Translations under genes and position numbers: made by a program
Notes under the pieces: model-generated
The model's input: only the letters and a program-made list of their open reading frames with translations
Database searches by the model: none
What the model was told of the DNA's origin: nothing
Sequence record: PZ445440.1
DNA: 64,000 nt
Origin: a phage
Reading direction: 5' to 3' (one strand)
In this document: one piece after another, positions 1 through 64,000 of the stretch
Position numbering within the stretch: the first letter of the stretch is position 1
Layout: every line of letters starts with the position of its first letter

Positions 1-183
1 AATAAAACCATAAATCATAAAACGAGTTTCTTGTGGCAAAGATTGGAGTTTTTTAGCACTTGCGTCATCACAATGCAGGACCCATGCTTTACGAACACGA
101 TTATGGTTATGTGGGTTAGCGTCAGTACGGATAGAAGTAACTTTCAGATCAGCAGCAGTGAAACCTTTAGCAGTAGTAAACAT
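1..183 (-). CDS. hypothetical protein, partial (start codon in window, C-terminus beyond window edge)
   Basis: Minus-strand ORF starting at ATG 183 (MFTTAKGFTAADLKV...) and running off position 1; not in ORF track because no stop in window. Confidence 0.4.
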   Translation of the reverse strand, partial: MFTTAKGFTAADLKVTSIRTDANPHNHNRVRKAWVLHCDDASAKKLQSLPQETRFMIYGFI

Positions 184-195
184 ATTATTTCTCTC

Positions 196-384
196 TTATT
201 CGTAGAAGTCGGTAACTGTCCATGCGGAATTGCGATTAGACATTATTTTATTATACTCATCTTTAAAAGCAGATTTGAGCATTTGTTCAGTAACAATATG
301 TTCTTCACCTGAAAACGTATTGGTCAAAACATATTTTTTAATTTCAGGGACAACGAGAAGATGTTGGCCGGTTGAATACTCCAT
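196..384 (-). CDS. small hypothetical protein (62 aa)
   Basis: ORF track 196..396; first codon is alternative start; ATG at 384 preceded by GGAGAA. Confidence 0.5.
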   Translation of the reverse strand: MEYSTGQHLLVVPEIKKYVLTNTFSGEEHIVTEQMLKSAFKDEYNKIMSNRNSAWTVTDFYE

Positions 385-395
385 GTTGTTCTCCA

Positions 396-438
396 TTTAA
401 TTTGATGTGGTCATTATAACCACATCATGTTAAAGCGT
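396..438 (-). promoter_or_regulatory. early-promoter-like element with TATAAT inside inverted repeat ATGTGGT/ACCACAT
   Basis: Read directly in sequence upstream of ORF 196..384. Confidence 0.4.
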
Positions 439-2127
439 TTATGAAACAGTCATTACAGTAAATCGTCCAACTTTGCTCATCTGAAGATGTTGTCCATAAG
501 CTTGTGGGTCATGGTCTCTGTGACTAATTATAAACACGTTTGCATTGGTTAGAGAGTTAAGAATTGTTGAAATAGCTTTAATACCTTCAGAATCAGTCGC
601 GGAATCCATGACTTCGTCCATAATTAATGTATTGATTCTAACACCAGAAACCTTTTCAGCAATATCTCGCCATGTAAACAACAACGCGATATCGATACGT
701 GCTTTTTCACCTTGACTAAATGAAGCATAACTGAACTCTTCACGACCACGTGATTTTATAGATTCATTGAATTCTTCGTCAATAGAAAACACGTAATCGG
801 CTTCCATGATTTTAAGATAATGGTTAATCTGCTTATTGAACAAAGGCACGTATTTTTTAATGATAGCACCTTTAATACCAGAATCTTTTAACATATCTGT
901 GATAATACCACGGTGGTATTTTTCAAGAACGATGTCTGATTTTGTTTTAATGATTTTATCAAGTTCTTTTTGAAGCAAAGCTATCTCATCGGCATGGTCG
1001 ATAAATTCCGCCGAGGCTTGTTCTATTGCAGCTTTAACTTTCTTAGCTTTATCAATAGTGGCAATCATTGCTTGTTTCTTGGTACGAATATCAGATGCAA
1101 GGTCCTGTTTAGTCTTAACATTAGCTCTGTATTCGTCCACTAGGACACTCAGATTATCTCTGTGACATGTAAGTTGCTCGAATGAGTGATTACATTCGTG
1201 AAGCTTATCGGTAATCTTAGAGACAATAGGATCACCCTGGTGCAACTGTGATGCGCAAGTAGGACACGTACCGCCATCATGATACATCTTAATAACTTTG
1301 TTATATGAGTCGATTTTAGATTTAATCAAGAATGCTTCTTGTCCTATCTTGTTGAATGCCTCAGTAGGGTCTTCATCAAGAACGATATTAAGTAGTCGCT
1401 CATTAGCTTCTTCGATTTCTGCTTTTAATGAACGAGCTTCTTTGGCTAGGTCGTCATACATATTCTGTAGACGCGCTACATTATCGCCAGATAATTTCTT
1501 TTGACGTTCGATATTCTCGTTATAAATCTTAATTTGTTGGATAACACCATCTTTCTTGGCATCGAGAACTTGCCCTTGGGAATTAAGTTCTCGAACTTGA
1601 GACTTATTGATTTTATCCATTTCAGCGAGTGTGCCAACTTCTAAAAGGTCTTCGACAAGTTTTCTACGAGCAGGGGTGCTAAGAGCCATGAAAGGGGTAT
1701 ACCCTGCCGTCCCAAGCACAACGATTTGTTTAAAAGACGCGTATGACATTCCGATGCTACGTTCAAATTCTTCTTGGAAGTCACGACTGCTGGCAGATTC
1801 ATCGAGACGAACACCGTCAACGGAGATTTCGAAAATATTGGGCTTTTGGCCACGTCTAATGAAGTATTTTTTATCATCGAATTCCATCCAAAGCTCAACT
1901 AAGAGCTCTTTCTTGTTCGTGCTATTAATGATTTGTCCTTTCTTAACATCACGAAATGGTTTACCGAAAAGTCCGAAAGTAATGGCTTCTAACATCGTAG
2001 ATTTACCACCGCCATTTTTACCAGTGATTAATGTCTTTTGGACTTTATCTAATTGGATATCAATAGGATTCCCACCTACCGACATGATGTTTTGATAACG
2101 AACACGATTTAATTTAAATGATTTCAT
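439..2127 (-). CDS. 46: recombination endonuclease subunit gp46 (Rad50/SbcC-like ATPase)
   Basis: 562 aa; closely matches recalled T4 gp46 (MKxFKLNRV..., Walker A GKNGGGKST); ATG start. Confidence 0.95.
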   Translation of the reverse strand: MKSFKLNRVRYQNIMSVGGNPIDIQLDKVQKTLITGKNGGGKSTMLEAITFGLFGKPFRDVKKGQIINSTNKKELLVELWMEFDDKKYFIRRGQKPNIFEISVDGVRLDESASSRDFQEEFERSIGMSYASFKQIVVLGTAGYTPFMALSTPARRKLVEDLLEVGTLAEMDKINKSQVRELNSQGQVLDAKKDGVIQQIKIYNENIERQKKLSGDNVARLQNMYDDLAKEARSLKAEIEEANERLLNIVLDEDPTEAFNKIGQEAFLIKSKIDSYNKVIKMYHDGGTCPTCASQLHQGDPIVSKITDKLHECNHSFEQLTCHRDNLSVLVDEYRANVKTKQDLASDIRTKKQAMIATIDKAKKVKAAIEQASAEFIDHADEIALLQKELDKIIKTKSDIVLEKYHRGIITDMLKDSGIKGAIIKKYVPLFNKQINHYLKIMEADYVFSIDEEFNESIKSRGREEFSYASFSQGEKARIDIALLFTWRDIAEKVSGVRINTLIMDEVMDSATDSEGIKAISTILNSLTNANVFIISHRDHDPQAYGQHLQMSKVGRFTVMTVS

Positions 2128-2363
2128 ATGTATTCTCTTCGAATGAAGTCCTCTACATATTTTAACATGTCATCTCTATCAGCAAAATATTCATCTAGTT
2201 CTGCATACATAACAACACCTGGTGCGTACTCACAGGTAACATACATTGTTCCAAAGAAACGAGGAGTTGATTCCTCGTAATTCTCAGTCCATTCAACGAT
2301 ACCAATATAACCGTCACCAATACTAAATTCATGACGATGGATTTCATAATCAGTCTTCGTCAT
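2124..2363 (-). CDS. hypothetical protein (46.1-like position)
   Basis: ORF track 2124..2378; start moved to ATG at 2363 with GAGGA upstream; sits between 46 and 47 as in T4. Confidence 0.55.
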   Translation of the reverse strand: MTKTDYEIHRHEFSIGDGYIGIVEWTENYEESTPRFFGTMYVTCEYAPGVVMYAELDEYFADRDDMLKYVEDFIRREYI

Positions 2364-2607
2364 TATACGCATCCTCAATACACGCTTCAGCCATTTTAAG
2401 AATAGAGCCGGGAGTATCGTTGTCCATTATATTAAAGCTAAATTCAATAGCCCAGTCGGTGCAGACATGAACTGCTTTAACTTCATTGCCTTCAACGCGT
2501 AATGGCTCAATCCAATACTTGATAGTGTTCTCGAATCCATCATCATCTTTAACGTCTATTTCAACTTCAAGCCTGAGTCCAGCATTGTTAAATTCATCTA
2601 AAGTCAT
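2350..2607 (-). CDS. hypothetical protein (46.2-like position)
   Basis: 85 aa ORF, ATG start with GAGG upstream; stop abuts gene 47. Confidence 0.6.
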   Translation of the reverse strand: MTLDEFNNAGLRLEVEIDVKDDDGFENTIKYWIEPLRVEGNEVKAVHVCTDWAIEFSFNIMDNDTPGSILKMAEACIEDAYNDED

Positions 2608-3623
2608 TGTGTTGCCTCAATATAAAGTTCGTTGGAATATTTGACCAGCGCTTCTCTGTCTTCGTCTGAGATATCTGGAATCGCGTCAATATATTCTTTA
2701 ATGATATCTTGAAGTGATTTAATCTCGATTTCCTGGTCGTCATCAGATTCAACACTGTTATCAACTTTAGAAACCATACGAAGAGAGTGAACTACTTTTT
2801 CAAGTTCAGATTCAAACTTAGTCAACTCTGAATCAATTTCTGATACTATAACACGTACGGCTAGATTGGTATAATCAGAATAATTGATTTTGCCTTTAAA
2901 CGGATAAGTGATTCGTCGATGCCATGTTGTTTCATTAGGAATAAATTCCATACGTTCAACATCAGTGTCAAATACCCAGAATCCACGAGGATCATTCTCA
3001 TCGCCTGCAGTAAGGGTCCATGGTGTCCCAATATATTTGACGTTAGCAGCTTCAGAGATTGTGTGGAAGTGGCCAGACCAGACTTGTTTATAGGTCTTTA
3101 AGAAATCAGGTTCAAGCCCATGAGACTTCATTCCTTTATAGAAATAAAAACCATTCAGTTCCCAGTGCCCAACACAATACGCTGCAGAAGAAGTCTTGAT
3201 GTGCTCTAAGATTTCACCTGTATTTTCTTCACACATCCATGGAACGATATCAATCAGACATCCGTCAAAATCTACAGTAGTTGGATGCTCGTAAATAGTA
3301 AAGTTTTCAAATTGAGTTAACAATTCAGAAACAGTGTTAGGTGTTATGGTATTCTTAAACGCCATGTCATGATTTCCTATCGTGACATGAACGTGAATGC
3401 CTGCTTTAGAAATCATATCAACGATTTCACGATTGAATTCCATTGTACGATGTGTTATTGCTTTACGGACGTCAAACCAATCACCGTACTGAATCCAAGT
3501 TTTAATCCCGTGTTTCTTAGAGTATTCAATTGCTTGACGAATACCATCACGTTGAATATCTTGAACCCATGGGTCGTCTTGTTTGACTCCGATATGGAAG
3601 TCGCCTAAGTGCAAAATTTTCAT
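2604..3623 (-). CDS. 47: recombination endonuclease subunit gp47 (Mre11/SbcD-like phosphoesterase)
   Basis: 339 aa; MKILHLGDFH... and GNHD phosphoesterase motifs matching recalled T4 gp47. Confidence 0.95.
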   Translation of the reverse strand: MKILHLGDFHIGVKQDDPWVQDIQRDGIRQAIEYSKKHGIKTWIQYGDWFDVRKAITHRTMEFNREIVDMISKAGIHVHVTIGNHDMAFKNTITPNTVSELLTQFENFTIYEHPTTVDFDGCLIDIVPWMCEENTGEILEHIKTSSAAYCVGHWELNGFYFYKGMKSHGLEPDFLKTYKQVWSGHFHTISEAANVKYIGTPWTLTAGDENDPRGFWVFDTDVERMEFIPNETTWHRRITYPFKGKINYSDYTNLAVRVIVSEIDSELTKFESELEKVVHSLRMVSKVDNSVESDDDQEIEIKSLQDIIKEYIDAIPDISDEDREALVKYSNELYIEATQ

Positions 3624-3663
3624 ATTATTTCCTCATTAGTTAATTCATTCTATCATCCGTTTA

Positions 3664-3692
3664 TAAAGCAAAAAAGGAACTCCGAAGAGTTC
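3664..3692 (-). terminator. intrinsic terminator hairpin (GGAACTCTTCGGAGTTCC + T-run)
   Basis: Perfect stem with T-run on minus strand just downstream of small ORF 3692..3865. Confidence 0.45.
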
Positions 3693-3865
3693 CTATCCAC
3701 ATAGTACACCGTACAGAGGCTCATTTGAACTTTTAAATCGAATGGGCTTGTATGTAATAGTTCCTTCGGCTTTAGCTTTATCATAAGACTCTTTAAAACG
3801 TCTCATTCTTTCTGCTTTGCCTTTACGGATTTTATCGAAATTTTCAGAAGTCGGGATGTTCGTCA
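3692..3865 (-). CDS. small hypothetical protein (57 aa)
   Basis: ORF below track threshold; ATG with GAGAGGTG upstream; followed by terminator hairpin. Confidence 0.4.
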
Positions 3866-4086
3866 TGCATAAGCACCTCTCAGAAAATGCCTAAATCAAT
3901 TTCTCTCATCGTTTCCACCATTTCTTAACTTGAAATGAATCGACCCACACGAGTTGTTTTGGGTCTGCCTTTACAATAGGCGGACAAATTTCTGTAATAG
4001 AACCGTCGTGATATTCCTTTTCAGAAATTTTAACACAAAGAGGACCTCCCAATTTAAGGGTGAACCCTGCGTTCAGCTTCAGACGT

Positions 4087-4410
4087 TTAAACTTTATTTG
4101 AACTAGCGCCATTAATGATGTCCTCAATAGCCTGACGAGTAGTAACCCACTGGATTTTAATTAACTTGTCATTGTATGGTTGTCGTAGAATATCCCGAGA
4201 TTTCTTAATAGCATATTCGTAAGCTTCGAAGTTGTTTTGAATTGCTGCTTCTTGAGCATGAGCATAAAGACGGTTTAGTTCAAAACGATTCTTTTTAAGA
4301 ATCTTTTCGGATTTTTTACGTGCTTCAGCTTCATTTTTCTTTTGGATTTCTTGTAGCATTTTAGCTACTGCATCTTCTGCTTCTTTATTTTCAATAATCT
4401 CGGTAGTCAT
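4087..4410 (-). CDS. hypothetical protein (107 aa, helical)
   Basis: ORF track; codon usage consistent with neighbours. Confidence 0.6.
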   Translation of the reverse strand: MTTEIIENKEAEDAVAKMLQEIQKKNEAEARKKSEKILKKNRFELNRLYAHAQEAAIQNNFEAYEYAIKKSRDILRQPYNDKLIKIQWVTTRQAIEDIINGASSNKV

Positions 4411-4411
4411 A

Positions 4412-4627
4412 TTATCTCATTAAATTAAAATAAAAACGTCCATCCTCTTCAATACAGAACTCGTACTCAACTGGAGTTCCATTTATCGAAAATGACACGT
4501 CATGTGGGTTCAAAGGGTCGATGTCAAAATTAATTTTAAATTCTCGACCCAACAGTTTTACCAAATAAGGGATTGCTTCGTCAAAAGGTTCTTCTAAGTA
4601 GTTAGAGATGTCAATTGTCATCCTCAT
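4412..4627 (-). CDS. hypothetical protein
   Basis: ORF track 4412..4705 shortened to internal ATG so that it only slightly overlaps the 3-prime end of gene 55. Confidence 0.45.
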
Positions 4628-5168
4628 ATAAAAAATCCAAACTAGGCGAATCGCTAACAACTTCCTTCTTTTCAGCCCCAGGAGCTTTATAAGCGGATTC
4701 TTCATAATGCGTCATTTTATCGTAGATGTCTTGAATAAACGTTTCATCTACCAACGCTACCATATCATCGTCATGACTGTCGTAGACATTATGAACGAAG
4801 TAACTATATTTCTTTGCAACTTCCTTACGTTCTTTTTTGATACGTTGGACAAAAGCATTAAAACAAGCTCGAGTTATGTATGCATGTGGGTTATTGTACT
4901 TAGTTTCGTCGAAATTATGAAGTCCCTTAATAGAGGCTTCAATCCCATCTGCAATCATCTCCTGCTTCCAAGACTGGGTATATCCTGAAAAGTTGAAACG
5001 TTTGGACAGGCCTTCGGCGATAAGCATAATTGCTAAACCGATGGTATCATTCTGACGAATAATTTTGTTTGGGTCTTTATTATTTAAGAGCTCCTTTTTC
5101 CACTCGATTATAGCGGCGAGAAGCTCTTTATTATTCACATAGTTATTTTTAGGTTTTTGTTCAGTCAT
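4611..5168 (-). CDS. 55: late-transcription sigma factor gp55
   Basis: 185 aa; long stretches identical to recalled T4 gp55 ([46 protein letters not shown]). Confidence 0.95.
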
Positions 5169-5243
5169 AAGTACCTCTTAGCTCAATTCATAGGTCTATT
5201 ATATCATAATATTTAGAGACCTATCTTAAAGCACGAGATACTA

Positions 5244-5510
5244 TCAGAGCAAACAATAAGCCTGAAACACTTTTTCCATTAAACGTTTGAACTCATGGAT
5301 ATCGATATAAAGCTCAGTAAGACCGGCATTATAAAGAAAATCTAAAAAGTTCTCATGTGTTTCGTTATAGACGCCTTCGTTTAATTGAGATACATGAGTT
5401 TCCCAAAAACCAACACCTTTAACGAATGGAAAATACGTGACTTTCATGTATTCGTCAACATAAAATTCGCCCAGCTTTTCTTCAGTTATACTGATTCGAG
5501 TTAATTTCAT
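5244..5510 (-). CDS. hypothetical protein (88 aa)
   Basis: ORF track; ATG with AAAGGAA upstream; ATGA overlap with upstream gene. Confidence 0.6.
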   Translation of the reverse strand: MKLTRISITEEKLGEFYVDEYMKVTYFPFVKGVGFWETHVSQLNEGVYNETHENFLDFLYNAGLTELYIDIHEFKRLMEKVFQAYCLL

Positions 5511-5734
5511 TCTAGTTCCTTTGCTGCTTCAAGAGCAGCATCCAGCGAATCAAATTGGTCAACGAAATCAATATTCAACGCATCGTCAACCGTAGCATAT
5601 AACCACCATTGTTTGAATTCGTATTCTAGAATAAATCCAGGACCTTCAATCTGAGGAAGACCTAGGCTATTTGTACCAACTTCGTAACCAGCTAGACGCA
5701 GGTCATTAATCAAAGTTTCTGTTAATACGCTCAT
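5507..5734 (-). CDS. hypothetical acidic protein (75 aa)
   Basis: ORF track; ATG start; translationally coupled. Confidence 0.6.
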   Translation of the reverse strand: MSVLTETLINDLRLAGYEVGTNSLGLPQIEGPGFILEYEFKQWWLYATVDDALNIDFVDQFDSLDAALEAAKELE

Positions 5735-6063
5735 TTTACCGCCTTAACAATTTTCAGATCAACGAATTTTTTCTTACGTTGATTTTTCATACGACGGATA
5801 GTCTTTTCAGAGATTTCATGTTTCTGATAAGCTTTAGATTCAACACCAAATGCAGCAACGTCAAATTCAGAAAGAATATATTGTACTAGAATTTCGCGAA
5901 TAGAATTACGTCCAATTTTCTGGTCGTGTTTTTGCATGATTTCATAAAGACGGAATTCCCACGCGTCAAGAACTTGAGGAGTAACAATATTGCCGGATTC
6001 CAGAAGAGCAACAACTTTATCGAAAGCGAAAGAATTAACTACGTTTTTGATTTTAGTAGACAT
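5731..6063 (-). CDS. hypothetical protein (110 aa)
   Basis: ORF track 5731..6111; start moved to ATG 6063 preceded by GAGGAAAA. Confidence 0.6.
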   Translation of the reverse strand: MSTKIKNVVNSFAFDKVVALLESGNIVTPQVLDAWEFRLYEIMQKHDQKIGRNSIREILVQYILSEFDVAAFGVESKAYQKHEISEKTIRRMKNQRKKKFVDLKIVKAVK

Positions 6064-6084
6064 ATTATTTTCCTCGGTTATTTT

Positions 6085-6140
6085 ATTATCCAACGAGAGA
6101 ATTATATTCATCTCTCAAGAGTTTGTATACTATTTTTTAA
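6085..6140 (-). promoter_or_regulatory. sigma70-type early promoter with stem-loop (TATACA -35, TATAAT -10 flanked by GAGAGA/TCTCTC)
   Basis: Read in sequence; near-identical copy at 35895..35945. Confidence 0.5.
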
Positions 6141-6369
6141 GCATGAAAAGTAAGTAATTTGTATCACGTGGAGTAATATCAACACCCATATCAAAGATGC
6201 CTTTATAGATTGGGTATTTGTTTTCGGTTGTATCGAAGCTGAAACTATTTCCATCACAACTAACAGTAATAGCATCTGTTAAAATGTCATACTCAATCCT
6301 AACAATTGAATCCCCAATTTTAACGTCGAGGTGTTTTTTGAATTTGATAAAATCTAATTCTTGGGCCAT
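6130..6369 (-). CDS. hypothetical protein (79 aa)
   Basis: ORF track; ATG with TGAGGAAAA upstream. Confidence 0.6.
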   Translation of the reverse strand: MAQELDFIKFKKHLDVKIGDSIVRIEYDILTDAITVSCDGNSFSFDTTENKYPIYKGIFDMGVDITPRDTNYLLFMLKK

Positions 6370-6432
6370 GATATTTTCCTCATTTTAAGACGATAGGAAG
6401 ATAATAACATGTCTTCCTATCGTTGTACATTA

Positions 6433-6633
6433 TTAACCGAACTTTTTAGCGCCTTTCCAGCCTTCGTACATAACTGCACAAGTCAATAGCACAGCATGTT
6501 GGCATTCTTTGTATTTGTAAATCCAGAACCAGCGTAAGAAGTCTTCATCCTCAACACCGTTGAGTTTCATATTGGCAAAGAATTCGGCACGTTCTTCACG
6601 AAGCTTTTGCGATAACATAGTTTCAGGATTCAT
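6433..6633 (-). CDS. hypothetical protein (66 aa)
   Basis: ORF track; ATG start. Confidence 0.55.
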   Translation of the reverse strand: MNPETMLSQKLREERAEFFANMKLNGVEDEDFLRWFWIYKYKECQHAVLLTCAVMYEGWKGAKKFG

Positions 6634-6765
6634 TTAAATTTCCCAATTGCCATTTTCATCAATAAATTTAATCCAGTCAGTTACTGACCACTTAGTTGTA
6701 TCGCCTTTTGGAGTAGCATTTAAAGTGTAGAACCCTTGCTTAAAAAGCCAGCGTTTGATATTCAT
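6634..6765 (-). CDS. small hypothetical protein (43 aa)
   Basis: ORF track 6634..6858 has implausible N-terminus; internal ATG 6765 has GAGGAAA upstream and a GTTTACA-17-TATAAT promoter at about 6790..6835. Confidence 0.4.
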   Translation of the reverse strand: MNIKRWLFKQGFYTLNATPKGDTTKWSVTDWIKFIDENGNWEI

Positions 6766-6845
6766 AATTTCCTCAACTGTAACGATAACATTCGTTAGCT
6801 TTACGTTTGGCTTCAGTATGAGAAGTATTATAATCATAATCTTCT

Positions 6846-7067
6846 TTACTGTAAACATCTTTTTTTCAACTTACGAACTTCTTTGCGGAGTTGTCGATTC
6901 ATTTCATTCTTGACTTCAGAATCAACGCCTTTCATACGTTTCCATTTATCTGAGCGGAAAATGTTTTCAACCATGTCTTTGTGGCTAACACCGTCAGGAG
7001 CTTTACGCTTACCAAAATAGTCGTAATCGCGAACTTTCAAATCTTTACGACGATATGTTTTACCCAT
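6846..7067 (-). CDS. small basic hypothetical protein
   Basis: ORF track 6846..7094; start moved to ATG with GAGG upstream. Confidence 0.5.
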   Translation of the reverse strand: MGKTYRRKDLKVRDYDYFGKRKAPDGVSHKDMVENIFRSDKWKRMKGVDSEVKNEMNRQLRKEVRKLKKRCLQ

Positions 7068-7074
7068 AAGTACC

Positions 7075-7323
7075 TCAGAGGTTGATTGATACAATGCGTT
7101 TGATAAAATTCACTTCACTTACTGAAAGGTCTTTAAGACCGATTGATTCTAAACGCTGAGTAAGCGTCAACATCGGGATATAATCCCAATGAGTTTTATT
7201 TGCTTGATAAGTACGAACGCCGTTAGCAATTTCAACATGCAAATCGGAAATGGTAATGAATATCGGACGTTCGTCATTAACTTTAAGGGTTAGAACAACT
7301 TTCTTTGAATCTAAACTAATCAT
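7075..7323 (-). CDS. hypothetical protein (82 aa)
   Basis: ORF track; ATG with GAAGGAAA upstream. Confidence 0.6.
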   Translation of the reverse strand: MISLDSKKVVLTLKVNDERPIFITISDLHVEIANGVRTYQANKTHWDYIPMLTLTQRLESIGLKDLSVSEVNFIKRIVSINL

Positions 7324-7502
7324 GGCTTAATTTCCTTCGCAATTGAACAGAAGATACCACGGTCACAAAGCATTTCACCAATTTCTGGATATTTGATTGA
7401 ACGGTACCAAACATCCAGGCTTGAAACTCTGGTTATCTGTACTGCGTTACCGTTGACAGAATAGTACTGGTCAACCTTAATTTCTTTATCTTCAATTGTC
7501 AT
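7320..7502 (-). CDS. hypothetical protein (60 aa)
   Basis: ORF track; ATG with AGAGGAAAA upstream; promoter-like GTTTAC element upstream (about 7520..7560). Confidence 0.55.
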   Translation of the reverse strand: MTIEDKEIKVDQYYSVNGNAVQITRVSSLDVWYRSIKYPEIGEMLCDRGIFCSIAKEIKP

Positions 7503-7635
7503 TTTATTTTCCTCTATAGTAGATGGTTTAATCTTAACACATCTATTGAGGATGTAAACTGTTTTATGAAAATATTTTCAATTTGAGAGGGGCACAAGGA
7601 GATAGTGAAGTGAAGATTCCAATGGATTATATTAG

Positions 7636-7670
7636 AAACGAGATAAAGAAGACCAGGCGGCACCTGGTCA
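7636..7670 (-). terminator. intrinsic terminator (GACCAGG-tgccg-CCTGGTC + T-rich tract)
   Basis: Hairpin overlapping stop codon of the glutaredoxin-like gene. Confidence 0.5.
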
Positions 7671-7991
7671 ATCTTCTATGATATCAGAGTCATATCCTAA
7701 TGAAATCAAGGACTTTTTAAACTCTGCAATATTCTTTTGTTTCTTATCATTTAAAAATATGACAGGATAACGAATATTAAGTGAAGTGAATCCTGCACGT
7801 TTAGCAAGAGATACGATTAAAGGACGGTCATATTCAATCTTACCATTATTAGTGAGGACTTTATAAAATGTATAAGGAGCATTGAGCTCCTTTAAAAGTT
7901 TTGTAACAGTATAACATCCTGGACAACGTCCAACTTCTTCAGGGATGCCATAAACTTCAATTTTATTCTTTGGGTTCGAGTTTTGTTCCAC
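7668..7991 (-). CDS. nrdH: glutaredoxin-like protein (NrdH-like redoxin, CPGC active site)
   Basis: ORF track 7668..8165; N-terminal 58 codons look non-coding; CxxC motif GRCPGCY after a KIEVYG beta-strand; probable GTG start at 7991 with AAGGAA upstream (alternative ATG at 8039). Confidence 0.55.
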   Translation of the reverse strand: MEQNSNPKNKIEVYGIPEEVGRCPGCYTVTKLLKELNAPYTFYKVLTNNGKIEYDRPLIVSLAKRAGFTSLNIRYPVIFLNDKKQKNIAEFKKSLISLGYDSDIIED

Positions 7992-8274
7992 GAGAAATAA
8001 TTCCTTGATAAGCCCAGTACGGCGGGTTAACAGAATCATCACCAGAATTTTCTTCAGGGAAATAAACCTGAATAACGAATCCGGATTCGTCAAAGGTAAA
8101 ATACACTGTAGGCAGTTCACCAAGCAATTCGGAACGAGCGTTAATTTCTTCGAGGTCTTGCTCACGTCCAGCCCAAAAACTAGGATTTAAACTACATTCG
8201 TAAAAATAATAGTCATTACCGAACATATCAAAACCCTTCCAACTCTCTACCACGTACCGCTCAAAACTAATCAT
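7963..8274 (-). CDS. hypothetical protein (103 aa)
   Basis: ORF track; ATG start. Confidence 0.6.
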   Translation of the reverse strand: MISFERYVVESWKGFDMFGNDYYFYECSLNPSFWAGREQDLEEINARSELLGELPTVYFTFDESGFVIQVYFPEENSGDDSVNPPYWAYQGIISRGTKLEPKE

Positions 8275-8276
8275 AA

Positions 8277-8492
8277 TTAAGCCTTTTTATCAAGAACAGA
8301 ATTCAGTTTATTAGTAATTTTGTCCAAACGTTCATTGAATTCGCTGGAGGATAAACCCTTTTCTGGAGAAATTAAACTAATCACGAAAAATACACCAGTA
8401 AAAGGAATAAGAAAAATAGCTCCAACTGCCATAAACAAAAAGAACGTTACAGTTGTAAGAAAATCAGCTAAACCTTTACGAAATTTGTACAT
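8277..8492 (-). CDS. small membrane protein (71 aa, one hydrophobic helix)
   Basis: ORF track; hydrophobic stretch TVTFFLFMAVGAIFLIPFTGVFFVISLI. Confidence 0.6.
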   Translation of the reverse strand: MYKFRKGLADFLTTVTFFLFMAVGAIFLIPFTGVFFVISLISPEKGLSSSEFNERLDKITNKLNSVLDKKA

Positions 8493-8602
8493 ATTTACCC
8501 TTAATTAACTAAGCATTGATAATCATTAAACTATATTGCGAATAAAATTCTGGACCAAAACGAAAAATCATATCATTTATAGTATCCATAATGTAATTCA
8601 AT

Positions 8603-9073
8603 TTAATCATGTTTCCACACCCCATCGGTATTTGACCAAAGTCGCTGATTATCTGATCCTCGCCACAGCTTTTTAGTCGGAAGATTTTTCTCATACTTCC
8701 CATCAATAATAACATCAACATATTTAAGCATTTCTAGTTGTTTAATATCTTCAAACTTATATCCTGTCCACAACCAAATGCTTTTATTGGGATAAAGATT
8801 TTTTACTGTTTGAGCAATGCGATGAATAACATCTCGGTTATCAGGATAGAGAGGGTCACCTCCGGTTATAGTTAATCCTTCTATATAATCATTATTCAAA
8901 CATTCAATTAATTGTTCTAGTGTTTCACCGGTGAATGGAACACCATTTCTAGCATTCCATGTTGATTTATTATAACACCCTTCACATTTATGCAAACAAC
9001 CTGTAACGAAAAGAACGACCCTGCAACCAGGGCCATTCACAAAATCGCAAGGATAAAATCTATCATAATTCAT
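8603..9073 (-). CDS. nrdG: anaerobic ribonucleotide reductase activating protein NrdG (radical SAM)
   Basis: 156 aa; Cys cluster CLHKCEGCYN; ATGA overlap with nrdD stop; matches recalled T4 NrdG. Confidence 0.92.
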   Translation of the reverse strand: MNYDRFYPCDFVNGPGCRVVLFVTGCLHKCEGCYNKSTWNARNGVPFTGETLEQLIECLNNDYIEGLTITGGDPLYPDNRDVIHRIAQTVKNLYPNKSIWLWTGYKFEDIKQLEMLKYVDVIIDGKYEKNLPTKKLWRGSDNQRLWSNTDGVWKHD

Positions 9074-10887
9074 TGGTGTTTAACCCTATGCATGATTTCT
9101 TTATTTTTGCCTAGATTAAATCCGCGTTCGTTTGGATTTCCCAAATAACCGCATGTTCTTCTTATTGTGTTCATCTTTTTAGGATCAGTTTCTCCGCAAA
9201 CTGAACAAACAAATCCATTTTCAGTAGGAGTCATTTCATGAGTACTTCCGCATGTAAAACATTTATCTACTGGCATATTAACACCAAAATAATCTAAATG
9301 TTGTGCAGCATAATCCCAGACAGCCTCAAGTCCTTTTAAGTTATTTTTCATATCAGGAAGTTCAACATAAGAAATGTGACCACCTGTCGCAATGAAATGA
9401 TATGGCGCTTCACGAGAAATCTTTTCAAACGGAGTAATATTTTCTTCTACTGAAACATGGAAACTATTAGTGTACCAGCCTTTATCGGTAACATCTTTTA
9501 CGCTTCCATATTTTTCTGTATCGAGTTTACAAAAGCGATAACAAAGGTTTTCAGCAGGAGTAGAATATAAACTAAAAGCAAATCCGGTTCTTTCAGTCCA
9601 CTGTTTAAGATGAGCATTCATTTTAGTTAAAATTTCTTGTCCAATATCACGACCGACAAGAATATTCAATTCGTGAATACCGATGTATCCCAAAGACACT
9701 GAACTTCTACCATTTTTAAATAACTCAATTATGTCATCATCAGGTTTAAGACGAACCCCGAATGCACCTTCTTGGTAAAGAATAGGAGCAACAGTAGCTT
9801 TAACTCCTTTTAAGGAACTAATTCTACACATCAAGGCTTCAAAACACAGGTCCATTCGCTCGTCGAACAATTCAGTAAATTTCTGTTCATTGAACTGTGT
9901 TCCAATATAAGAATCTAATGCGATACGAGGAAGATTCAGTGTTACAACACCGAGATTATTACGTCCATCAAGAATTTCATTACCAGTCGAATCTTTCCAT
10001 ACGCTCAAGAAACTACGGCAGCCCATTGGAGAAACTGGAACTGAAGAACCGGTAATAGCTTTATTATTCTTAACCGAAATAATGTCAGGATACATTCTTT
10101 TGCTTGCACATTCTAACGCAAGTTGTTTAATATCATAGTTCGGATCATCTTTATAAAGATTAACACCTTCTTCAACAAACATAACAAGCTTAGGGAAAAT
10201 AGGAGTTATTCCATCACGACCAAGACCTTTAATGCGGTTTTTAAGAATTGCCTTCTGAATCATTCGTTCAGTCCAATCGGTTCCCGTACCAAATGTAATT
10301 GTTACAAAAGGAGTTTGTCCGTTTGAACTAAAGAGAGTATTTACTTCATATTCATAAGCTTGGAATGCGTCATAGACATCTTTTTCTGTTTTAGATTGAG
10401 CATAATTCAGAATGTCTGGTATTTGCCATTTTTCTGCATCTTCAACATGTTTAGCGTATGTGCGTTTAACATAAGGAGAAAGAACTTTATCGACATTCGC
10501 AAATGTAGTTCCGCCATACTGGTGTGAAGCAACTTGCGCGGTAATTTGTGCCATAATTGCAGTAGCAACGCCAATTGATTTAGGAGTTTCAATCTGTGCA
10601 TTACCAAGCTTAAATCCGTTCTCAAGCATTCCTTTTAAATCTACTAAACAGCAATTAGTAAATGGAAGAGCAGGAGAATAATCAATATCATGCATGTGAA
10701 TGATTCCGCTTTCATGCGCATTCATAATAAAAGACGGGACCATATTTTTGGCAATGTGCTTAGACACAATACCAGCCATAAGGTCCCGTTGAGTTGGAAA
10801 AACACGAGAATCTTTATTAGCATTCTCGTTCAAAAGATCTTTATTAGTTTTATGAATTAATCCTTCAATTTCTTTTTCAATTTTCAT
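9070..10887 (-). CDS. nrdD: anaerobic ribonucleoside-triphosphate reductase NrdD (intronless)
   Basis: 605 aa uninterrupted ORF; C-terminal zinc-ribbon cysteines CFTCGS...CSVCG and glycyl radical region TCGYLG. Confidence 0.95.
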   Translation of the reverse strand: MKIEKEIEGLIHKTNKDLLNENANKDSRVFPTQRDLMAGIVSKHIAKNMVPSFIMNAHESGIIHMHDIDYSPALPFTNCCLVDLKGMLENGFKLGNAQIETPKSIGVATAIMAQITAQVASHQYGGTTFANVDKVLSPYVKRTYAKHVEDAEKWQIPDILNYAQSKTEKDVYDAFQAYEYEVNTLFSSNGQTPFVTITFGTGTDWTERMIQKAILKNRIKGLGRDGITPIFPKLVMFVEEGVNLYKDDPNYDIKQLALECASKRMYPDIISVKNNKAITGSSVPVSPMGCRSFLSVWKDSTGNEILDGRNNLGVVTLNLPRIALDSYIGTQFNEQKFTELFDERMDLCFEALMCRISSLKGVKATVAPILYQEGAFGVRLKPDDDIIELFKNGRSSVSLGYIGIHELNILVGRDIGQEILTKMNAHLKQWTERTGFAFSLYSTPAENLCYRFCKLDTEKYGSVKDVTDKGWYTNSFHVSVEENITPFEKISREAPYHFIATGGHISYVELPDMKNNLKGLEAVWDYAAQHLDYFGVNMPVDKCFTCGSTHEMTPTENGFVCSVCGETDPKKMNTIRRTCGYLGNPNERGFNLGKNKEIMHRVKHQ

Positions 10888-11357
10888 TTTAAACTCTTTC
10901 TAAGCTGCTTTTTGAATGAAGCTATTAATTGTGTTTTAGTATCAGATTCATTATATTCAAATCCTCTTTGAAGCATCTCGACCATCATTTCCTCTTTACC
11001 TAGTCTTGAGAACTCTTTAGTTTTGTCTGGAACAAAATTAGGATGGATATTATTAGCAGAATAATCTTGTTTCAAATAAGCAAGAAGAGCTTCAAGCCAT
11101 TCGAGGTAGTCGACATCACGTCCTTTAAGACCAGAACGGTTGAACTTATGCTTCATTTGGCCTTCTGCTGCGTTGCACAGAGAACAGAGTAACCCACGAA
11201 CCTTACCAGCTTTTGGCCCGTTTAATTCATGGTCGTGGTCAAGATGGTTACCTTGAACATCAGGGTCTAATTCACGGTGGCAAATAGGACACTTACCGTT
11301 CTGTGCATCATAAAATTTTTGTTTTTCTTCTTTATATTTTGCGCCTGATAATAACAT
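10884..11357 (-). CDS. 49: endonuclease VII (Holliday junction resolvase) gp49
   Basis: 157 aa; near-identical over long stretches to recalled T4 gp49 (HLDHDHELNGPKAGKVRGLLCxLCNAAEGQMKHKFNRSGLKG). Confidence 0.95.
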   Translation of the reverse strand: MLLSGAKYKEEKQKFYDAQNGKCPICHRELDPDVQGNHLDHDHELNGPKAGKVRGLLCSLCNAAEGQMKHKFNRSGLKGRDVDYLEWLEALLAYLKQDYSANNIHPNFVPDKTKEFSRLGKEEMMVEMLQRGFEYNESDTKTQLIASFKKQLRKSLK

Positions 11358-11392
11358 GATAAACCCTTACCTTAAATAGATAAGGGTATTTA

Positions 11393-11818
11393 TTAACTTA
11401 AACGTCTTTCTAAATATTCAATGTATTCCGCTGCGGCTTGCATCAGATTACCTTCATAACCATCATTATTTTCTTGACCGGCTAATTTAGCTAATGCATA
11501 AGAAATTCGTTCACCTTCGAATTCGCCAAGTTTACTACCTAGCACATCCGCAATATCAGCCGAATCAATTTCTTCGAGTTCATCTATTGAATGAGATTCC
11601 CAGAAGCACCAAAGAGAAGTATCACGGTCATAGATGCAAAGTTTCTCACCTGTGTTCAACATCACTTCGTTAATGCCATGGTCGCCATAACCATCTTCGG
11701 TAGTAGTACCAATTACCTTGATGATTGTTCCTTTCTTTAATTCAGGAAACTTGACTTGTAGTTCTTCATCTTCTTTAACAATCTTGAACCATTTACCGCG
11801 AGTTTCAGAAATATTCAT
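11393..11818 (-). CDS. hypothetical protein (T4 pin position; identity unverified)
   Basis: ORF track 11393..11956; start moved to ATG 11818 (MNISETRGKW...). Confidence 0.55.
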   Translation of the reverse strand: MNISETRGKWFKIVKEDEELQVKFPELKKGTIIKVIGTTTEDGYGDHGINEVMLNTGEKLCIYDRDTSLWCFWESHSIDELEEIDSADIADVLGSKLGEFEGERISYALAKLAGQENNDGYEGNLMQAAAEYIEYLERRLS

Positions 11819-11819
11819 A

Positions 11820-11990
11820 TCAATATTCTCTATAAAAGTTACGATGAGAACGTTTAGCTTTGCGAAGCTGACGTTTAGTAGGACGAACTGTAAATGGTTG
11901 TCCAGAGAAAAAATTCGGATCGGTTTTAATAAGCAAATACCAATCATGTTTGCCATTTTTTAATAAACGGTACAATAATTTAACTTGCAT
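11820..11990 (-). CDS. small basic hypothetical protein (56 aa)
   Basis: ORF track 11820..12017 begins with TTG; first ATG at 11990. Confidence 0.4.
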   Translation of the reverse strand: MQVKLLYRLLKNGKHDWYLLIKTDPNFFSGQPFTVRPTKRQLRKAKRSHRNFYREY

Positions 11991-12118
11991 AATAATCTCT
12001 TCCCATTTCCATATCAATTAATTCATTTATTGAAGGTTCATCATAACATGGTTCTTCGTCGTTGTAAACTGTTTCGACGTCTGGCTCGACTGTCTCCCAT
12101 CGAGCAGAATACCACGGT

Positions 12119-12475
12119 TTAACCCCGGAGTTTATTGAGCTCTTCATAATCAATCCAGGATTCTAGCCCTGATGGCAGGTCACATTCAATGTTCCACAGA
12201 AGCTCTTCAATGGCTTGCAGGCGATTATATTCTTCAACGGTAATGGTAACCATTGGTGCAACCGGTTCTGCCTTTTTAACCATCATATCGTTCATCAGGA
12301 CGTAAAGGTCATCACGAACGACAGTGTCGTTCCATCCCCATGATTTGGCTTCGTAAGCTAATGATGAAGGGAGCACATTTAAAACTTCAATAATAGTTGG
12401 AGCATCAGGACCAAGTTCATTGGCACAAACTTCGTATACATCTTGGAAATCTTTAAGATTTAATGAATATGTCAT
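12119..12475 (-). CDS. hypothetical protein (118 aa)
   Basis: ORF track; ATG start. Confidence 0.6.
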   Translation of the reverse strand: MTYSLNLKDFQDVYEVCANELGPDAPTIIEVLNVLPSSLAYEAKSWGWNDTVVRDDLYVLMNDMMVKKAEPVAPMVTITVEEYNRLQAIEELLWNIECDLPSGLESWIDYEELNKLRG

Positions 12476-12493
12476 TTAAAATTTTCTCGCAGG

Positions 12494-12790
12494 TTATTGT
12501 TCTACCCATGAACAAGAGACTTCAAAATCAGGACCACCGTATTCCCAGTGATATTCACCAACAGGAATCCAGTCACCGTGCTCGTTTTCTTCATAGTCCT
12601 CAGGCTCAAGGCCAACGAATCGCCATTGGACACCGATGATTCGATTACCCATCATTACTCGAAATTCGCCCCATGGATTATCGATAGCATACTGAATATC
12701 GTTCTTGGCACGAGAGCACATTTCTTGATATAATAAAGCTTCTAATTCACCCTGGTCATAAGGGCCAGGGAAAGTTAAATCAATACTCAT
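12494..12790 (-). CDS. hypothetical acidic protein (98 aa)
   Basis: ORF track; ATG start. Confidence 0.6.
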   Translation of the reverse strand: MSIDLTFPGPYDQGELEALLYQEMCSRAKNDIQYAIDNPWGEFRVMMGNRIIGVQWRFVGLEPEDYEENEHGDWIPVGEYHWEYGGPDFEVSCSWVEQ

Positions 12791-13050
12791 TTAAAATATT
12801 CTCGTAGTTGGTCAAATCCACCAATGTGACTTCCATCAGGAGCAAACACTTGAGGCATAGTCAATCCGACTTGTGATTCACGTCCAAGCTTAACCAGAAG
12901 CTCAGCAATTTTCTCATCATCAAAAACACCTTTTTCTGGCATAACATTAATGAATTCGAACGGCTGTTTCTTAACAGTCAGCAATCGTTTCGCATTATCA
13001 CAATAAATGCATTTATGAATAGTAGAGTCATACCCGTACACTTTAAACAT
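12787..13050 (-). CDS. nrdC: thioredoxin/glutaredoxin NrdC
   Basis: MFKVYGYDSTIHKCIYCDNAKRLL... near-identical to recalled T4 NrdC; start at ATG 13050 with AAGGAAAA upstream (track start 13065 over-extended). Confidence 0.9.
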   Translation of the reverse strand: MFKVYGYDSTIHKCIYCDNAKRLLTVKKQPFEFINVMPEKGVFDDEKIAELLVKLGRESQVGLTMPQVFAPDGSHIGGFDQLREYFK

Positions 13051-13456
13051 TATTTTTCCTTTCATCGATTAAATATGCAATGCCAAATACAATACATGTA
13101 ATAAAACCTGTGATACAGATAGAAACCAACAACACCGTACCAAAGAACCAAATCAAGTTATCTTTAGTAGTTTGTTTGATATCCATCTCACGAATTTCTA
13201 TAGCTATCGTATCACCTTTATTCAGAAGCGTATAAAACGACGGTGATACACGCCTGTCAAAAACTCGTCCTTGTTCATCTTTATAAACTGCAATAAATTC
13301 TAATTTAGAATATTTTCCTGTAGATTGGCCTGAGATTAATTCCACTACCTCCACAGGAATTACTTTAGTTTCCATGTAAGTATTCTGGCTGTTCCAAATG
13401 AATGGAATGATGGCAAAAACTAAAGCTGCAATAAAACAACGAAGGCTATATCTCAT
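13043..13456 (-). CDS. membrane protein (two predicted TM helices)
   Basis: ORF track; N- and C-terminal hydrophobic segments. Confidence 0.65.
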   Translation of the reverse strand: MRYSLRCFIAALVFAIIPFIWNSQNTYMETKVIPVEVVELISGQSTGKYSKLEFIAVYKDEQGRVFDRRVSPSFYTLLNKGDTIAIEIREMDIKQTTKDNLIWFFGTVLLVSICITGFITCIVFGIAYLIDERKNNV

Positions 13457-13761
13457 TATAATGTTCTCTCAAATTTGTGGAAGCATTTACGGCATTTCAA
13501 TTTCAAGTTATCAGTGGTCCAGTTAACCAGTTGGACTTGGATAGTTCCACATTCCGGACATGGATGTTTTGCTGCCGATTTGGCAGCATTTTCACGTCGT
13601 TCAACCATTTTCATGATTTCGTTCCATGCCGGAGGAACGAACTCTTCTTCACTATGAATTTTATCTCGTTGAACAAATTCAATCTTTGAACTATCGTCAA
13701 TAAACTTAACCAAGCGGTGATTAGTGTTCATATCAATATCTTCTAAAAGACGTAGTTTCAT
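13456..13761 (-). CDS. zinc-ribbon protein (CPEC...CRKC)
   Basis: ORF track; two CxxC pairs; TAATG overlaps on both sides. Confidence 0.65.
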   Translation of the reverse strand: MKLRLLEDIDMNTNHRLVKFIDDSSKIEFVQRDKIHSEEEFVPPAWNEIMKMVERRENAAKSAAKHPCPECGTIQVQLVNWTTDNLKLKCRKCFHKFERTL

Positions 13762-14711
13762 TATAACACCTCAATGGCATTTCGTAAACCATCCGCTTTA
13801 GCATTCAGAGCTTTTAACGATTTAGTTTGTTCTGCAATCTGGGCTTCGACTTCTTTCAGACGAGATTTGAGATATTCGCGTTCTTCTCTTAAGTTATCAA
13901 CTTTTTCTGCTTTAGGCTCTTTAATAGACTTAGGTTTATATGTATTAGGGTTCTTCAACTTAATTTGAATGCGAGAACTGAATAACATCGAACCGTTATC
14001 TTCGGTTTCACTGTGCATTTCTACCACATCCATGATTCTTAACATCATGCGAAGTTTATAAGACAGCGAACGAACGGTTTTATTGTGCTTCTTAATTTCT
14101 TCAGCTTTCATGGTGCCGAGATTACGTGAGTAGTAATAAGGAACCTGGATATCAATTGATAATGATGCGTTACCATTACCAGTTGGTTTGAATACTGCAG
14201 TAACCCAATCTTTAACATGAACTTTATTTGTACGATCATCGCCGCCTGTGAATAATTTACAAGAATGTTTAAAAAGCATATTCACTTGGTTATTGAATTC
14301 ACAAGCAAATTTATCAGCAAATTTAGTTTCAGGAATGGTAGTTAACCATTCAGCCAAATGAGTCTTTTTAACATCATTAACAATAGTGAATTCAACCAAA
14401 TCGGTTTTAGTTGTCACAGATTTAATAAAGCTCGGCTTCATAAAGTTTTTAATGTTATCGCGAGCTACAGTAGAAGATAATAAACGAGAACGTTTGAACC
14501 ATTGAAGCAACGTCCCTAACGAATGAGAATACGCATTTTGAGTATCTTTACAGATATGATTTTCTTGGCCTATGTATGTACCAAAATCGCGAAGAATACC
14601 ACTTACTACATCTCGGTGTGGAACATCAAATCCTAGTGCACCAGAAGCACGTTGGGCATGAACGTTAGCGATAAGACCTGCAAAGTATTCAATGTAATGT
14701 GAACGTGTCAT
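13761..14711 (-). CDS. hypothetical protein with C-terminal coiled coil (316 aa)
   Basis: ORF track; ATG with GAGAGGAAAA upstream; own promoter element upstream. Confidence 0.7.
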   Translation of the reverse strand: MTRSHYIEYFAGLIANVHAQRASGALGFDVPHRDVVSGILRDFGTYIGQENHICKDTQNAYSHSLGTLLQWFKRSRLLSSTVARDNIKNFMKPSFIKSVTTKTDLVEFTIVNDVKKTHLAEWLTTIPETKFADKFACEFNNQVNMLFKHSCKLFTGGDDRTNKVHVKDWVTAVFKPTGNGNASLSIDIQVPYYYSRNLGTMKAEEIKKHNKTVRSLSYKLRMMLRIMDVVEMHSETEDNGSMLFSSRIQIKLKNPNTYKPKSIKEPKAEKVDNLREEREYLKSRLKEVEAQIAEQTKSLKALNAKADGLRNAIEVL

Positions 14712-14730
14712 AATATTTTCCTCTCGTTAA

Positions 14731-14773
14731 GATAGATTCATTATACTCCAACCATCCTTGGTTGTAAACTATT
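14731..14773 (-). promoter_or_regulatory. early promoter (GTTTACA, 17-18 bp spacer with CCAACCA/TGGTTGG inverted repeat, TATAAT)
   Basis: Read in sequence; repeated at 15751..15790 and in variant form at 36398..36440. Confidence 0.5.
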
Positions 14774-15733
14774 TTATGATTTTAATGCATTCATTGCGTT
14801 AAAAAGTTTAGAATACTGCAACTGGAGATTCGTTACAACACTTTGAGCATCACGAAGCTTAGCTTGTGCTTTGTCAAGTTCAACAGACAGTTGGTCTACA
14901 GTAGCCTTGATTTGGTTGTAATGATAATCTTCGGCTGGAAGAAGGTCATTAGAAACATTTAGTTTTACTGCAGACAGTTTGCACACATTTGGTAAACCTT
15001 TAAACATTGATTTACCTGAAGTAGAATAAGCACTTAGGACTTCAGCCTGTTCAATTGGGGTCCCAGTAAGCGATGCTTCGAACGTTGCATTTTCCTTTTT
15101 AAGATTTTGATAGTATTCAGAGTCTTTGTGCCACCATGGCGCAGGAACCTTTTTACCAATAGATACACGAGCCTGGATAGCGATATGGCCCTTATTCTTG
15201 ATAGGGTCGATAATATTAAGCTCACGAGAATAAATTGCTTTAATCTCATGGATATTATCGCCTAACACTTCTAGCGCTTGGTGGAATACACGAGCAACGT
15301 TATCATTCTTAGGTTTATACGTAAGAGTGAACTCGTTCTCACTGATAACCATGATTTCTAACTTATCGTAAGTGTACTTAAGATGCTTCATGTTAACCGC
15401 TTGAGGACGAATACGAGAAGCAATGGCCATCAGATTGTTAAGGTTATTCCGGAACTGCTTAGCGAAATATTGTCCTTCACCACCAATACAAAAATTACGA
15501 AGTTTCTGTTTGGCTAATAAACGGCTGAACTCACCATTTTTAATGAACTCTTTAACGGGTGTGTTAGTAACGCATTCAAATTGAGTAAACTTACGAGAAT
15601 TAATCCCATAATACGAACAGATTTCCTCAATCTCTTCAGGAGTCTTTACAGGCATACGGATAGGATTAGGTCCTGGAGTATATGCGTTCGAGGTAAATTC
15701 TTTGATAAGTTCTTTACGTGTAATAAAAGCCAT
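14774..15733 (-). CDS. hypothetical protein with C-terminal coiled coil (319 aa)
   Basis: ORF track; ATG with TGAGGAA upstream. Confidence 0.7.
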   Translation of the reverse strand: MAFITRKELIKEFTSNAYTPGPNPIRMPVKTPEEIEEICSYYGINSRKFTQFECVTNTPVKEFIKNGEFSRLLAKQKLRNFCIGGEGQYFAKQFRNNLNNLMAIASRIRPQAVNMKHLKYTYDKLEIMVISENEFTLTYKPKNDNVARVFHQALEVLGDNIHEIKAIYSRELNIIDPIKNKGHIAIQARVSIGKKVPAPWWHKDSEYYQNLKKENATFEASLTGTPIEQAEVLSAYSTSGKSMFKGLPNVCKLSAVKLNVSNDLLPAEDYHYNQIKATVDQLSVELDKAQAKLRDAQSVVTNLQLQYSKLFNAMNALKS

Positions 15734-15750
15734 TTTATATTCCTCATGTT

Positions 15751-15790
15751 GAAAAATTTATTATACTCCAACCATCCTTGGTTGTACATC
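15751..15790 (-). promoter_or_regulatory. early-promoter-like repeat (copy of 14731..14773 element)
   Basis: Shared 26-nt core ttatactccaaccatccttggttgta. Confidence 0.45.
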
Positions 15791-16625
15791 ATTCCTTAAG
15801 AAGTTTTACTACCTGAATAAGATTAGCTCGTTCTGTTTTATTTTTACCGTTTAAGCCTGCTAATCGTGAGATTTCATCGTCAGTCTGTTGAATAGTTACA
15901 TTAAGTTCGTTAATCAAAGCTTCAAAGTATTTGATTTGCTCAGCATGTTTTGATTCAAATTTCTGAACCGGAATAACGTCTTGGTTTAGTTCATCAATAA
16001 GGTCTTTAAGAGCATCTTCTTGGTTGATATCATATTCAACTTCTTTTATTTCTTCAACGAGCTCGTCTTTATATCTAACGTCTTTTAGTCCTGGTGCTGG
16101 TCCTGAAATCTCTTCTTTAAGAGTACAAACATATCCAATACGGTATCCAATGCCGGCTCGCTTGATATCAACTTCGTCGATAAATCCACAATGTTTAAGC
16201 CCGGAGCCGATTAGGTCAAAATATCCTTGACGTCGTCCTTCAAACGTTACATGAACTACTAAGACAGTTTTACCTGCAACCTTTTGAAGCTCACATTTAT
16301 AAAAGTCAGTTGAACCTGAATAACGTGGATGAGTTTTAAAGTTCATCTGACGATCTAGGCCCATTTGTAAACGCGCTGTTACGGCCAGAAAACGTGTTTG
16401 GTTCTCGTTAAGATGAGCAACAATCCATTTCAAAGGCATTTTACATTGGTCACGACAGAACAAATCAACATATCCAAGATTACGAAGGATATTGTTAGAG
16501 TTAATCATCGACAGAACGTTAAGTTTATTCAGCGCGCTGAAGATTCCATCAGCCATTGATTTTCCGTAACCTTTACACGCTTTAATAAGTGCTCGCGGCA
16601 GATTAGTATAGATTTCAGACGGCAT
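15789..16625 (-). CDS. hypothetical protein with C-terminal coiled coil (278 aa; start uncertain, alternative ATG 16556)
   Basis: ORF track; N-terminal 97 nt overlaps ORF 16529..16786 in another frame. Confidence 0.65.
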   Translation of the reverse strand: MPSEIYTNLPRALIKACKGYGKSMADGIFSALNKLNVLSMINSNNILRNLGYVDLFCRDQCKMPLKWIVAHLNENQTRFLAVTARLQMGLDRQMNFKTHPRYSGSTDFYKCELQKVAGKTVLVVHVTFEGRRQGYFDLIGSGLKHCGFIDEVDIKRAGIGYRIGYVCTLKEEISGPAPGLKDVRYKDELVEEIKEVEYDINQEDALKDLIDELNQDVIPVQKFESKHAEQIKYFEALINELNVTIQQTDDEISRLAGLNGKNKTERANLIQVVKLLKE

Positions 16626-16786
16626 ATGAAAATCAAATTTACTCTAACCAGTAATTGATGAACTTGGATAGCAATTTGTTCATAATTAAGTGCTCTGCGA
16701 TCATTATGGTCTTTAAACCACACTTTAATCTGTGAAGCACATAAACCGTTAATTTCATGTTTTACCGCATCAGATGTAATGCTCAT
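16529..16786 (-). CDS. hypothetical protein (85 aa)
   Basis: ORF track; ATG with strong GAGGAAA upstream; overlaps next gene. Confidence 0.45.
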   Translation of the reverse strand: MSITSDAVKHEINGLCASQIKVWFKDHNDRRALNYEQIAIQVHQLLVRVNLIFICRLKSILICREHLLKRVKVTENQWLMESSAR

Positions 16787-16848
16787 AACTATTTCCTCAG
16801 ATTGAATTGGAACTCAAAACCATTATAACCCGTCCTTGGGTAAAGCGT

Positions 16849-17376
16849 TTATGCGTGAACCGTCTTTAAACGTTCTTCAAATTTCCGAAGAGTACTAATA
16901 CGTTCTGCTTTCTGTTTTGTATAGTTTGCAATACGTTCTGAAGTGAGAGCGTATCGTTCGTTTACTGTTTCTTTCATGAAGTCAGTGATTTCACGAGAAG
17001 CTTTAATTTCATCAAACTTATCGAGTACTGCCTGATCTTCAGCAATTAAATTTTCGTACATCTCGATATCTTTCTTGATGAAGTCGATATCTTCCTGGGT
17101 TACTTTGGATAAACGAGATGCTTTATCCTTTTTGTATTGCTCGTTAGTTTCACGAGACCAGAATAATGTACGGTTTTTGTTGGTGTTTTTGTAGACTTCC
17201 ACAATTCCAACTGAATCGATGATAACAATCCAATTCCAGCGAGATTTGAAAATCTGACCTCCGTCCACGGTAATCTCGTTACCATAAGCAACATCATTAA
17301 AGAACTTGCTTTGTGCTTCAGATTTAAATTTACCGTCGTTATAATTTACCAGGTTGAAAATATCTTTAGCGTTCAT
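16849..17376 (-). CDS. hypothetical protein with C-terminal helical tail (175 aa)
   Basis: ORF track; ATG with GGAGGTAAAAC upstream. Confidence 0.7.
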   Translation of the reverse strand: MNAKDIFNLVNYNDGKFKSEAQSKFFNDVAYGNEITVDGGQIFKSRWNWIVIIDSVGIVEVYKNTNKNRTLFWSRETNEQYKKDKASRLSKVTQEDIDFIKKDIEMYENLIAEDQAVLDKFDEIKASREITDFMKETVNERYALTSERIANYTKQKAERISTLRKFEERLKTVHA

Positions 17377-17391
17377 GTTTTACCTCCAGTA

Positions 17392-17435
17392 GTTGATAGG
17401 TCTATAATAACATAACCATAGACCTTGTAAACAAC
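17392..17435 (-). promoter_or_regulatory. early promoter with stem-loop (GTTTACA ... TATTAT inside AGGTCTAT/ATAGACCT inverted repeat)
   Basis: Read in sequence. Confidence 0.5.
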
Positions 17436-17722
17436 TAAAAGAAACTTTTTTCGGTATTTTTTCCACTGAACCAAACCGACTTCGGGATTTTTTGTAATTT
17501 TTCAGATTTAAGTTTCTCTTCCTGTTCTTTCTTATATACACCCTTGTCGTACTGGAGCATCTCTATGGCATTCTTTTGCAAACGATCTAAGGTAATTAAG
17601 GCTTTAGTTTTTCCTTTCAAGGAAGAGTCCTGGCGAACCTCCTCACTATATTGCATCGTAGAACTAACCATACGATGAGCATACAGTTCGACTGCGGCTT
17701 TAATTTTTTGCATAAAATCCAT
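17435..17722 (-). CDS. hypothetical protein (95 aa)
   Basis: ORF track; ATG with AAAGAGGA upstream. Confidence 0.6.
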   Translation of the reverse strand: MDFMQKIKAAVELYAHRMVSSTMQYSEEVRQDSSLKGKTKALITLDRLQKNAIEMLQYDKGVYKKEQEEKLKSEKLQKIPKSVWFSGKNTEKSFF

Positions 17723-17860
17723 AACATATCCTCTTTGATTTGTACATCATTATTTTTAAATATTTCTATGCCCTCAGTAGGTTCCTGGTGTCCTTCTTTG
17801 AGGTAAGCCATATGATTATTCATCTTTATGGCTTTTGTTACCTCAGAACTTCCTATAAGC

Positions 17861-18841
17861 TTATTTCAGTAAAGTTACTTCAGAGATTTCCTCCCAACCA
17901 TCTTTATCAGTTGAAATAAAATCTGCTACATAAAGAGCCGTACGTAATGATACATTGCGAAGACGAGATACGTTAGCCTTCATCCAAGATAATGCTTTAT
18001 ACGTTTCTGCATCAGTCAGACCACGTTTCTGCATCATGTCAGTAGATAATATTACATCTTCAACTCGAACCATAATCTCTTCATTAGAGTGTACTCCAAG
18101 GTCAAGATACACTGAACGAGATACTAAAGCTTGAAGGTGTGGAGCAAGTTTAGAACCGCGTTCTAACTCTTTATCGATATCAACGTTTGTAATGAAAACG
18201 ATAGTACCTTCAAACTCAAATTCTTTATCGATACCCTTATCATCAAGATAAGATGATGCAGTGCTCCAACAAACTTTGCGTTTATCACCGGTATCTAATG
18301 CGGCTTTAAGAAGGTTCAAGATGTCCATATCTGAGAATACGTCAACGTCGTCGATTAAGAGAACGCTGTCTGCATCACGGTTGAGCCAAAGTTGTTCGTA
18401 AAGGCCAATACCAGAGATTTTACCATTAATACTTTTGTATTTGATGAAACCATTATCATTAGCATTATTAAGTGCTTTATCCAGAGAATACGTCTTACCA
18501 ATACCTGCTGCACCTGAAATAATGAGTGAACGAATTTTGCCATCGATAATGCCATTCGTCATCATGTTCATTACTTTAAAGCGTTTGTTGATACGAGTTT
18601 TCATATCTTCAGTGCTTTCAATAACTGCAACTGGTGACGTCTCAACTCCTTCCATTACGATGTCTGATTTGAAGACCCATACTCCACGTTCAGAGCCATC
18701 AATCATAACGAAAATTTTACCATCACCTAAGTGGGAACATTCAGGATTAAGCTTTGCCGGGAACCATGTCTTTGTGGCAACATAAGAACCAGAGATTTCG
18801 TTATTACGATAGATACCTTTTTTGATTTGAACGTTGAACAT
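17861..18841 (-). CDS. AAA+/P-loop ATPase (Walker A GAAGIGKT, Walker B LLIDDVD)
   Basis: ORF track 17861..18853; start moved to ATG 18841 with GGAGAA upstream; motifs read from translation. Confidence 0.8.
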   Translation of the reverse strand: MFNVQIKKGIYRNNEISGSYVATKTWFPAKLNPECSHLGDGKIFVMIDGSERGVWVFKSDIVMEGVETSPVAVIESTEDMKTRINKRFKVMNMMTNGIIDGKIRSLIISGAAGIGKTYSLDKALNNANDNGFIKYKSINGKISGIGLYEQLWLNRDADSVLLIDDVDVFSDMDILNLLKAALDTGDKRKVCWSTASSYLDDKGIDKEFEFEGTIVFITNVDIDKELERGSKLAPHLQALVSRSVYLDLGVHSNEEIMVRVEDVILSTDMMQKRGLTDAETYKALSWMKANVSRLRNVSLRTALYVADFISTDKDGWEEISEVTLLK

Positions 18842-18869
18842 TTTATTCTCCAAATTTACTCATTTCGTT

Positions 18870-18912
18870 TCGATAGGTCTATAATAACATATCCTAAAAG
18901 CATGTACACTAC
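18870..18912 (-). promoter_or_regulatory. early-promoter-like element upstream of the ATPase gene
   Basis: gataggtctataataacat...gtacac motif of the same repeat family. Confidence 0.45.
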
Positions 18913-18937
18913 TTTTTAAAAATATTTTGACCCCCTA

Positions 18938-18955
18938 AAGGGCCCGAAGGCCCTT
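18938..18955. repeat. palindromic hairpin AAGGGCC-cgaa-GGCCCTT (no adjacent T-run)
   Basis: Perfect 7-bp stem; the same GGGCC/GGCCC hairpin recurs after wac at about 60916..60933. Confidence 0.4.
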
Positions 18956-18956
18956 A

Positions 18957-19946
18957 TCATTTATAGTACGAATTGTGGTTTTCTAAGTAGACTTGTTCAA
19001 GGAAGTCATCCCAGAAACTCATATCTACTTTTTGTTGCATACCATTCTTAGCAGCTTGTTCTGCTGCATGTTCAACTTGGTCAACGATATCTTCTAGGAA
19101 TTCCTGTATGGTTTTAAACGTATGTTTACCAAGCTTAACATCGAGAATAAATGGAGCATCCTGAAGCGGGTAAACCAGGTCGCCGGTTTTGTAAATTTCT
19201 AGGAGCTGAAGTCCACCACGGCATGCATGACTCAATGCTTTCCAATCAATACCTTCATTGGCTTCTGCCTTACGAGCACGTTCACCGTAGTTCTCTTCAA
19301 GTTTAACCAGGATGGCATTGAACTCTTTATTGGTTAACGTGTCTTGGAATTTACGGTCCAACAGACTATAGAATGTTTGCTTACCTGTTTTCTCATTTTC
19401 GGTTTCAACCCACGAAGCAAATTCACCTACAGGCAGAACATTCTTCATATGTGATAAACGAATTACTGCACCATTATCAAAGTATCGTCCCCATTCATTA
19501 GAACGTTTAAGGGCTTGACGAAGAACAGCCAGTCGAGAACCCTTGACACCGTATTTAGAAGCTTGCTTACGGACATACCCTAAATAAGATTTCATGTTAG
19601 TGGTATAGAAACGAGACCTGTTATCTTGAATATACTTCCATACATCAGGCAAATCAGATTTAACTACTAGACTTTGTGGAGTGTGAAGCATATCTAATGC
19701 GACGGTTTCACCATCAGCAGCTAGTTTAAAGAAATATTTGAGACTATACAACTCATGGTCCACGTCGTCTTTTGTGTTCTTAGAAGATGTGTTATTCGTG
19801 TTCTTGCTCATGTGTTCTTTAACGTTACCGGTCAAGATATCACGAGCATGAGGGACATAAATTTCTTTAAAATCGACGTCAGATTCAGGAGTAGACGTTC
19901 CATAAAGGTGGCTACCAAAGTAAGCCTTAACAATCGTTTTCATCAT
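18957..19946 (-). CDS. nucleotidyltransferase-fold protein (Pol-beta superfamily motif G-S-x4-G-T-x4-S-D-V-D)
   Basis: 329 aa; N-terminal YFGSHLYGTSTPESDVDF; large helical C-terminal domain; ATG with AAGGC upstream. Confidence 0.75.
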   Translation of the reverse strand: MMKTIVKAYFGSHLYGTSTPESDVDFKEIYVPHARDILTGNVKEHMSKNTNNTSSKNTKDDVDHELYSLKYFFKLAADGETVALDMLHTPQSLVVKSDLPDVWKYIQDNRSRFYTTNMKSYLGYVRKQASKYGVKGSRLAVLRQALKRSNEWGRYFDNGAVIRLSHMKNVLPVGEFASWVETENEKTGKQTFYSLLDRKFQDTLTNKEFNAILVKLEENYGERARKAEANEGIDWKALSHACRGGLQLLEIYKTGDLVYPLQDAPFILDVKLGKHTFKTIQEFLEDIVDQVEHAAEQAAKNGMQQKVDMSFWDDFLEQVYLENHNSYYK

Positions 19947-20416
19947 TTAGCCTTATATTCAAGAGTAGGACAGACTTTTTCTTTACGAGCTTTAAGGTAT
20001 CCACCTATTAATGATTTCTTACGTTCAATAGGCTCAAGTCCATTTTTAATTCGTTCTTGGTTTTGCGCAATGAGCTCAATTTCTTTATAATATTTTCTGT
20101 CGTTATATTTGTCTAACAGCCAAGACGGACCAATTACTAACCCGGTAGCAATAAAAGCCATGACTGCTACAATTAAAATGCCTACACCAATTGAGGCTGG
20201 AACTAATGTCCATAGACTGCTAAAAACAAAGAATTTAGTTAAAATTTCCTGGCCAATGATTGTGACTGCTGCTAAAATCGCAAATCCAATAATTGAAGCA
20301 GCCAATACCGGGATTAACGTTTTCCAAAAATAAGCACACAACGTTTTCGGACGATTCCATGTACTATTGAACGCGGCATAAATTTTAAAGTGCCAAGAGT
20401 TTTCATTGATAATCAT
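19943..20416 (-). CDS. membrane protein (two long hydrophobic helices, basic C-terminus)
   Basis: ORF track; ATGA overlap with the nucleotidyltransferase gene. Confidence 0.7.
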   Translation of the reverse strand: MIINENSWHFKIYAAFNSTWNRPKTLCAYFWKTLIPVLAASIIGFAILAAVTIIGQEILTKFFVFSSLWTLVPASIGVGILIVAVMAFIATGLVIGPSWLLDKYNDRKYYKEIELIAQNQERIKNGLEPIERKKSLIGGYLKARKEKVCPTLEYKAK

Positions 20417-20425
20417 AATAATTCC

Positions 20426-20956
20426 TTATTTCAAAGTTGGGATAATGGAATCGAGATAAGCTTTAAGAGCTACAGCTTCGTCTTTGGTAAATGTAGTAAC
20501 ATGTGAACGTAAATCATCATTTTGGCGAATAGTTACTACATCACCATCTTCATAAGAATTCATGACAGCCAAAGTCGTGGTATAGTTTGGAGCTATTGGA
20601 TTAATAATGTAAGCACCACGACTGATACCCCATTTAAGTTTAGCCTTTTCAGGTGGTTCGGATTCCAAGAATTCTTTCACCTTAGCAACGAATGTTTTCC
20701 AGTTATCGATAGAAAGGCATTTGTCTTCAGTTTCGATATTAGCACCGTTATAAAGCCCATGATAAAAACGAGCCTGAAGGTCTCCACCAATATTAATTGC
20801 CGATGCATGACCAGGCGGATTGAGTTTCAAAATCTCGTCTAGTTCCATAGGACAAATAGTAATACCATCATCTTCCTGAGTCAGAACGTATACATTACCA
20901 CGTTTTTCGATAGTCAAATCACCGAACAGTTCGGTTGTTTCAATTACAGTTTTCAT
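20426..20956 (-). CDS. hypothetical protein (176 aa)
   Basis: ORF track 20426..20968 begins with TTG; ATG at 20956 with GGTGA upstream. Confidence 0.7.
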   Translation of the reverse strand: MKTVIETTELFGDLTIEKRGNVYVLTQEDDGITICPMELDEILKLNPPGHASAINIGGDLQARFYHGLYNGANIETEDKCLSIDNWKTFVAKVKEFLESEPPEKAKLKWGISRGAYIINPIAPNYTTTLAVMNSYEDGDVVTIRQNDDLRSHVTTFTKDEAVALKAYLDSIIPTLK

Positions 20957-20957
20957 A

Positions 20958-21137
20958 TTATTCACCAATTAAAGTTTCAACAAAATTCACCAAATCATTC
21001 TGACGAGCATCAACTTGTTTTTCATAAAAGTCTCCACAGTCATTTACTGCATGATAAGCTACATCATTTAAATCTGAATCAGCTTCACGTAAGTCATGGA
21101 TAAGGTCCATCAATTTATTAGCTTGTTCACGGGTCAT
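20958..21137 (-). CDS. small acidic hypothetical protein (59 aa)
   Basis: Below track threshold; stop overlaps the SD of the next gene, start overlaps stop of 36-aa ORF (ATGA). Confidence 0.4.
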   Translation of the reverse strand: MTREQANKLMDLIHDLREADSDLNDVAYHAVNDCGDFYEKQVDARQNDLVNFVETLIGE

Positions 21138-21244
21138 TTTACCATACTCGTTTCAATAAGATTCACTATGCCGTTTACCATGTTATAAGTAAACATCGGA
21201 TAATTGTATTGTATCACAACGTATACGATAAGCAAAAGTTTCAT
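21134..21244 (-). CDS. small hydrophobic peptide (36 aa)
   Basis: ATG preceded by ATGGAGAACAAA leader directly downstream of promoter element. Confidence 0.3.
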   Translation of the reverse strand: MKLLLIVYVVIQYNYPMFTYNMVNGIVNLIETSMVK

Positions 21245-21261
21245 TTTGTTCTCCATTTGTT

Positions 21262-21303
21262 TTGGTAGGACTACTATAACATAGTCCTACCAAGATGTAA
21301 ACT
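21262..21303 (-). promoter_or_regulatory. early promoter with stem-loop (GTTTAC ... TTATAG inside TAGGACTA/TAGTCCTA inverted repeat)
   Basis: Read in sequence; same family at 31790, 33085, 40767. Confidence 0.5.
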
Positions 21304-21508
21304 ACCGATTGTGTTTTAAATGTTGATAAAGTTCTTCAACTTGTTTAGGGTCCAAAACAATTAGGTCATTTTCTTGGCGAAGATAAATCCATCCCTTATC
21401 CCCAGGACCATTTTTACAAAACATCACCACCATATCATCATCTTCAGCGCTTTCAGGTAAAAGTTCAAGTACGCCGTCTTCAGATTTTTCAGTATAATCG
21501 TAAAGCAT
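21302..21508 (-). CDS. hypothetical acidic protein (68 aa)
   Basis: ORF track 21302..21535; ATG 21508 with GAGGA upstream. Confidence 0.55.
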   Translation of the reverse strand: MLYDYTEKSEDGVLELLPESAEDDDMVVMFCKNGPGDKGWIYLRQENDLIVLDPKQVEELYQHLKHNR

Positions 21509-21515
21509 AATATCC

Positions 21516-21695
21516 TCACATAATCTCGTTAACATACATTTGCAATTCGGTGTGGGCGTCAGCCATCTTTTTCATAGCTCTGTTAATGTCGATGTCTCCA
21601 TCTTCGCAACCATGAGCATTTTCCCAATCAGATACCGCATTAGCGTACTCTTCAATCAAAAACATTAACTTAGAAATTTTTTCTTTACGTGACAT
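21516..21695 (-). CDS. hypothetical protein (59 aa)
   Basis: ORF track 21516..21764; start moved to ATG 21695 (MSRKEKISKL) with GAGGAG upstream. Confidence 0.55.
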   Translation of the reverse strand: MSRKEKISKLMFLIEEYANAVSDWENAHGCEDGDIDINRAMKKMADAHTELQMYVNEIM

Positions 21696-21699
21696 AACG

Positions 21700-21755
21700 T
21701 TCTCCTCTAGTAAGTAAGGTTTACTATAACACAACCTGAGGAGAAGTAAACTGAT
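21700..21755 (-). promoter_or_regulatory. early promoter (GTTTAC-17-TATAGT) embedded in inverted repeat that includes the SD
   Basis: Read in sequence. Confidence 0.5.
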
Positions 21756-21760
21756 AGATG

Positions 21761-21790
21761 CCAAAAAGCCCCGACCTTTCGGAAGGGGCT
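21761..21790 (-). terminator. intrinsic terminator (AGCCCC...GGGGCT + TTTTT) after rI
   Basis: Stem-loop followed by T-run on minus strand. Confidence 0.55.
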
Positions 21791-21796
21791 AGTAAA

Positions 21797-22099
21797 TTAG
21801 ATAGATGTAGGCTCTAATTTTATTTTCATGAACTCGGCAAATTGTCTGGCAGTTTTTATGCCTTGTTCATGACATTCAAATGCATCATCACAGGGGCTAT
21901 TTTTGTAATGCTTTGCCATATACTTATAGAATTTTTCAGAATTCTCGACATTTTGAATTTCAAACAAAGTATATACGTTTTTAATCCCTGATTCCATAAA
22001 GTTATCAAAGTATGGGTCAACATATGCAGTGCCAACAATAGGAGTCGTTGCTGCAAAAAACCCCAGCATCGCCACAATGACTATCGCTCTTAAGGCCAT
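21797..22099 (-). CDS. rI: lysis inhibition regulator rI (periplasmic antiholin)
   Basis: 100 aa; N-terminal signal-anchor; VDPxFDxFMESGI and SPCxxxFEC motifs match recalled T4 rI. Confidence 0.85.
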   Translation of the reverse strand: MALRAIVIVAMLGFFAATTPIVGTAYVDPYFDNFMESGIKNVYTLFEIQNVENSEKFYKYMAKHYKNSPCDDAFECHEQGIKTARQFAEFMKIKLEPTSI

Positions 22100-22111
22100 A
22101 TAGGCCTCCTG

Positions 22112-22324
22112 TTAATTTTGGCCAGTATTTATTTTTCGCCTTTGGACGGCATTAACATCTGCGAGGTATTTTTCCAGCTTGCGCTTGCGTGTATAATCAG
22201 CTTTAGAACCAGTTTGACGGATATCCTCGTTTAAATGAGAAATAGAATGTCCTAATTCTCTTCGGATTTCATCCAATTGGGTTACAGTAAGATTACGAAG
22301 TTGTCTTTCGTTTAATTGCTGCAT
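22112..22324 (-). CDS. hypothetical protein (rI.1 position)
   Basis: ORF track; 70 aa; between rI and tk as in T4. Confidence 0.6.
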
Positions 22325-22351
22325 ATATACCTCTTGGTTAGATATTAGTAT

Positions 22352-22933
22352 TTATAACAACCCTGTCAAATCGTTCCAATGCTTCCGGCATAATGACACA
22401 TATCTATCGGTATCACCAATTTCAATTTGACTGCCATCTGTAATTGGAAGTCCGTCTTCCGTGACTCTAGCTACCATTGTGGCCTTTTTACCACAATGAC
22501 AGACACCTTTAAGTTCAACAAGCTTATCGGCAATAGCCATTAATGCTTGAGAACCTTCAAATAGATTACCTTTAAAATCTGTTCGTAGTCCGTATGCCAT
22601 TACCGGCACATTGTATACGTCAACAATACGACTAAGTTGATACACCTTTTCAGTAGTTAAGAACTGAGCTTCGTCAACAAATACACAGTGAATATCCTTT
22701 TGTGCTGCAGCCCATTTATAGAATTCAAAGATATCCATGTCTTTTGTAATTATATTGGCGTCCTGACGAATACCAATACGAGAGACTATTTCACCTTTTG
22801 AATCACGAGTATCAATAGCCGGTTTAAGAACTAATACACCCATGCCACGTTCTTTATAGTTATGTGCGGCAGTAAGTAATGAAGCAGACTTACCAGCGTT
22901 CATAGCGGCATATGTAAAAATTAAACTAGCCAT
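22352..22933 (-). CDS. tk: thymidine kinase
   Basis: 193 aa; P-loop AMNAGKS and C-terminal zinc cysteines CHCG...CRKH. Confidence 0.95.
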   Translation of the reverse strand: MASLIFTYAAMNAGKSASLLTAAHNYKERGMGVLVLKPAIDTRDSKGEIVSRIGIRQDANIITKDMDIFEFYKWAAAQKDIHCVFVDEAQFLTTEKVYQLSRIVDVYNVPVMAYGLRTDFKGNLFEGSQALMAIADKLVELKGVCHCGKKATMVARVTEDGLPITDGSQIEIGDTDRYVSLCRKHWNDLTGLL

Positions 22934-22942
22934 AAGAGTCCC

Positions 22943-23125
22943 TTATAGTGAATTCACGTAGTCAATGAGTTCTTGTTCTTTCCTGTCAAATGATTCCAAC
23001 AATGCTTGATATTCTTCATCTGTTAAAGGAGCATATTCATCATACGCATTGGTGGCCGCTTGCTCATCCAATAGGTCGTGGATAAGTTCGAACAGTTTAG
23101 TTTTCTCTTCTTTAGTCAATTTCAT
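22943..23125 (-). CDS. small acidic hypothetical protein (60 aa)
   Basis: ORF track; ATG start. Confidence 0.6.
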   Translation of the reverse strand: MKLTKEEKTKLFELIHDLLDEQAATNAYDEYAPLTDEEYQALLESFDRKEQELIDYVNSL

Positions 23126-23586
23126 TTAGGTTCCCAATCAACAATCACAATTTCTAGTTTAGTGGAATACGTATCTAAAATCTCTTCGATGACATCCCAG
23201 TTTCCACCACCAATACCTGCACCAATTCTTGGCATATAAATTACAGGCTTTGTTATCTTATTCTTTCCGAATTCATTTAATTCTATTATACAATTCATTA
23301 AAGCATAGTACTCAAAATTAGGTCCAGGCTCAAACTGTGTATAAAGATTAAAGCAATAAGCTTTATGGGTCTTAAAATATTTTTCATAAACCGAATAAGT
23401 CCCGAGTTTAGACTCGTCTCCGAATTCGGTTTGAAGTTTATCGGCTTCCAGAATTTTTGGATAAGCCTTTGCTAATTGTCCTGCTACACCGGCACCCATT
23501 GTATGAAAACAATTACACCCATGAGCAATATTATTACCTTTAGAAAACAGGGCGACAATATCGCCCTTGATATAGTTTTTAATCAC
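23122..23586 (-). CDS. macro-domain protein (ADP-ribose binding/processing fold)
   Basis: ORF track 23122..23616 begins with TTG; probable GTG start 23586 with AGAGGA upstream; GDIV...AHGCNCFHTMGAGVAGQ and IGAGIGGG glycine-rich motifs. Confidence 0.7.
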   Translation of the reverse strand: MIKNYIKGDIVALFSKGNNIAHGCNCFHTMGAGVAGQLAKAYPKILEADKLQTEFGDESKLGTYSVYEKYFKTHKAYCFNLYTQFEPGPNFEYYALMNCIIELNEFGKNKITKPVIYMPRIGAGIGGGNWDVIEEILDTYSTKLEIVIVDWEPK

Positions 23587-23926
23587 TTGCTGCAAGTCCT
23601 CTAGTATAAGAGTCAACTAGACGGTCCACCATAGAATTGCATGCTGCCTTATCTTTAGGTTCCGCCACCGAGCATTCTAATATTTGCCATTTTTTATGAT
23701 ATCGTTTAATTAAGGTAGACGCCTTGAACCTACTAGACGCCCCATCTTTTTCTCCGTCTTTATATGCGTATAACAATTTTTGTGAAAAATCTACTTTACA
23801 CTCTTGACTTTTACCACAATAATCAGACGCCGTTCTGTTTGTATACTCCGTTACATCAGTATATGTAGTATTAGCAAGAGCGTTAAATGAAACCAAGCCA
23901 ACTATTAAAGCCAACATTTTGGTCAT
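23579..23926 (-). CDS. secreted/periplasmic protein with N-terminal signal peptide (115 aa)
   Basis: MTKMLALIVGLVSFNALA signal-like N-terminus; four cysteines; ATGA overlap with next gene. Confidence 0.65.
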   Translation of the reverse strand: MTKMLALIVGLVSFNALANTTYTDVTEYTNRTASDYCGKSQECKVDFSQKLLYAYKDGEKDGASSRFKASTLIKRYHKKWQILECSVAEPKDKAACNSMVDRLVDSYTRGLAASD

Positions 23927-24465
23927 TCTTTTATTTCCAGTAGTTTATTTGATTTAAGGTAATTAGCCTTTTCTAGGACTTCAGAAGCATATTTACTTCC
24001 AGCACTTGTCTTCCATCCAGCATTATATGAGGATATAGCTTTTCTTATATCCCCGTTATGTATATTTAACCAATAAGAAAATTCGATATAAGCCCATCTG
24101 GCTGAATTAGACCGCTTAGATAGCATTTTCTTAATTTGGGCATCAGTCATATTATAACCAAGCTGGTTAATTCTTGCCCTCATTGTTGGTAGATAATTTT
24201 GGAACATTCCATACGCATGGTGACCTTTCTTATCTTTAAGATTAATACCGGCAGATGATTCCTGCCATAGTATTGCGGCCATTATGTATCCAAGTCCTTT
24301 CTTATGCATATTTTCATGCGTTTTAAATTTTCCGTCCTTAGAAAACTGTTCCCCAAACTGATAAGCATAATTCAAGTTATCGAGTTGGACATTACTAAAA
24401 GTATGCTCGGAGCTATGTGCTGATAATGAAAGAGCAAATAGACCAGCGAGTAGTGCTTTTCTCAT
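23923..24465 (-). CDS. periplasmic lytic transglycosylase-like protein (SLT domain, signal peptide)
   Basis: Signal peptide MRKALLAGLFALSLSA; catalytic-region motif ILWQESSAG...AYGMFQ. Confidence 0.7.
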   Translation of the reverse strand: MRKALLAGLFALSLSAHSSEHTFSNVQLDNLNYAYQFGEQFSKDGKFKTHENMHKKGLGYIMAAILWQESSAGINLKDKKGHHAYGMFQNYLPTMRARINQLGYNMTDAQIKKMLSKRSNSARWAYIEFSYWLNIHNGDIRKAISSYNAGWKTSAGSKYASEVLEKANYLKSNKLLEIKE

Positions 24466-24473
24466 GTTTACCT

Positions 24474-24932
24474 CTAGATTTTAATCACTGCTTTAGAAGC
24501 TTTTCCTGGTAGTCGTTTACTGTTAATAATAGCCATTCTGCATTGAAGAGTCTTCATTTTGAATGCTGGATTTTCGCGACAAACTGTAAGTCCTAACCAA
24601 AGATTTCCATCGGTTATTTCTAAACGGCCTGGACGGTATTCGACGCCTTCGACAAAATCTTCATCAACGTCCGGACGAGCCGGCATTGATAAAAATTCTG
24701 CAACTTCTTTAACATGATTTTTTACTTTATGAAATAATTCAAAAACGTAATTCTCATCTATTTCTCTCTGGATGGCACGATCTAAGAGATGCTGAGAATA
24801 CTTGATATGAAAGCCTGGTAGTCCAAGAGACTTTGCAGCATCTTTTATACCGGCATTTATTTTGCGGAACTCCGTTTCAAAGATTCGACGGAGTTTATTA
24901 CGGCGGATAAAAACTTCCGAATTGATAGTCAT
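24474..24932 (-). CDS. regB: endoribonuclease RegB
   Basis: ORF track 24474..24956; ATG 24932 (MTINSEVFIRRNKLRR...) near-identical to recalled T4 RegB. Confidence 0.9.
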   Translation of the reverse strand: MTINSEVFIRRNKLRRIFETEFRKINAGIKDAAKSLGLPGFHIKYSQHLLDRAIQREIDENYVFELFHKVKNHVKEVAEFLSMPARPDVDEDFVEGVEYRPGRLEITDGNLWLGLTVCRENPAFKMKTLQCRMAIINSKRLPGKASKAVIKI

Positions 24933-24939
24933 TTTGATT

Positions 24940-24992
24940 TCTCCTCTAGTTGACAAGTCTATAGTAACACAACTAGAGGAGAAGTAAACTAC
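24940..24992 (-). promoter_or_regulatory. early promoter for regB (GTTTAC-17-TACTAT) inside 12-bp inverted repeat that includes the regB SD
   Basis: CTCCTCTAGTTG ... CAACTAGAGGAG arms read in sequence. Confidence 0.5.
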
Positions 24993-24993
24993 T

Positions 24994-25209
24994 TTATTGA
25001 TAAAACGGAGTTAAAGCCCAAGATTCTTTAGATACCATATTGGCGAAATGCCTCATCTCTTCGATTTGGCGACGACGCTGGTCAGCATAGTCTTCTTCGC
25101 CTTCTTCCTTACAATCTTCAAGGTCTTCTTCAAGATACTTTAAGTATTCACTACAAATTTTGTTGACCTTTTCTTGGAAGTCCAATAACCCAGTAATAGT
25201 AGAAGCCAT
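24994..25209 (-). CDS. small acidic hypothetical protein (71 aa)
   Basis: ORF track. Confidence 0.6.
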   Translation of the reverse strand: MASTITGLLDFQEKVNKICSEYLKYLEEDLEDCKEEGEEDYADQRRRQIEEMRHFANMVSKESWALTPFYQ

Positions 25210-25475
25210 TAGTATTTTTCCTCAGGACGAAATACTGCACGACATGCCCACATGCTGGCTTCTTTTAGATGTTGCTTAGCATACTTAAGAGCCTGCACTG
25301 CATCCATATCTTCTTTGGTTTGTTGCTCTGTTTCGTTTTCTTTCAAGATATATGCTTCTTCAATCAGAGCATCAAACAACAATCCAAGACGGACTTCGGC
25401 ATCTTTAATAGCGTTCACTTTACTGATTTTATCATCGGTATGCGGCTTGTAGCCTTTGATGTCTTCAATCGACAT
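25209..25475 (-). CDS. hypothetical protein (88 aa)
   Basis: ORF track 25209..25643; start moved to ATG 25475 with GAGGAAA upstream to avoid long overlap. Confidence 0.55.
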   Translation of the reverse strand: MSIEDIKGYKPHTDDKISKVNAIKDAEVRLGLLFDALIEEAYILKENETEQQTKEDMDAVQALKYAKQHLKEASMWACRAVFRPEEKY

Positions 25476-25689
25476 AAGGAATTTCCTCATCGGTGGCAAG
25501 GTCGTATTCGACCAATTGGATAGGCTCATTAATACCATATCCACGTACAGTGATATCAGTTGTCGGATAGTTTCCAGTAATATCACCCATTCTAAATGAT
25601 TCAATGAATGATTGCTCGCCTGAGCAACTAAACCAGGCGGCAAAACATTTTAAAACATCTTCAGACCCTTCTATAATCAATTTAGCCAT
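25465..25689 (-). CDS. hypothetical protein (74 aa)
   Basis: ORF track; ATG start. Confidence 0.6.
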   Translation of the reverse strand: MAKLIIEGSEDVLKCFAAWFSCSGEQSFIESFRMGDITGNYPTTDITVRGYGINEPIQLVEYDLATDEEIPYVD

Positions 25690-26051
25690 TATAGACTCTC
25701 AGTAAAGGTACGAGCGATAACGTCGCGCTGCTGTTCCGGAGTCAGAGAGTTAAAGCGAACTGCATAACCTGATACACGGATGGTCAGCTGCGGATATTTT
25801 TCTGGATGCTTAACTGCATCTTCCAGAGTTTCGCGACGCAGAACGTTAACGTTCAGGTGTTGACCACCTTCAATTTTAACTTTAGGTTGATGTTCAATTT
25901 CAATTTCACGGGCATTCAAACCGTAGAAAATTTCCGGGTCTACAATAGCGTCTTCTTTAAAAGTCTTAGAGACGATAATCCTGGCTTGAGTACCGTCTTC
26001 AAAATAAATAGTGCCTTTATGTGCACCTTCAAGAATTTGATATGCTTTCAT
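25689..26051 (-). CDS. grcA: autonomous glycyl radical cofactor (GrcA/YfiD-like)
   Basis: 120 aa; C-terminal 65 residues [63 protein letters not shown] identical to my recollection of E. coli GrcA, including RVSGY glycyl radical motif. Confidence 0.85.
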
Positions 26052-26057
26052 ATAACC

Positions 26058-26366
26058 TCAATTAGAAAATAAATTTATCCAAGTTTTTTCTTTAATCAAA
26101 AATGGGTCGGAATTAAACGCCATTAAACTTTGAGTGATTAATCCCTTAAATGGCCCATCAATAAATTCCATTTTGAAATGCGGAATACTAGTCATCAACC
26201 GTGCATTAGGAGCAGTACAAAGAACCTGCTGCCCTGCGAACGGACCTTTAGTCAAACGGTATCGTTTAGGTTTAAAATGGTAAATCTCGTAATTTTCTAC
26301 AAGGGCCCTTTTATTGCATACTGGGCTGTTATAACAATATTCAAAAACTTCAATAGTGGTCATCAT
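26058..26366 (-). CDS. hypothetical protein (102 aa)
   Basis: ORF track. Confidence 0.6.
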   Translation of the reverse strand: MMTTIEVFEYCYNSPVCNKRALVENYEIYHFKPKRYRLTKGPFAGQQVLCTAPNARLMTSIPHFKMEFIDGPFKGLITQSLMAFNSDPFLIKEKTWINLFSN

Positions 26367-26905
26367 TGCATTCCAATCACAAAAAATTGAGGACGAACCG
26401 TTTCACCTGTGTCCGCGTTATGGCTTCGACAACAGTGTTGTATTGTTTTGATATGGATGTCGTAAATCTTATCCATATCAGGAGCTTTAATAGGTTCATC
26501 AATTATATACAAGATACGAGAAAGCGATAATCCACGGAATTTATGACCTTCATTACCGATAAAGCTACGTAACGAATCGTGCCACAGACGGAATCGGATA
26601 TCTTCGTCACTAAAACGAATAAAATCATTTTTGATAGAATCGGCTGAAATTCTCGCATACGCCGAGGTATTAGACAGGACAATTACTGTACCACCGTCAT
26701 AAAGCCAATTAGCCGCAAAATTAATTACTGCGGTAGATTTGCCTGATTGACGTCCACCGTCTATACGAAGCGTACAGTACTGCTTGAGCAAGTCTTCAAT
26801 CGGTGGGACATAACCGTTCTTACAAATTTCTTCTACTCTAGCATCAGAATGGTGTGTAAAAGCATTCATCAGGGATAGATAAGGCCCAGTTAAAAATGTT
26901 CTCAT
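26363..26905 (-). CDS. P-loop NTPase-like protein (GGRQSGKST)
   Basis: ORF track 26363..26941; start moved to ATG 26905; Walker A-like motif. Confidence 0.6.
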   Translation of the reverse strand: MRTFLTGPYLSLMNAFTHHSDARVEEICKNGYVPPIEDLLKQYCTLRIDGGRQSGKSTAVINFAANWLYDGGTVIVLSNTSAYARISADSIKNDFIRFSDEDIRFRLWHDSLRSFIGNEGHKFRGLSLSRILYIIDEPIKAPDMDKIYDIHIKTIQHCCRSHNADTGETVRPQFFVIGMQ

Positions 26906-27057
26906 ATTATTTCTCTTAAGGTTTGGGCCATTCCGTGGCACATGAATTGTCCATTTCTGTATTTACCCATTACCGCACTTGGGCTCGACCTTATTACAGG
27001 TTGGCGGGAATCCCTCATAGAATCATGAGGTCCAGGTTGTTCCCATTTTATTTGAAG

Positions 27058-27083
27058 GTAAATAGGCCTAAGTATAGGCCTAT
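27058..27083 (-). terminator. stem-loop ATAGGCCTA-n5-AGGCCTAT after ipIII
   Basis: Inverted repeat immediately 3-prime of the ipIII stop. Confidence 0.4.
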
Positions 27084-27662
27084 TTAATTACCACGGGCTG
27101 CATTAGCAACGGCGTAAGCGTACTGAACATTAGCGTCTTTAAACGTACCTTTAGAGGTATCTATTTCCGCCTTAAAGCCACCTTTAGCCATAACATCGGC
27201 AAATTCTTTACGGAAAGCCATTGCATCAAGACCTTTCCATGATGATTTATGCTTGGCAAATTCAAGACCGGCGTAGTTGACAGCCTTAGCTAATTTATTA
27301 TCAATAACCCATTTACCTGCTTTAGGCACAAACTTCGGGCCTTTTTGTTTAGAGAACAGTTTTAAATTCCAGCGACGAAGGTCACTGTCGGCTTTAACAA
27401 AAGCTGCGTCTAAGTTACTAGCAACAACATCTTCAATATGAGCAAATTTAAGTCCGTCAACTTCAATATTTAGATCGTTACGCCAGCGTAGTCCTTCCCA
27501 AGCGAAGGCTTTAAAATCAGAAGCTTTTGTGGCTAGATATCGTTCAAGTGGAGCAGTTTTAGGGTCAAAGCCGTTTCCGCCACGATAATTCCACTCGTCC
27601 TTATTAATGCCTTGAGCTTTTCCTGCAAAGGCCTCGGCGATAAATTCTTTATATGTTTTCAT
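27084..27662 (-). CDS. ipIII: internal head protein IPIII (capsid-targeting N-terminus MKTYKEFIAEA)
   Basis: 192 aa; near-identical over most of its length to recalled T4 IPIII. Confidence 0.9.
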   Translation of the reverse strand: MKTYKEFIAEAFAGKAQGINKDEWNYRGGNGFDPKTAPLERYLATKASDFKAFAWEGLRWRNDLNIEVDGLKFAHIEDVVASNLDAAFVKADSDLRRWNLKLFSKQKGPKFVPKAGKWVIDNKLAKAVNYAGLEFAKHKSSWKGLDAMAFRKEFADVMAKGGFKAEIDTSKGTFKDANVQYAYAVANAARGN

Positions 27663-27687
27663 TTTGTTCCTATTGATTTAATTTATG

Positions 27688-28002
27688 TTATTCTTTAGGG
27701 AAGTTTTTAGAGTATGCATCATAAAGTTTATTACCAATACGGCGGAAGACTTTAGCTGCAAAACGGTTTTCAGGGTTTTTAATCATGATTTGCATCATGT
27801 AAGTTCCTGCATCCGAAAGAGCTTCTTCGTAGTACCCATTAATTTCTTTAAGAGTCCTACGTTTACCGCCAGGACCATCAACAGTAATTTTCCATTTACC
27901 AGTAGAAGTGCGGCTCGGTGGTTCAACTTGTTCAATCCAAATATAACCACCTTCAACGCGTTGGTTGGCGGATTCTGCAATAAATTCTTTATACGTTTTC
28001 AT
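27688..28002 (-). CDS. ipII: internal head protein IPII-like (CTS MKTYKEFIAE)
   Basis: 104 aa; CTS N-terminus; position as in T4. Confidence 0.8.
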   Translation of the reverse strand: MKTYKEFIAESANQRVEGGYIWIEQVEPPSRTSTGKWKITVDGPGGKRRTLKEINGYYEEALSDAGTYMMQIMIKNPENRFAAKVFRRIGNKLYDAYSKNFPKE

Positions 28003-28065
28003 TTTTGTTTCCTTGTTTGTTTTGATAGAGTAATTATACCATATTAATACTTAAGCGTAAACAAT

Positions 28066-28326
28066 TTAAGCTTGACCGCCAGAAATAATTCCGAAGTTGT
28101 TAAAATCATGTCCAATATCGTCAACATCTACTTTAGGACTTGCTACAACATAAGCAATTTCACTACGTTTTGCATAGGTGTTGATTTCTTTACCATCGCC
28201 ACCTAAAAAAGAATACCCATTACGTTTTAATGAGCCAAAGTCTTCGGCATCACCAACGAAAGCTTTAACTTTAAATTTAGGACCTTTGGCAACTGCTTCA
28301 GCGATAAATTCTTGATACATTTTCAT
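28066..28326 (-). CDS. internal-protein-like small protein (CTS MKMYQEFIAEA)
   Basis: ORF track 28066..28392; start at ATG 28326 restores CTS consensus. Confidence 0.65.
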   Translation of the reverse strand: MKMYQEFIAEAVAKGPKFKVKAFVGDAEDFGSLKRNGYSFLGGDGKEINTYAKRSEIAYVVASPKVDVDDIGHDFNNFGIISGGQA

Positions 28327-28333
28327 TTTTCCC

Positions 28334-28747
28334 TTAGTAAATTGATTTACCATAGTATTTGTACCAAGTCGGACGTTGAGCAATTTTTTCATCTAAGCGT
28401 GCTTGACTTATCGCGATGGATGCTTCGGACGGGACGTAATTATTACGAAATTCTACAGGGATGTCGGAAATATCCTGGACTGTCGTGTCCTTGATTTTGA
28501 AACCACGTTTCAAACATTCAGCGATTAGCTCGATTTGACGTAAACGTAAAAATTCGAGTTTGTCGTAAAAGAATGTTACGTGACCTGTGCCTAAGATAAA
28601 TGTTGGAGAGATTTTAAAATCCTTTACACGTTTACCGTTTTGAACATGTTTACGGACTGCACCAAATATGCGTGGTAATTCACGATACTCAGCCATAAGA
28701 TGTTGGTCGGTCAGTTCAGAAACAAGTGTTAAATTGATACGGGTCAT
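28334..28747 (-). CDS. denV: endonuclease V (pyrimidine dimer DNA glycosylase) DenV
   Basis: ORF track 28334..28759; ATG 28747; [12 protein letters not shown]...AEYRELPR near-identical to recalled T4 DenV. Confidence 0.92.
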
Positions 28748-28805
28748 AATTTCCTCCAAGTAGTTGATGAATGTATAGTATCAAAACCCTTGGAGGAAGT
28801 AAACA

Positions 28806-29087
28806 CTATTTTTCTGAAGCGCCTGAAATATATTTTTCAAGACGTTGTTTCATCAACGAGCCGTTCTTAGCGATTTCTTCCGGTTTATCGCACATACGCA
28901 ACAATGCTTCAAGCTTAGCGATATCGCTGGTACGTTCAAATTTGCGAGTATCTATCTTACTAGCAAGTTCAGAAATACGTGCTAGTAGACTTTCGGCTTC
29001 AACCAAAGCTGCACCTAGCTTAGTTGCAAATGTGTCAGTAGCTTCGTTAAGAATAGATTCTGATAAAAATTCACTATATGTTTTCAT
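28806..29087 (-). CDS. internal-protein-like small protein ([13 protein letters not shown])
   Basis: ORF track 28806..29102; ATG 29087. Confidence 0.65.
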
Positions 29088-29572
29088 ATATACGCTTTCC
29101 AAGTTCCTGTTTTAAATGTTGAGATTACGCGTTTCGCGCGATTAGGTGTCTGACGATACCATTTAGATTGGGCTAGATTTACTGCCGCTTCATCCCAACG
29201 TTTCTGTTGAAGCATACGAAGAGAATTAGTAAAACCAGCGACGCCTGCTACACCCATTTGGAAGACCATATTGACCAATGCACATCGACGAACCGCATCT
29301 AAAGAATCATATACCGGTTTAAGTTTAGCATTACCCAAGATTCCGCGAACGGCTTTATCAACGTCTTCATTAAATAGCTTTTCAGCCTCATCAAGGGTAA
29401 TTGTACCGTTGCATTTACGTCCGATCATTCTGTCAAGTTCAGCTTTAGCTACGGCTAAAGACGGGTTCTTTGTTACTAAATGGCCTATGCCAATCGTCCA
29501 AAAGCCTTCGGTGTCTTTGTATAAAGTCAGTCTAAGACCTTCGTCATTACGAAGCATTTCAAATATATTCAT
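29084..29572 (-). CDS. e: lysozyme (endolysin) e
   Basis: ORF track 29084..29584; ATG 29572; [15 protein letters not shown]...TxGIGHL matches T4 lysozyme. Confidence 0.95.
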
Positions 29573-29606
29573 AATACCTCCCACGTTTATAGGAGGTATT
29601 TATTAC

Positions 29607-30065
29607 TTATAGGAGGGTAGTGAGCACCTTATATAATGATTTACCCATTACATATTCCCATTGAGAAGGTTTAATTAAAGCGAATGCATCAAATTCAGGA
29701 ATCTGTCGTCCGTCCGGGAATGTATGATAGGAATTACAAACACTGTTTCTGAATTGCTCGTGCTCTACAGGAATGGTATATTGGAACAGATGAATATTCT
29801 TATTGTCTGAGTAATGATGTTCGCCTAGGTCTTTCAGGAAGGCAGGGTCATATTGTGTAAACCCAGTTTCTTCTTCGCATTCACGAATAGCGGCTTCAAT
29901 AGGAGATTCGCCGGGTTCGACACGACCTTTAGGAATATCCCACCGATGAGCTAATGCACCTTTAGGACGAGAACCAGTTACACGCCCCATGAATAATTCT
30001 TTATCTTCGGTAAGGAAAATAATACCGGCTGATAGTTCTTTCACTTTATTTTTCTTACTCATCAT
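29607..30065 (-). CDS. nudE: NUDIX hydrolase NudE (e.1)
   Basis: 152 aa; Nudix box GRVEPGESPIEAAIRECEEETG. Confidence 0.85.
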   Translation of the reverse strand: MMSKKNKVKELSAGIIFLTEDKELFMGRVTGSRPKGALAHRWDIPKGRVEPGESPIEAAIRECEEETGFTQYDPAFLKDLGEHHYSDNKNIHLFQYTIPVEHEQFRNSVCNSYHTFPDGRQIPEFDAFALIKPSQWEYVMGKSLYKVLTTLL

Positions 30066-30291
30066 CTCGGTCCCATGATTTGGCCATTAATTCGGACATA
30101 AATTCTTCAATGCGCGTTTCTTTAGATGGACTTTCACTATTAGAGACCGCAAGTTTGTAATCTGCAATAGGACAAAACATATCAAGGTCCATATTAAGAT
30201 CGTCTTTGATTTTTTCTTCTGACACATCTTTATCGTATGTGTACAGATAACTATCACATGATTCTGATTTAATGTAAATTGCTATACTCAT
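30055..30291 (-). CDS. small acidic hypothetical protein
   Basis: ORF track 30055..30306; second ATG has AGGAA upstream. Confidence 0.5.
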   Translation of the reverse strand: MSIAIYIKSESCDSYLYTYDKDVSEEKIKDDLNMDLDMFCPIADYKLAVSNSESPSKETRIEEFMSELMAKSWDRDDE

Positions 30292-30779
30292 CTCAAATTC
30301 CTGCATTCGGTAATAAAACGTTCAACTTCATTATTCTTGGCCTTTATCTTGTCTTTACGTTCCTGTAAACTACTTTTAACAAGATTAATAATGATGCCTA
30401 CAGTACCTCCACCAATGATGCCACCAACAACACTTATGATACTAGATGCTAATAAGATAGCAATAATATCAACAAAACCGAAAGAACTCACCTTAGTACT
30501 AAAAAACCACACTGACGGTACAAATATAATCCATCCTGTTATCCATTGGCACTTATTGAAAAACTTTTCAAGCTCAGCTTGAGTTGTTCGTATTACTTCA
30601 TCGATAGGTTGATATCCATTAATGTATCTGTTCACGATAATACCTGCTGGCTGGTTGATTTTAAATTCTTGGCAAATATGTTTCACTAAGTAGGACGGAC
30701 ATCCTGTCCAATCTACTGAATAATACGAAATACCTTCGTTGCCATCGTCTATATTAGACCAATATGTTTTGTTAATCAT
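30288..30779 (-). CDS. membrane protein (C-terminal TM helices; tail ...FITECR)
   Basis: ORF track; hydrophobic C-terminal half. Confidence 0.65.
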   Translation of the reverse strand: MINKTYWSNIDDGNEGISYYSVDWTGCPSYLVKHICQEFKINQPAGIIVNRYINGYQPIDEVIRTTQAELEKFFNKCQWITGWIIFVPSVWFFSTKVSSFGFVDIIAILLASSIISVVGGIIGGGTVGIIINLVKSSLQERKDKIKAKNNEVERFITECRNLR

Positions 30780-31465
30780 TACCAGCCTTCCATAGGGAAT
30801 TCCAGATAAACTTGGGCATTGACACGAATTTCATTGGTAATCTTTTTAACTCGGTCTGTATTACGAGATACACGTCCGAACCAACGCCATCCGTTACTAA
30901 TTGCACGAGAACCAGTGTGCCATGTTTGCCAATCAAACTGAAGAAGAGTACGGTCTGGAGCTTCCCATTTCTCTAGTTCACCTTTTTCGATTTTTTCGAG
31001 GACTTCTTTGTGCCACTGGCGATAGATAAGTTCGCCATCAGGAATCTGACTGAACTCTGCAGTTCCTGTTGCAAAATGAGTAGGACACACATCAGAGTTA
31101 ACAAGACCAAGAATATGTTCAGAATGGTAACGAGGGTTGTCATAGTCAGGTTGTCCTGCAGTAATAAAGTGTTGACCAACTGGAATATCCGGGCGTGGTA
31201 CATCGTCATGGTGATAACCTGGGATAGCAGGGTACCAACCAGGCATCAGCATGTGGACTCGTGAATCAAATACAACCTGGTCGGTGTTCCAATCATCCGG
31301 CAAGTTCATGATGAAGCTGCGAGTAATAGGACCGCCGTTATTATAAGCAAATTCTAAACTACAGTTAAAGAACATCGGTTCGTTCTTGATTTTATCATTA
31401 GAAATGCTACCGGCAAAACCACCTACTGCACGAGCTTGGCTATTAAACACTTTAGAACTATTCAT
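30779..31465 (-). CDS. hypothetical protein (228 aa, His-rich)
   Basis: ORF track; ATG with GAGGAAAA upstream embedded in the preceding gene's last codons. Confidence 0.7.
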   Translation of the reverse strand: MNSSKVFNSQARAVGGFAGSISNDKIKNEPMFFNCSLEFAYNNGGPITRSFIMNLPDDWNTDQVVFDSRVHMLMPGWYPAIPGYHHDDVPRPDIPVGQHFITAGQPDYDNPRYHSEHILGLVNSDVCPTHFATGTAEFSQIPDGELIYRQWHKEVLEKIEKGELEKWEAPDRTLLQFDWQTWHTGSRAISNGWRWFGRVSRNTDRVKKITNEIRVNAQVYLEFPMEGW

Positions 31466-31466
31466 A

Positions 31467-31772
31467 TTATTTTCCTCGACATTCTTTAATGAAATTTTCT
31501 AGATTGGTAGATTCAATAGCTTTTTTACGAGCTTCTGCGTGTTCTTCTTCGGACAATTTACGTTTATAATTGACCCAGACATTATGGTCTAAACCGGTCG
31601 TGGCATATAATATCAAAGCTCCGACGAATAATAAAAACGGTGATAAAAATATACAACCAGGAACACCATCCATACTGTAAGCCTTTTGTAATACTGCAAC
31701 AGAAAGAGCTGCGTAAAAAAGCGATGCAAATATTGTAAAAAGACCGATTCGGTTGGTTTCGCCTAATTTCAT
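31467..31772 (-). CDS. membrane protein (2 TM; tail ...NFIKECRGK)
   Basis: ORF track; ATG with GAGGAGAA upstream. Confidence 0.65.
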   Translation of the reverse strand: MKLGETNRIGLFTIFASLFYAALSVAVLQKAYSMDGVPGCIFLSPFLLFVGALILYATTGLDHNVWVNYKRKLSEEEHAEARKKAIESTNLENFIKECRGK

Positions 31773-31789
31773 AATATTCTCCTCATGTT

Positions 31790-31832
31790 TTAATAGGACT
31801 ACTATAACATAGCCCTATAATTGTGTAAACAG
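31790..31832 (-). promoter_or_regulatory. early promoter with stem-loop (GTTTACA ... TTATAG in TAGGACTA/TAGCCCTA repeat)
   Basis: Read in sequence. Confidence 0.5.
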
Positions 31833-31842
31833 TTTTGTGAAG

Positions 31843-32799
31843 TTATTTGAAAGGTTTTACCATATGGAAATTTTGTTTGAAACGTTTGACGTAATCGTCG
31901 TGTCCTAAGCTTTGGTACATACTTACTACTTTGCTGTAGTTTTCCCAGGCATACTCACGGAACCAACCAGAGGTGATGCTTGTACAGACCTTTTCCAATG
32001 CCATCATGAAACTGGCTTCAGGGTTAATTTTAAAGTCATTAGGAATTTGAGAACGTTCTAATGCTAGTACACATGATTCTTCGTATACACCGGCCAGTTT
32101 AATCATTTCTGGTAACGATTCGAACTTCTCGCGTGAGGTCATGACTTCAGAACCGTCTTTCATGTAAAACGTATAAGCCGGACGGTCTGTTAGTGCAATG
32201 GCTTCATGAATAGTATCATGGTCATATGTATAGATGTCATCTTTAAAGAACGCACTTTTAGAAGTGTCAAGAACCGGGTGAGCATAGTTCAAAGTTTCTT
32301 TCTGGCGTTTCAGCATAATTTCAGTAAGTTCATCGTTCAGTGTAACACCTTTACCACGAAGATACTGAATATGGTTCATAGTCTTTAAAAAGAATGGATT
32401 ATTTTTCTTGAAACGGTGAGACATCTTAATTGCAAGACATATCTCAGGAGTTGCCCAGTAAAACCCGGTCAAACGGTCTTTAGTCAAATTTTTCTTGGCG
32501 TATTTTAAAAGGTCATAAGAAGACGTGAAATCTTCAGGAGTGAGTTCACCGACTAGTTCACGGACATTAGTGATTGCCGGAACAATATACGCTTCAAAAT
32601 GAGTTTCGCGTCCATTATGGAAGCATTTGAAAACTTGGACATCAGGGTTATCTTGGTGGACATATACACCCATCATTTGATTTTTGAATGCATTCCAAGA
32701 ACATTGGTCCGCAATAAAGTCCCAATCACTATTTTTGATAGCGCTAGAATCAATAAGACCGTGATAGTGAAGTGCACGAGAACCAATAACTAACAACAT
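31843..32799 (-). CDS. hypothetical protein with nucleotidyltransferase-like N-terminal motif (318 aa)
   Basis: IGSRALHYHGLIDSSAIKNSDWDF resembles the GS...D.D signature; ATG with GAGGAAAA upstream. Confidence 0.7.
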   Translation of the reverse strand: MLLVIGSRALHYHGLIDSSAIKNSDWDFIADQCSWNAFKNQMMGVYVHQDNPDVQVFKCFHNGRETHFEAYIVPAITNVRELVGELTPEDFTSSYDLLKYAKKNLTKDRLTGFYWATPEICLAIKMSHRFKKNNPFFLKTMNHIQYLRGKGVTLNDELTEIMLKRQKETLNYAHPVLDTSKSAFFKDDIYTYDHDTIHEAIALTDRPAYTFYMKDGSEVMTSREKFESLPEMIKLAGVYEESCVLALERSQIPNDFKINPEASFMMALEKVCTSITSGWFREYAWENYSKVVSMYQSLGHDDYVKRFKQNFHMVKPFK

Positions 32800-32827
32800 A
32801 ATATTTTCCTCGGATTAATTCATTAAC

Positions 32828-33067
32828 TTAAATTTCACGACATGCGATATCATATTCATCCCAGAGGTCATCATGTGAAGCCTCTACCAATGGAACGATT
32901 GTACCATTTATGTCTTCATTATAAGGGCAAATTGTACAGTGCGCATCTTCGAATCGGATGCCTTTGTGTTCAGATTTTTTATAACGCATATCGAATATCT
33001 TTGCAAACTTTTCACGAGTAATGGTTTTACCAACCACTTTGGTTCCGATACTTTCGTAATAAATCAT
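32828..33067 (-). CDS. hypothetical protein (79 aa, Cys/His-containing)
   Basis: ORF track 32828..33079; second ATG in ATGGAGAACAAAATG leader. Confidence 0.6.
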   Translation of the reverse strand: MIYYESIGTKVVGKTITREKFAKIFDMRYKKSEHKGIRFEDAHCTICPYNEDINGTIVPLVEASHDDLWDEYDIACREI

Positions 33068-33129
33068 TTTGTTCTCCATTTGTTTTGATAGGACTACTAT
33101 AACATAGCCCTATCTTGTTGTAAACTGTT

Positions 33130-33327
33130 TTAGCAAGAATAACTAGATGATACCCAGCCTTGAACAGTGATACTATTGTGGGATAATGAGATCGCGTCCT
33201 GGAGATTCAGACCTGCGTTATCTTCAATCCATAATGTAACTTCTTCGCGTTCTTCTGTTGCAATTTGGAACAGGTTTTCTAGAGCAGCTACTGCGGTACG
33301 TACAGCACAATCTAATTCACGAGACAT
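33130..33327 (-). CDS. small acidic protein, paralog family member (C-terminus GWVSSSYSC)
   Basis: ORF track; AAGGAAA upstream. Confidence 0.6.
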   Translation of the reverse strand: MSRELDCAVRTAVAALENLFQIATEEREEVTLWIEDNAGLNLQDAISLSHNSITVQGWVSSSYSC

Positions 33328-33336
33328 ATGGTTTCC

Positions 33337-33609
33337 TTAGCAAGTGTGAGAAGATGCAACCCAACCGCCATCTTCAAGGCTCAGGTTGTAGTCGTATTGG
33401 TAAACGTCAGCCCATTCAGCATAGCCGTTTTTTGTACAACGTTCAAGATCGGCTTTAAGATGTCCGGGTGAATGATAGGTTCCACCCATACCATAAGCTG
33501 GATACAAGTCGAATGTTGTGTTTTGTTTATCAGCAATTTCTTTGGCAGCCTCAATAGCTGCATAGATTTTTGCTACAGCTTCGGCCAGTTCGGTTTGTTC
33601 TTTAGACAT
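33337..33609 (-). CDS. small acidic protein, paralog family member (C-terminus GGWVASSHTC)
   Basis: ORF track; AAGGAA upstream. Confidence 0.6.
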   Translation of the reverse strand: MSKEQTELAEAVAKIYAAIEAAKEIADKQNTTFDLYPAYGMGGTYHSPGHLKADLERCTKNGYAEWADVYQYDYNLSLEDGGWVASSHTC

Positions 33610-33618
33610 AATGATTCC

Positions 33619-33924
33619 TTAGCACAACGCAGAAGACGAAACCCAAGCACCTTCAGTAATAACGTAACCATTACCTTCACGCTTAACATCACCACCATTA
33701 TTTTCAATTTCATCTTTCATCCACTGGGATACGATTTCACCCTTAGGATAATAAGTACGTCCGCTACCATAATCACCTACAGAAAATGATACGGCATATT
33801 GGTCTGCGATCTTTGTTGCTTCTTCTTCGATACGTTCAGCTTGATTCAGAAGTTTATAAATTGCATCTGAAGCGGATTTGGCATCATTAAACTCTGGTAC
33901 TTTAATTTCAATAATCTTACTCAT
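33619..33924 (-). CDS. small acidic protein, paralog family member (C-terminus GAWVSSSALC)
   Basis: ORF track; ATGA overlap with upstream gene. Confidence 0.6.
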   Translation of the reverse strand: MSKIIEIKVPEFNDAKSASDAIYKLLNQAERIEEEATKIADQYAVSFSVGDYGSGRTYYPKGEIVSQWMKDEIENNGGDVKREGNGYVITEGAWVSSSALC

Positions 33925-34280
33925 TTTCTACATTCCTTAATAAAGTTTTCGATTGTTTCATTTTCACGTTTAGCTAGAAGTTCATTATAACTAATCATTT
34001 GAGAAGCGTAAACCTTTTTATTTTTCTTGTTATGGTTTATAAAATCGTAGTAAAAATAGACTACAGTACAAAATGATGCGATGGATGCAAAGGCTTGGGT
34101 ATACCGTAAGTCCTGCCATTGGTCTGTGAATCCACCGGTATTCCCTATAAATCCTAACACAACTCCGTCAATAAGAAATCCAACTAATCCAAAGGCAAAT
34201 CCCATGCCAATACTCATAATAAAAATTAAAATATTCTCACCAAGAGAAGGCCATACGGTTAAGAGTTGAGGCTTTTGCAT
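33921..34280 (-). CDS. membrane protein (tail ...ENFIKECRK)
   Basis: ORF track; hydrophobic helices. Confidence 0.65.
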   Translation of the reverse strand: MQKPQLLTVWPSLGENILIFIMSIGMGFAFGLVGFLIDGVVLGFIGNTGGFTDQWQDLRYTQAFASIASFCTVVYFYYDFINHNKKNKKVYASQMISYNELLAKRENETIENFIKECRK

Positions 34281-34654
34281 CTTATTTCCTTAACGAATTC
34301 CATAGCTTCTTCATATTCATACTTTTTAACAGCTTCATCATACTGAGCTTGGGCTTTTGCGCACTGAACTTTCCACTCGCGAACTCGAGCTCTGTGATGA
34401 CGGCCTTGGTGCCAATATCCTGCCCAATTAATAGGCATTAATAAAAACGGTACAATAAGTGGTGCGACGAACATTAATGAAAACGCTGCATCAGACGATA
34501 TAACTTTATTGGAATCTAAAATAGCTCCTATAATCATAAAGATTAAAAATGCTAAAGCTAAAATAGGGCCAAATAGTACTTCGTTTGGGATTAATTTACG
34601 TTTGTATTCGTATGCCCAGGGCTTAATTGGCATGTACAGGGTTGGCTTTGACAT
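34259..34654 (-). CDS. membrane protein (start uncertain)
   Basis: ORF track 34259..34684 begins with TTG; internal ATGs at 34654 or 34633. Confidence 0.5.
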   Translation of the reverse strand: MSKPTLYMPIKPWAYEYKRKLIPNEVLFGPILALAFLIFMIIGAILDSNKVISSDAAFSLMFVAPLIVPFLLMPINWAGYWHQGRHHRARVREWKVQCAKAQAQYDEAVKKYEYEEAMEFVKEIRCKSLNS

Positions 34655-35225
34655 ATTCTCTACATTCCATAATAAATTGCTCAAGGATTAAATTGTTAGT
34701 GAAATTAGGACTAACAACCATAGTTTCATAAAGCGCATCAATAGCACTTAAAGCATCAACTCTTTTAAGCAAAGGCTTGCCTTCATACATAGTTTCAGAA
34801 TCGACGATTAACGTAAAGTAATATTTTTTATTATCGACTAGAACTTCTGTGTCGATATAAAACATATTAGACCTCAGAAGCTTATCTCTAAAACCATAAT
34901 AATCTTCTGAACGTTCGCTGATATATTCCCATTCAGTGTTTAAACAACAAACAGACCACGTAGGAGCAACGAAATCAGTGAATCTAATATCATGGTCTGC
35001 AACTAGTTTAGCAATAGCTCCGATATCATGAATCATAATACCTGGGGCTAATAAAGATTTTCTGCTATGGCTAGCCGTTTTCTCAGTGGTCTCATAAGAA
35101 GCCGACCAGTACCATTTACGTCCGGTTGCAACATATCGTAATGAATCAACTAAAGACGTAGGTGGATTTACCTTATCTCGGAACTCTTCGAACATTGAGT
35201 CAATATCATTATTTTGGTTTCGCAT
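34623..35225 (-). CDS. hypothetical protein (200 aa; tail ...QFIMECREYV)
   Basis: ORF track 34623..35246; ATG 35225 with AGGAG upstream. Confidence 0.65.
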   Translation of the reverse strand: MRNQNNDIDSMFEEFRDKVNPPTSLVDSLRYVATGRKWYWSASYETTEKTASHSRKSLLAPGIMIHDIGAIAKLVADHDIRFTDFVAPTWSVCCLNTEWEYISERSEDYYGFRDKLLRSNMFYIDTEVLVDNKKYYFTLIVDSETMYEGKPLLKRVDALSAIDALYETMVVSPNFTNNLILEQFIMECREYVKANPVHAN

Positions 35226-35242
35226 GTTAACTCCTTTATCAT

Positions 35243-35270
35243 CCAAAAGGAGGACCGGAGTCCTCCGTAT
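35243..35270 (-). terminator. intrinsic terminator (GGAGGAC-tccg-GTCCTCC + TTTT)
   Basis: Perfect 7-bp stem plus T-run on minus strand. Confidence 0.55.
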
Positions 35271-35274
35271 TATT

Positions 35275-35868
35275 TTATTTCAAAGAGTTAATATATTCTT
35301 GTACATCAGCAGAAGTGGTTTCGACACCGGCTGGAGTGCCATTGAACGTTTCAACACGAGTCAGAGTGTCTTCGATATCAACCTTAGTCAGTGCAGCGAT
35401 TTCAATTACATCATCGGCCGTAGAGATACCAAGGGCATTGGCTGCTCGAGTTTCACGAATGTATTCGAGTTTGATTGCCAGGTTCTGACGAGCATCATCA
35501 AGTTCAACCACCTTACGAGCAATTTCAATTCGCATAGCGGCATACCCGTCAGCTTTTGTATTAAGTTGTTCTGCAGTTCGACGATACAGAAGACCAAGCT
35601 TAGCATGCATGGTAACATCTTGTCCTTCAGCCAAGAGCTTACGAATTTCACGTTCCTTAGAAGCGGCTTGCTTATTCTTTTCAATAACAAGTTCGCGAAT
35701 ACGTTTTTCTTCATTAATAGATTTAACAGAAGCCGTTTTTAGTTCTTTGATTTGGGTAATCAACTTATCTGCAGCTGCGTTATACTGTTCTTCGACAGTC
35801 AGATTTTTAGCCATAGCAGTACCCAGTTTAGTGCGGATGAATTCAACAAGTTTCTTCAGTGTGTTCAT
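35275..35868 (-). CDS. coiled-coil protein (about 197 aa)
   Basis: ORF track 35275..35883; ATG 35868; heptad-rich throughout. Confidence 0.7.
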
Positions 35869-35894
35869 ATTATTACCTTTCAATTGGTGGTTTA

Positions 35895-35945
35895 TTATCC
35901 AATGAGAGCATTATACTCTGCTCTCAAGAGTTTGTAAATTATTTT
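35895..35945 (-). promoter_or_regulatory. sigma70-type early promoter with stem-loop (TTTACA-17-TATAAT flanked by GAGAGC/GCTCTC)
   Basis: Near copy of element at 6085..6140. Confidence 0.5.
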
Positions 35946-36166
35946 TTAATCAAATTGACATAAAACTTGGCGTCTTCCGGGTGCATGCCTTCACAGTATT
36001 CTTCAACCATGAACTTCTTAACAGCTTCATAAGGACCACTCAGATTAAGCTCAGTTGTCCAGAACTTGGAATCTTGGACTGAATCGATACGAACTTCAGG
36101 GTGACGGTTGCGAATAACTTCTTCGGTATATTCATAATCAACGACATCAATACTAACTTTAGCCAT
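35939..36166 (-). CDS. hypothetical protein (75 aa)
   Basis: ORF track; ATG with AGAGGAAAA upstream. Confidence 0.6.
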   Translation of the reverse strand: MAKVSIDVVDYEYTEEVIRNRHPEVRIDSVQDSKFWTTELNLSGPYEAVKKFMVEEYCEGMHPEDAKFYVNLIKK

Positions 36167-36212
36167 TTTGTTTTCCTCTTGATTTGATGTGATTACTATA
36201 ACATAAACTTAC

Positions 36213-36377
36213 TTAGATGTAAATTATTTCAACGTCACCTTTAGCGGCTTTATAACCTTCAGCCCAAGATACAACAGAGTTTTTATCTGAGGATTCAAAT
36301 TCAGGCATTGGACTTTCACCAATATTCACACAGTATGTTTCTTCATTTTCATCGAACCAAATAATTAAAGTAGTCAT
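36213..36377 (-). CDS. small hypothetical protein (54 aa)
   Basis: Below track threshold; ATG with GAGGAG upstream and promoter element at 36398..36440. Confidence 0.45.
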   Translation of the reverse strand: MTTLIIWFDENEETYCVNIGESPMPEFESSDKNSVVSWAEGYKAAKGDVEIIYI

Positions 36378-36445
36378 TTTGTTTACTCCTCTGTAGTTAA
36401 TAAGTCTATAGTATCACCATCCTTGGTGCTTGTACATCATTATTT

Positions 36446-36751
36446 TTAATTTTTCCAACTTAACAACTTGTAGTGTCCTTCATTCATACGTGGTTTATCC
36501 CAAGAAATACTAATATATGATTCACCACCAATAGAAGTCGCCGGGTTTTTCTCTACCGTAAGACCTTCACTTTCCAGCCATTCAATAGTATTTGCGCATA
36601 AATCAGAAGAACACCTCATCGGGAACCGGCAAGATTTTTCACCTTTATCTGCAGTGTTATACATCTTTTCTAAAATGCGCTTTTGCACATTTTTAAAAAT
36701 AGTTTCAGCAGATTCTTCAGATTTTTTATTCAGTTCAGTATAAAGATTCAT
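36446..36751 (-). CDS. hypothetical protein (101 aa)
   Basis: ORF track. Confidence 0.6.
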   Translation of the reverse strand: MNLYTELNKKSEESAETIFKNVQKRILEKMYNTADKGEKSCRFPMRCSSDLCANTIEWLESEGLTVEKNPATSIGGESYISISWDKPRMNEGHYKLLSWKN

Positions 36752-36808
36752 AATATTCTTCTCATTAATAGGGCTCGTAATATCTCAATCATAAGCCCAT
36801 GTACGCGT

Positions 36809-37072
36809 TTATTTCATATTATCGAAATATTCTTCAGCGATTTCGTCATTATCATGGTAAACTTTAGAAGACAGTTTAACATAACCTTCTGCCGTGAACA
36901 TATTAATCACAACCTTTATAGTATACCACTGTCCGTCTTCATTACCCATTACTGCGTAAGTTTCAAACATCGGATGCTCAGGTCCAATAACTTTAATATC
37001 ATTCACCGTACGACTGAAATCTTCTGGAACGCATTTCATAAAGAAGTTGAACAGTTCACCGTAATTATCCAT
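36809..37072 (-). CDS. hypothetical protein (87 aa)
   Basis: ORF track 36809..37084 begins with TTG; ATG 37072 with GGAGAA upstream. Confidence 0.6.
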   Translation of the reverse strand: MDNYGELFNFFMKCVPEDFSRTVNDIKVIGPEHPMFETYAVMGNEDGQWYTIKVVINMFTAEGYVKLSSKVYHDNDEIAEEYFDNMK

Positions 37073-37211
37073 TTCATTCTCCAAGTTTTTTCTGTATCGG
37101 TAGTTGATAGTTGTATAGTACCACGGAAGAACAGGGATGTAAACAGTTTTGTGAAAAAAAAATTTTAAAAAAGTTTTGTGGAATTCTAGGGCAGGGAGAG
37201 GAAAGGCCTAG

Positions 37212-37250
37212 ATACCAAAAAGCCCTATCTAAATGATAGGGCTTAAAAAA
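37212..37250 (-). terminator. bidirectional-looking intrinsic terminator (AAGCCCTATC-n5-GATAGGGCTT with flanking A/T runs)
   Basis: Read in sequence. Confidence 0.5.
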
Positions 37251-37814
37251 TTATTTACCTAGTTTAGTTATTATAGCTTCGGCAGCAGCTTTTAGCTTAG
37301 ATGCAGTGTTAATACGATTTTTAATTTCAGTATACGCATCGCCAAGAACATCAAGGCTATCAGAATAAACACTTACACTATTGCGTTCGCTATTTGAAAT
37401 AGAACCTTTAGTTTTACGATCAAAATCAGTGTACACGTCTTGAAGATCACGGGCTGCCTTCTTTGCATCATCCAATGCATCAAGAGCTTTATTCAAAGCA
37501 TTGACATATTTTTTAGTGTCAAACATATTCTTAGAAATTTTAACAGGTGCACGTTCAGGAGTAGCTAAGGCGGATTTAGGAACCTGCGCGCCAGATGCCA
37601 GTTTCTTAGAAATTTTGAAAAACGCTTTATTGAAACTATTTTCTTGACTCATCGTAAAAGAACTAGTATCGATGTTATACATTTCAATAGCTTTGGCTTT
37701 CCACTTAAGAAAATCGCTACGGTCTTTTGGGTCTAAGTGGAAGAATACTTTAGTAAGATCTGCTTCAGATGGTAATTTTGCTGCTTCGGTTAAAAATTCG
37801 GCGTAGGTTTTCAT
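37251..37814 (-). CDS. internal-protein-like protein (CTS MKTYAEFLTEA), 187 aa
   Basis: ORF track; CTS-like N-terminus. Confidence 0.7.
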   Translation of the reverse strand: MKTYAEFLTEAAKLPSEADLTKVFFHLDPKDRSDFLKWKAKAIEMYNIDTSSFTMSQENSFNKAFFKISKKLASGAQVPKSALATPERAPVKISKNMFDTKKYVNALNKALDALDDAKKAARDLQDVYTDFDRKTKGSISNSERNSVSVYSDSLDVLGDAYTEIKNRINTASKLKAAAEAIITKLGK

Positions 37815-37936
37815 TTAAAATCCTTGAAATAATTTATCGGTTGGTTATTAATTATTTATCACATTGTTATATGTAACAGCATTCTCTGAGCGATTCAAAC
37901 TAAAAAGCCCCAACAGAAAGGTTTGGGCTAAGAATG

Positions 37937-38401
37937 TTATTTGATTTGTTTAGCAGACCAAATGCGGTCTTTAATAAGTTTTTGGATATCTTCAACATAC
38001 TCAAGGCTATGAGCGTGAGGATTATCTTTGAAACTATGTGCTCGTGCCAGTTTCTGGCCTTCTGTTTTGATTACTAAAAGCTCTTTAAGAATTGCTTCAT
38101 ACTTAGAAATAATTCCTTTGGCGATATTTTTTTCTTGAGCTGTTTTATGGTCCGCTTTTGGCACAGGTGCTTTACCTGTAGCTTTCTGGAACAATTCACC
38201 TGATGCAGCTAGGCTTTTAAAAACTCGGCTAACAGTATTAGCATTAGTAAAACCTTCGGCTTTAAAATCTCTAATAAAACGGAAACGTTCTTCATCGGAG
38301 GCGTCTTTGTAAGAATATTTACCTGCTTGAATTGCTGCAATCGCAGCGGCTTTTACATCTGAACTAGATTGTTCAGTCAAAAATTCAGCGTATGATTTCA
38401 T
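37937..38401 (-). CDS. internal-protein-like protein (CTS MKSYAEFLTE), 154 aa
   Basis: ORF track; CTS-like N-terminus. Confidence 0.7.
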   Translation of the reverse strand: MKSYAEFLTEQSSSDVKAAAIAAIQAGKYSYKDASDEERFRFIRDFKAEGFTNANTVSRVFKSLAASGELFQKATGKAPVPKADHKTAQEKNIAKGIISKYEAILKELLVIKTEGQKLARAHSFKDNPHAHSLEYVEDIQKLIKDRIWSAKQIK

Positions 38402-38447
38402 GTTGCTTTTCCTAAGTTAATTAACTTATCTATTTATTATGCCAAAA

Positions 38448-38471
38448 AGCCCCAACCGTAAGGAAGGGGCT
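38448..38471 (-). terminator. terminator-like hairpin (AGCCCC-n12-GGGGCT + T-run)
   Basis: Read in sequence. Confidence 0.45.
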
Positions 38472-38782
38472 AAGCCTTGCGGCAACCTTGTCGGGGTTCC
38501 ACCTGCTAAGGCAAGTGTTTGTACGAAACGCCGGGATTTGAACCCGGTTATCAAGCAGTTGACGCTACTCAATATTTTTAAAAGGCCATATCTCGACCAT
38601 ATCCGAACGTTCCGTCAAAAACGCTACTCGGCTTACGGCAAAGATATTTCCTCGAATCGATAATTCTGTGCGCCGTTTCTGCTGTGATGTAAGGGGATAT
38701 TAACAAATCATAAAGATTTATTAAGACCAGTCCTTACTCAGGGAACATCAGTCCGACGACTTGCCGGTAGCGACCCGGCTTC

Positions 38783-39127
38783 TTATTTTGACATATCATC
38801 AATTTGTTCTCTACGTCTACGCCATAGATTAATTACTTCATCAACACATTCGGCGTTTGATATATGACGGCAATAATATAATGATTCGCGTTTCTGGAAC
38901 CGATGTTGCAATGGGATTTCGTTTAAAAGGTCTTTACGGTCAAAGTATTCAAAACTAGTTAACCCGGAACGGTTTTTAATGAACTTCCAATGTCCAAATT
39001 CATTTTGAACATAGATGTAATCGGCATGCTGATACAGCGAATTAATCAATCGATGAGAAATAACTGTATCATATTCGTTAAAATAAAACGTTAAATCATG
39101 AACTACTAGATAAATATTGCCTTTCAT
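38783..39127 (-). CDS. hypothetical protein (114 aa)
   Basis: ORF track 38783..39175 would overlap the tRNA; ATG 39127 with GAGGAAA upstream. Confidence 0.55.
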   Translation of the reverse strand: MKGNIYLVVHDLTFYFNEYDTVISHRLINSLYQHADYIYVQNEFGHWKFIKNRSGLTSFEYFDRKDLLNEIPLQHRFQKRESLYYCRHISNAECVDEVINLWRRRREQIDDMSK

Positions 39128-39145
39128 ATTTTCCTCACTTAAAGT

Positions 39146-39222
<77 letters not shown>

Positions 39223-39228
39223 AATATA

Positions 39229-39302
39229 TGACCCAGACCAGATTCGAACTGGTAACCTTTCCCTTATGAGGGGACTGCTGCTAACCATTGAGCTACAGGG
39301 CC
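39229..39302 (-). tRNA. tRNA with anticodon CAU (Met or lysidine-type Ile), no encoded CCA
   Basis: Manual fold: GGCCCTGTAGCTCAATGG 5-prime, anticodon loop CTCATAA, T arm ACCAG-TTCGAAT-CTGGT; one acceptor mismatch; coordinates +/-2. Confidence 0.6.
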
Positions 39303-39381
39303 TAAATAACTTTCTATTATGAAAGGCACTTTAGAGCACCTTTGGTAATAGAGGGTATGAATTAATAATAACACATAATTC

Positions 39382-39897
39382 TTAAAGCAAATCAATCATT
39401 TTAACAGTTGGCAAAACGATTTCTTCTTCAATATAAGCAAATTCAACACATTCAACTACACGCAAGAAATCATAATCATAATATTCAGAAGCATGGCCAA
39501 GAATACCAACGAGACCTTCTGATACTAAATATCCATTCTCACGGAACAGGTCGAATACACGCGATTCGTCTTCTTCAGATTTATTACCAAGGTCGACTTC
39601 AATATCAAAGACCTTTTTAATGAATTCTGGATAAAGCTGGTCTGAGAACAGTCCTTCAACCAAGTATTCATAAATTAAAAGCGAGCAATCACTGAATGGT
39701 GTATTACCACAGTAACGTTCAGCTTTAGTGCTAGAATGACTGCTCTTAAATTTCTTCAAGAGATATTTAAACTGTTGGAGCTCATGCTCTTCCACTTCAA
39801 ACAATGTTTTGGTTTTATAGTTGTCACCATCATTTTCATAGGTAGTGACATCAATTACGTAGCCCTTAGGAATTGTACTGCCTAAACAAATATTCAT
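39382..39897 (-). CDS. hypothetical protein (171 aa)
   Basis: ORF track. Confidence 0.65.
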   Translation of the reverse strand: MNICLGSTIPKGYVIDVTTYENDGDNYKTKTLFEVEEHELQQFKYLLKKFKSSHSSTKAERYCGNTPFSDCSLLIYEYLVEGLFSDQLYPEFIKKVFDIEVDLGNKSEEDESRVFDLFRENGYLVSEGLVGILGHASEYYDYDFLRVVECVEFAYIEEEIVLPTVKMIDLL

Positions 39898-39901
39898 TTA
39901 C

Positions 39902-40192
39902 TCACCGTACCATATTAATGTAATTATATTCAATGCAACGTAATTTCAAAGGATTCTTGAAAATATCATATTCAAGAGGGCCTTTTTCTGTTTCAATAAA
40001 GAAATCAAAGTTAACTGTGTTAAATTTATCGTCTTCACAGAGTAATTTAACTTGCGAAGATGAACGGTCGATGTAAACCTTTTCAACTTCAAAATTAGTT
40101 AGAATACCGTAGTCATTAACTAGTGCTTTAGCTGCACGTTGATCGCTTTCATATCCATTCTCGACAGATTTTACTTTAGCATAAAGAATCAT
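39902..40192 (-). CDS. hypothetical protein (96 aa)
   Basis: ORF track. Confidence 0.6.
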   Translation of the reverse strand: MILYAKVKSVENGYESDQRAAKALVNDYGILTNFEVEKVYIDRSSSQVKLLCEDDKFNTVNFDFFIETEKGPLEYDIFKNPLKLRCIEYNYINMVR

Positions 40193-40551
40193 GAGTGTTC
40201 CACCACTTCAAAGGTATGAGCATCAACAATATGATACCAGTCAAAATTTTCTTCCGCGTTTTTATAAATTTCGCGAAGAGCTTCAACAGTTTTTCCTGTA
40301 GCAACAAGATCATCAATACCACCAAGAGGATAACAGTCATAACCAGCAAACAGAAGGAAATTAATAGTTTCTGTAGGGGCCGGATGCAGTGTACCATTGT
40401 CATCGACTACTTCAAAGAACATATAACCAGGCGATTTAGATTTAATCCAAGCCCATGCTTGAGCTGCTGAATCAAATGGTCTGCGTATCAAACGACAATC
40501 AGGGTCTTTAGAAGGATTTGCTTCAAAATCCGCGTATACGTGATATTTCAT
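40189..40551 (-). CDS. hypothetical protein (120 aa)
   Basis: ORF track 40189..40569; ATG 40551 with AAAGGTGAG upstream. Confidence 0.6.
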   Translation of the reverse strand: MKYHVYADFEANPSKDPDCRLIRRPFDSAAQAWAWIKSKSPGYMFFEVVDDNGTLHPAPTETINFLLFAGYDCYPLGGIDDLVATGKTVEALREIYKNAEENFDWYHIVDAHTFEVVEHS

Positions 40552-40552
40552 T

Positions 40553-40738
40553 TTACTCACCTTTTGCAATTTTATCCATAACGATAGCGATTAAGCCGAT
40601 TAGAAATGCTACTACCAATGAGATAGAGTTTTCAGTTGTTGTCAGTAGTCCGCAAATGAATCCTACAAACATCGAAAAACTAAAAGCCATTGAAGCAATT
40701 ACTACAGCAACATTACGAATCAGTTCAGCGCGTTTCAT
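40553..40738 (-). CDS. small membrane protein (61 aa)
   Basis: ORF track 40553..40759; second ATG in ATGGAGAAATAAAATG leader. Confidence 0.55.
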   Translation of the reverse strand: MKRAELIRNVAVVIASMAFSFSMFVGFICGLLTTTENSISLVVAFLIGLIAIVMDKIAKGE

Positions 40739-40766
40739 TTTATTTCTCCATTTACTCATTTTGTTC

Positions 40767-40810
40767 TGATAGGACTACTATAACATAGTCCTATCAGCAT
40801 GTAAACTACT
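40767..40810 (-). promoter_or_regulatory. early promoter with stem-loop (GTTTAC ... TTATAG in GATAGGACTA/TAGTCCTATC repeat)
   Basis: Read in sequence. Confidence 0.5.
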
Positions 40811-41097
40811 TACAGAAGAGTTTTTGCAATAATTTTAAGCTGAGCTACAGAAATATGCTTAGCTTTAAACAGTGCAGTCTCTTCAGCGGGAGAGATAACA
40901 ATAGTAGCGCCATCTTTCTTAGCGGACCACCCGTCTCCTAAGTAAACAGTACCTTTTACTTCTTCGCCGTCAACCAGACTAATCATTGGTTTACCCTCAC
41001 GTCCTTTATTTGCTTTAATAACTTCGGAAGTAAGGGTTGCTTCGGTCAGAGTAGAAACGTTAGCAACAGGTGATATAAATTCTTTATAGGTTTTCAT
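40810..41097 (-). CDS. ipI: internal head protein IPI-like (CTS MKTYKEFISP)
   Basis: 95 aa; CTS N-terminus; position next to 57B as in T4. Confidence 0.7.
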   Translation of the reverse strand: MKTYKEFISPVANVSTLTEATLTSEVIKANKGREGKPMISLVDGEEVKGTVYLGDGWSAKKDGATIVISPAEETALFKAKHISVAQLKIIAKTLL

Positions 41098-41174
41098 TTT
41101 ATTTCCTTGAGGTTGTTTATTTGATAGGATGATAGTATCACACCATCATCCTTATGTAAACTGTTTTGTGAAAA

Positions 41175-41860
<686 letters not shown>

Positions 41861-41864
41861 TTTA

Positions 41865-42599
41865 TTACCTTAAGATTTTTTCAATTTTAGAATAAAGCTC
41901 TTCTAAAGAGCCGTCGTTTGTAATAACTAAATCGCCTTCTTCAATAGGCAACCCAGCTTCTGTAATATGTTTATCAGTGGATTCCGTACCAGAGCGAACC
42001 ACATGAATAACTGTAGCACCCATCGCTCTAGCGGTTTCCATTTCATGGACTTGGCGTGTATCGGTCACAACGTAGTAATCGAAATCACTTCCAATATAAT
42101 CCATATAGTTTAATGCAAAAAGCTTAACCCAATACATACGGTCAAATAAATTAACGACAACATCCGTACCGAGGGCTTGCATAAGACGGCGGATTGACCA
42201 CGTGTCGTTGTTATTATTTATAGCTTCACGCAGGGCTTCGTACGGTTTAATATCTAGATATGAGTATCCACCTTCTAACGATGATAATACTTTAACATTA
42301 TTAATTGGTAAATATTGACTTTGTAAATAAATTAGCGCTTCTTCCATTAATTCAATAACATCCAACTTATTGAGATTTAATGGTGTTTCACGGTCGTATC
42401 CAATGCCTTCAAAGTATTCGTATTTCAACTCAGTGAATACATCCGGGTTTTCGGCATGTTTACGCTCCCAAGCTATTGCTAGAGCGTCTTTAATTGGATA
42501 TGCTAATTGGTATTTTACGGATTTAAAGTTTGAATTAATGTAATCAGCAGTAGTGTCTTTACCACTACGTTTGATGCCGCTTAAAAAGATTAGCTCCAT
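41865..42599 (-). CDS. 1: deoxynucleoside monophosphate kinase gp1
   Basis: 244 aa; IFLSGxKRSGKDTTAD P-loop and long matches to recalled T4 gp1. Confidence 0.95.
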   Translation of the reverse strand: MELIFLSGIKRSGKDTTADYINSNFKSVKYQLAYPIKDALAIAWERKHAENPDVFTELKYEYFEGIGYDRETPLNLNKLDVIELMEEALIYLQSQYLPINNVKVLSSLEGGYSYLDIKPYEALREAINNNNDTWSIRRLMQALGTDVVVNLFDRMYWVKLFALNYMDYIGSDFDYYVVTDTRQVHEMETARAMGATVIHVVRSGTESTDKHITEAGLPIEEGDLVITNDGSLEELYSKIEKILR

Positions 42600-42653
42600 A
42601 GGTTTTTCCTCATATAATTTATGAACGATTATAACATATGGAGCTAGAAGCGA

Positions 42654-43238
42654 TTAGCGCAAGGAAGGGTGTCTAGAAATGGATTTAGATTCGGCAGCCT
42701 GACGTGGTTGTTGAGATACAATGACTTCGCCATCCTTTTCTATCGTCATATACGCGTAGTGAATAGTTGCTACGCAAGTAACGGCAGGGTCAGAGTCTTC
42801 AGTGTAACTAAATTCAATTTCGCTCAAATCGGAAATCCATGGTTTATAGAAATTTGCTGTCAAAACTACTTCTGTCTTATTGTTGTTTAAAATGTGCAAA
42901 GTAACAAACTCAGGACCATCGGCATGGGCTGTATTATGACCAGTTATATAGTTATTAGTGCTGAGCATCCATTTATACATGTTCATCCAGGACGTCATGT
43001 CTTCATCAACTATAAATCGTACAACAAAAGGGTCATATTCAAATGTGGTGCCTGCACGCATTGCACGCCCTAGCCCCATTGTGCCAGTCACAGTTTCAAC
43101 AACAGGAATTCTCACACCTGGCAATGGAGCCGTTTGGGCATTGAGCACAAAACCTGAAGTTCGTGTACTATCCGGGATATCCACAACAAAGTTTGTTATA
43201 TTTGTTTGGTTAAAAATCTGTCTCGTTGGACGAGTCAT
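42654..43238 (-). CDS. 3: tail completion / sheath terminator protein gp3
   Basis: ORF track 42654..43244 begins with GTG; ATG 43238 with GAGGTG upstream; position between 1 and 2. Confidence 0.8.
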   Translation of the reverse strand: MTRPTRQIFNQTNITNFVVDIPDSTRTSGFVLNAQTAPLPGVRIPVVETVTGTMGLGRAMRAGTTFEYDPFVVRFIVDEDMTSWMNMYKWMLSTNNYITGHNTAHADGPEFVTLHILNNNKTEVVLTANFYKPWISDLSEIEFSYTEDSDPAVTCVATIHYAYMTIEKDGEVIVSQQPRQAAESKSISRHPSLR

Positions 43239-43340
43239 AAGCACCTCAAAAACGCTTTAATAAAAATGCAGTATAATGGTTTTAGGTCTCTTCCATTAAT
43301 CTGGTTCAACAGAATATCAGAAGAACGGAAGAGAATAGAA

Positions 43341-44162
43341 TTAAGATTTCCAAACAGTATTCGCAGAGAAACGTTTTCCTTTTGACATAAACTGCTGAGT
43401 AGGTAACATGATTATGTTAGCCCAGTCTTTAGGAGCTATTTCTGTTATTGTTCCTCTAATGTGGCCTGGCAGGTATGCTTTAATCATTTTGTCAGCACCT
43501 TGAAATCCTTTCACCTTGCTCCAGTCTATCTTCAACTTTGTGTTATTAGTAATAGTAGTTGTGCTAGCATATTGCTTCAGCAATTCTTCAAGAAACTGTT
43601 GACGTGCTTTAGGCGGGATATAGTGCAAGTTTAACCCATACATCAAATTATGTTTACCTAATCCTAAATAAATAATCAAAGGATATCGGTCCCAATATGG
43701 CAGAGTATCTTTATGTTTAGCATCATACATGTAAGTATAAATTTTGCCTGGCGTAGGCTTGACTACTTTATGACCTTTTACACTTTTCTTAATTGTTTCA
43801 ACAAACCACTTAGATGATTTGTTGTTTACTGCTGCGCCTTCATTTCTAATCTTTTCTCGTATTGAACTGCGAAACGAGTTTATCATCAGAAGTTGACGTT
43901 CTTGCTTATTGAGTTTATTTTTAGGTTTAGATTCAAGCGTTTCAATTTTCTGTGCAGTCTTAATAGATGATGCATATCTAGACATTGCAGATGTAAACGA
44001 CGAGTATTTTATTCCTTTTGATTCTGCAAATGCTTTTGCAGTGATTCCTTTCTCTTTAGCTTTCTTGTATTCTAATCCTATCTCAATCCATTTTCTTTCA
44101 TTCATAGACTGAGCAATCTTAGGGGCTTGTACGCCTTCAGATATAATTTGGAATATGCTCAT
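43341..44162 (-). CDS. 2: DNA end protector protein gp2
   Basis: 273 aa; size and position match T4 gp2. Confidence 0.85.
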
Positions 44163-44809
44163 TCAACTTTCCTCATTTTACAATTATCACCATGCCAACG
44201 TTTATAAGGCGCAGGTTTACATTCTATACCGCAGTATTGGCATATCTTATTAGGAGTATTTAAGTATCCTAATCTCATGTTTTCCTTTTCTTCAGGAGTT
44301 CTATTTCGTCCCGTAAGAGTATTTTTTATTTTGTCTCTAATCTCTTTAGGCATTATCCTGCCTCGGCCTGCTTTACCTATTTTAGCTTTATGCTCTTCGG
44401 ATAATTTCTTACCCTTCTTAGCTAAACTCATTTTCTTTTTAGATTCTTCGGAAATAGGACCTAATTTTCTACCTCTGGATGAATCGCCTATTCTTTTTCG
44501 CACATCGATAGAACGGCCTCGTCCTCCCTTTCCTCCTAGGTCTATATTATATGTATCTTCTCTATCCACAAAAGATTGATCAACTAATTCTGCTTCCTTT
44601 TGGAAAGCCATTTCTTCATTTAGTAATTCGTCACCGGTATCATACACATATAATACTTCTTTTACAAAATTATCTAATCCGTATTTAGCATGGGCTTTTA
44701 AGATAATTTTACCTGTTCCTTTATAAGAATCATCCGGGTTATTAGTTTTATGAACACCTATATAAATTTTATTATTTACGATGTTAGTTATTTTATATAC
44801 AGTATACAT
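44159..44809 (-). CDS. freestanding GIY-YIG homing endonuclease (Seg-like, NUMOD3 repeats, C-terminal zinc finger)
   Basis: N-terminal [22 protein letters not shown] motif; repeated GRKLxxEx/[17 protein letters not shown]3-like motifs; CQYCG...HGDNC. Confidence 0.85.
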
Positions 44810-44810
44810 A

Positions 44811-45260
44811 TCATCCCTTATATCCTAAACGACGTAAACCGTCTTCTGTGAGAATTCTGAATTTAATATTTCTTTTAGCCGCTAATGCTGACGCAGCTTT
44901 CCATTTGTCGCAGTTCACAGACCACACGTAGATCTCGTTCATATAACGTTTCTTTGCTGCAGTCGTAAGATTTGCAGGCTTAATAGGTGGTTGAGTTTCT
45001 TTCTTTGGTTTTATTTCTACAAAGAACTCTTGACCTGATGCATCTTTCATCCATATATCCATAAAGTATCTACGTTTTTTACCTTCTGCGTTACAGAAAT
45101 ATGGAATTACTGCTGTTTCGCTGCCCCATGCAATAATTTCTGGATTTTTATCTAACCATTCGAAAAAGAATTTTTCCCAGTTTGAACGATACGTTATTTT
45201 GGTATGGTCTCCACGGTATTTTTTTAAATTTTTTGGGACCCATTTACCAGAGTAGGCCAT
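44811..45260 (-). CDS. 4: head completion protein gp4
   Basis: ORF track 44811..45404; ATG 45260 (MAYSGKWVPKNLKKYRGD). Confidence 0.85.
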   Translation of the reverse strand: MAYSGKWVPKNLKKYRGDHTKITYRSNWEKFFFEWLDKNPEIIAWGSETAVIPYFCNAEGKKRRYFMDIWMKDASGQEFFVEIKPKKETQPPIKPANLTTAAKKRYMNEIYVWSVNCDKWKAASALAAKRNIKFRILTEDGLRRLGYKG

Positions 45261-45271
45261 GTTGTCCTCCT

Positions 45272-45279
45272 TATAAATA
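45272..45279 (+). promoter_or_regulatory. T4-type late promoter TATAAATA (for gene 53)
   Basis: Exact octamer about 43 nt upstream of gene 53 start. Confidence 0.6.
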
Positions 45280-45286
45280 GTATTAT

Positions 45287-45294
45287 TATTTATA
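45287..45294 (-). promoter_or_regulatory. T4-type late promoter TATAAATA on minus strand (for gene 4)
   Basis: Exact octamer (plus-strand TATTTATA) about 27 nt upstream of gene 4 start. Confidence 0.55.
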
Positions 45295-45321
45295 CCAATT
45301 TCATATTGGAAGGAGACTATC

Positions 45322-45897
45322 TTGTTATTTACATTCTTCGACCCAATAGGATATAGTGCTAAAACCATTAATAAGAATGCACCTACTATTCCTATGACAG
45401 ACATATTTCGTAACTATAAAGAGTACTTTAAGCGTGTTGCTGCCAATTATAGATTACGTTCTTATTATATTAAAGGCTCTCCGCGTCCTGAAGAACTAGC
45501 AAACATAATTTATGGCAACCCTCAATTATACTGGGTCCTTTTGATGTGCAACGATAACTACGACCCGTATTATGGTTGGATTACATCTCAGGAAGCAGCG
45601 TATCAAGCTTCTATTCAGAAATATGCAAATGCAGGTGGAGACCAAATTCTTTATCATATTAACGAAAAACGCGAGAAATTTTATAACTTAGTTTCATATC
45701 CAGATGAGCCATTAGTATGGTATGATAAAGGCGATAAAGCTCGTAAGTATCCACAATATAAAGGACCTTTAGCTGCAGTAGATACTTATGAAGCGGCAGT
45801 ATTAGATAATGAAAAACTTCGTAAAATAAAAATTGTTGCAAAAGAAGATATAAACTCGTTTATCACAGATTTGATTCGTGAGATGGAGATTGCATAA
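45322..45897 (+). CDS. 53: baseplate wedge protein gp53 (TTG start)
   Basis: 191 aa near-identical to recalled T4 gp53; first codon TTG with GGAGA upstream, no in-frame ATG nearby. Confidence 0.9.
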   Translation: MLFTFFDPIGYSAKTINKNAPTIPMTDIFRNYKEYFKRVAANYRLRSYYIKGSPRPEELANIIYGNPQLYWVLLMCNDNYDPYYGWITSQEAAYQASIQKYANAGGDQILYHINEKREKFYNLVSYPDEPLVWYDKGDKARKYPQYKGPLAAVDTYEAAVLDNEKLRKIKIVAKEDINSFITDLIREMEIA

Positions 45898-47630
45898 TGG
45901 AAATGATTAGCAGTAGCCTTAATTGGTTCGTGGGTGTTGTCGAGGACAGAATGGACCCATTAAAACAAGGGCGAGTTCGAGTGCGAGTAGTTGGTCTTCA
46001 TCCGGCACAGAGAGCACAAGGTGATGTACAAGGTATTCCTACAGAAAAACTTCCATGGATGACTGTTATTCAACCTATTACGTCTGCATCAATGTCAGGT
46101 ATTGGTGGTTCTGTTACAGGTCCTGTTGAAGGAACTCGAGTATATGGTCATTTCTTAGACAAATGGAAAACAAACGGGATTGTACTTGGTACATACGGCG
46201 GAATCGTACGTGAAAAGCCTAATAGACTTGAAGGTTTTTCAGACCCGACAGGCCAGTACCCGCGACGTTTAGGTAATGATACGAACGTATTAAACCAAGG
46301 TGGTGAAGCTGGTTATTATTCAAACTCTAATGTAATTCAAGATAACAACTTGGATTATGGTATAAACCCAGATGATACAGATTTAGCAAATATTCCAGAA
46401 GATGATGACCCTAATTTTACAATAACAGAAATGTTACGTCGTGACGAAGGTCTTCGTGATAAAGTGTATTGGGACCATCTCGGGTATCCTACAGTAGGTA
46501 TTGGACACCTTATCGTAATGGAAAAGACCCGAGATATGTCTCGAATTAATAAATTGTTATCCGATCAAGTAGGGCGTGAAGTAACAGGAAATCCGGGAAC
46601 TATTACATTAGAAGAAGCAACAGCGTTATTTGAGAAGGACCTTGCTAAGATGCAGAAAGACATTCGTTCTAATTCTAAAGTAGGTCCTGTTTATGCTAAA
46701 ATGAACAGATCTCGCCAAATGGCATTAGAAAACATGTGCTTCCAAATGGGCGTTGGTGGTGTAGCAAAATTCAATACTATGCTTAAAGCAATGGCCACAG
46801 GTGATTGGAAAACCGCATACAAATCTGGACGCGATTCGTTATGGTTCCAGCAGACTAAAGGGCGTGCTTCACGTGTAACAACAATTATTTTAACCGGTAA
46901 CATGGAATCATACGGTGTTCCTGTTAAAACACCACCTTCACCAGGAGTTGGTGCTGATTTAGTTACTAGAAATACCGATCCAGAAGACCCGGCTGGTCCT
47001 CCTGTTCCATTAGATTCACGCATCCTTTTTAAAGAACCGGAATCAAGTTATCGTGGTGAGTACCCATATGTTCATGCTATGGAAACAGAAAGTGGTCATA
47101 TCCAAGAATTTGACGATACTCCAGGTAATGAACGTTATCGCTTAGTTCATCCAACAGGGTCATATGAGGAAGTTTCTCCATCTGGGCGTCGTACTCGTAA
47201 AACTGTAGAAGACCTTTTTGACATCACTAATGGTGATGGGAACTTCTTGATTTCCGGTGATAAGCTTGTTAACGTTGGTGCTAATGAAATATATTATAAC
47301 ATGGCGGACCGCCTCCATCAAATAGACGGCAATGACACAATCTTTATTCGTGGCAACCAAGTTAAAACTGTTGAAGGTGATGGAACTCTTTACGTTAAGG
47401 GCAATATCAAAATAGTCGTTGACGGGAATGCAGATATTCTTGTTAAAGGTGATGCTAAGACTCAAGTTGAAGGGAATCATGACTACACTGTCAATGGTAA
47501 TGTTAAATGGACTGTCAATGGTAATGTTGATATGACTGTTGCTGGCAATTGGTCGGAGACAATGACTACAATGAGCTCAATAGCTTCAGGACAATACACT
47601 GTTGACGGATCTCGTATTGATATTGGGTAA
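45897..47630 (+). CDS. 5: baseplate hub / tail-associated lysozyme gp5
   Basis: 577 aa; lysozyme domain and C-terminal beta-helix VxGxxxx repeats. Confidence 0.95.
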   Translation: MEMISSSLNWFVGVVEDRMDPLKQGRVRVRVVGLHPAQRAQGDVQGIPTEKLPWMTVIQPITSASMSGIGGSVTGPVEGTRVYGHFLDKWKTNGIVLGTYGGIVREKPNRLEGFSDPTGQYPRRLGNDTNVLNQGGEAGYYSNSNVIQDNNLDYGINPDDTDLANIPEDDDPNFTITEMLRRDEGLRDKVYWDHLGYPTVGIGHLIVMEKTRDMSRINKLLSDQVGREVTGNPGTITLEEATALFEKDLAKMQKDIRSNSKVGPVYAKMNRSRQMALENMCFQMGVGGVAKFNTMLKAMATGDWKTAYKSGRDSLWFQQTKGRASRVTTIILTGNMESYGVPVKTPPSPGVGADLVTRNTDPEDPAGPPVPLDSRILFKEPESSYRGEYPYVHAMETESGHIQEFDDTPGNERYRLVHPTGSYEEVSPSGRRTRKTVEDLFDITNGDGNFLISGDKLVNVGANEIYYNMADRLHQIDGNDTIFIRGNQVKTVEGDGTLYVKGNIKIVVDGNADILVKGDAKTQVEGNHDYTVNGNVKWTVNGNVDMTVAGNWSETMTTMSSIASGQYTVDGSRIDIG

Positions 47631-47633
47631 TAT

Positions 47634-48149
47634 ATGGCACAAATACTTCCTTTAAATACCGACTTAGGAGAAGACATGGAAGGGGCGTCTATTGACGTCC
47701 TTTTTACTCCACAGTTAGAAACAACCGAAACTTTAGTGTCAATAAATATAACAGATTATGAGCCGACACAAGGCATTACGGTAGATGGTAATCGTTTATA
47801 TGGAACATATGAAAGTGTGTTTAGCTTTTCTTCGGATGCATTGAAATACCGATTAAATGATGATTTTGAAACCGCATCTTCATGGGATGATTTACCAAAA
47901 GATGAGTCCACACAGTTATATTTGTGGAGAGCTCCTCAGAATCTTCGTAAAGTGTTTAGTTATACGGTTGAAATGATTTATAACTACCAAGAAGAAAGTT
48001 CATCAGGCGGTTCTAGAAGTGACTCTGGTACAGAACCTCCGCCAGCTCCGATACAAAAAACTCTTACTAAGGTTTATACAAAAACTATAGTAGGAAATTG
48101 GAGCAAATGGGCTCAACAATTACGAAACTATGTTTATGCGAGGCCGTGA
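47634..48149 (+). CDS. 5.1: baseplate-associated protein gp5.1
   Basis: 171 aa ORF immediately after gene 5. Confidence 0.7.
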
Positions 48150-48151
48150 AA

Positions 48152-48445
48152 ATGTCTGGCTTAAGTTACGACAAGTGCGTTACAGCAGGTCATGAAGCAT
48201 GGCCTCCTACTGTAATAAATGCTTCCCAATCTAAAGTGTTCACCGGCGGTATTCCTGTTCTTGTGGCAGGAGACCAAATAACACCTCATACAGAAATTAA
48301 AAAACCATACGAGACTCATGGAGGTGTTACTGAACCTCGTACATCTAAAGTATACGTCACCGGTAAAAAGGCCGTTCAAATGGCTGACCCAATTTCATGC
48401 GGGGATACTGTTTCTCAGGCCTCGTCAAAAGTCTTTATAAAATAG
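48152..48445 (+). CDS. 5.4: PAAR-repeat spike tip protein gp5.4
   Basis: ORF track 48098..48445; ATG 48152 (MSGLSYDKC...); PAAR-like size and cysteines. Confidence 0.8.
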
Positions 48446-48453
48446 GAATTAAA

Positions 48454-50424
48454 ATGGCAAACACTCCTGTAAATTATCAGTTAGTCAGAACAGCGAATGC
48501 TATTCCCGAGATTTTTATCGGGGGCACATTTGCCGAAATCAAACAAAACATTATCGAATGGCTCAATGGGCAGAATGAATTTCTTGATTATGATTTTGAA
48601 GGTTCACGCTTAAATGTATTGTGCGACCTTTTAGCATATAACACTCTTTACATCCAACAGTTCAGTAATAGTGCGGTGTATGAAAGCTTTATGCGTACTG
48701 CTAACTTGCGCAGTTCCGTTGTACAAGCGGCTCAGGATAATGGATATCTGCCTGCATCTAAATCGGCAGCACAAACAGAAATTATGCTCACATGTACGGA
48801 TGCATTAAATAGAAACTATATCACTATTCCACGTGGTACTCGTTTCCTGGCGTATGCTAAAGGTACTTCTGTAAATCCATATAACTTTGTTTCCACCGAA
48901 GACGTCATTGTAGTTAAAGACAAAAATAATCAATATTTCCCACGTCTTAGGTTAGCTCAGGGACGTATTGTTCGCACTGAATTAACATTTGATAAATTAA
49001 AACCTATCATTATTCGTGATAAGAACATCGACCGTAATTTGGTTAAATTGTATGTTGACGGAGCAGAATGGATTAACTGGACTCGCAAATCGATGGTTCA
49101 TGCTGGTTCTACTTCAACCATTTATTATATGCGAGAAACTGTTGACGGGAACACTGAATTTTATTTTGGTGAAGGTGAAATCTCTATTAGCACATCAGAA
49201 GGTGCTTTAACATCCAACTACATTGGTGGCCTTAAACCTGTCCAGGGTTCTAAAATCGTAATTGAATACATTTCTACTAATGGTGCTGAAGCAAATGGTG
49301 CAGTAGGATTCTCTTATGCTGATACATTAGCTAATATCACAGTTATTGGAATTAATGAAAACCCAAGTAATAACCCTGACTTCGTTGGTGCGGATGGTGG
49401 TGGCGACCCTGAAGATATTGAACGTATCCGTGAATTAGGTACAATTAAACGCGAAACTCAACAACGATGTGTGACTGCGACTGATTACGACACATTCGTC
49501 TCTGAACGATTTGGTTCTATTATTCAAGCGGTTCAGACATTTACAGATTCATCTAAGCCTGGATACGCATTTATTGCTGCTAAACCTAAGTCTGGGTTAT
49601 ATTTGACTTCCGTCCAACGAGATGATATTAAAAATTATCTTAATGAGTATAACTTAGGGACGATAACTCCTGTTGTTATTTCTCCTGATTATTTGTTTAT
49701 TAAAATGAATATTCGCGTTACGTATGCATTGAACAAATTACAGGAATCTGAACAATGGTTAGAAGGCCAAATTATTAATAAAATCGACCGGTATTATATT
49801 GAAGACGTGGAAATTTTTAACTCGTCATTCGCAAAATCTAAAATGCTAACGTATGTCGATGACGCAGATATTTCTATCATTGGTTCGTCTGCGACTATTC
49901 AAATGGTTCGCGAGGTACAGAACTTCTACAAAACACCTGAAACAGGTATTAAATACAATAACCAGATTAAAGATAGAACATTAGAATCTAACGTGTTTTC
50001 ATTTGATAGTTTACGCGTTGACCCTGAAACGGAAGCTACTATTAAATACGACGTTCGCATTGTAGGTTCAGATAGAAATGACCGCGGCATTGGACAAGTT
50101 ATTATTGGTCCGTTTGCAGATGGCGACGTTATAGAAAACGCTTATATTCAACCATATACTGGTGACGATTTTAATAAACTTCATGTTACGGACGGAAGAA
50201 ACAAATATTACTCTATAGGTGAAGTAAATTATCCGGCTGATTCAATTTATTGGAATATAGCTAAAATTGATTTAACTTCTGATAGGTTTGAAGTTCAAAC
50301 TATTGAACTCTATTCAGACCCAGCTGATGATGTTATCTTTACTAAAGACGGGTCATTAATTGTATTTGAAAATGACTTACGTCCACAATATTTAACCATA
50401 GATTTGGAGCCTATTTCACAATGA
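48454..50424 (+). CDS. 6: baseplate wedge protein gp6
   Basis: ORF track 48397..50424; ATG 48454 (MANTPVNYQL). Confidence 0.92.
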   Translation: MANTPVNYQLVRTANAIPEIFIGGTFAEIKQNIIEWLNGQNEFLDYDFEGSRLNVLCDLLAYNTLYIQQFSNSAVYESFMRTANLRSSVVQAAQDNGYLPASKSAAQTEIMLTCTDALNRNYITIPRGTRFLAYAKGTSVNPYNFVSTEDVIVVKDKNNQYFPRLRLAQGRIVRTELTFDKLKPIIIRDKNIDRNLVKLYVDGAEWINWTRKSMVHAGSTSTIYYMRETVDGNTEFYFGEGEISISTSEGALTSNYIGGLKPVQGSKIVIEYISTNGAEANGAVGFSYADTLANITVIGINENPSNNPDFVGADGGGDPEDIERIRELGTIKRETQQRCVTATDYDTFVSERFGSIIQAVQTFTDSSKPGYAFIAAKPKSGLYLTSVQRDDIKNYLNEYNLGTITPVVISPDYLFIKMNIRVTYALNKLQESEQWLEGQIINKIDRYYIEDVEIFNSSFAKSKMLTYVDDADISIIGSSATIQMVREVQNFYKTPETGIKYNNQIKDRTLESNVFSFDSLRVDPETEATIKYDVRIVGSDRNDRGIGQVIIGPFADGDVIENAYIQPYTGDDFNKLHVTDGRNKYYSIGEVNYPADSIYWNIAKIDLTSDRFEVQTIELYSDPADDVIFTKDGSLIVFENDLRPQYLTIDLEPISQ

Positions 50425-53400
50425 CAGTAAAAGCGCCAGCAGTCACGAGTCTCAGATTATCTAAATTGTCCGCAAACCAAGTTCAAATTCGCTGGGATGA
50501 GGTTGGCGCTAATTTCTACTATTTTGTGGAAATAGCTGAGACCAAAACAGCTAATGGGGAAGCAATTCCCCGTAATAGCTATAGATGGACTAATTTAGGA
50601 TATACCGCTGATAACAATTTCTTTGAGTCTGGTTTAAATTCATTAACAACATATATGATGCGTGTGGCTACAGCAGCGGAGGGATTTGAGCAGTCTGATT
50701 GGAGATATACCGAAGAGTTTGAAACATTTGAAATAAACGCTTATACATTCCAACATATGATTGAAATGCAATTAGCTAACGAGTTTATTTCTGAAAAATT
50801 TACAAAAAATAATACCAACTACGTTGATTTTAATAATGACACGATCATGGCAGCACTGATGAGCGAGTCGTTCCAATTTAGTCCTGCATACACCGATGTG
50901 TCATCGATTAGAAATTTTATAATTGGCGAAAATCAGTATCATGAAATCCAGGGGCATATCCAGGACGTATGTAAAGATATAAATCGAGTATATCTAATGG
51001 AATCTGAAGGAATTCTTTACCTTTTTGAAAGATTCCAACCTATTGTAAAAGTGTCTAATGATAAAGGCCAAACATGGAAAGCGGTTAAATTGCTTAATGA
51101 CCGTGTAGGATATCCACTTTCACGAACCGTATATTACCAATCAGAATATACGACGTATTTGCTCGGCTATGATAAGATTTTTTACGGGCGTAAATCATCC
51201 GATATTCGTTGGTCTGCTAATGATGTTCGTTTCAGTTCACAAGATGTAACATTTGCTAAAATCGGGGACCATTTAAATTTAGGTTTTGATGTAGAGATTT
51301 TCGGTACATACGCGTCATTACCAGGAAACGTATCACGTATTGCAGAAGCTATTACTTGTAATGATGACTATGTTTATATTGCGGCCAGAGATAAAGTTCG
51401 CTTCGTTAAAACCAGTAACGCTCCTATTGATTCAAATCCATTATCTCCGACCTATTCCGAACGGTTGTTTGAACCTGAGACGTTTACAATAACAGGCAAC
51501 CCTAAAGCAGTTTGTTATAAAATGGATTCTGTTGGTGGAAGAATATTCGCTCTTATTATTGGTGAAGTCGAAAACGTTAATGACGACCCAAGAACAAAGC
51601 CTATTTTGGATTCCGTTGATAAAGGTGTATACGTTTTAGACCATGACGCTGGAACATTTAAAAGGATATTTGGTAACACAGAAGAAGAACGCCATCGTAT
51701 AGAACCGGCTTTCACCAATATGTCTACTGATGGTGTTGAGCTTTATATCTCTTCTAGTAATTTTAAATTTTTAGAATCTGATATTGTTGACGACCCAGAA
51801 ACGCAATCTAAGTATGGACTTTTAGGAGCAGTTAAGTATGAATATCCTAGAGAATGGCTCGCAGATAAACATTACCATATGATGATTTTCGCATCAAACG
51901 AAGAAAGTAATTGGGAAACTTTTTCACCAACTCCTATGCAGTATTATGCAGAACCTTTCTTTAGTTATTCTAGAAAATCAGGCACACGTTCTTGGATTAA
52001 TAACTCTGATAGAGCGGTAGTGATTTATTCTGATTTGCTTTACACAAAGGTAGTGGAAGGCCACCCTAGCACTTCACCTGATCGTAAAGTTCATGAATAC
52101 TGGAATGATGGTGATTGTAAGATTGTTATGCCGAATATAGAATTCACCGGATTTAAAAAATACGCATCTGGTATGTTGTTTTATAAATCATCAGGTGAAA
52201 TAATTTCATATTACGATTTTAGTTATCGTGTTAGAGATAACGTTTCTATAATTTGGAAGCCCACTAACGTATTCTTGACCGCCTCATTACAAAACCAAGA
52301 AAAAGAAACTTCTTGGGTTCCTGTTGAAGAGACAGGTCTAGCTGACCCGGATTTACGCCCATTACTCACTACAATGATGCCAGAGTCTTATCTGTTGGAT
52401 AATACAAACTTTGAAGCATTTTGTGAAGCGTATATTCAATATCTTTCTGATGGATACGGGACTCATTATAATAACTTATTGAATTTGATTAAAAATAAAT
52501 ACCCACGAGAAGAACACGCATGGGAATATCTTTGGTCCGAAATTTATAAACGGAACATTTATTTGAATGCTGAGAAACGTGATTTAGTTTCTAGGTTCTT
52601 TGAGTCCAGAAGTTATGATTTTTATTCTACTAAAGGAACTGAAGCGTCGTATAAGTTTTTGTTTAAAGTTCTTTATAACGAAGACGTTGAAGTGGAAATT
52701 GAGTCATCTGCTGGAACAGAGTACGATATCATAATTCAATCTGATTCTATAAGTGAAGATTTGGTTGGGCAAACTATATACACCGCTACAGGTAGATGTA
52801 ATGTTACATATTTAGAAAGAAGCTATTCTAAAGGTAAATTACAATGGACTGTGACTATTCATAACCTTTTAGGTAGGCTTTTAGTCGGTCAAGAAGTAAA
52901 AGCCGAAAGACTAGCAGATTTTGAAGGTGAAATAGTTCGCGGTATTAAAGGTAAAGAACTTGCCCAAAACACTATCGATTATTTTAATCGTGGTAGAGCT
53001 TATTACGTCATGAAAATAAAGTCAAATCTTCCGTCCTCTCGTTGGAAATCTGACGTACTACGTTTTGTACATCCGGTAGGATTTGGATTTATTGCAATAA
53101 CCTTATTAACAATGTTTATTAATACAGGATTAACGCTTAAACATGTTGAAACTATTATTAATAAATATAAAAATTATAAGTGGGATTCCGGACTGCCTAC
53201 GGAATATGCAGACCGCGTCGCTCGTTTAGACCCTCAAGGTAATGTAGAATTCAATCCTGTTACAGGTGAAGTAATTTATGATGCTGGTCCTTATGCTGGT
53301 ATCGAATACCCTTTACCTGCAAATTATAACGAAGAAAATGATAACTCTATTTTCCAAGGACAATTACCGTCTGAACGACGCAAGCCAATGAGCCCATTAT

Positions 53401-53519
53401 TTGATGCATCAGGTACAACGTTCTCTAGATTTAGAGAGCTTGTTAATGAAAGATTGTTAGATAACGTGGGAAATCCTAGAGACCCGATTAATCCACCACA
53501 GGTTAAATTAGATGAATGA
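50421..53519 (+). CDS. 7: baseplate wedge protein gp7
   Basis: 1032 aa, same length as T4 gp7; ATGA overlap with gene 6. Confidence 0.95.
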   Translation: MTVKAPAVTSLRLSKLSANQVQIRWDEVGANFYYFVEIAETKTANGEAIPRNSYRWTNLGYTADNNFFESGLNSLTTYMMRVATAAEGFEQSDWRYTEEFETFEINAYTFQHMIEMQLANEFISEKFTKNNTNYVDFNNDTIMAALMSESFQFSPAYTDVSSIRNFIIGENQYHEIQGHIQDVCKDINRVYLMESEGILYLFERFQPIVKVSNDKGQTWKAVKLLNDRVGYPLSRTVYYQSEYTTYLLGYDKIFYGRKSSDIRWSANDVRFSSQDVTFAKIGDHLNLGFDVEIFGTYASLPGNVSRIAEAITCNDDYVYIAARDKVRFVKTSNAPIDSNPLSPTYSERLFEPETFTITGNPKAVCYKMDSVGGRIFALIIGEVENVNDDPRTKPILDSVDKGVYVLDHDAGTFKRIFGNTEEERHRIEPAFTNMSTDGVELYISSSNFKFLESDIVDDPETQSKYGLLGAVKYEYPREWLADKHYHMMIFASNEESNWETFSPTPMQYYAEPFFSYSRKSGTRSWINNSDRAVVIYSDLLYTKVVEGHPSTSPDRKVHEYWNDGDCKIVMPNIEFTGFKKYASGMLFYKSSGEIISYYDFSYRVRDNVSIIWKPTNVFLTASLQNQEKETSWVPVEETGLADPDLRPLLTTMMPESYLLDNTNFEAFCEAYIQYLSDGYGTHYNNLLNLIKNKYPREEHAWEYLWSEIYKRNIYLNAEKRDLVSRFFESRSYDFYSTKGTEASYKFLFKVLYNEDVEVEIESSAGTEYDIIIQSDSISEDLVGQTIYTATGRCNVTYLERSYSKGKLQWTVTIHNLLGRLLVGQEVKAERLADFEGEIVRGIKGKELAQNTIDYFNRGRAYYVMKIKSNLPSSRWKSDVLRFVHPVGFGFIAITLLTMFINTGLTLKHVETIINKYKNYKWDSGLPTEYADRVARLDPQGNVEFNPVTGEVIYDAGPYAGIEYPLPANYNEENDNSIFQGQLPSERRKPMSPLFDASGTTFSRFRELVNERLLDNVGNPRDPINPPQVKLDE

Positions 53520-54516
53520 TTCAAGTGTTGTCTATCGTTCGATAGTTACTTCAAAATTTAGAACTGAAAAAATGTTGAATTTCTACAATTCAATAGGTGA
53601 TGGTGATAATAAAAACACCATCTTTATAACGTTTGGTCGGTCTGAACCATGGGCTGCTAATGAAAATGAGGTGGGCTTCGCCCCGCCGTATCCAACAGAC
53701 TCGGTTTTAGGCGTAACAGATATGTGGACTAACATGATGGGTTTAGTTAAAGTTATCCCATCTATGTTAGACTCGGTTATTCCTAGACGTGACTGGGGAG
53801 ATATTCGTTATCCGGACCCTTATACATTCAAAATAAATGATATAGTCGTATGTAATACAGCCCCTTATAATGCTACTGAAGTCGGGGCTGGATGGTTAGT
53901 ATATCGTTGCGTAGATGTTCCTGATGTTGGGATGTGTTCTATTGAGTCTCTCGACAACAAAGAAGAATGTCTTAAATTAGGTGGTAAATGGACTCCATCT
54001 GTTAGGTCTTTAACCCCTCCTGAAGGCCGTGGAGATGCTGAAGGGATTATCGAAGTTGGTGATGGATATATATGGGAGTATCTTTATGAGATTCCACCTG
54101 ATGTGTCTATAAACCGATGTACTAATGAATATATAGTCGTTCCATGGCCGGAAGAAGTTAAAGAAGACCCTGCTCGTTGGGGATATGAAAACAATCTAAC
54201 CTGGCAACAAGATGATTTTGGCCTTGTGTATAGAGTTAAAGCAAACATAATTCGTTTTAAAGCCTATTTAGACTCAGTTTATTTCCCTAATGCAGCACTG
54301 CCTGGTAATAAAGGATTTAGACAAATTTCTATTATCACAAACCCGTTGGAAGCTAAACTCCGTCCTAATGACCCTAATATAAAAGCTGAAAAGGATTATT
54401 ATGACCCTAGAGATTTACAGCGTCATTCTGGTGAAATGATTTATATGGAAAACCGTCCACCTATTATTATGGCAATGGACCAAACCGAAGAGATCAATAT
54501 TTTGTTTATGTTCTAA
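53512..54516 (+). CDS. 8: baseplate wedge protein gp8
   Basis: 334 aa, same length as T4 gp8. Confidence 0.95.
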   Translation: MNDSSVVYRSIVTSKFRTEKMLNFYNSIGDGDNKNTIFITFGRSEPWAANENEVGFAPPYPTDSVLGVTDMWTNMMGLVKVIPSMLDSVIPRRDWGDIRYPDPYTFKINDIVVCNTAPYNATEVGAGWLVYRCVDVPDVGMCSIESLDNKEECLKLGGKWTPSVRSLTPPEGRGDAEGIIEVGDGYIWEYLYEIPPDVSINRCTNEYIVVPWPEEVKEDPARWGYENNLTWQQDDFGLVYRVKANIIRFKAYLDSVYFPNAALPGNKGFRQISIITNPLEAKLRPNDPNIKAEKDYYDPRDLQRHSGEMIYMENRPPIIMAMDQTEEINILFMF

Positions 54517-54520
54517 TTTA

Positions 54521-54545
54521 GGGAGACTTCGGTCTCCCTTTCGTG
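54521..54545 (+). terminator. terminator-like hairpin GGGAGAC-ttcg-GTCTCCC after gene 8
   Basis: Perfect 7-bp stem followed by TTTCG. Confidence 0.5.
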
Positions 54546-54553
54546 TATAAATA
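54546..54553 (+). promoter_or_regulatory. T4-type late promoter TATAAATA (for gene 9)
   Basis: Exact octamer about 26 nt upstream of gene 9 ATG. Confidence 0.6.
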
Positions 54554-54578
54554 GTATAAACTATTAAGGATTAGCCAC

Positions 54579-55442
54579 ATGTATATTCAAACTCCAAAAC
54601 AATTGATTGACGTTGGCGAAATTGGTAACGCTTCTACAGGCGATATCCTTTTTGACGGCGGTGTTAAAATAAACAATGATATAAATGCTATTTACAATGC
54701 GTTTGGTGACCAACGAAAAATGGCAACTGCTAATGGGACAGGACCAAATGGACAAATAATCCATGCCACTGGATACTACCAAAAAGGAGGCCCTACTGAT
54801 TATTTCACCCCTGTTCCAGTAGGAAGTAGACACGACATAGATGCTTCTACCGGTGGTGTTATTGTTACTGTTGCTAGAGGTGAACTCGGCGATTCCGTGG
54901 AATTTATAAATTCAAACGGGTCAATTTCTGTAAACAACCCATTAAGTATCCAAGCATTAGATTCTATTAAAGGTGTTGCAGGTAATTTAGTTATAACTAC
55001 ACCTTATACTAAAGTTACTCTTCGTTGTATTTCTTCTGGTGCAGGCGGTTCAATATGGGATTATTCTACAGAAAGTATGTTTAGTCATACCGAAATTCCT
55101 GTAGACGGGACATGGAATATTATTTCAGACTATGTCAATATTCCTCTATTTTATAAAACTGAATATAATGCTGCTAAACTTTTGGTTACATGCCAATCTG
55201 CCAACGGCAGAAAAATTAAATCATGCGAAATAAATATTCTAATAGATACAATTAATTCAAGAGTTATTTCAACCGAATACGCAGTGATGCGCGTTGGTAA
55301 TGATAACGAAGAAGATGAAATTGCGAATATTAGTTTTTCGATAATTAACAATTTTGCCACTATGACAGTTTCTTCACATATAAATGGTCTTCGAGTGGCA
55401 GCTAAAGTTATTTCAACTCAGAAAATTAGGGTCGCTCAATAA
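54579..55442 (+). CDS. 9: baseplate wedge / long tail fiber socket protein gp9
   Basis: 287 aa; IDxGEIGNASTGDILFDGG matches T4 gp9. Confidence 0.95.
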   Translation: MYIQTPKQLIDVGEIGNASTGDILFDGGVKINNDINAIYNAFGDQRKMATANGTGPNGQIIHATGYYQKGGPTDYFTPVPVGSRHDIDASTGGVIVTVARGELGDSVEFINSNGSISVNNPLSIQALDSIKGVAGNLVITTPYTKVTLRCISSGAGGSIWDYSTESMFSHTEIPVDGTWNIISDYVNIPLFYKTEYNAAKLLVTCQSANGRKIKSCEINILIDTINSRVISTEYAVMRVGNDNEEDEIANISFSIINNFATMTVSSHINGLRVAAKVISTQKIRVAQ

Positions 55443-57256
55443 TGAAACAAAATATTAAAATTGGGAACGTCGTTGATGACGGACAAGGCGATTACCTTCG
55501 TCGTGGTGGTGCAAAAATTAATGAAAACTTTGATGAGTTGTATTATGAATTAGGCGATGGTGAAGTTCCATATTCCGCCGGTGCCTGGAAAACATACCAT
55601 TCTTCAGATGGACTTAATTTAGCTGCTGAATGGGGTAAATCATACGCAATTGATACTTCAACAGGGCGTGTTTCTATAAATTTACCTAAAGGAACAGTGG
55701 AAGATTATAATAAAGTAATTAGAGCCCGTGATGTATTCGCCACATGGAATATTAACCCTGTAACATTAATTGCTGCCAGCGGTGATACTATTAAAGGTTC
55801 TTCTAGCCCAGTAGAAATCAATGTGCAGTTTTCAGACTTAGAATTAGTTTACTGTTCTCCTGGGCGCTGGGAATACGTTAAAAATAAACAAATAGACAAA
55901 ATTACTAGTTCTGATATTAGTAGTGTAGCTCGTAAAGAATTTTTAGTCGAAGTTCAAGGTCAAACTGATTTTCTTGATGTATTTGGGCCTGTTTCTTATA
56001 ATGTGAATAATATCCGTGTAAAACATCGTGGTAACGAATTATACTACGGTGACGTGTTCAGTGACAATAGTGACTTTGGTTCTCCAGGAGCTAATCCTGG
56101 TGAAATCGTTGCATTAGATGGTAAAAACATCCGTTTAAGACAACCATGTAATATCGGCGACACCGTACAAATTGAAACCTTTTTAGATGGGATTACACAA
56201 TTACGTAGTTCTTATTCTCGCCGCCAAATACGTATTTTAGATTCGAAATTAACAACCCGTCCTTCCTTAGAAGGAAGTGTATATGTCGCGGATTTGTCAA
56301 CTTTGAAATCTATTCCTTTTTCGGCATTTGGAGTTAATCCTTCAGAACCGGTCAATACCAATTCTTTAGAAGTTCGTTTTAACGGTATTCTTCAAGAATT
56401 AGCTGGTACTGTTGGTTTACCTATGTTCAGATGTGAAGGTGCTGATGCAGAAACTTCTACCGAGTGTTCAGCTTTAGGTGGGACTTGGGTTACATCTAAC
56501 ACCGATTATTCTATTGAATATGATGATAACGATGCAACTATTGCACGTGCTTTAGTCTTTGACCGTAAGTTTGAAGACCAAGACATTATTGATATTACAT
56601 GGTTTAATAACGATTTAGGCACTTTATTAAGTATCGATGACATTTTAGATACAACTGATGAAAGGTACGTCGCACAAGGTGCAGCCGTAAATGTGACCGG
56701 CGATGTGGCTTTGACCGATTTCAATAATATCGGATGGCCTAATGTAGAATCTGTTCCTGCATATAGCAGGGAATTCTCGTCTATTGCAAATATTTTTAAC
56801 ACCATTTACCCTGTCGGTACTATTTACGAAAATGCAGTGAACCCTAATAACCCAGCCACGTATTTAGGATTTGGCTCTTGGAAATTATGGGGACAAGGAA
56901 AAGTATTAGTTGGATGGAACGACGATATTAGCGATCCTAATTTTGCATTAAATAATAACGACCTTGATTCTAGCGGGAATCCTACACATACCGCCGGTGG
57001 AACAGTCGGAACAACGTCTAACACACTAACTAATTCTGATTTACCTCCTACTCAAACTGACGAGAAAGTTCTTATTTCCGATGAGAACGGTACAATTATT
57101 ATTGGTGGTTGTCAATACGACCCTGATGCAGAAGGTCCTATATACACCAAATACCGTGAAGGCCACGCCACAACGAATAGTACACACATACCGCCTCAAG
57201 CCGTAAATAATATTCAACCGTCAATTACCGTATATCGTTGGGTAAGGATTGCATAA
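55442..57256 (+). CDS. 10: baseplate wedge protein gp10
   Basis: 604 aa; TAATG overlap with gene 9. Confidence 0.95.
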
Positions 57257-57915
57257 TGACCATACTTAATACTAAAGCGGGAGTAATATCCCGCGAAGCA
57301 GATTTTTTAGGATTTAGAAAAAATCCTACTCAAATTGATATTTTAAACAACCAAGGCGTAGGTTCTGTAACCATTTCTCAATTGGCAAAAGGATTCTACG
57401 ATGATAACGTAGAATCTGCAATAAACGATGTTCATAATATTGCTAGAGCAGATGTAGGAACAGTTACAATTAACACCTCAGGTGTATCTCCTGAAGGAAC
57501 TTCACAGGTAGATTATTGGTCCTTTAGTGGAAGTGTAACTGACCCTAGTTTGCCCGATGGAAGCCCTGTTATTGTAAAAGTTTACGGGCTTCCTGTTAAT
57601 GCTACTGTAGGTATGACAGCCGACGAATTTGTTGTACAATTACGTACTACTCTCCGGAATGCGATTTCCGACCAATTGGCTATTGCAGAGTATAAAGATG
57701 ACCCTAATGTTGGGACTAAATTACAAATAACATATTTAGATAACCAAAGACACGTACTCCCAACGTATTCCTCTTATGGTATCACGGTTTCTCAAGAAAT
57801 AGTGTCTCAGGCTAAGTCCGGGTATGGCACTTGGAATTTACTAGGTGCGCAAACCATTACTCTTGACAACCATACTTCACCTACAACCTTTTATTATTTT
57901 GTGAGAACCGCATGA
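57256..57915 (+). CDS. 11: baseplate wedge protein gp11 (short tail fiber attachment)
   Basis: ORF track 57238..57915; ATG 57256 overlapping gene 10 stop; strong match to recalled T4 gp11. Confidence 0.9.
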
Positions 57916-59462
57916 GTAACAATACATATCAACACGTTTCGAACGAATCGGTATATGTTGAATTTGACCCTACCGGGTCAAATTTTGATAGTTCAATAAC
58001 CAATGTCCAGGCAGCCTTAGCCTCAATTAGCGCATATGGTGTTAAAGGTGTTCCGGATGCAAGCGAAGCAGAAAAAGGTGTAATTCAATTAGCGACAGAG
58101 CAAGAAGTTCTTGATGGATTTAATAGTACTAAAGCCGTTACACCCGCCACATTAAATGCAAGACTTCAGTATCCTAACGCGTCAGAAACACAGTACGGCG
58201 TAACTAAATATGCAACACAAGAGGAGGCCATTGCTGGCACTTTAGACACTGTTTCTATTACTCCGCTTAAATTAAACCAAACTATTGATAACACGTTCTC
58301 TACTCGTTATTCAACAGAAACAACTAACGGTGTTATTAAAATTGCAACTCAAACCGCTGCACTTGCCGGGTCTGATGACACCACAGCAATGACTCCGCTT
58401 AAAACGCAGCAATTAGCAATAAAATTAATTTCTCAAATAGCTCCTAATAACGACCCGGCTTCAGAATCTATTACCGGTGTTGTGCGTTTAGCTACGGTGG
58501 CTCAAACACGTCAAGGAACTCTTCGTGAAGGATATGCAATTTCCCCATATACCTTTATGAATTCTGTTGCAACACAAGAATATAAAGGTATTATACGTCT
58601 AGGAACACAAGCGGAAATTAATAGTAATTTGGGAGATGTTGCTGTAACAGGTGAAACGCTAAATGGTAGAGGAGCTACCGGTTCTATGCGTGGAGTCGTA
58701 AAATTAACGACGCAGGCCGGTGTTGCACCCGAAGGCGATAGCTCTGGAGCATTAGCATGGAACGCAGATGTAATTAATACACGCGGTGGGCAAACTATTA
58801 ATGGTTCTTTAAATTTAGATCACCTCACAGCAAATGGAATTTGGTCGCGGGGCGGAATGTGGAAAAACGGTGACCAGCCAGTTGCAACAGAGAGATATGC
58901 ATCTGAACGTGTTCCTGTTGGAACAATTCAAATGTTCGCAGGTGATAGTGCTCCTCCAGGTTGGGTTTTATGTCATGGTGGGACCATTTCTGGAGACCAA
59001 TTTCCGGACTATCGAAATGTGGTTGGAACGAGATTTGGCGGTGATTGGAATAATCCTGGAATTCCAGACATGCGCGGTCTTTTTGTTAGAGGAGCTGGCA
59101 CAGGCAGCCATATTTTAAATAATCGCGGTCAAGATGGCTATGGAAAGGATAGATTAGGTGTAGGATGTGACGGCATGCATGTTGGCGGTGTCCAAGCACA
59201 GCAAATGTCATATCATAAACACGCTGGTGGATGGGGCGAATATCAACGTCATGAGGCACCATTCGGAGCATCCGTATATCAAGGTTATTTAGGTACTAGA
59301 AAATACTCTGATTGGGATAATGCGTCATATTTCACAAATGACGGCTTCGAATTAGGTGGTCACCGTGACGCAACAGGCACTCTTAACCGTGAAGGACTTA
59401 TCGGATATGAGACTCGTCCATGGAATATATCTTTAAATTATATTATTAAAGTCCATTACTAA
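57912..59462 (+). CDS. 12: short tail fiber protein gp12
   Basis: 516 aa; repeated receptor-fiber motifs; ATGA overlap with gene 11. Confidence 0.92.
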
Positions 59463-59471
59463 GGGTAAAAA

Positions 59472-60914
59472 ATGATCGAATTAAAAAGTCTACCATACGT
59501 CGATGGCCCTCCTGATGAGGGTCAAAAACGTTTAAACTGGATTAAAAATTCAGAAGAAATAACTGGCGCTGATACGTTATACGGTTCTGAAGGAGTAATG
59601 AACCGTCCAATAACAGAAGTTCAACGAAATGTGGAAACAATTAACGATAACGTTAAGACTATCGCAGAATCTTTAGATACCGCTAATGCCGATATTGTCA
59701 CAATTAAAAGTATCTTGGATGTTTCTGGTGACGTAGATGCTTTAGCACAAATTGGACATAACACTGATGATATTGAAGTATTAAAACACACCGTAAATTC
59801 ACACGGTGCTGATATTTTAAACACTGAAGAAAAACTAGATGATACTATTGCTAATATCGGAGTAGTTAATCCAGAAACAGATTCGGTGTATCGTACGGTG
59901 CGTAACGACCTTCTTTGGATTAAAACCGAATTAGGGCAATATACTGGACAAGATATTAATGGCGTCCCGACCGAAGGTAATGAAAGCACCGGGATGAAAC
60001 GACGTATTATTACTAACAGCTCAGTGTTGGTTGACCAAGGCGTTCGTTTAACCGAGTTGGAAAATAAATTTGCCGATTCTGATGTTGGGGCTCTGACAAC
60101 TGAAGTTGAAAACCTCCGCCAAGAAATGGGTCCTAGACCATCGTTAACAGTACCGGTTTACACTCGTTTATCTGGTATTGATTCATCCATTTCTATCCAA
60201 ACCAGAGATATTGCGGCATTAAAAGATTTTGTTGGATATCCTAATTCAACCGCTATTAAAACTCAAGTCGAGACCAATCGTCTTTCTATATCAACAATAA
60301 ATTCAGACATTAACTCGCCTGGTGGTATTAAACCACGTTTGACAACGTTAGAAACTACTATAGGCTCTCCAGATTTACCGACTACTCTTCAGGGTAAGAT
60401 CAAATTAAATACCGATTCCATTTCGGGTATTAACACAGTTTTAGGTGTTGATTCTTCTAGTGGTTTACGTTTTAACGTAGCATGGCTTAATCAGGTGGTT
60501 GGCGTTGATTCAAATGGTGGACAACCTGAACCGGCTGGTTCGCTTTTATATAGGACTCGTATTCTTGAAACTGGTGTTACTGACCTAGGCAATAACATTC
60601 AAAACGTTCAAACCGAATTAGGAACTAATTCGTCCGGTATTAAAGGACAAGTGACTAGTTTAAATAAACTTATAAGCGGCACTAACCCAAACGGTCAAAC
60701 CATAGAAGAACGTGGTATATTGCCAACAGTTAAAAACCATGACACAACAATTATGGCTTTAACTACGCGTGTTACCACTTTAGAAACAGACCTTGCTGCA
60801 GCAGAAGCAGAAATTCAGGCCCTTAAAGAGGCTGGATATATCGAAGATGCTCCTTCAGACGGTAAATTCTATGTTCGCAAAGATGGTGCATGGGTTGAAC
60901 TTCCTACAGCTTAA
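59472..60914 (+). CDS. wac: fibritin (whisker antigen control) wac
   Basis: 480 aa coiled coil with C-terminal foldon GYIEDAPSDGKFYVRKDGAWVELPTA. Confidence 0.92.
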   Translation: MIELKSLPYVDGPPDEGQKRLNWIKNSEEITGADTLYGSEGVMNRPITEVQRNVETINDNVKTIAESLDTANADIVTIKSILDVSGDVDALAQIGHNTDDIEVLKHTVNSHGADILNTEEKLDDTIANIGVVNPETDSVYRTVRNDLLWIKTELGQYTGQDINGVPTEGNESTGMKRRIITNSSVLVDQGVRLTELENKFADSDVGALTTEVENLRQEMGPRPSLTVPVYTRLSGIDSSISIQTRDIAALKDFVGYPNSTAIKTQVETNRLSISTINSDINSPGGIKPRLTTLETTIGSPDLPTTLQGKIKLNTDSISGINTVLGVDSSSGLRFNVAWLNQVVGVDSNGGQPEPAGSLLYRTRILETGVTDLGNNIQNVQTELGTNSSGIKGQVTSLNKLISGTNPNGQTIEERGILPTVKNHDTTIMALTTRVTTLETDLAAAEAEIQALKEAGYIEDAPSDGKFYVRKDGAWVELPTA

Positions 60915-60946
60915 TGAAAAGGGCCTTCGGGCCCTAAAGGATTTAT

Positions 60947-61873
60947 ATGTCAGGTTATAATGCACAAAACCCTAAAGAATTAAAGGACGTAATATTACGT
61001 CGTTTAGGCGCTCCTATTGTAAATGTTGAATTAACTACAGACCAAATTTATGATTGTATTTCACGAGCGTTAGAACTTTATGGCGAATACCATTTTGATG
61101 GGTTGAATAAAGGTTTCCATGTATTTTTTGTTGATGATGAAGAAAAATACCGTCACGGCGTATTTGATATGCGTGGTTCTAACGTATTTGCTGTAACAAG
61201 AATTATAAGAACAAATGTTGGCTCTATTACTTCAATGGATGGTAATGCAACTTATCCATGGTTCACTGATTTCCTTTTAGGAATGGCAGGTGTTTCTGGT
61301 GGCATGGGTAGTAATTGTGGTAAATTCTATGGACCGAACGCTTTTGGCGCTGATCTAGGGTATTATTCTCAATTAGTATCTTATATGGGTATGCTTCAAG
61401 ATATGATTGCTCCTCTTCCAGATTTTTGGTTTAACTCTGCAAACGAGCAATTAAAAGTAATGGGTAACTTTAGACAGAAAGATGTCATTATCGTTGAATC
61501 GTATGTTCGCTCTTATATCGAGACTCATAAGATGGTAGGAAATACAGTAGGGTACGGACAGGTCGGTCCTCGTGATTCATGGTCTATTTCTGAACGTTAT
61601 GATAATCCAGACCATAATTTGGTCGGACGTCGAGTTGGTGAAGATCCTGCAACTAAACAAGGCGCATATAACAACCGCTGGGTTAAAGATTATGCAACTG
61701 CATTAGCTAAAGAGCTTAATGGACAAATTCTTGCTAAACATCAAGGTATGATGTTACCGGGTGGCGTCACTGTTGATGGTGTTCGATTAATTGAAGAAGC
61801 TCGTTTAGAGAAAGAAGCTTTACGAGAAGAGTTATATTTACTAGACCCTCCTGCAGGTATTTTGGTAGGTTAA
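60947..61873 (+). CDS. 13: neck protein gp13
   Basis: 308 aa; position and size as T4 gp13. Confidence 0.9.
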
Positions 61874-61874
61874 T

Positions 61875-62639
61875 ATGGCAACTTATGATAAAAATCTTTT
61901 CGCCAAACTAGAAAATCGTGGTGGGTATTCTCAGACAAATGAGACCGAAATCCTCAATCCATTTGTCAATTTTAATAACTATGAGAATAGTCAGACATTA
62001 GCCGATGTTCTAGTGGCAGAAAGCATACAGATGCGCGGTATTGAATGTTTTTATGTTCCACGTGAATATGTTGCCGTGGACCTTATCTTTGGTGAGGACC
62101 TTAAAAATAAATTTACTAAAGCATGGAAATTTGCTGCATATCTGAACTCTTTTGAAGGTTATGAAGGAGCGAAATCGTTCTTCAGCAACTTCGGAATGCA
62201 AGTTCAAGACGAAGTTACATTATCTATTAACCCAGGTCTTTTCAAACACCAGGTCAACAATCAGGAGCCTAAGGAAGGTGATTTAATATACTTCCCAATG
62301 GACAACAGTTTGTTTGAGATTAACTGGGTTGAACCATATGACCCATTCTATCAAGTAGGTAAAAATGCGATTCGTAAAATTACTGCAGGCAAGTTTATTT
62401 ACTCTGGCGAAGAAATCAATCCGGTGCTTCAGAAAAATGAAGGTATCAATATACCTGAATTTAGTGACTTGGAACTTAACCCTGTTAGAAATCTTGACGG
62501 TATCCATGACATTAATATCGATGAATATTCTGAAGTTGAGCAAATCAATTCAGAGGCAAGTGAATACGTTGAACCGTACGTAGTAGTTAACAACCGTGGT
62601 AGACAAAATTCACCATTTGACGATGGGTTTATGAATTAA
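61875..62639 (+). CDS. 14: neck protein gp14
   Basis: 254 aa; position and size as T4 gp14. Confidence 0.9.
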
Positions 62640-62691
62640 TAAATAGATAAGATAAAGCAAACACCGGTCGAAAGGCCGGTTAGGAGAAATG

Positions 62692-63513
62692 ATGTTTGGC
62701 TATTTTTACAACTCGTCGTTCAGGCGATATATCACAATGATGGGCGATTTGTTTTCAAATATCCAAGTTAACCGTCAATTGTCTACAGGCAATAAATTAA
62801 TTAGAGTTCCTATTACGTATGCATCTAAAGAGCACTTTATGATGAAACTTAATAAATGGACCTCTATAAACTCACAAGAAGATGTGGCTAAAGTCGAAAC
62901 TATTCTACCACGTATAAATCTCCAAATGGTAGATTTCGTTTATAACCCAACGTTTAAAACGAATATATTGAATAACTCTCTTTTGAGTAAATCGACTAAG
63001 GATATTGTAGACCAATACAACCCATCACCAATTAAAATGATTTTTGAACTGAGCATCTTTACTCGTTATGAAGATGATATGTTCCAAATCGTTGAGCAAA
63101 TTATTCCATATTTTCAGCCGCATTTTAATACGACTATGATTGAGCAATATGGGCAGGATATTCCATTTGAAAGGGATATTAAAGTCGTATGGATGGCAGC
63201 AGCAATGGATGAACAAATAGACGGTGATAATTTATCTCGTCGACGTTTAGAGTGGTCATTAACATTTGAAGTAAATGGATGGATGTATCCTCCGGTAGGC
63301 GCAGCAGAAGGCCTTATTAAAACGACTTATCTTGATTTTCATGCTAATGAACGAGACCTTCAAACAGCCGCCAGTGTTTTTGAATCAGTTGATACAGAAA
63401 TTAAACCGAGAGACGTTGAAGCACAAGATTGGAATGGTGAAGTTGAACAAACTTATACTCATGATATTCCAATCCCGACTCCACCAACCCCTCCTGGTCC
63501 TAGAAAACAATAA
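62692..63513 (+). CDS. 15: tail sheath stabilizer and completion protein gp15
   Basis: ORF track 62689..63513; second ATG gives MFGYFYNSSFRRY as in T4 gp15. Confidence 0.9.
   Translation: MFGYFYNSSFRRYITMMGDLFSNIQVNRQLSTGNKLIRVPITYASKEHFMMKLNKWTSINSQEDVAKVETILPRINLQMVDFVYNPTFKTNILNNSLLSKSTKDIVDQYNPSPIKMIFELSIFTRYEDDMFQIVEQIIPYFQPHFNTTMIEQYGQDIPFERDIKVVWMAAAMDEQIDGDNLSRRRLEWSLTFEVNGWMYPPVGAAEGLIKTTYLDFHANERDLQTAASVFESVDTEIKPRDVEAQDWNGEVEQTYTHDIPIPTPPTPPGPRKQ

Positions 63514-64000
<487 letters not shown>

Follow-up and report, generated by a model that had tools for sequence, protein, structure and literature searches.

The locus analysed here raises the question of what is done, early in infection, by two short overlapping genes next to regB, one of which encodes a protein resembling soluble lytic transglycosylases while the other goes under the name of 'valyl-tRNA synthetase modifier'. 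The fold, the motifs, the export signals and the linkage of these two genes were all computed in the present analysis.

Identity and layout of the vs.1-vs locus

The window, i.e. the whole stretch of 64,000 nucleotides under study, is 100% identical to its source phage, Escherichia phage ChristianSchoenbein (Mosigvirus), in whose GenBank record vs is annotated. The two ORFs noticed in the initial annotation are indeed found at 24465..23923 (180 aa) and 23926..23579 (115 aa) on the minus strand, and the gene identity computed here makes them the orthologues of T4 vs.1 (P13311) and vs (P13310), respectively, with 83% and 67% amino acid identity and the same order regB-vs.1-vs-tk.4-tk. This correspondence had been missed, as had two earlier facts: the resemblance of vs.1 to SLT is in the literature, and databases list the small ORF as a valyl-tRNA synthetase modifier. 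The features of the locus are as follows.

24474..24932, minus strand: regB (endoribonuclease), directly upstream of vs.1; Pfam REGB_T4 at 4.9e-69, and annotation
23923..24465, minus strand: orthologue of T4 vs.1 (180 aa), putative exported lytic transglycosylase of the GH23/SLT type
23923..23926, minus strand: ATGA stop/start overlap of vs.1 and vs
23579..23926, minus strand: orthologue of T4 vs (115 aa), putative exported protein of four helices containing four conserved Cys, labelled 'valyl-tRNA synthetase modifier'

The SLT-like ORF had been described as the second of the pair, which is correct along the plus strand and incorrect in the order of transcription, where vs.1 comes first and the 115-aa vs second, both being read from the minus strand. 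Since the regB stop codon lies only 8 nt ahead of the vs.1 ATG, vs.1 and vs probably share a transcript with regB. A scan for promoters and terminators returned nothing exceeding the shuffled expectation, the sole candidate of the promoter scan being a weak T4-early-like GTTTACT-16-TACTAT upstream of regB.

The position of the pair in an early region beside regB is borne out, as it sits in the prereplicative regB-tk cluster and as both T4 orthologues are classified as 'early RNA / middle protein' (PMC9697503 supplement), this location and timing arguing that the pair is not the endolysin. The accompanying claim that it lies away from the lysis genes holds only in part, since rI is located 1.5 kb downstream of the pair. 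In the same line, the ATGA overlap is present at 23923-23926 (4 nt, versus 8 nt in T4), whereas its reading as a sign of special coupling was rejected, because neighbouring genes overlap at 10 of the 25 junctions of the annotated 10 kb, by exactly 4 nt in five of them, which amounts to ordinary T4-type packing.

The transglycosylase-like domain of Vs.1

The following motifs were located in Vs.1, the invariance being given for 44 homologues.

24253..24264, minus strand: motif I, Q-E69-S-S, with the predicted catalytic Glu; E69 and S71 invariant
24196..24210, minus strand: motif II, G86-M-F-Q89-N90; G86, Q89 and N90 invariant
24016..24030, minus strand: motif III, S-Y147-N148-A-G150, of the AYNAG type; Y147, N148 and G150 invariant

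The ES...GMFQ signature initially noticed thus corresponds to E69-S70 and G86-M-F-Q89, of which E69, G86 and Q89 are strictly conserved, and the alignment adds Y159 to the invariant positions of the three motifs. In the structure model, E69 is placed at the end of the helix 59-70, and fold comparison assigns to Vs.1 a lysozyme-like GH23 fold. The protein consists of a bare 162-residue domain with a family-specific N-terminal helix (Q27, N30, A34 and G38 invariant), its mature form having a mass of about 18.7 kDa and a pI of 9.6.

The proposed Pfam check gave a divided answer: this copy of Vs.1 scores 18.8 bits against SLT (PF01464), below the cut-off of 21.3 (E = 0.0013), whereas 41 of the 44 homologues match the family at E <= 0.01, the best at 1.3e-7. 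No other Pfam family was matched, and the PF01464 assignment is precomputed on several homologues. A profile search of the PDB sequences with the Vs.1 alignment returned nothing significant, the top hits being fortuitous matches to metacaspases and, at E = 0.61, a lysozyme of the g-type, and NCBIfam contained no match for either Vs.1 or Vs.

All motifs of the family-1 lytic transglycosylases (QES, GMFQ, SYNAG) are therefore present in Vs.1, the combination of ES, GxxQ and an AYNAG-like motif being the signature of that family. Judged from its sequence, Vs.1 is a divergent GH23/SLT-type enzyme of the lysozyme superfamily with predicted catalysis, and it would be enzymatically active. That it could rather be a hydrolase (a goose-type lysozyme or a GH23 chitinase-like muramidase) or a catalytically weak peptidoglycan-binding module seems improbable, given this signature, the fact that SLT is its sole family match, and the lack of a conserved Asp after the catalytic Glu as in g-type lysozymes, position 78 being variable in the alignment. 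For T4 vs.1, PMC1524935 describes a marginal similarity to SLT and attributes the observation to the 2003 review of the T4 genome, so that the core of this finding has been known since its publication in 2003 and 2006.

Vs.1 shares 14-18% identity with the family-1 lytic transglycosylases/GH23 enzymes of E. coli (Slt70, MltC, MltE) and P. aeruginosa (Slt, MltF, MltD). Unlike these enzymes, it has no lipid anchor and no superhelical or LysM modules, and it is encoded by a phage and made early in infection. It also differs from the phage transglycosylases involved in entry or lysis: phiKZ gp144, phi6 P5, T7 gp16 and lambda R are virion-borne or released by a holin and carry no Sec signal, whereas Vs.1 is a non-structural early product with a predicted signal peptide, and non-essential in T4. 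Were Vs.1 active, gp5 and gpe would not be the only peptidoglycan-cleaving enzymes of T4, the reference virulent phage, which would have in Vs.1 a third one, secreted early in infection. In Kuttervirus, Felixounavirus and Aeromonas phages, genes resembling vs.1 are found in the absence of vs, and the presence of such secreted relatives outside the T4 family (Kuttervirus, Felixounavirus) suggests that the function is probably general among large virulent phages of Gram-negative hosts.

Export signals and the label of Vs

Signal peptides were sought with a rule-based test combining a K/R-containing n-region, an uncharged h-region of 10-22 residues and small residues at -3/-1. Both proteins passed it, in agreement with the signal-peptide-like N-termini initially noticed.

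24412..24465, minus strand: Vs.1 signal peptide (rule-based), aa 1-18, MRKALLAGLFALSLSAHS, predicted cut after AHS and before SEH
23873..23926, minus strand: Vs signal peptide (rule-based), aa 1-18, MTKMLALIVGLVSFNALA, A-L-A cleavage site before NTT

By the same rules, the three parts read MRK / ALLAGLFALSLSA / A-H-S in Vs.1 and MTK / MLALIVGLVSF / A-L-A in Vs. Only four of the 108 crude genes of the window passed the test, namely vs.1, vs, one unknown ORF and rI, whose product is a known periplasmic protein. The three-part pattern is kept in 44/44 Vs.1 and 51/51 Vs homologues while the residues themselves drift, the median h-region being of about 14 residues across both sets. Both proteins are thus predicted to be exported on the basis of Sec/SPase I-type signals, and both would actually be translocated. 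As its signal peptide contains no Cys, Vs.1 is not a lipoprotein. A signal-anchor-release (SAR) domain was also considered for Vs.1 and is unlikely, since an h-region of about 13-15 residues followed by a small-residue cleavage site is too short to span the membrane. Among the Vs homologues, a strict lipobox occurs in six (LSGC, LLGC, LVGC, LVSC) and LFGC in two more, these variants being found in CC31-like phages.

With regard to its family, Vs matches phrog_1256 at 1.8e-35, and PF26829 is precomputed on its cluster representative P0001 (99% identity) as well as on every Vs homologue; the Pfam copy searched here, which does not include the PF26829 model, gave no match for Vs. By sequence, it is consequently a member of the phrog_1256/PF26829 family annotated as 'valyl-tRNA synthetase modifier', a label it bears in GenBank and PHROGs. 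Homologues are difficult to recover: with Vs alone as the query, 1.84 billion cluster representatives yielded seven and a word-based search four, and 55 were reached only once a profile had been made from phage copies gathered by hand. Identity within the family is just 23-30% among phages of Escherichia, Acinetobacter, Klebsiella, Pantoea and others.

The AF2 model of Vs (pLDDT 85.8) is a four-helix bundle (helices 15-37, 41-64, 69-85 and 90-113), and a fold search with it gave no informative structural match; among the matches listed, none resembled Spackle, Ivy, PliC/MliC or PliG. The mature protein has a mass of about 11 kDa and a pI of 8.4, and its mature part contains four cysteines.

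23639..23818, minus strand: four-Cys span of Vs, with C37 at 23816-23818, C43 at 23798-23800, C85 at 23672-23674 and C96 at 23639-23641

These cysteines are kept in all full-length homologues and, in the model, flank the turns between helices 1 and 2 and between helices 3 and 4, a layout suggesting two disulfides.

The predicted export of Vs conflicts with a cytoplasmic ValRS target. The label dates from the experimental era, when Vs was described as a factor binding cytoplasmic ValRS, and the genetics of the 1970s indicate an in vivo effect in the cytoplasm. Vs could accordingly be the tau factor, a cytoplasmic protein binding and stabilising the ValRS of the host, unrelated to Vs.1 and adjacent to it through tight packing, with a hydrophobic N-terminus that is unused or only partly exporting. 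Besides the annotation in GenBank records and PHROGs, this view is in line with two papers stating that Vs binds host ValRS (PMC8076793; preprint 10.1101/2025.11.20.689424). It is nevertheless considered rather unlikely, in view of several features pointing away from the cytoplasm: the canonical signal peptide in 51 of the 51 homologues, which is the constant feature of an otherwise so divergent family; the subgroup in which a lipoprotein signal (LSGC, LLGC, LVGC) takes its place and would anchor Vs outside the cytoplasm; the four conserved cysteines, whose arrangement in helical hairpins is suggestive of disulfides, which form in the periplasm; and the lack, in vs, of an internal Met able to yield a cytoplasmic short form. 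An N-terminally His-tagged T4 Vs was found to be insoluble when made in the cytoplasm (PMC8076793), which is indirectly in line with its export. In the literature searched, no enzymatic, localisation or interaction report was found for Vs.1 or Vs, nor any biochemical characterisation of them as periplasmic.

A tentative alternative, considered less probable than not, is that the 'valyl-tRNA synthetase modifier' ORF would encode a periplasmic disulfide-bonded protein, lipid-anchored in some phages and working with Vs.1. This annotation conflict may be the more useful point of the present analysis, as either a forty-year-old assignment would need correcting or the protein would have an unusual dual location. 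The label, sometimes corrupted to 'valyl-tRNA synthetase', has propagated to hundreds of genomes and is now used to interpret fitness data, although the Vs family has every hallmark of export. Should Vs be periplasmic, the classical vs/tau function would have been pinned on the wrong ORF, or the association with ValRS would arise from an unexported fraction or from cell breakage.

Linkage, fitness data and a proposed role of the pair

When vs was sought with HMMs in 70 related IMG/VR viral loci carrying vs.1, it was found directly after vs.1 in 55, at a stop-to-start distance of -8 to +7 nt, and in 64 it lay no more than 1.3 kb away on that strand. Since regB directly precedes vs.1 in 53 of the 70 loci, an adjacency nearly equal to that of vs.1 and vs, and since 4-nt overlaps are common, this linkage could be plain synteny; together with the frequent overlapping junctions of the cluster, it is what would be expected if the cytoplasmic ValRS factor and Vs.1 were mere neighbours. 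In Acinetobacter phages, vs.1 and vs are kept together though regB and tk.4 are replaced.

According to the T4 HIDEN-SEQ supplement, vs and vs.1 are both non-essential. In LB liquid, their mean insertion counts are 26.6 and 22.6, respectively, compared to 178.6 for regB, 289.6 for tk.4 and 652 for vs.3, so that fitness is reduced by disrupting vs or vs.1 and not the flanking genes. In M9 relative to LB, a log2FC of -2.19 was recorded for vs (adjusted p about 0) and of -0.87 for vs.1 (p = 0.0055, adjusted 0.155). The low counts of vs.1 could be due to a polar effect on vs, and partial polarity would account for its weaker insertion phenotype if Vs were the ValRS factor, for which a minimal-medium defect of the vs knockout would fit a role in amino acid metabolism or translation. 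If Vs is periplasmic, on the contrary, the defect recently reported for T4 vs mutants in minimal medium would be an envelope phenotype rather than a translation phenotype.

The reading preferred here, to which a probability of about 0.5 is given, is that the pair is the Mosigvirus counterpart of T4 vs.1-vs and would provide an exported Vs.1 transglycosylase and an exported Vs partner for a non-lytic conditioning of the cell wall. Vs.1 would be synthesised during the prereplicative period and leave the cytoplasm via Sec by means of its cleavable signal peptide. In the periplasm, it would act as a small soluble GH23/family-1 lytic transglycosylase whose Glu69 cleaves glycan strands in the sacculus of the host. 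Vs would be translated from the same mRNA through tight stop/start coupling and likewise exported, as a bundle of four helices (about 11 kDa) held together by two disulfides, or as a lipoprotein in some relatives, and might act in the envelope, not in the cytoplasm, as a partner or regulator of Vs.1. The pair would thereby bring about a limited, non-lytic conditioning of the wall and a better phage fitness, most clearly in minimal medium. We infer both the partnership and this physiological purpose. As for the roles suggested initially (superinfection exclusion, lysis timing or injection support), they would be guesses, and the present findings give none of them an advantage over the others. 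Mature Vs.1 and Vs being both basic, there is no charge complementarity between them.

A further possibility, drawn by analogy, is that Vs is a co-secreted inhibitor of Vs.1, i.e. an antidote limiting the damage done to the wall by a dangerous muramidase until lysis, following the logic of T4 Spackle and the gp5 lysozyme or of type VI effector-immunity pairs. In its favour, Vs.1 and Vs share predicted export signals and are tightly coupled in translation in 55 of the 70 loci, and vs insertions cost more than vs.1 insertions in M9, as would be the case if loss of the antidote did more harm than loss of the enzyme or of both. This possibility is nonetheless regarded as improbable, because the under-representation in LB is equal for the two genes, which is not the signature of an antidote, because vs.1 insertions are costly themselves, because many phages have vs.1 without vs, because both proteins are basic, and because the Vs fold is unlike the inhibitors named above among the matches listed. 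The fold search with Vs also gave no match to immunity proteins, and the type VI muramidase effector/immunity pair Tse3-Tsi3 differs from vs.1-vs in order and purpose.

Vs and Vs.1 remain comparable to T4 Spackle and RI as small early proteins with predicted cleavable signal peptides. For Vs and Spackle, no sequence or fold similarity was detected in the searches run. Spackle, the inhibitor of gp5 lysozyme, and RI, the antiholin, are small early periplasmic proteins of T4 with cleavable signal peptides (PMC7677548, PMC7650644, PMC8385771).

Identity and layout of the vs.1-vs pair

At 23579-24465, where the initial annotation had placed a translationally coupled pair of secreted proteins, one of them with an SLT domain, two ORFs were indeed found on the minus strand, and this observation on the pair was correct. 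In the 2 kb tested, the window matches the Escherichia phage ChristianSchoenbein (Bas46, Mosigvirus, MZ501056.1) at 100% identity. Since the gene order regB-vs.1-vs-tk.4-tk is common to T4 and the window, and since the two proteins are 83% (Vs.1) and 67% (Vs) identical to their T4 counterparts, the pair is the orthologue of T4 vs.1/vs, the SLT-like vs.1 being transcribed first and vs after it.

Features of the pair and of the next gene
24465..23923, minus strand: vs.1 orthologue, 180 aa
23926..23579, minus strand: vs orthologue, 115 aa
23923-23926, minus strand: ATGA overlap of vs.1 and vs
23122-23586, minus strand: tk.4, macro-domain protein, next after vs (Pfam Macro, 3.4e-6; phrog_335)

The ATGA overlap is present but is ordinary for the region, as overlaps occur at 10 of the 25 junctions in the annotated 10 kb surrounding the pair and measure 4 nt at five of them. 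The gap between the regB stop and the vs.1 start is only 8 nt, and the annotated GTG start of tk.4 overlaps the final 8 nt of vs. GenBank labels the two genes 'hypothetical protein' (vs.1) and 'ValS tRNA-synthetase modifier' (vs), while PHROGs assigns Vs.1 to phrog_600 (3.7e-67, function not assigned) and Vs to phrog_1256 (valyl tRNA synthetase modifier, 1.8e-35). Both the gene pair and the resemblance of vs.1 to SLT are already known: the latter was described across six phages by Nolan et al. 2006 (PMC1524935), a passage of which credits the 2003 T4 genome review, and some GenBank records already read 'transglycosylase SLT domain-containing protein'.

Predicted fold and export of Vs.1 and Vs

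The fold assignment of Vs.1 is solid. Pfam SLT is the sole family matched, by 41 of 44 homologues at E <= 0.01 (best 1.3e-7), although the window copy scores 18.8 bits, under the curated cut-off of 21.3. The ES...GMFQ signature noticed at the outset is present and invariant in the homologue alignment, whose invariant columns (Q-E69-S-S, G86-M-F-Q89-N90, S-Y147-N148-A-G150, Y159) form the complete family-1 lytic-transglycosylase motif set; Q27, N30, A34, G38, E128 and W132 are invariants specific to the family. These motifs favour a transglycosylase rather than a hydrolase, as does the finding that no Asp following the catalytic Glu is conserved. AlphaFold2 gave a confident model of Vs.1 (pLDDT 90.6, pTM 0.83), and the profile gave no significant match to PDB sequences. 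The predicted mature form has 162 aa (18.7 kDa, pI 9.6); no cysteine was found in the Vs.1 sequence, and therefore no lipid anchor is expected.

Export was assessed with a set of rules: K/R but no D/E had to precede 10-22 uncharged residues beginning at most 8 residues from the N-terminus, hydrophobicity had to be high, and positions -3 and -1 had to hold small residues. Of the 108 crude genes of the 64-kb window, only four pass, namely Vs.1, Vs, the known periplasmic antiholin rI, and one ORF without assigned function. The latter (137 aa, 13043-13456, minus strand, phrog_2547) begins with MRYSLRCFIAALVFAIIPFIW..., resembling a signal peptide or membrane anchor. The signal-peptide-like N-termini initially noted on both proteins are further borne out by a basic n-region followed by an h-region some 14 residues long, kept in 44/44 aligned Vs.1 homologues and 51/51 Vs homologues although the residues themselves drift; such evolutionary retention is stronger evidence of export than the rule test. 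In addition, the Vs signal is swapped in CC31-like phages for a lipoprotein signal (LSGC, LLGC, LVGC, also LFGC), which makes sense only if Vs is exported. We consider Vs.1 an exported GH23 enzyme with a probability of roughly 0.85, and Vs itself is quite likely to be exported.

The Vs family and its annotation

Vs belongs to a narrow, phage-restricted family, with 7 matches among 1.84 billion representatives in a full HMMER pass and 55 with a profile from hand-collected copies, all 55 carrying PF26829. Strong conservation in the mature protein is limited to C37, C43, C85, C96, G58 and a C-terminal L-x3-Y-x2-G-L motif. AlphaFold2 folds Vs into a four-helix bundle (pLDDT 85.8; helices 15-37, 41-64, 69-85 and 90-113), and because the cysteine pairs flank both of its hairpin turns, two disulfides are likely. 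Mature Vs is predicted at about 11.0 kDa, and T4 Vs at 11.05 kDa against 13.06 kDa for the precursor.

In the literature of 1966-1980 (Neidhardt, McClain, Marchin), the vs gene was reportedly defined genetically, through its in-vivo effects on a host with temperature-sensitive valS, and its product is said to have been sized at about 10 kDa. Its name refers to a T4 factor binding the host valyl-tRNA synthetase, as stated in passages of PMC8076793 and of the preprint on HIDEN-SEQ, a T4 transposon-insertion fitness dataset (10.1101/2025.11.20.689424). A cytoplasmic target is hard to reconcile with an export signal that is the constant feature of the family, sometimes of lipoprotein type. Possibly the synthetase factor was assigned to the wrong ORF, or a fraction of Vs remains in the cell interior, or the export prediction is mistaken. 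N-terminally His-tagged T4 Vs was insoluble in the cytoplasm (PMC8076793), which is weakly compatible with a secretory disulfide protein. Our literature search, thin in subscription journals, found no paper raising this conflict, and the documented clash between predicted Vs-family export and a universal annotation is part of what the present analysis adds. GenBank labels have also drifted: vs.1 orthologues are called 'endoribonuclease', 'predicted endoribonuclease RegB motif' or 'putative RegB endoribonuclease', and vs 'valyl-tRNA synthetase', i.e. the enzyme itself; following such labelling, one paper (PMC10698182) treats vs as a phage-encoded synthetase.

Expression, fitness and linkage of the pair

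A weak T4-early-like promoter (GTTTACT-16 nt-TACTAT) lies upstream of regB at 24941-24989 (minus strand), where the regB Shine-Dalgarno region includes GGAG, the motif cleaved by RegB itself in T4. An 8-bp stem-loop with five G-C pairs (AGGGCGATATTGTCGCCCT, followed by GTTTTCTAAA; 23549-23567, minus strand), located 12 nt past the vs stop codon and within the tk.4 5' end, could be a partial terminator or RNA-stability element closing a regB-vs.1-vs unit; such sites are no more numerous in the region than expected from shuffled sequence. In T4, vs and vs.1 are classed as 'early RNA / middle protein' (PMC9697503 supplement), and the tk.4 orthologue is described in a passage of the HIDEN-SEQ preprint as AdfM, an anti-DarT factor taking ADP-ribose off DNA.

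According to the HIDEN-SEQ supplement, neither vs nor vs.1 is essential to T4 on LB plates (30/32 and 46/52 TA sites hit). Mean insertion counts after competition in LB liquid were 26.6 for vs and 22.6 for vs.1, against 178.6 for regB, 289.6 for tk.4 and 652 for vs.3. Insertions in both genes are about 10-fold under-represented already in the LB control compared with flanking non-essential genes (supplementary file 7, Data S8). Going from LB to M9, no gene is depleted more strongly than vs (log2FC -2.19); depletion of vs.1 is mild (-0.87, p = 0.0055, adjusted 0.155), and the flanking genes are unchanged (same supplement). Both genes therefore matter for fitness and their neighbours do not. This shared signature in published data, also added here, fits a shared role of vs and vs.1, although insertions in vs.1 might act through polarity on vs alone. 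In the main-text passages searched, the preprint discusses the M9 defect of vs alone, without mention of vs.1.

In the proposed mechanism, Vs.1 would be a Sec-exported periplasmic GH23 lytic transglycosylase made ahead of DNA replication, and Vs would be co-translated and co-exported with it and act in the envelope, probably together with Vs.1; that the two cooperate is put forward tentatively. As candidate purposes, the pair may condition the wall for cell enlargement or efficient lysis, release muropeptides, or serve in exclusion; of the roles initially suggested, superinfection exclusion, lysis timing and injection support, none is favoured by the data.

Linkage was evaluated in 70 IMG/VR loci encoding a Vs.1 relative, with a local HMM search for Vs. 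In 55 loci, the start of a Vs homologue falls between -8 and +7 nt of the vs.1 stop, and in one more it is 141 nt away. In eight, the homologue lies farther downstream, by 0.47-1.2 kb, on the strand of vs.1; in the remaining six, this search found none within 3 kb. As controls, regB is directly upstream of vs.1 in 53/70 loci, and tk.4 directly after vs in only 28/70. The vs.1-vs pair is thus a stable unit, but little more stable than regB-vs.1. Acinetobacter phage PhT2 retains the pair with both flanks different. Kuttervirus, Felixounavirus and Aeromonas phage CC2 have vs.1 homologues that bear a signal peptide but lack a neighbouring vs. The Felixounavirus DE7 homologue (L010:1408-1956) directly follows rIIA-rIIB and that of Kuttervirus S118 a gp46-like recombination nuclease; predicted secreted GH23 enzymes are therefore widespread among large virulent phages that are not related.

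A third ORF with a signal peptide, of 130-141 aa and absent from the window, overlaps the end of vs in CC31, Klebsiella phage 5N and PhT2 (L006:2315-2734, L007:2309-2701, L003:2282-2707) and makes a three-gene secreted cluster; its mature part opens with WEKLPGYP or WEQITPS. One copy, that of CC31, falls in phrog_4957 (function not assigned). Four Aeromonas-type loci (L068, L069, L070, L079) lack Vs and carry, about 0.3-1.4 kb downstream of vs.1 and just ahead of the tk.4 homologue, an exported ORF of 140-146 aa (phrog_9490, function not assigned, for the L070 copy), which bears a lipobox (IYGC or MYGC) in three copies and an ordinary signal peptide in the fourth.

Follow-up and report, generated by a model that had tools for sequence, protein, structure and literature searches.

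The grcA-like gene of a Mosigvirus is probably an old phage gene with a 3′ half overwritten by host DNA

The only two spare-part proteins for pyruvate formate-lyase (PFL) that count as validated in the account given in PMC8683613 are YfiD (GrcA) from Escherichia coli and Y06I from phage T4. Both are described there, with reference to pmid 11444864, as proteins of ~14 kDa which are radicalised by PFL-AE and restore PFL that has been cleaved by O2, and it was Wagner et al. 2001 (pmid 11444864, as cited in PMC8683613) who showed biochemically that Y06I is an autonomous glycyl radical cofactor. For YfiD, the same source reports that residues 1-60 are disordered by NMR and aid binding and activation, and that residues 61-127 take the fold of PFL residues 693-759. 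Hence, the function of the gene examined here is no novelty: the rescue of O2-cleaved PFL by the T4 orthologue has been on record since 2001 (pmid 11444864, via PMC8683613), and the gene is routinely annotated in T4-like genomes, with hundreds of phage genomes labelling it GrcA. What is added here is evolutionary, and modest, namely that the gene is a mosaic at the DNA level. No paper describing the host-allele patch, its spread over two genera or the Klebsiella-type patch reported below was found in the literature searched, though such an absence is no proof.

The gene lies on the minus strand of a 64-kb stretch of phage DNA (the window) and is an ORF of 120 codons with an ATG start and a TAA stop (25689..26051). 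Over the surrounding 12 kb the sequence is that of the Mosigvirus ChristianSchoenbein (Bas46), an Escherichia phage, with 100% identity, and the protein is referred to here as the Bas46 protein. The gene order in Bas46 (vs.8, vs.7, the grcA-like ORF, vs.5-like, vs.4, vs.3-like, regB, vs.1, vs, tk.4 and tk) matches that of T4, in which the counterpart is vs.6, annotated as GrcA in RefSeq. Because there is one GrcA-like gene per T4-type genome, and given this annotation, T4 Y06I can be equated with the product of vs.6. The Bas46 and T4 genes have the same length, the same position between vs.7 and vs.5, the same internal junction and the same E. coli-type 3′ tract, and their products share 112 of 120 amino acids. 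They differ in that seven of the eight amino acid differences are in the N-terminal half, the T4 tract contains R73H, and the 5′ half of the T4 gene, which is of the Tequatrovirus rather than the Mosigvirus type, is 88% identical to the Bas46 DNA. By orthology, the ORF is thus the Mosigvirus counterpart of vs.6 (Y06I), predicted from 93% identity, as well as from Pfam, TIGR04365, PHROG and T4 synteny, to encode an autonomous glycyl radical cofactor of 120 aa. A tblastn search found homologues in 1,589 phage records, which come from numerous Straboviridae genera, from T5-like Demerecviridae and from phages of Aeromonas and Vibrio. A large number of these homologues already bear the annotation 'autonomous glycyl radical cofactor', and the records listed have the GrcA-like gene in one place each.

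The grcA-like gene and the vs.5-like ORF that follows it downstream (25465..25689) overlap, the TAA of the first with the ATG of the second. The final 10 nt of the grcA-like gene (nt 354-363; 25689..25698, minus strand) hold three of its five mismatches to E. coli grcA (at nt 354, 357 and 360), and are likely to be the 3′ edge of the host tract described below; the stop/start overlap found here would suit a translational-coupling region. A scan of 24900..27800 revealed no promoter-like site on the minus strand, and hence no sign of a private promoter for the grcA-like gene, and two terminator-like matches, a number within expectation. Co-transcription with the neighbouring genes is probable.

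When the Bas46 protein was compared to E. coli GrcA (127 aa) using BLASTP, 73 of 100 aligned residues were identical (E = 3e-52), and the identities are very unevenly distributed. Residues 61-120 (EGGQHLNV...RVSGY...TFTESL) are identical to GrcA/YfiD at all 60 positions, and after global alignment the first 60 residues are identical at 18 (~30%). The difference in the N-terminal part had been predicted correctly, and so had a host-matching C-terminal half, though the identical stretch is 60 residues long where 65 had been given (of the last 65 residues, 62 match). The same division is seen in the DNA. In a pairwise alignment with E. coli grcA, identity is ~47% upstream of the division, and downstream of it there are five mismatches, all synonymous. 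A maximum chi-square scan placed the breakpoint after nt 178 (chi-square 113, a value reached by 0 of 2000 permutations). Where the amino acids are identical, the same codon is used at 8 of 17 positions in the 5′ half versus 55 of 60 in the 3′ half (Fisher p = 1.7e-4). The GC content is 35% in the 5′ half versus ~48% in the 3′ tract, that of the window being 37.5%. A megablast search of 5,426 complete E. coli genomes aligned only nt 179-363, at 97.3% identity in nearly every genome; the match was found in all 5,426 genomes, and 5,411 of the 5,432 matching records were in the 95-99% band.

Two segments can therefore be defined on the minus strand. The first, of phage-lineage type, comprises nt 1-178 (25874..26051), i.e. 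codons 1-60 with the first base of codon 60 included. The second, a tract of apparent Escherichia origin, comprises nt 179-353 (25699..25873), encodes the structured glycyl radical domain (aa 61-118) and is identical to E. coli grcA at 173 of 175 nt (98.9%). A mosaic-gene test supported the breakpoint, with the 3′ tract nearest to Escherichia and the 5′ half nearest to other genera of Straboviridae.

The 5′ half has its own history in the phages. An N-terminal motif ([25 protein letters not shown]; in its longer form [27 protein letters not shown]) is kept across six Straboviridae genera, Tequatrovirus, Mosigvirus, Jiaodavirus, Slopekvirus, Karamvirus and Pseudotevenvirus. When only the N-terminal halves of 13 phage and 18 host proteins were compared using HHalign, they matched over 46 collinear columns with 30% identity (E = 3.7e-6, probability 87%). 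Hence, judged by these alignments, the N-terminal half appears to be homologous, though diverged, to the N-terminus of GrcA, which is disordered and binds cPFL, and the shared phage-type N-terminus together with the HHalign match indicates that T4-like phages have long carried the whole gene as an ancient homologue of grcA. The N-terminal half would then be the old part of the gene and the 3′ half the part that was replaced.

The initial annotation had read the same two halves in the opposite sense, as the recent capture of a whole gene from an enterobacterial host followed by remodelling of the N-terminal 55-60 residues, through fast divergence or replacement. A host-identical C-terminal half next to a different N-terminal half is what such a history would leave, and the 60 disordered N-terminal residues of YfiD could tolerate change. 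However, a single capture predicts equal synonymous divergence in both halves, and the synonymous change at nt 178 is abrupt. Moreover, the phage-type N-terminus is also found in Jiaodavirus, Slopekvirus, Karamvirus and Pseudotevenvirus, in which the 3′ halves are not E. coli-like (70-89% identity to any host), so that it must predate the E. coli tract, and the N-terminal half shares the AT-richness of the phage genome. Capture with remodelling is thus improbable. What survives of it is the host origin of the DNA in the C-terminal half (98.9% identity); the N-terminal half, conserved in six genera, is old.

The protein evidence is in agreement with a glycyl radical protein of the GrcA type that retains an intact radical site, as had been proposed. 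The RVSGY glycyl radical motif is at aa 92-96 (25764..25778, minus strand), and the GGT codon at 25767..25769 encodes G95, which alignments with GrcA and PFL equate with G102 of GrcA and G734 of PFL. Gly_radical (PF01228; aa 60-101, 2e-18, 67.3 bits versus a gathering threshold of 22.2) is the only Pfam domain in the protein, PHROG 1209 (phrog_1209) matches at 9e-63, and the top-ranked NCBIfam models are GrcA, GrcA2/3 and PFL. The structures matched are those of GrcA (PDB 6OWR, 2e-42) and of residues 696-759 of PFL (1H16, 3e-26, with aa 57-120). The glycyl radical domain contains 46 columns that are invariant across 11 host and phage sequences. Against TIGR04365 (spare_glycyl) the protein scored 159.1 bits over model positions 23-126, missing the cut-off of 170 by 11 (E. 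coli GrcA scores 234). The shortfall is due to the divergent N-terminus, and on this score the protein is not filed as an equivalog of the bacterial type. It does align with GrcA end to end and has the features of the GrcA/YfiD/Y06I spare-part class, a stand-alone protein of ~14 kDa with an N-terminal region of ~60 residues and a glycyl radical domain. It would therefore belong to the phage Y06I lineage, in the same functional class as GrcA.

With E. coli GrcA/YfiD (P68066; 6OWR) it shares the two-part architecture and collinear, homologous N-terminal halves, but is 7 residues shorter and is encoded in a phage operon with an overlapping stop and start, without the host promoter context. Since the structured half is identical to that of YfiD, the surfaces facing PflA and PFL should be identical too. 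The C-terminal glycyl radical domain of PflB/TdcE, the part which the spare protein replaces, also aligns with aa 57-120, RVSGY included, but the DNA identity is just ~75%, and there the domain is within an 85-kDa enzyme, whereas the Bas46 protein stands alone. In T5-like phages, the far C-terminal end of the protein looks closer to that of PflB/TdcE.

A different function has been considered for this protein. Nolan et al. 2006 proposed a role in nucleotide metabolism from the Gly_radical match, and the protein might, for example, be a spare part for the anaerobic ribonucleotide reductase NrdD or a decoy that titrates host PflA. The genome does encode NrdD (9070..10887, minus strand; Pfam NRDD 1.7e-171, Gly_radical 1.7e-25), the other glycyl radical enzyme of the phage, and its radical-SAM activase NrdG (8603..9073, minus strand; Pfam Fer4_12 1.1e-48, Radical_SAM 3.8e-8). 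However, the domain is 100% identical to that of GrcA and aligns to PFL 696-759 (3e-26) and not to NrdD, NCBIfam places the GrcA, GrcA2/3 and PFL models first, and the T4 orthologue reconstitutes cleaved PFL biochemically, as described in PMC8683613. The chance that either alternative function is the right one is slim. The presence of nrdD and nrdG had led to a count of three glycyl-radical functions in the phage; both genes are there, but strictly there are two glycyl-radical proteins and one activase. NrdG is the sole ORF confirmed as a radical-SAM protein within the window. When the window was scanned for CX3CX2C, the motif turned up in one further ORF (7668..8165), for which Pfam gave no match, and the scan together with Pfam found no PFL activase in the window. 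The Bas46 protein would consequently have to depend on the PflA of the host.

As to the donor of the 3′ half, the tract was compared to the grcA genes of 81 host species, and is 98.9% identical to that of E. coli and 97.7% identical to that of another Escherichia species, against no more than 91% for the 79 others (90.9% for the next-best genus). An NJ tree of the core tract united the Tequatrovirus and Mosigvirus phages with E. coli and the Escherichia species with a bootstrap value of 0.99, and the value for monophyly of the phages was 0.0. The dS in the tract is ~0.07-0.12 between phage and E. coli, 0.40 between E. coli and Citrobacter, and 1.1 between E. coli and Salmonella. Protein constraint cannot account for this, since hosts with protein tracts that are 97-100% identical differ by 8-19% in the DNA, and phage RB16 encodes the same 60 aa with DNA that is just 84% identical. 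Hence, by these comparisons the C-terminal half is host-derived DNA, beyond mere conservation of the protein.

The same figures leave hardly any room for an explanation without DNA transfer, in which extreme purifying selection on the glycyl radical domain, together with codon bias, kept the sequences alike: the domain is indeed almost invariant as protein in all hosts and phages, but the hosts with near-identical protein tracts have diverged at synonymous sites, as has RB16, and the Bas46 tract is specifically Escherichia-like. A transfer in the reverse direction, with Escherichia acquiring the 3′ half of its grcA from a T-even phage, is equally remote, for although phage tracts and Escherichia alleles intermingle in the tree, the tract GC content of 48-50% suits the host and not the phage genome (37.5%), and the two halves of E. 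coli grcA, which is at the conserved ung-grcA locus, have diverged concordantly from those of other hosts (3′/5′ dS of 0.40/0.53 for Citrobacter, 1.11/0.87 for Salmonella and 0.78/0.85 for Klebsiella), from which it follows that the host gene was inherited vertically and that the direction was from host to phage.

The patch is not particular to this phage. Nt 200-384 of E. coli grcA match 633 phage records, all Tequatrovirus or Mosigvirus, at 95-99% and with a common starting junction; T4T, RB69 and PhAPEC2 are among them, and the best match is OES_C-2 (98.9%). As the junction is common to 633 independent phage genomes, contamination or an assembly chimera was rejected. Among 12 Tequatrovirus and Mosigvirus sequences, the core tract differs from E. 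coli at 0-5 sites, mostly singletons. The variant 219T, which is the common one in the phages, is also what the other Escherichia species has at that site, and 354G and 357T are close to fixation. By their 5′ halves the two genera can be told apart (88-90% identity between and 96-99% within them), whereas the tract shows no such split. For T4 versus Bas46, dS is 0.94-2.8 in eight flanking orthologues, compared to 0.29 for the whole of vs.6, 0.49 for its 5′ half and 0.15 for the 3′ tract, though a tract of only 175 nt makes dating and the counting of events imprecise, and codon-level selection could account in part for the lower value in the tract. On these values the vs.6 cassette, and above all the tract, appears to be much younger than the split between Tequatrovirus and Mosigvirus. 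Either a single conversion followed by spread from phage to phage or repeated conversions would give this pattern. Reading of 16 kb from each of the genomes of Dhakavirus JS98 and Gaprivervirus SP18 revealed that vs.6 is missing at the syntenic site, which points to cassette-like behaviour.

A second patch, of different host type, is found in Jiaodavirus, a genus of Klebsiella phages. For this comparison, three grcA alleles from the Klebsiella pneumoniae complex were obtained by protein search and contig look-ups. The core tracts of six Jiaodaviruses are 91-96% identical to these and 86-88% identical to E. coli, with a breakpoint after nt 180 (chi-square 113, reached by 0 of 1000 permutations) and a GC content of 52-56% in the tract (58% in the host) versus 37% in the 5′ half. 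The 5′ halves are 97-99% alike and the tracts 91-98%. The three host alleles vary at seven sites, and at five of these, one of them the Ser/Pro site in codon 105, the Jiaodaviruses segregate for the same alleles (hypergeometric p = 0.023, for ~59 synonymous sites). The bootstrap value in the NJ tree for JD18 with the K. pneumoniae complex is just 0.69, with three host alleles sampled, and the GTDB representatives of Klebsiella (L025 and L027) are merely 86-91% identical to the Jiaodavirus tracts, which is ambiguous. At residues 77 and 81, the phages of E. coli (Bas46, T4 and RB16) have E and K, as in E. coli GrcA, and the phages of Klebsiella (Jiaodavirus and Matisse) have L and E, as in Klebsiella GrcA. 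A second, independent patch derived from the K. pneumoniae complex is therefore likely, and with it overwriting on at least two occasions.

Elsewhere the 3′ halves are less host-like. Those of Slopekvirus, Pseudotevenvirus, Karamvirus, Krischvirus and the T5-like phages are only 70-85% identical to any sampled host, and either overwriting is not universal or it is old there. No phage genus beyond Tequatrovirus, Mosigvirus and Jiaodavirus had a match of >90% to a sampled host, and in a scan of IMG/VR no phage contig, bar six from Tequatrovirus or Mosigvirus, had a tract with at least 92% identity to any of the 81 host species. Recent patches are thus not demonstrably general. One further IMG/VR contig (L120), 91% identical to Yersinia, looks like host DNA and was set aside.

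Taking these data together, we consider it probable that phages have long carried this spare-part grcA gene, with an N-terminal half that has diverged far from that of GrcA into a form specific to phages, and that homologous recombination has replaced its 3′ half with host alleles. The segment from nt 179 to ~353 would be a patch of Escherichia grcA acquired by homologous recombination or gene conversion with the host gene, and the limits of the patch would on both sides be the limits of phage-host homology. Whether recurrent recombination keeps the 3′ half matched to the grcA of the current host, with the tract also serving as an anchor for exchange of the vs.6 cassette between phages, is a further proposal for which we see the chances as evenly balanced. 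By analogy with YfiD and Y06I, the protein would act when O2 cleaves active host PFL at the Gly734 radical. It would bind the cleaved enzyme, the N-terminal half contributing to binding as in YfiD, and aa 61-120 would stand in for the lost C-terminus of PFL. A new radical placed on G95 by the host activase PflA would bring the PFL activity back and may, beside NrdD and NrdG, keep up a fermentative supply of acetyl-CoA and ATP after host shut-off in micro-oxic, gut-like settings.

A parallel for the exchange is psbA in cyanophages, a resident auxiliary metabolic gene of lytic phages that reportedly swaps segments with the host allele (Zeidner et al. 2005; Sullivan et al. 2006), giving mosaic genes and within-gene shifts in GC content. 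That case differs from the present one in the gene, the hosts and the phage families, and the Bas46 patch corresponds to a structural domain and is bounded by the limits of homology.

There are practical consequences. Because grcA has been proposed as a marker for the PCR detection of Straboviridae (PMC12845203), the tract can cross-react in such assays, and 175 nt that are 99% identical to the host can cause metagenomic reads to be mis-assigned. T4 and E. coli offer a tractable system in which to determine rates of host-to-phage recombination. The mosaic could also matter more broadly, in that T-even phages, though strictly lytic and degrading the DNA of their host, would still trade stretches of DNA with the host wherever their own genome has a counterpart of the host gene. 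Since the exchange would track the host genus, an auxiliary metabolic gene may evolve by patch-wise conversion besides whole-gene capture, and if the overwriting is indeed recurrent, vs.6 would be a clear enterobacterial case of ongoing gene conversion from host to lytic phage in such a gene.

Within the 16 kb read from each genome, vs.6 was not found at the syntenic site in either Dhakavirus JS98 (L177, 2823-4198) or Gaprivervirus SP18 (L178, 2264-3537), and in both the gene order is vs.4, a small ORF, vs.7 and vs.8. Hence, the distribution of vs.6 across the T-even genera infecting E. coli is patchy. Copies of vs.6 are also altered or damaged in some phages. The annotation is split into two CDS in phage vB-Eco-KMB39 (H86), the copy in L118 retains an ORF of only 80 codons, and that of OES_C-2 (L172) is missing two codons (…EIETQP…).

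In the window, vs.6 (25689..26051, minus strand) lies two genes upstream of a vs.4 homologue (25209..25475, minus strand) whose Pfam hit (6.5e-18) is to the Acb2/Tad1 hairpin domain, a family of cyclic-nucleotide sponges directed against CBASS and Thoeris defence. The ORFs at the vs.3 position (24994..25209; 71 aa versus 92 aa in T4) and the vs.5 position (25465..25689; 74 aa versus 58 aa in T4) differ from those of T4 with dN of 0.72-0.78, a divergence that effectively amounts to non-orthologous replacement at both positions. These ORFs are close neighbours of vs.6, which is itself unusually conserved.

GrcA-like proteins are also encoded by metagenomic phage contigs from IMG/VR (L110-L115 and L121, roughly 30-154 kb), and carry signature residues of the Pasteurellaceae type (…NPDKY…VITRTFTESL). 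The closest of the sampled hosts is mostly Haemophilus or another member of the Pasteurellaceae (79-84 %), the exception being L114 (Pantoea). These possibly represent further cases of host-tracking, in which the 3' half of phage grcA would be overwritten by the allele of the current host. A GrcA-like gene of 122 aa is present in the T5-like Demerecviridae (L091, 301-669; contigs L134-L160 and L171) and, in IrisVonRoten (L091), a tRNA-Met gene is found approximately 275 nt upstream of it. The C-terminus of this protein (…TREQQNDVISRTFTQAM) more closely resembles PflB/TdcE than GrcA, the DNA identity to any host sampled is only 74-76 %, and the gene may have been acquired separately. The grcA of a further 'viral' contig of 19 kb (L120, IMGVR_UViG_2706794630_000006) has a host-like N-terminus and a tract sharing 91 % identity with Yersinia artesiana. 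It is probably not a phage gene but host DNA within a prophage-type contig.

When the 363-nt vs.6 sequence was used to query a collection of E. coli genomes, the median was three matching places per genome, corresponding to grcA, pflB and tdcE, though one genome had 22, and six places were plasmid-borne. For detecting E. coli Straboviridae by qPCR, a 2026 typing paper (PMC12845203) settled on grcA as its marker. Primers placed within nt 179-353 of the phage gene could amplify E. coli DNA, since this tract shares ~99 % identity with host grcA.

Follow-up and report, generated by a model that had tools for sequence, protein, structure and literature searches.

The region at positions 27084-29087 of the phage DNA analysed here raises the question of why several small genes begin with the same residues, and of what the proteins behind this shared start may do. 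In the first-pass annotation these genes were taken, with three genes further along, as an expanded family of capsid-targeted internal proteins. The window, i.e. the whole stretch of 64,000 nucleotides that was analysed, is 100% identical to part of the genome of Escherichia phage ChristianSchoenbein (Bas46, Mosigvirus; MZ501056.1), window positions being record positions minus 105509. A six-frame scan of this 64-kb window gives exactly seven matches to MK.Y.EF, all on the negative strand (at 27662, 28002, 28326, 29087, 37814, 38401, and 41097), each at or near the start of an open reading frame with the annotated end. Mononucleotide shuffles yield 0.005 such matches per window by chance. Seven genes starting with MK(T/S/M)Y(K/A/Q/S)EF(I/L) had been reported, and both their count and their coordinates are borne out by the scan. 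Across the entire 169-kb Bas46 genome exactly seven ORFs have the N-terminus MK(T/S/M)Y.EF(I/L). Outside the window neither the strict pattern nor a relaxed one (M[KR].[YFW].[EDQN][FLIMW]) gives a further match, so the motif marks these seven genes alone and is not a genome-wide N-terminal feature.

The shared N-terminus is the capsid targeting sequence (CTS) of T4, as had been proposed. Tyr4 and Phe7, the targeting residues, are present in all seven proteins, as is an I/L-x-E site for the gp21 protease. Mullaney & Black (1996), as given in PMC9026906, assigned targeting by the T4 CTS to Tyr4 and Phe7 and processing to I/L8 and Glu10; the first 10 residues suffice to load foreign proteins into T4 heads (PMC9026906). 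The gp21 site occupies residues 8-10 in six of the Bas46 proteins (IAE, IAE, IAE, LSE, LTE, and LTE) and residues 17-19 (LTE) in the orthologue of T4 IPI, and is directly followed by A, S or Q in all seven. In T4 the CTS is the same (MKTYQEFIAE in IPII and IPIII), with the same I/L-x-E gp21 site. Loading into the prohead in the T4 manner, also part of the earlier proposal, requires a gp21 protease and a gp22 scaffold, and genes for both are present in the same genome outside the window (bas46_0008, Peptidase_S77, E 3e-107; bas46_0009, T4_CASP, E 2e-89), where gp67 is also encoded.

Two of the seven genes have direct orthologues in T4. The ipIII orthologue (27084..27662, negative strand) encodes 192 aa beginning MKTYKEFIAE/A, the slash marking the cleavage site here and below. 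It matches phrog_5341 ('internal virion protein', E 4e-117), is 91.7% identical to T4 IPIII over 192/193 residues and 93% identical in the mature part, and is annotated as 'internal head protein' in MZ501056.1. By orthology with T4 Ip3, whose function is reported in PMC12373910 and PMC9391042, it is likely to inhibit a GmrS1/GmrSD2-type type IV restriction enzyme (GmrSD-ECOR17). The ipI orthologue (40810..41097, negative strand; 95 aa) has a longer propeptide, MKTYKEFISPVANVSTLTE/A, and its mature form, IPI*, comprises residues 20-95. Matches to PF11634 (IPI_T4; E 1e-50, 169.7 bits against a cutoff of 25) and to PDB 2JUB (E 5.8e-42) both cover residues 20-95, beginning exactly past the LTE site, and the mature part is 94% identical to T4 IPI. 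The protein would by orthology be an inhibitor of GmrSD (CT596-type); such inhibition is reported for T4 IPI, and an anti-GmrSD role is stated for RB69 IPI (PMC6024577), to which the Bas46 protein is identical.

Three further genes lie in the e/denV region. The product of the gene at 27688..28002 (negative strand; 104 aa, MKTYKEFIAE/S; phrog_3966) clusters at 90% identity with Ip10 of Enterobacteria phage Pol (CAA84455.1), and its identity to the SP18 (Shigella phage) Ip10 is 72%. On this sequence evidence the gene is identified as Ip10, with homologues in 190 phage records. The UniRef name 'IpII' on its cluster is a misnomer, because T4 IPII resembles none of the seven outside the tag, and tblastn with it against window positions 22000-46000 is empty. 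An AF2 model of Ip10 from a 3-sequence alignment was unusable (pLDDT 47). The gene ip28066 (28066..28326, negative strand; 86 aa, MKMYQEFIAE/A) is the orthologue of RB69ORF125c and matches phrog_2667 ('internal head protein', E 9e-21) with an alignment from residue 1; it has homologues in 215 phage records, some of them labelled 'internal head protein'. Its GenBank start is an upstream ATG at 28392, 59 nt inside denV. This start is probably wrong and the CTS methionine at 28326 the better one, since the latter lies 7 nt past the denV stop codon and is the start used for RB69ORF125c and in the phrog_2667 profile. In ip28806 (28806..29087, negative strand; 93 aa) the start codon overlaps, as ATGA, with the stop codon of the endolysin gene, e. 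Its protein has two tandem L-x-E sites, residues 1-10 being followed by /SILNE/A, and matches phrog_3499 ('internal head protein', E 2e-46), with 497 phage records and cluster names that include 'Internal head protein'.

The remaining two genes, ip37251 (37251..37814, negative strand; 187 aa, MKTYAEFLTE/A) and ip37937 (37937..38401, negative strand; 154 aa, MKSYAEFLTE/Q), both match phrog_2280, of 'unknown function' (E 1e-53 and 4e-52, respectively). The former is placed between e.8 and the rnaC/rnaD-tRNA cluster; Rfam finds two tRNAs only in 36500-41500. Of the 165 phage records with a homologue of ip37251, 163 show 95-99% identity and come mostly from Tequatrovirus; ip37937 has homologues in 512. 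Both are 'hypothetical' in all records listed, as are all listed cluster names for ip37251, and no internal-protein label for the phrog_2280 genes appears among the records, cluster names and PHROG entries listed. In distant relatives of ip37937 (34-48% identity) the N-terminus M-x-x-[YF]-x-E-F-[LV] is kept while the rest diverges, and Glu at residue 10 is kept in three of the four listed. The protein g140 of Yersinia phage fD1, 75% identical to ip37937, was detected in purified virions by LC-MS/MS, and fD1 g129 and g146 (IPI) are likewise flagged as virion-associated by mass spectrometry, in a dataset whose specificity is low, as 113 proteins are flagged in it, Tk, DenV, and NudE among them. 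An AF2 model of ip37937 (pLDDT 74.5) is predicted to be all-helical with two domains. Foldseek searches with it return nothing with E < 0.9 in the PDB, where only ferritin-like helical noise is seen, and its own family only in BFVD.

The seven had been described as a family of divergent paralogs. This description does not hold for the mature parts, which have no detectable mutual similarity: once the tag is removed, no pair among the seven gives a significant BLAST match. For the two phrog_2280 proteins BLASTP aligns the tag only, hhalign gives a weak C-terminal match of 24 residues (probability 27%), and the ip37251 family was absent from the results of a profile search over 1.84 billion representatives. 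PHROG families of the 'internal head/virion protein' kind cover five of the seven proteins, and the Bas46 record itself gives 'hypothetical protein' for five of the genes. Pfam, NCBIfam and PDB hold no match to the mature domains of the five non-T4 cargoes; CsgH, cytochrome b562, filamin, and HLA came up as candidate relatives in these databases and were set aside as sub-threshold noise. Word-indexed homologue searches yielded 8 and 3 proteins only, so the homologue alignments are shallow. With no sequence match, and with the sole usable model lacking a structural analogue, neither sequence nor fold points to a target for the five cargoes.

The seven are very probably T-even ip genes, encoding anti-defence cargo that is loaded by the CTS, processed by gp21 and co-injected with the DNA. 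Each product bears a CTS of about 10 residues, which would bind the gp22-based scaffolding core in the assembling prohead, so that tens to hundreds of copies become enclosed. The gp21 protease would then cut behind the Glu of I/L-x-E (Glu10 in six of the proteins, Glu19 in the IPI orthologue), and the released mature cargo would stay beside the DNA inside the head. On infection it would leave the head along with the DNA, enter the next host before any phage gene is expressed, and there disarm first-line, DNA-targeting defences. Recombination within the tag-coding sequence that the genes share, and within the repeated promoter/terminator modules on either side of the cassettes, would keep the repertoire variable.

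Targeting, cleavage, and injection are known from T4 and its relatives, and T4 Ip1, Ip2, and Ip3 inhibit distinct GmrSD type IV enzymes (PMC12373910). The idea of injected anti-defence effectors, offered as plausible in the first-pass annotation, has thus been demonstrated experimentally for these three proteins. It has also been demonstrated for Bas37_0260, a non-homologous, CTS-bearing McrBC inhibitor, and so anti-type-IV factor, of another BASEL T-even phage (HIDEN-SEQ preprint, 10.1101/2025.11.20.689424); it is an established paradigm. Bas37_0260 has the same N-terminal signal as the Bas46 seven. By extension, the five non-T4 proteins of Bas46 would be packaged and injected too, and would counter host defences, the most likely targets being type IV enzymes specific for the arabinosylated cytosine DNA of this phage. 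The DNA of Bas46 contains arabinosylated cytosine, whereas that of T4 contains glucosyl-hmC. The CTS proteins are the phage's first answer to restriction, because they reach the host before phage gene expression; arriving with the DNA, they help to set host range and are relevant to phage therapy cocktails. The set is ordinary and the gain in annotation modest, the principle being known and only the assignment of some members new. The five 'hypothetical' genes are candidates for new defence-inhibitor pairs in Bas46, a laboratory model with unusual DNA modification, for which transposon and Cas13 tools are available.

More tentatively, the phrog_2280 pair (37251-37814, 37937-38401) may form a third ip hotspot. 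Together with the other three non-T4 cargoes it could encode injected inhibitors of defences not yet paired with a phage inhibitor, e.g. type IV enzymes recognising arabinosylated hydroxycytosine DNA, and the number of unrelated cargo families with a CTS could be several times the usual figure of 'at least 10'. This extension is possible, if doubtful; a scan of IMG/VR gives at least 47 CTS clusters in T4-like loci.

Some of the five uncharacterised cargoes might instead be injected host-takeover effectors acting on transcription, metabolism or the envelope, like the co-packaged Alt ADP-ribosyltransferase. Alt is packaged and injected in T4 (PMC9026906), and its gene is present in the Bas46 genome. 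Moreover, a DPBB_1 lytic-transglycosylase-like domain is present in one CTS-type ORF from a T4-like locus of the IMG/VR sample, and cargo is therefore not limited to restriction inhibitors. However, none of the seven Bas46 proteins has an enzyme domain, and all CTS proteins whose function has been established to date are inhibitors of type IV restriction systems, which makes a takeover role unlikely. The composition of the mature proteins bears on another explanation, by which the tagged proteins are packaged and mainly serve the virion itself, in neutralisation of DNA charge, in condensation or packaging, or in ejection. Four of the seven are strongly basic (pI 9.5-9.6), and the T4 internal proteins are abundant, at about 300 copies each, and bind DNA at low salt, with lysines touching DNA phosphates (PMC9026906, PMC3012670). 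Against a mainly structural service, ip28066 and ip28806 are near-neutral (pI 6.8 and 6.3), each of the three T4 internal proteins has a specific defence target that the others do not share (PMC12373910), and the repertoire varies between close relatives, which argues against a conserved structural job; we consider this explanation decidedly unlikely. It is hardly credible that the common start of the seven proteins reflects translation, the mRNA or mere chance; a translational feature had been allowed for in the first-pass annotation itself. In favour of this reading, the first codons (ATGAAA...GAATTT) are conserved at the DNA level among the seven genes. Against it, synonymous codons vary across the tags while the amino acids are kept, the motif is confined to 7 ORFs of the 169-kb genome against the chance rate given above, about 116 of the 126 IMG/VR CTS matches listed have I or L at residue 8 even though the pattern allowed any NTN codon, and ten N-terminal residues are enough for loading in T4.

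The ip genes lie in hyperplastic regions and vary among close relatives. Bas46 shares with T4 the ip neighbourhoods of the e/denV region and of the 57B/trna.4 region. The gene order is e-ipIII-ipII-denV in T4 and e-ip28806-denV-ip28066-Ip10-ipIII in Bas46, and the third ip site of Bas46, with two genes between e.8 and rnaC/rnaD, has no ip gene in T4. Bas46 has five further cargoes that are missing from T4, and in this respect the set is expanded, as was first suggested. It is not expanded relative to RB69, the type Mosigvirus, which has seven CTS ORFs in the same loci (ipI, ORF156c, ORF149c, ORF127c, ORF125c, ORF124c, and ORF123c). The Bas46 set is therefore not unusual, and seven appears from this sequence comparison to be the normal number of CTS genes for Mosigvirus, RB69 being the compared member. 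RB69 has orthologues of ip37251 (ORF149c, truncated in the deposited sequence), ip28806, ip28066, and Ip10.

Bas46 and RB69 differ at three places, and at all three the junctions lie in CTS-coding sequence or terminator repeats. ORF123c of RB69 occupies the place of Bas46 ipIII, RB69 has the extra ORF156c adjoining ipI, and it lacks the ip37937 cassette. In blastn the two genomes match from 29700 down to 27637, at 97% identity, with no further match until 27004. The match thus stops at the CTS-coding 5' end of ipIII (27637..27662, negative strand), and this is where the crossover of a cargo swap is placed. The body of ipIII is 89% identical to T4 and the flanking e, denV, and vs.8 genes 76-79%. 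The ip37937 cassette is bounded by two copies of a 13-nt direct repeat, GTTGGGGCTTTTT, which is the 3' half of a terminator hairpin, on the negative strand. The upstream copy lies at 38444..38456 and the downstream copy (37902..37914) at the 3' end of the cassette; RB69 has a single copy, without the cassette of about 530 bp. Junctions at tag-coding sequence or at repeated terminator hairpins fit a shuffling of cassettes. Shuffling of PeSL and IP in T-even phages is described in PMC4122927.

That ip repertoires vary has been on record since 1994, according to the accounts in PMC12373910, PMC3012670, PMC4122927, and PMC9026906. Repoila et al. (1994), according to papers that cite this work, reported polymorphic T-even ip genes of the Ip4-Ip13 type, which include Ip10 of phages Pol and SP18. 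That set and the Bas46 set follow the same principle of unrelated small cargoes behind a conserved CTS, swapped among related phages. In the 1994 nomenclature the gene at 27688-28002 is Ip10, and no database name listed ties the phrog_2280 proteins to the numbered Ips.

Among IMG/VR hits with enzyme domains, a SAM lyase, an SNF2+methylase fusion, and Acb1-like, CHAP, MPTase, DHH, and ExoX-like proteins were considered as CTS cargo and none was counted. The loci with SNF2+methylase (L124), DHH (L036), and ExoX-like (L019) hits have 0-1 T4-like neighbours. In a scan of 20 representatives from T4-like loci, each of at least 100 aa, no SAM lyase, Acb1-like, CHAP or MPTase protein is seen.

Beyond the T-even phages, the Dar proteins of P1, the ejection proteins of P22, and the inner-body proteins of SPN3US and phiKZ are also carried inside the head and enter the host with the DNA; anti-restriction proteins are among them, as are substrates of a prohead protease. 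These injected proteins use other targeting signals and assembly partners and are not known to be related in sequence to the Bas46 seven.

As to the transcription of the ip genes, no exact copy of the late promoter consensus TATAAATA is present directly upstream of any of the seven, where there are near-matches only; the window holds 5 such sites against 8.7 expected. This absence is uninformative, since T4 ipI, ipII, and ipIII likewise have no late promoter directly upstream and have early-type promoters instead. T4-early-type promoter-like sites are seen in Bas46 at 28061-28033 for the Ip10 gene and at 41160-41132 for the ipI orthologue.

Between window positions 26900 and 29700 the sequence matches Escherichia phage ChristianSchoenbein (BASEL collection phage Bas46; MZ501056.1) at 100% identity, window coordinates being those of the record less 105509; the phage is classified as Straboviridae, Tevenvirinae, Mosigvirus phapec2. 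The neighbourhood corresponds to T4's regB-vs-denV-e-nudE-e.x-tRNA-ipI-57B-57A-1-3-2 block, its proteins being 35-93% identical to their T4 counterparts. A six-frame scan of the 64-kb window for MK.Y.EF returned exactly seven matches, all on the minus strand and each opening an ORF (86-192 codons), versus 0.005 matches per window expected from shuffled sequence; the seven MK(T/S/M)Y-type gene starts proposed by the first-pass annotation are thus borne out at their coordinates. That the motif might instead be a genome-wide N-terminal habit is contradicted by strict and relaxed pattern scans of the remaining Bas46 genome, in which no further MK.Y.EF ORF was found.

Within the tag codons only ATGAAA, TA, GAATTT and a few adjacent bases are invariant while synonymous positions vary, so that it is the peptide that is under selection. 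For T4 IPIII, the 10 N-terminal residues suffice for prohead loading, with residues 4 and 7 serving targeting and 8 and 10 processing by the prohead protease gp21 (Mullaney and Black 1996, as summarised in PMC9026906; also PMC3012670). Tyr4 and Phe7 are present in all seven proteins, and I/L8 with Glu10 in six (IAE three times, LSE once, LTE twice). In the IPI orthologue, as in T4 IPI, the propeptide is longer and its terminal LTE occupies residues 17-19; alignments of this protein to Pfam IPI_T4 and to the solved structure of IPI* (2JUB) both begin at residue 20, directly after this site. The Bas46 genome also encodes the mechanism's partners, namely Peptidase_S77 (gp21), the T4_CASP scaffold (gp22), gp67 and Alt. 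The capsid-targeting mechanism first proposed is the textbook one.

After removal of the first 10 residues, none of the pairwise BLAST comparisons among the seven cargoes gave a significant match, therefore the proteins are not paralogues. By this measure the tag is shared but the cargoes are unrelated, like those of T4, and the earlier framing as an expanded family of paralogs was wrong, seven also being typical for the genus. Five come from families that already bear an internal-protein name or label: ipIII (27084-27662; 92-93% identical to T4 IPIII), an Ip10 family member (27688-28002; in a 90% cluster with 'Ip10' of phage Pol and 72% identical to SP18 Ip10), ip28066 (28066-28326) and ip28806 (28806-29087), both 'internal head protein' in PHROG and in some GenBank records, and ipI (40810-41097), whose mature part is 94% identical to T4 IPI and which is identical to RB69 IPI. 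The other two, ip37251 (37251-37814; 165 phage records) and ip37937 (37937-38401; 512 phage records), match phrog_2280, 'unknown function', and are 'hypothetical protein' in every record row and cluster name examined. No T4 IPII homologue was found here.

The start of ip28066 is placed by GenBank (bas46_0218) at an ATG at 28392, inside denV, adding 22 residues before the capsid targeting sequence (CTS; window 28327-28392). The CTS ATG lies at 28326, 7 nt past the denV stop codon, and is the start common to the RB69ORF125c annotation and the phrog_2667 profile; it is likely the true start, preferable to that of GenBank. The ip28806 start codon overlaps the stop codon of endolysin gene e (ATGA, 29084-29087), which suggests that the two genes are co-transcribed and translationally coupled.

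RB69, the type Mosigvirus, likewise carries seven CTS-type ORFs at the same loci (ipI, ORF156c, ORF149c, ORF127c, ORF125c, ORF124c and ORF123c), so that seven ip genes are typical for the genus, not unusual. In RB69 as deposited (AY303349; locus L006, 15917-16198 and 7130-7692), ORF127c has a garbled tag reading MKTYMNFYQNLSLNE, unlike Bas46, ORF149c is truncated and with ORF148c resembles a single frameshift-split orthologue of ip37251, and ORF124c ends early; these anomalies probably stem from sequencing errors in this record of 2003.

Bas46 and RB69 share 97% identity over 29700-27637; this stretch ends 26 nt inside ipIII, just beyond its tag codons, and from there to 27004 similarity is absent. 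Identity to T4 is 89% in the body of ipIII, compared with 76-79% in the flanking genes e, denV and vs.8. From these alignments, ipIII is a cargo swap with the crossover within the tag-coding sequence. At the ipI locus RB69 has an extra ORF156c cassette bounded by a repeat of ~55 nt (ribosome-binding region plus tag codons), and ip37937 lies on a segment of ~530 bp missing from RB69 and flanked by a 13-nt direct repeat, GTTGGGGCTTTTT, each copy being the 3' half of a terminator hairpin. T4-early-type promoter-like sites (TTTAC. N17 TAYWAT, upstream TG) precede Ip10 and ipI, as they do T4 ipI, ipII and ipIII. The junctions and promoter-like sites match the shuffling of promoter/stem-loop (PeSL) modules and of IP loci that Krisch and colleagues describe (PMC4122927). 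Between genera, ip37251 shows 95-99% identity in 163 records, mostly Tequatrovirus, and ip28806 is ~99% identical in Tequatrovirus Bas45, the nearby core genes diverging far more between Mosigvirus and Tequatrovirus. This suggests recent exchange of these cassettes between the genera, although recombination of RB69-type phages with T4 is reported not to occur.

Searched against 1.84 billion representatives, an ip37937-family profile retrieved only ten proteins. Four distant relatives (34-48% identity) begin MLKFNEFLAE, MLEYSEFLKE, MKFKEFLIE and MISFNEFVDG, keeping the tag core with a divergent or partly replaced body. The product of g140 of Yersinia phage fD1 is 75% identical to ip37937 (N-terminus MKSYTQFLNE) and, with g129 (MKTYQEFITE) and g146 (IPI), was flagged particle-associated by LC-MS/MS of purified virions; since that list holds 113 proteins, some clearly non-structural, this lends weak support to ip37937 packaging. 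The moderately confident AF2 model of ip37937 is all-helical with two domains, and no structural analogue was found beyond its own family. Homology between ip37251 and ip37937 is unproven from sequence, despite their common phrog_2280 match. In two homologues (P0071 and P0073) the family's N-terminal three-helix domain (AGKYSYKD..SDESRFQFARDMKAEGF) is joined to different C-terminal parts, therefore cargo domains are themselves shuffled. In a 94-aa metagenomic chimera (P0008) the N-terminal part resembles the trna.3-like protein at 40189-40569 and the final 30 residues agree with the ip37937-family C-terminus at all but one position, which points to recombination or deletion between these loci in some phage.

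T4 Ip1, Ip2 and Ip3 are inhibitors of three distinct GmrSD type IV restriction enzymes, one each, and do not cross-protect (PMC12373910). IPIII is needed on ECOR17 and is active without its CTS if supplied inside the cell (PMC9391042), the unrelated CTS protein Bas37_0260 protects against McrBC (10.1101/2025.11.20.689424), and RB69 IPI, the same sequence as Bas46 IPI, is stated to prevent GmrSD restriction (PMC6024577). Bas46 DNA reportedly carries arabinosylated hydroxycytosine, and its genes include arabinosyltransferase and UDP-arabinose genes. By analogy with these roles, and given this modification, the five uncharacterised cargoes most likely inhibit modification-dependent nucleases or other first-line defences; Pfam, NCBIfam and PDB searches and one model gave no target clue in sequence or fold. 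The gain is one of annotation: MZ501056.1 labels just two of the seven genes as internal head proteins, and five 'hypothetical' genes of a model phage become concrete candidate injected anti-defence proteins, two of them (ip37251 and ip37937) from families without an internal-protein label in the annotations examined.

A search of IMG/VR with a strict tag-coding pattern gave at least 136 matches in at least 120 loci. Among the matches listed (loci L008-L127), 126 of 136 stand at the start of an ORF of 50 codons or more, 110 of the 126 without an in-frame ATG further upstream. About 116 of these 126 have I or L at residue 8, though the pattern allowed any NTN codon, and A or S predominates at residue 11. 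At least 69 loci have two or more T4-like neighbour genes and hold at least 85 tagged ORFs. By their mature regions these ORFs fall into at least 47 unrelated clusters, in which the pattern marks true gene starts; the number commonly cited is 'at least 10', well below this. Two of 20 scanned uncharacterised representatives (at least 100 aa) scored above the Pfam cutoff (DUF6321, DPBB_1). Other matches bear enzyme domains. Those with SAM lyase, Acb1-like, CHAP and MPTase domains were absent among the T4-like-locus representatives scanned, and the three that were mapped (SNF2 plus methylase, DHH, ExoX-like) have 0-1 T4-like neighbours in their loci; none of these matches is counted as CTS cargo.

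The intergenic stretch 38466-38782 (minus strand) has no annotation in MZ501056.1 and no Rfam match; it shares 92% identity with rnaC/rnaD, the stable RNAs of T4 (species 1 and 2), and 97% with the equivalent gap in RB69. Only two tRNA genes, Arg-UCU and a CAU-anticodon tRNA annotated as Ile, occupy 39146-39302, where T4 has eight tRNA genes plus segB.

Follow-up and report, generated by a model that had tools for sequence, protein, structure and literature searches.

Five early genes of the RB69-like Escherichia phage ChristianSchoenbein, all on the minus strand of the 64,000-nucleotide stretch analysed here (the window), encode proteins that end in a recurrent C-terminal tail, which selection on the proteins, rather than the ribosome-binding site of the next gene, probably maintains. 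This reading rests on sequence comparison: the amino acids of the tail are fixed while its codons vary freely, the offset of the Shine-Dalgarno (SD) sequence is variable, and some tails hold no SD. The repeated tail-coding DNA is also a site of clean whole-gene loss in related phages.

The tail carriers are e.5, e.4, e.3, ORF133c and e.2, and the early proteins that carry the tail, specific to T4-like phages, are encoded by adjacent genes located between e.6 and nudE. Named after the RB69 annotation, e.5 (34623..35225; phrog_2607) encodes 200 aa with no transmembrane (TM) segment by hydropathy and ends in ...EQFIMECREYVKANPVHAN, with the final 32 nt of the gene overlapping e.4; its motif, at 34659..34676, reads TTT ATT ATG GAA TGT AGA (F-I-M-E-C-R) and belongs to repeat family D3. 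The 131-aa product of e.4 (34259..34654; phrog_2604) has two TM segments, begins with MSKPTLYMPIKP and ends in ...MEFVKEIRCKSLNS, and the last 22 nt of the gene overlap e.3; here the motif (34280..34297) reads TTC GTT AAG GAA ATA AGA (F-V-K-E-I-R), followed by a Cys codon, TGC, whose TG is shared with the e.3 ATG (AGATGC). e.3 (33921..34280; phrog_2330) encodes a 119-aa membrane protein running from MQKPQL to ...IENFIKECRK, with an ATGA stop/start overlap with ORF139; its motif (33927..33944, TTT ATT AAG GAA TGT AGA) was matched in the repeat-family search. ORF133c (31467..31772; 101 aa, two TM segments) matches phrog_9798 and also phrog_2203 at E = 2.8e-4, and ends in ...LENFIKECRGK with the motif at 31476..31493 (TTC ATT AAA GAA TGT CGA). 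The 163-aa e.2 protein (30288..30779; phrog_2203, E = 1.6e-54) comprises a soluble N-terminal domain, a membrane segment and a charged helix and ends in ...VERFITECRNLR, its gene overlapping ORF130 by ATGA; the motif (30300..30317) reads TTT ATT ACC GAA TGC AGG.

Chance recurrence of the tail is excluded. In the six reading frames of the window, the 589 stop-to-stop segments with 40 aa or more contain ECR four times, always at these tails and at most 11 residues from the stop, and the back-translated pattern TTYATHNNNGARTGYMG has 4 matches in the 64 kb, compared with 0.00 on average over 100 shuffles. The first-pass annotation had described five otherwise different proteins sharing this tail, and all five tails were found on the minus strand. 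The ends it gave for e.4 and e.5 required correction, as the proteins extend 4 (e.4) and 8 (e.5) residues beyond; these extra residues come from the N-terminal codons of the next gene read out of frame, and the earlier ends lay near the next start. "Otherwise different" fits e.5, whose only common part is the tail, but not the remaining four, which are small membrane proteins resembling paralogues.

In a comparison of about 45 T4-like loci, the sole or nearly sole invariant columns of each family fall in the motif Φ-x-x-F-[IV]-x-E-C-R-[KR]. The tail consensus is Φ-[E/N]-x-F-[I/V]-x-[E/D]-C-R-[K/R], followed by 0–3 residues or by read-through into the next gene. The family alignment of e.2/ORF133-type proteins has only four invariant columns (F, I, C and R), and in the e.5 family, at 14–46% identity, F184, C188 and R189 account for 3 of 7. 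Invariant columns of e.3-type proteins are M1, P4 and the tail F; those of e.4-type proteins, whose tails have no Cys at the usual position, number 10 and include F, K and R. The tail is kept across lineages with 58–98% NudE identity, with 3–7 carriers per genome, and is seen in T4-type, RB69-type, Dhaka-type, EcS1 (L022), L021 and L163/164/171 loci; an exhaustive profile search of 1.84 billion proteins returned T4-like members only. Codon use in 57 distinct junction sequences is mixed for Phe (TTT 47, TTC 10), Cys (TGT 22, TGC 24) and Arg (AGA 19, AGG 11, CGT 15, CGC 5, CGA 3). Within the window, the e.5 and e.3 tails use the same codons at 5/5 shared residues, for which we roughly estimate a chance probability of ~0.02 from typical codon frequencies; this identity suggests some recent homogenisation or an extra constraint at the DNA or RNA level.

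In at least two cases, the K-E-C-R codons had been proposed to hold the SD of the next gene, and AAGGA does lie in the K-E codons of e.3, 9 nt upstream of the ORF139 ATG, and of e.4, 6 nt upstream of the e.3 ATG. For ORF133c, the SD of ORF132 (GAGGA, 7 nt upstream of the ATG) lies in the R-G codons after the motif and not in K-E; for e.2, that of ORF130 (AGGA, also 7 nt upstream) lies in the C-R-N codons; and between e.5 and e.4 there is just a weak GGA. Relative to the Phe codon, the SD starts at +6, +8, +14 to +17, +23 or +29/30 nt, and 8 to 31 nt separate the Glu codon from the ATG. At the 3/5 junctions where the K-E codons form the SD, the SD may help keep K-E. Two further carriers, a 102-aa protein encoded downstream of nudE in L163/164/171 (...MFIAKCRAK) and an L022 protein (...EFITYVKK), have no next-gene SD in their tail codons because a spacer comes after the tail. 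Because these genes are packed in T4 style, each start codon sitting inside or immediately past the preceding gene, the SD must fall in or near the tail codons, and the overlap of SD and tail is a result of this packing, not the cause of conservation. Compact phage operons, as in the gene organisation of T4, are known for translational coupling and overlapping stop and start signals. As in such operons, the final codons of one gene here hold the SD of the next, with overlaps of ATGA or more; coupling accounts for the SD in the tail but leaves SD-free tails and the conservation of F, I/V, C and R unexplained.

At the DNA level, the junctions are alike over ~22 nt, which agrees with the earlier observation that their similarity reaches past the 5–6 nt of an SD. 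An unbiased repeat search placed the e.2, e.3 and e.5 tails in one 22-nt direct-repeat family, which ranks third in strength within the 5.5-kb region, with e.5 and e.3 91% identical; in most tail pairs, exact shared runs do not exceed ~10 nt. Comparison with related genomes, which the first-pass annotation had called for, showed that gene content changes precisely at tail junctions (JM17, the PST group, the JS98 group and AV117/AV112). JM17 has lost e.4 and e.3 through a 732-bp deletion from the e.5 tail to the e.3 tail, with end points in TTTATTATGGAATGTAGA (e.5 tail, 34659..34676, left) and TTTATTAAGGAATGTAGA (e.3 tail, 33927..33944, right), and its e.5 body now terminates in the e.3 tail FIKECRK. 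In Yersinia phage PST and at least nine other T4-type phages, a crossover within TGCAGGAAA, which the e.3 and e.2 tails share, removed e.2; the e.3 body of L019 and PST terminates in the e.2-type tail CRKLK. JS98, IME08, IME341 and other Dhakaviruses are without e.4, removed ATG to ATG between GAGGTTCAAAATG and GAGGTTCGTAATG, and in IME341 e.5 terminates in the e.4 tail end NGTA. In AV117 and AV112, ORF130 is missing through a deletion bounded by two GAGATGA repeats; the first, which forms the left end point, is at the e.2 tail junction, just 3' of the motif. Other indels in the same 5 kb comprise a 269-bp gene insertion in a promoter repeat resembling a promoter-early stem-loop (PeSL), an internal e.3 deletion and an indel at a 7-nt repeat within e.2.

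Encoding the same peptide repeatedly, in one orientation and within a few kb, generates direct repeats of 10–22 nt. Short-homology recombination between these repeats, and between similar SD-ATG junctions, would then remove the intervening genes with frames intact, and could presumably also duplicate them; we propose that copy-number differences among related phages arise in this way. Deletion at short direct repeats requires no dedicated element.

The first-pass annotation had favoured repeated cassette boundaries used for gene shuffling, of which the precise gene losses at the junctions stand; losses alone were seen, and we found no gene insertion or foreign-gene exchange between two tails in related genomes. 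That the junction DNA itself is kept as a set of recombination linkers for excision, insertion and shuffling, a coding version of the PeSL, seems to us unlikely. Such linkers would fit the prominence of the 22-nt repeat family, the four clean deletions in natural isolates that end at tail junctions, the agreement of the e.5 and e.3 tails in all synonymous codon choices, and an RB69/Dhaka-specific gene block that begins exactly 3' of the e.3 tail. However, the DNA is not conserved, with five Arg, both Cys and both Phe codons used while the peptide is fixed; exact shared runs above ~10 nt are absent for most tail pairs; no tail is present where the RB69/Dhaka block ends on the right (ORF132 to e.2); and other regional indels use the promoter repeat or unrelated 7-nt repeats. 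We likewise judge it very improbable that the tail is shaped by translation, as an initiation or coupling element (A/U-rich enhancer, SD and spacer) for the downstream gene with the peptide as a by-product. The tail codons contain an SD-like element for the next gene in 5/5 cases, gene pairs overlap in 4/5, AAG-GAA (K-E) equals the T4-type SD AAGGA in e.3, e.4 and the e.5 of T4, and an out-of-frame ATG always falls within GAA-TGY. Against this, the SD lies at offsets of +6 to +30 nt from the motif, conservation is highest at F, I/V, C and R, all outside the SD, and third codon positions vary, with Arg alternating between the AGR and CGN families. Moreover, some tails are followed by a 30-nt spacer and a hairpin ahead of the next SD, or by an intergenic region, and the same-operon neighbours ORF139 and ORF137 have their SD 3' of the stop (TGCTAAGGAA...ATG) and no such tail. 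Neither recombination nor the SD explains the eight-residue conservation, which the first-pass annotation had taken to suggest cassette boundaries: the peptide is fixed and its codons drift.

Repeated fusion, in which JM17-like deletions graft one ancestral tail onto unrelated upstream genes, would match the hybrid ends of e.5 in JM17 and IME341 and of e.3 in L019 and PST, and e.5 and the L163 102-aa protein resemble other carriers in the tail only. As the general account of the motif it appears very improbable, since it gives the origin of the tail on some carriers but not why, in every family and over deep divergence, conservation stays highest in the tail, and architecture, N-terminal motif and weak whole-length similarity are common to the membrane carriers. 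Fusion is compatible with selection on the proteins as a secondary mechanism: some carriers, e.5 in particular, may have gained the tail in this way, and JM17 shows that such fusion is possible.

Several known systems resemble the tails in part. In phage T4, classical rII deletion studies described deletion between short direct repeats; as at the tails, end points fall in 7–18-nt direct repeats, one copy is retained and no special element is involved. The tail repeats differ from the rII case in being held by peptide selection and in phase with gene borders, which gives in-frame products that recur in nature. The VENN motif of CdiA is a demarcating peptide of polymorphic toxin genes, and offers a lead in that a variable module is bordered by a short conserved peptide whose coding DNA is usable for homologous exchange; unlike VENN, the tails have no toxin/immunity logic or observed module replacement, and the motif forms the very C-terminal end instead of preceding a variable domain. 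PeSLs are mobile regulatory cassettes of T4-type phages, intergenic elements with an early promoter and a stem-loop that have been proposed to move ORFans in and out (Arbiol et al. 2010, PMC2839356; Comeau et al. 2014, PMC4122927). Like the tails, PeSLs are short repeats at gene borders where T4-like genomes are variable, the gain or loss of genes among close relatives maps to them and recombination products tend to be viable; two PeSL-like repeats occur in the same region, one holding the 269-bp insertion in relatives. Unlike PeSLs, the tails are coding and lack both promoter and hairpin; it is their peptide, not their DNA, that is conserved, and they are so far linked to deletions only. Glycine-rich motifs of gp38 act as exchange points in the tail-fibre adhesin genes of T-even phages (Trojet et al. 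2011, PMC3157838, citing Tetart 1996, 1998); they too are protein-conserved peptide motifs that supply short DNA homology joining divergent segments, although they are intragenic and exchange host-range segments, whereas the tails are 3' ends of separate neighbouring genes and whole genes are removed.

The products of e.4, e.3, ORF133c and e.2 have the same hydropathy architecture, a hydrophobic membrane part and then a charged stretch of 40–56 residues ending in the motif, which is probably cytoplasmic by the positive-inside rule. To judge from their sequences, the four most likely arose as tandem paralogues that have since diverged, and e.5 is a soluble protein that has only the tail in common with them. 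ORF133c matches the C-terminal half of the e.2 family profile and shares homology with that part of e.2, and e.3- and e.4-type proteins share an N-terminal M-x-KP motif. In hhalign comparisons, e2-ORF133 scored 91.5% over 61 columns, e3-e4 87.7% and e3-L21a 92.5% over 94 columns; with the tails cut, some pairs persist at 64–83% and most fall below 50% probability, and, the profiles being built on shallow alignments, support for whole-length paralogy is moderate. The AlphaFold2 model of e.5 (pLDDT 39) was unusable. In that of e.3 (mean pLDDT 65), the tail ends one long helix (residues 54–118), the best-scored block (pLDDT 78), and the hydrophobic residues of the tail, at -3, 0, +1 and +4, have the spacing of one α-helix face. 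From this spacing and the low-confidence model, we infer that the tail would be a docking or assembly helix through which the carriers bind each other or a common partner.

In the window, which is 100% identical to Escherichia phage ChristianSchoenbein over 5.4 kb and ~96% identical to RB69 and other Mosigvirus genomes, the first-pass annotation had placed a shared C-terminal peptide, F-I-x-E-C-R (the tail), on five proteins. We found it on all five, e.5 (34623-35225), e.4 (34259-34654), e.3 (33921-34280), ORF133c (31467-31772) and e.2 (30288-30779), all on the minus strand and each time as the last codons of the ORF, confirming its recurrence. Two ends as originally quoted are not the true ones: e.4 runs on as ...IRCKSLNS and e.5 as ...CREYVKANPVHAN. 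These extra residues are the N terminus of the next gene read out of frame, because e.5 shares 32 nt with e.4, and e.4 shares 22 nt with e.3, and annotators should be aware that both gene ends overlap the next gene. Across the six-frame segments (at least 40 aa) of the whole 64-kb window, 'ECR' turned up four times, always in these tails, with F-I-x in front and a stop no more than 11 residues away; a degenerate DNA pattern for F-I-x-E-C-R matched four times in the window compared with 0.00 times in 100 shuffles. An unbiased repeat search grouped the e.2, e.3 and e.5 tails into one 22-nt direct-repeat family, in which the e.5 and e.3 copies, 732 nt apart, share 91% identity. The observation stands because this similarity extends beyond the Shine-Dalgarno (SD) site of the next gene.

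According to the RB69 and T4 annotations, the tails lie in a minus-strand early-gene block with the order e.6, terminator, e.5, e.4, e.3, ORF139 to ORF132, e.2, ORF130, nudE and e; ORF139 to ORF132 comprise eight genes that T4 lacks. The further claim that tail codons encode the SD of the next gene held at all five junctions, with a weak GGA only from e.5 to e.4. The SD-like element falls in the K-E codons (AAG GAA) of the e.3 and e.4 tails, the R-G codons (CGA GGA) of ORF133c and the C-R-N codons (TGC AGG AAT) of e.2, and at four junctions AAGGA, GAGGA or AGGA lies within the upstream ORF, 5-11 nt before the next ATG. Stop and start also overlap by 4 nt at both e.3/ORF139 and e.2/ORF130, and ORF133c is separated from ORF132 by a 1-nt gap, so that by two sequence criteria the tail junctions resemble those of translationally coupled overlapping genes. 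From e.5 to ORF136 neighboring genes overlap or are spaced by 9 nt; between e.6 and e.5 stands a strong hairpin with a T-run behind it (GGAGGACTCCGGTCCTCC TTTT, 35249-35266), and the next strong minus-strand early-type promoter matches are two sites resembling PeSLs (promoter-early stem-loops), with a weaker promoter-like site inside e.3 (34012-33984). The hairpin, close packing and promoter positions suggest that e.5 to ORF136 probably form a single tightly packed unit.

The comparison across phages drew on this region in T4, RB69, mogra, two Dhakaviruses, 17 viral-contig loci and 28 NudE-anchored metagenome loci. In every T4-like lineage among the collected loci, the e.6-nudE interval contains 3-7 genes with the motif at their C-terminal end: T4 has KEFVIDCRKIK, KFVKESRCKSQS and EKFVKECREYV...; Dhaka-type phages have RFIAECREYA..., EFIKEVRNGTA, TFIKECKS and SFIEECRK; EcS1 has EFVKMCRT..., MFIKECKVK, DFIQGCRGSK and DFIKGIRS; locus L021 has DFVESCRK..., FFIDDCRRNKNA, QFIESARKK, VFIKNMRGKHES, MFINQCRRK, DFIKNCRR and NFIKSCRK; and the L163 group has EFIKYCRKRVQK, EFIKEVRRK, TWIRSCRK and SWIKEMK. 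A consensus from 80 distinct tails, collected with a loose pattern and including a handful of probably unrelated proteins, shows, counting from Phe as 0, a hydrophobic residue at -3, F at 0 (74/80), I/V at +1 (76/80), E/D at +3 (58/80), C at +4 (58/80) and R/K at +5, with the protein usually ending 1-3 residues past the R/K. A scan of viral contigs for TTTATTAARGAATGYMG gave at least 120 matches, nearly all of them out-of-frame or internal chance occurrences, and among the matches listed true C-terminal tails came from T4-like phages only. An internal ...ALENFIKECRGLD... in a 115-125-aa protein, found among structural-type genes of unrelated phages, was set aside as unrelated.

The tail could be kept for its DNA, its RNA or its peptide. 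Across 57 distinct junction DNA sequences the SD starts +6, +8, +14 to +17, +23 or +29/30 nt from the Phe codon, and two carriers have no overlapping SD: a 102-aa protein of the L163 group ends in MFIAKCRAK followed by a 30-nt spacer with a hairpin, and an EcS1 protein ends in EFITYVKK followed by an intergenic region. Codons vary as well: in the same 57 junctions Phe is TTT (47) or TTC (10), Ile/Val is ATT, ATC, ATA, GTT or GTG, Cys is TGT (22) or TGC (24), and Arg is AGA (19), AGG (11), CGT (15), CGC (5) or CGA (3). By contrast, in cross-lineage alignments at 14-53% identity the tail supplies the most conserved columns of each family: F, I, C and R are the sole invariant columns of the e.2/ORF133-type alignment, the tail accounts for three of the seven in e.5, tail F, K and R are among ten in the e.4-type alignment, and tail F joins M1 and P4 as the invariant positions of the e.3 type. 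The varying codons and SD offset, the carriers lacking an SD and the conserved tail columns together show that the peptide is under selection; we attribute the SD overlap to the tight packing of the genes. Two other nucleic-acid explanations were dropped, a RegA/RegB-type RNA site for want of a conserved GGAG, and a rare-Arg-codon pause on account of CGT or CGC, common Arg codons of E. coli, in 20 of the 57 junctions.

The first-pass annotation had also read the tails as repeated cassette boundaries for gene shuffling, and mapping indels between close relatives and between lineages bore out part of this: sequence similarity does exceed the SD, and gene content does change at the junctions. Four deletion events end precisely in tail junctions. 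In JM17, 732 bp (window 34676 to 33945) between the tail codons of e.5 and those of e.3, a 17/18-nt repeat, are deleted, so that the e.5 body now ends in FIKECRK immediately ahead of the ATG of ORF139; the deletion was found in JM17 alone within the phage collection, where JM17 and AV117 junctions were counted from single-piece matches only, since the search joins pieces up to ~545 nt apart. e.2 is missing from Yersinia phage PST, locus L019 and nine or more other T4-type phages; in these the upstream part of e.3 is joined to the e.2 tail within the repeat TGCAGGAAA, so that e.3 ends ...GATTGCAGGAAATTAAAATGA and nudE follows. Among Dhakaviruses, JS98, IME08, IME341 and others have no e.4; e.5 ends ...AAAGAGGTTCAAAATGGAACGGCCTAG in them, and the e.5/e.4 junction is fused to the e.4/e.3 junction, ATG to ATG, at the repeat GAGGTTC..AATG (IME341/JS98). 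In AV117 and AV112 ORF130 is gone, 226 bp having been deleted between a GAGATGA at the e.2 tail and a second one where ORF130 meets nudE. In each event the two end points fall within a direct repeat of which one copy, sometimes chimeric, is left, fitting short-repeat deletion, which also occurs at short direct repeats in T4. Tails and their SD-ATG junctions are thus genuine end points of deletions that recur, and symmetry makes them plausible sites of duplication as well; duplication and deletion at tails fit the 0-3 copies seen per subfamily. The mapped relatives and lineages showed no foreign gene inserted between two tails, and the RB69/Dhaka-specific block has no tail at its right edge (ORF132 to e.2). 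What did not survive is the cassette reading as the reason for tail conservation, which lies with the peptide; the evidence does not show that tails are maintained for a role in recombination.

Several further rearrangements were seen in the region. In JM17 (~780-800 of its locus), loss of 1 nt in an A-run of e.5 shifts the frame, and the e.5/e.3-tail fusion may be a pseudogene, or the loss a sequencing error. Sites other than the tails served in three events: a complex deletion inside e.3 of phiE142 and LF82-16 that spares tail and SD, a 90-bp in-frame e.2 deletion of LF82-16 between 7-nt repeats, and a 269-bp insertion of one gene at 31818, within a PeSL-like promoter repeat. The T4 reference e.2 (NC_000866, 3491-3961) is annotated with 102 aa compared with 162 aa in close relatives (L017, 9519-10007); -1 and +1 frameshifts ~80 nt apart bring a stop into frame, while the tail coding sequence (NNFITECRKLK) is still present directly upstream of nudE, and this is either a pseudogene or an old sequencing error. 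P0018, a 60-aa metagenomic protein, combines N- and C-terminal pieces of e.3 with the e.4 C terminus (...RENETIE|AVKKYEYEEAMEFVKEIRCKSLN), a chimera that represents one more rearrangement among these paralogues, in an environmental assembly.

Hydropathy placed two membrane segments each in e.4 and ORF133c, one or more in e.3 and one or two in e.2, within its C-terminal half; e.5 has none. In three of these proteins, e.4, ORF133c and e.2, a charged stretch of 40-56 residues follows the last membrane-scoring segment and carries the tail at its end; the e.3 stretch is shorter if a weaker second segment is counted, with the tail still at its end. The C-terminal half of e.2, ORF133c, e.3 and e.4 thus share one architecture of hydrophobic segments, charged stretch and tail. 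Full-length e.2 matched phrog_2203 (E 1.6e-54), and ORF133c residues 14-99 matched positions 85-165 of that profile, the C-terminal half of the e.2 family (E 2.8e-4). Comparing shallow alignments at full length, hhalign gave a probability of 83-92% for e2-ORF133, e3-e4, e3-L21a, e4-L21b and ORF133-L21a, and with the tails cut 64-83% for four pairs and <50% for the rest. An N-terminal M-x-KP is common to e.3- and e.4-type proteins and, like the ORF133c match and the profile comparisons, points to paralogy; the profile-profile likeness of e.5 to other carriers is confined to 10-13 tail columns. A profile built from the four membrane proteins of the window returned nine proteins in an exhaustive HMMER search, all from T4-like phages, which gave no hint of function from outside the group; as far as sequence can show the tail membrane family is specific to this phage lineage.

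None of the five tail proteins reached the curated Pfam cut-off in the local copy, although the e.5 relatives P0005, P0010 and P0011 carry a precomputed PF26876.1 tag, a family outside that copy; the PHROG labels of the five tail proteins are 'unknown', with 'membrane protein' for e.2. Literature searches on e.2-e.5 returned nothing relevant, and PDB sequence searches with the neighbours ORF132 and ORF134 nothing significant. A word-indexed homologue search yielded three near-identical proteins for e.3 and eight with the e.5 alignment, both too shallow for good models. The AlphaFold2 model of e.3, built on an alignment of three window paralogues only and used for secondary structure only, has a mean pLDDT of 65 and two long helices, the second ending with the tail in the best-scored block; that of e.5 (7-sequence alignment; mean pLDDT 39, pTM 0.35) was judged unusable and was not taken to a fold search. 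The e.3 model hints that the tail may be helical, and the hydrophobic residues at -3, 0, +1 and +4 would match one face of such a helix.

We therefore favor, with good though not full confidence, a reading in which the carriers are lineage-specific early proteins, mostly small membrane proteins that probably arose as tandem paralogues, with a selected C-terminal helix motif that would probably serve docking or assembly. Selection would act on the tail peptide and not on the SD or on recombination; the SD overlap would be incidental and gene loss by short homology a by-product of the repeated tail codons. A more ambitious proposal, which we think improbable but worth stating, gives each T4-like phage a set of 3-7 early proteins, both membrane-anchored and soluble ones, that would plug into one common partner or bundle their C-terminal helices through this shared peptide, perhaps with its Cys in a metal or redox site between subunits; because one peptide ends each of the genes, always in one orientation, the phage would have an inherent means of dropping, duplicating or re-heading members while keeping docking. 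If true, host-takeover proteins would make up a module system that works at the protein and the DNA level together. On the favored reading of a docking or assembly peptide, the tail offers a first handle on e.2 to e.5, which are conserved in the sampled sequenced T4-like coliphages, and predicts a common partner or complex. It is also a clean natural case of a peptide motif kept at the protein level that sets gene-loss sites in a phage variable region. The motif and family are apparently undescribed; the kind of thing is ordinary and the novelty modest.

The closest described system is the PeSL, an intergenic repeat of T4-type phages consisting of a promoter plus a hairpin (PMC2839356, PMC4122927), whose early promoter in the T4/PST group is the sigma-70-like TTTACW-N17-TAYWAT (PMC4122927). 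Tails share none of its structural features: PeSLs are intergenic, whereas tails are coding and form the last codons of ORFs; promoter-like sites listed on both strands placed no hexamer within the tail motif codons; and a terminator and hairpin scan found no stem-loop at the tails, the nearest (35266-35249) following e.6. The one PeSL-like trait is functional, with indel end points at the repeat in JM17, the PST group, the JS98 group and AV117/AV112, and gene loss at tails complements the promoter-based PeSL mechanism. A nearer analogy is provided by T-even adhesin genes, in which exchanges are reported to occur preferentially in or close to conserved peptide motifs (PMC3157838). The promoter TTTACA-N17-TATAGT with extended TG occurs on the minus strand at two sites only, 33124-33096 and 31829-31801, both in intergenic repeats. 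These form an 89-nt direct repeat (33043-33131 and 31748-31836; 75% identity) with a T4-early-type promoter and an imperfect palindrome, ATAGGGCTATGTTATAGTAGTCCTAT, that looks PeSL-like from its sequence; in SHSML-52-1, AV117 and many other Mosigviruses a 269-bp insertion with one 66-aa gene lies exactly inside the second copy (window 31818). Tails also resemble the demarcating motifs of polymorphic toxins.

Additional features touch the tails or their neighbors. The 102-aa protein of the L163 group, which is soluble and ends ...CSIDMFIAKCRAK (L163, L164 and L171, 10455-10760; L162, 1033-1338), lies directly downstream of nudE in one T4-like lineage with 62% NudE identity, and the tail is thus limited neither to the e.6-nudE interval nor to membrane proteins. 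In an inserted block of Dhakaviruses (L004, 4203-4532; also L005, L009, L011 and L013-L016), a 109-aa protein ends ...DKLFLEYCRSDVQL, which may be a distant tail variant or a chance match. Within one genome the tail Arg codon tends to agree, being CGT/CGC in three Dhaka tails and AGA in the e.5, e.4 and e.3 tails of RB69-type phages, and +1 is Val in three of four T4 tails versus Ile in four of four Dhaka tails; gene conversion between tails, or their co-adaptation to a single partner, could account for such agreement. Wherever GAA-TGY encodes E-C, an ATG in another frame is included, and T4 NudE is annotated from this ATG (MQEIKMKT...), while the better SD (GGAA, 7 nt upstream) belongs to its second ATG; ORF130 is likewise listed from 30306 (MQEFEMSIA...) with a likely start at 30291.

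A second tail family occupies the neighboring block, where three tandem small acidic proteins (33130-33924, minus strand) end in G-x-W-V-[S/A]-S-S-x-x-C before the stop: ORF139 (33619-33924, GAWVSSSALC), ORF137 (33337-33609, GGWVASSHTC) and ORF136 (33130-33327, QGWVSSSYSC), with TAAGGAA...ATG coming next after the first two. Dhakaviruses have five copies and L021 three (GVWISSSEMC, SIWQASSC and EDWASSSYSC). Downstream of these genes come a DUF7277/DUF7275 protein (31843-32799) and the 228-aa ORF132 (30779-31465), a 2OG-Fe(II) oxygenase in one record's annotation, and T4 lacks the entire block. With a Cys at the very end of a Ser-rich stretch, these products could be modified peptides or proteins.
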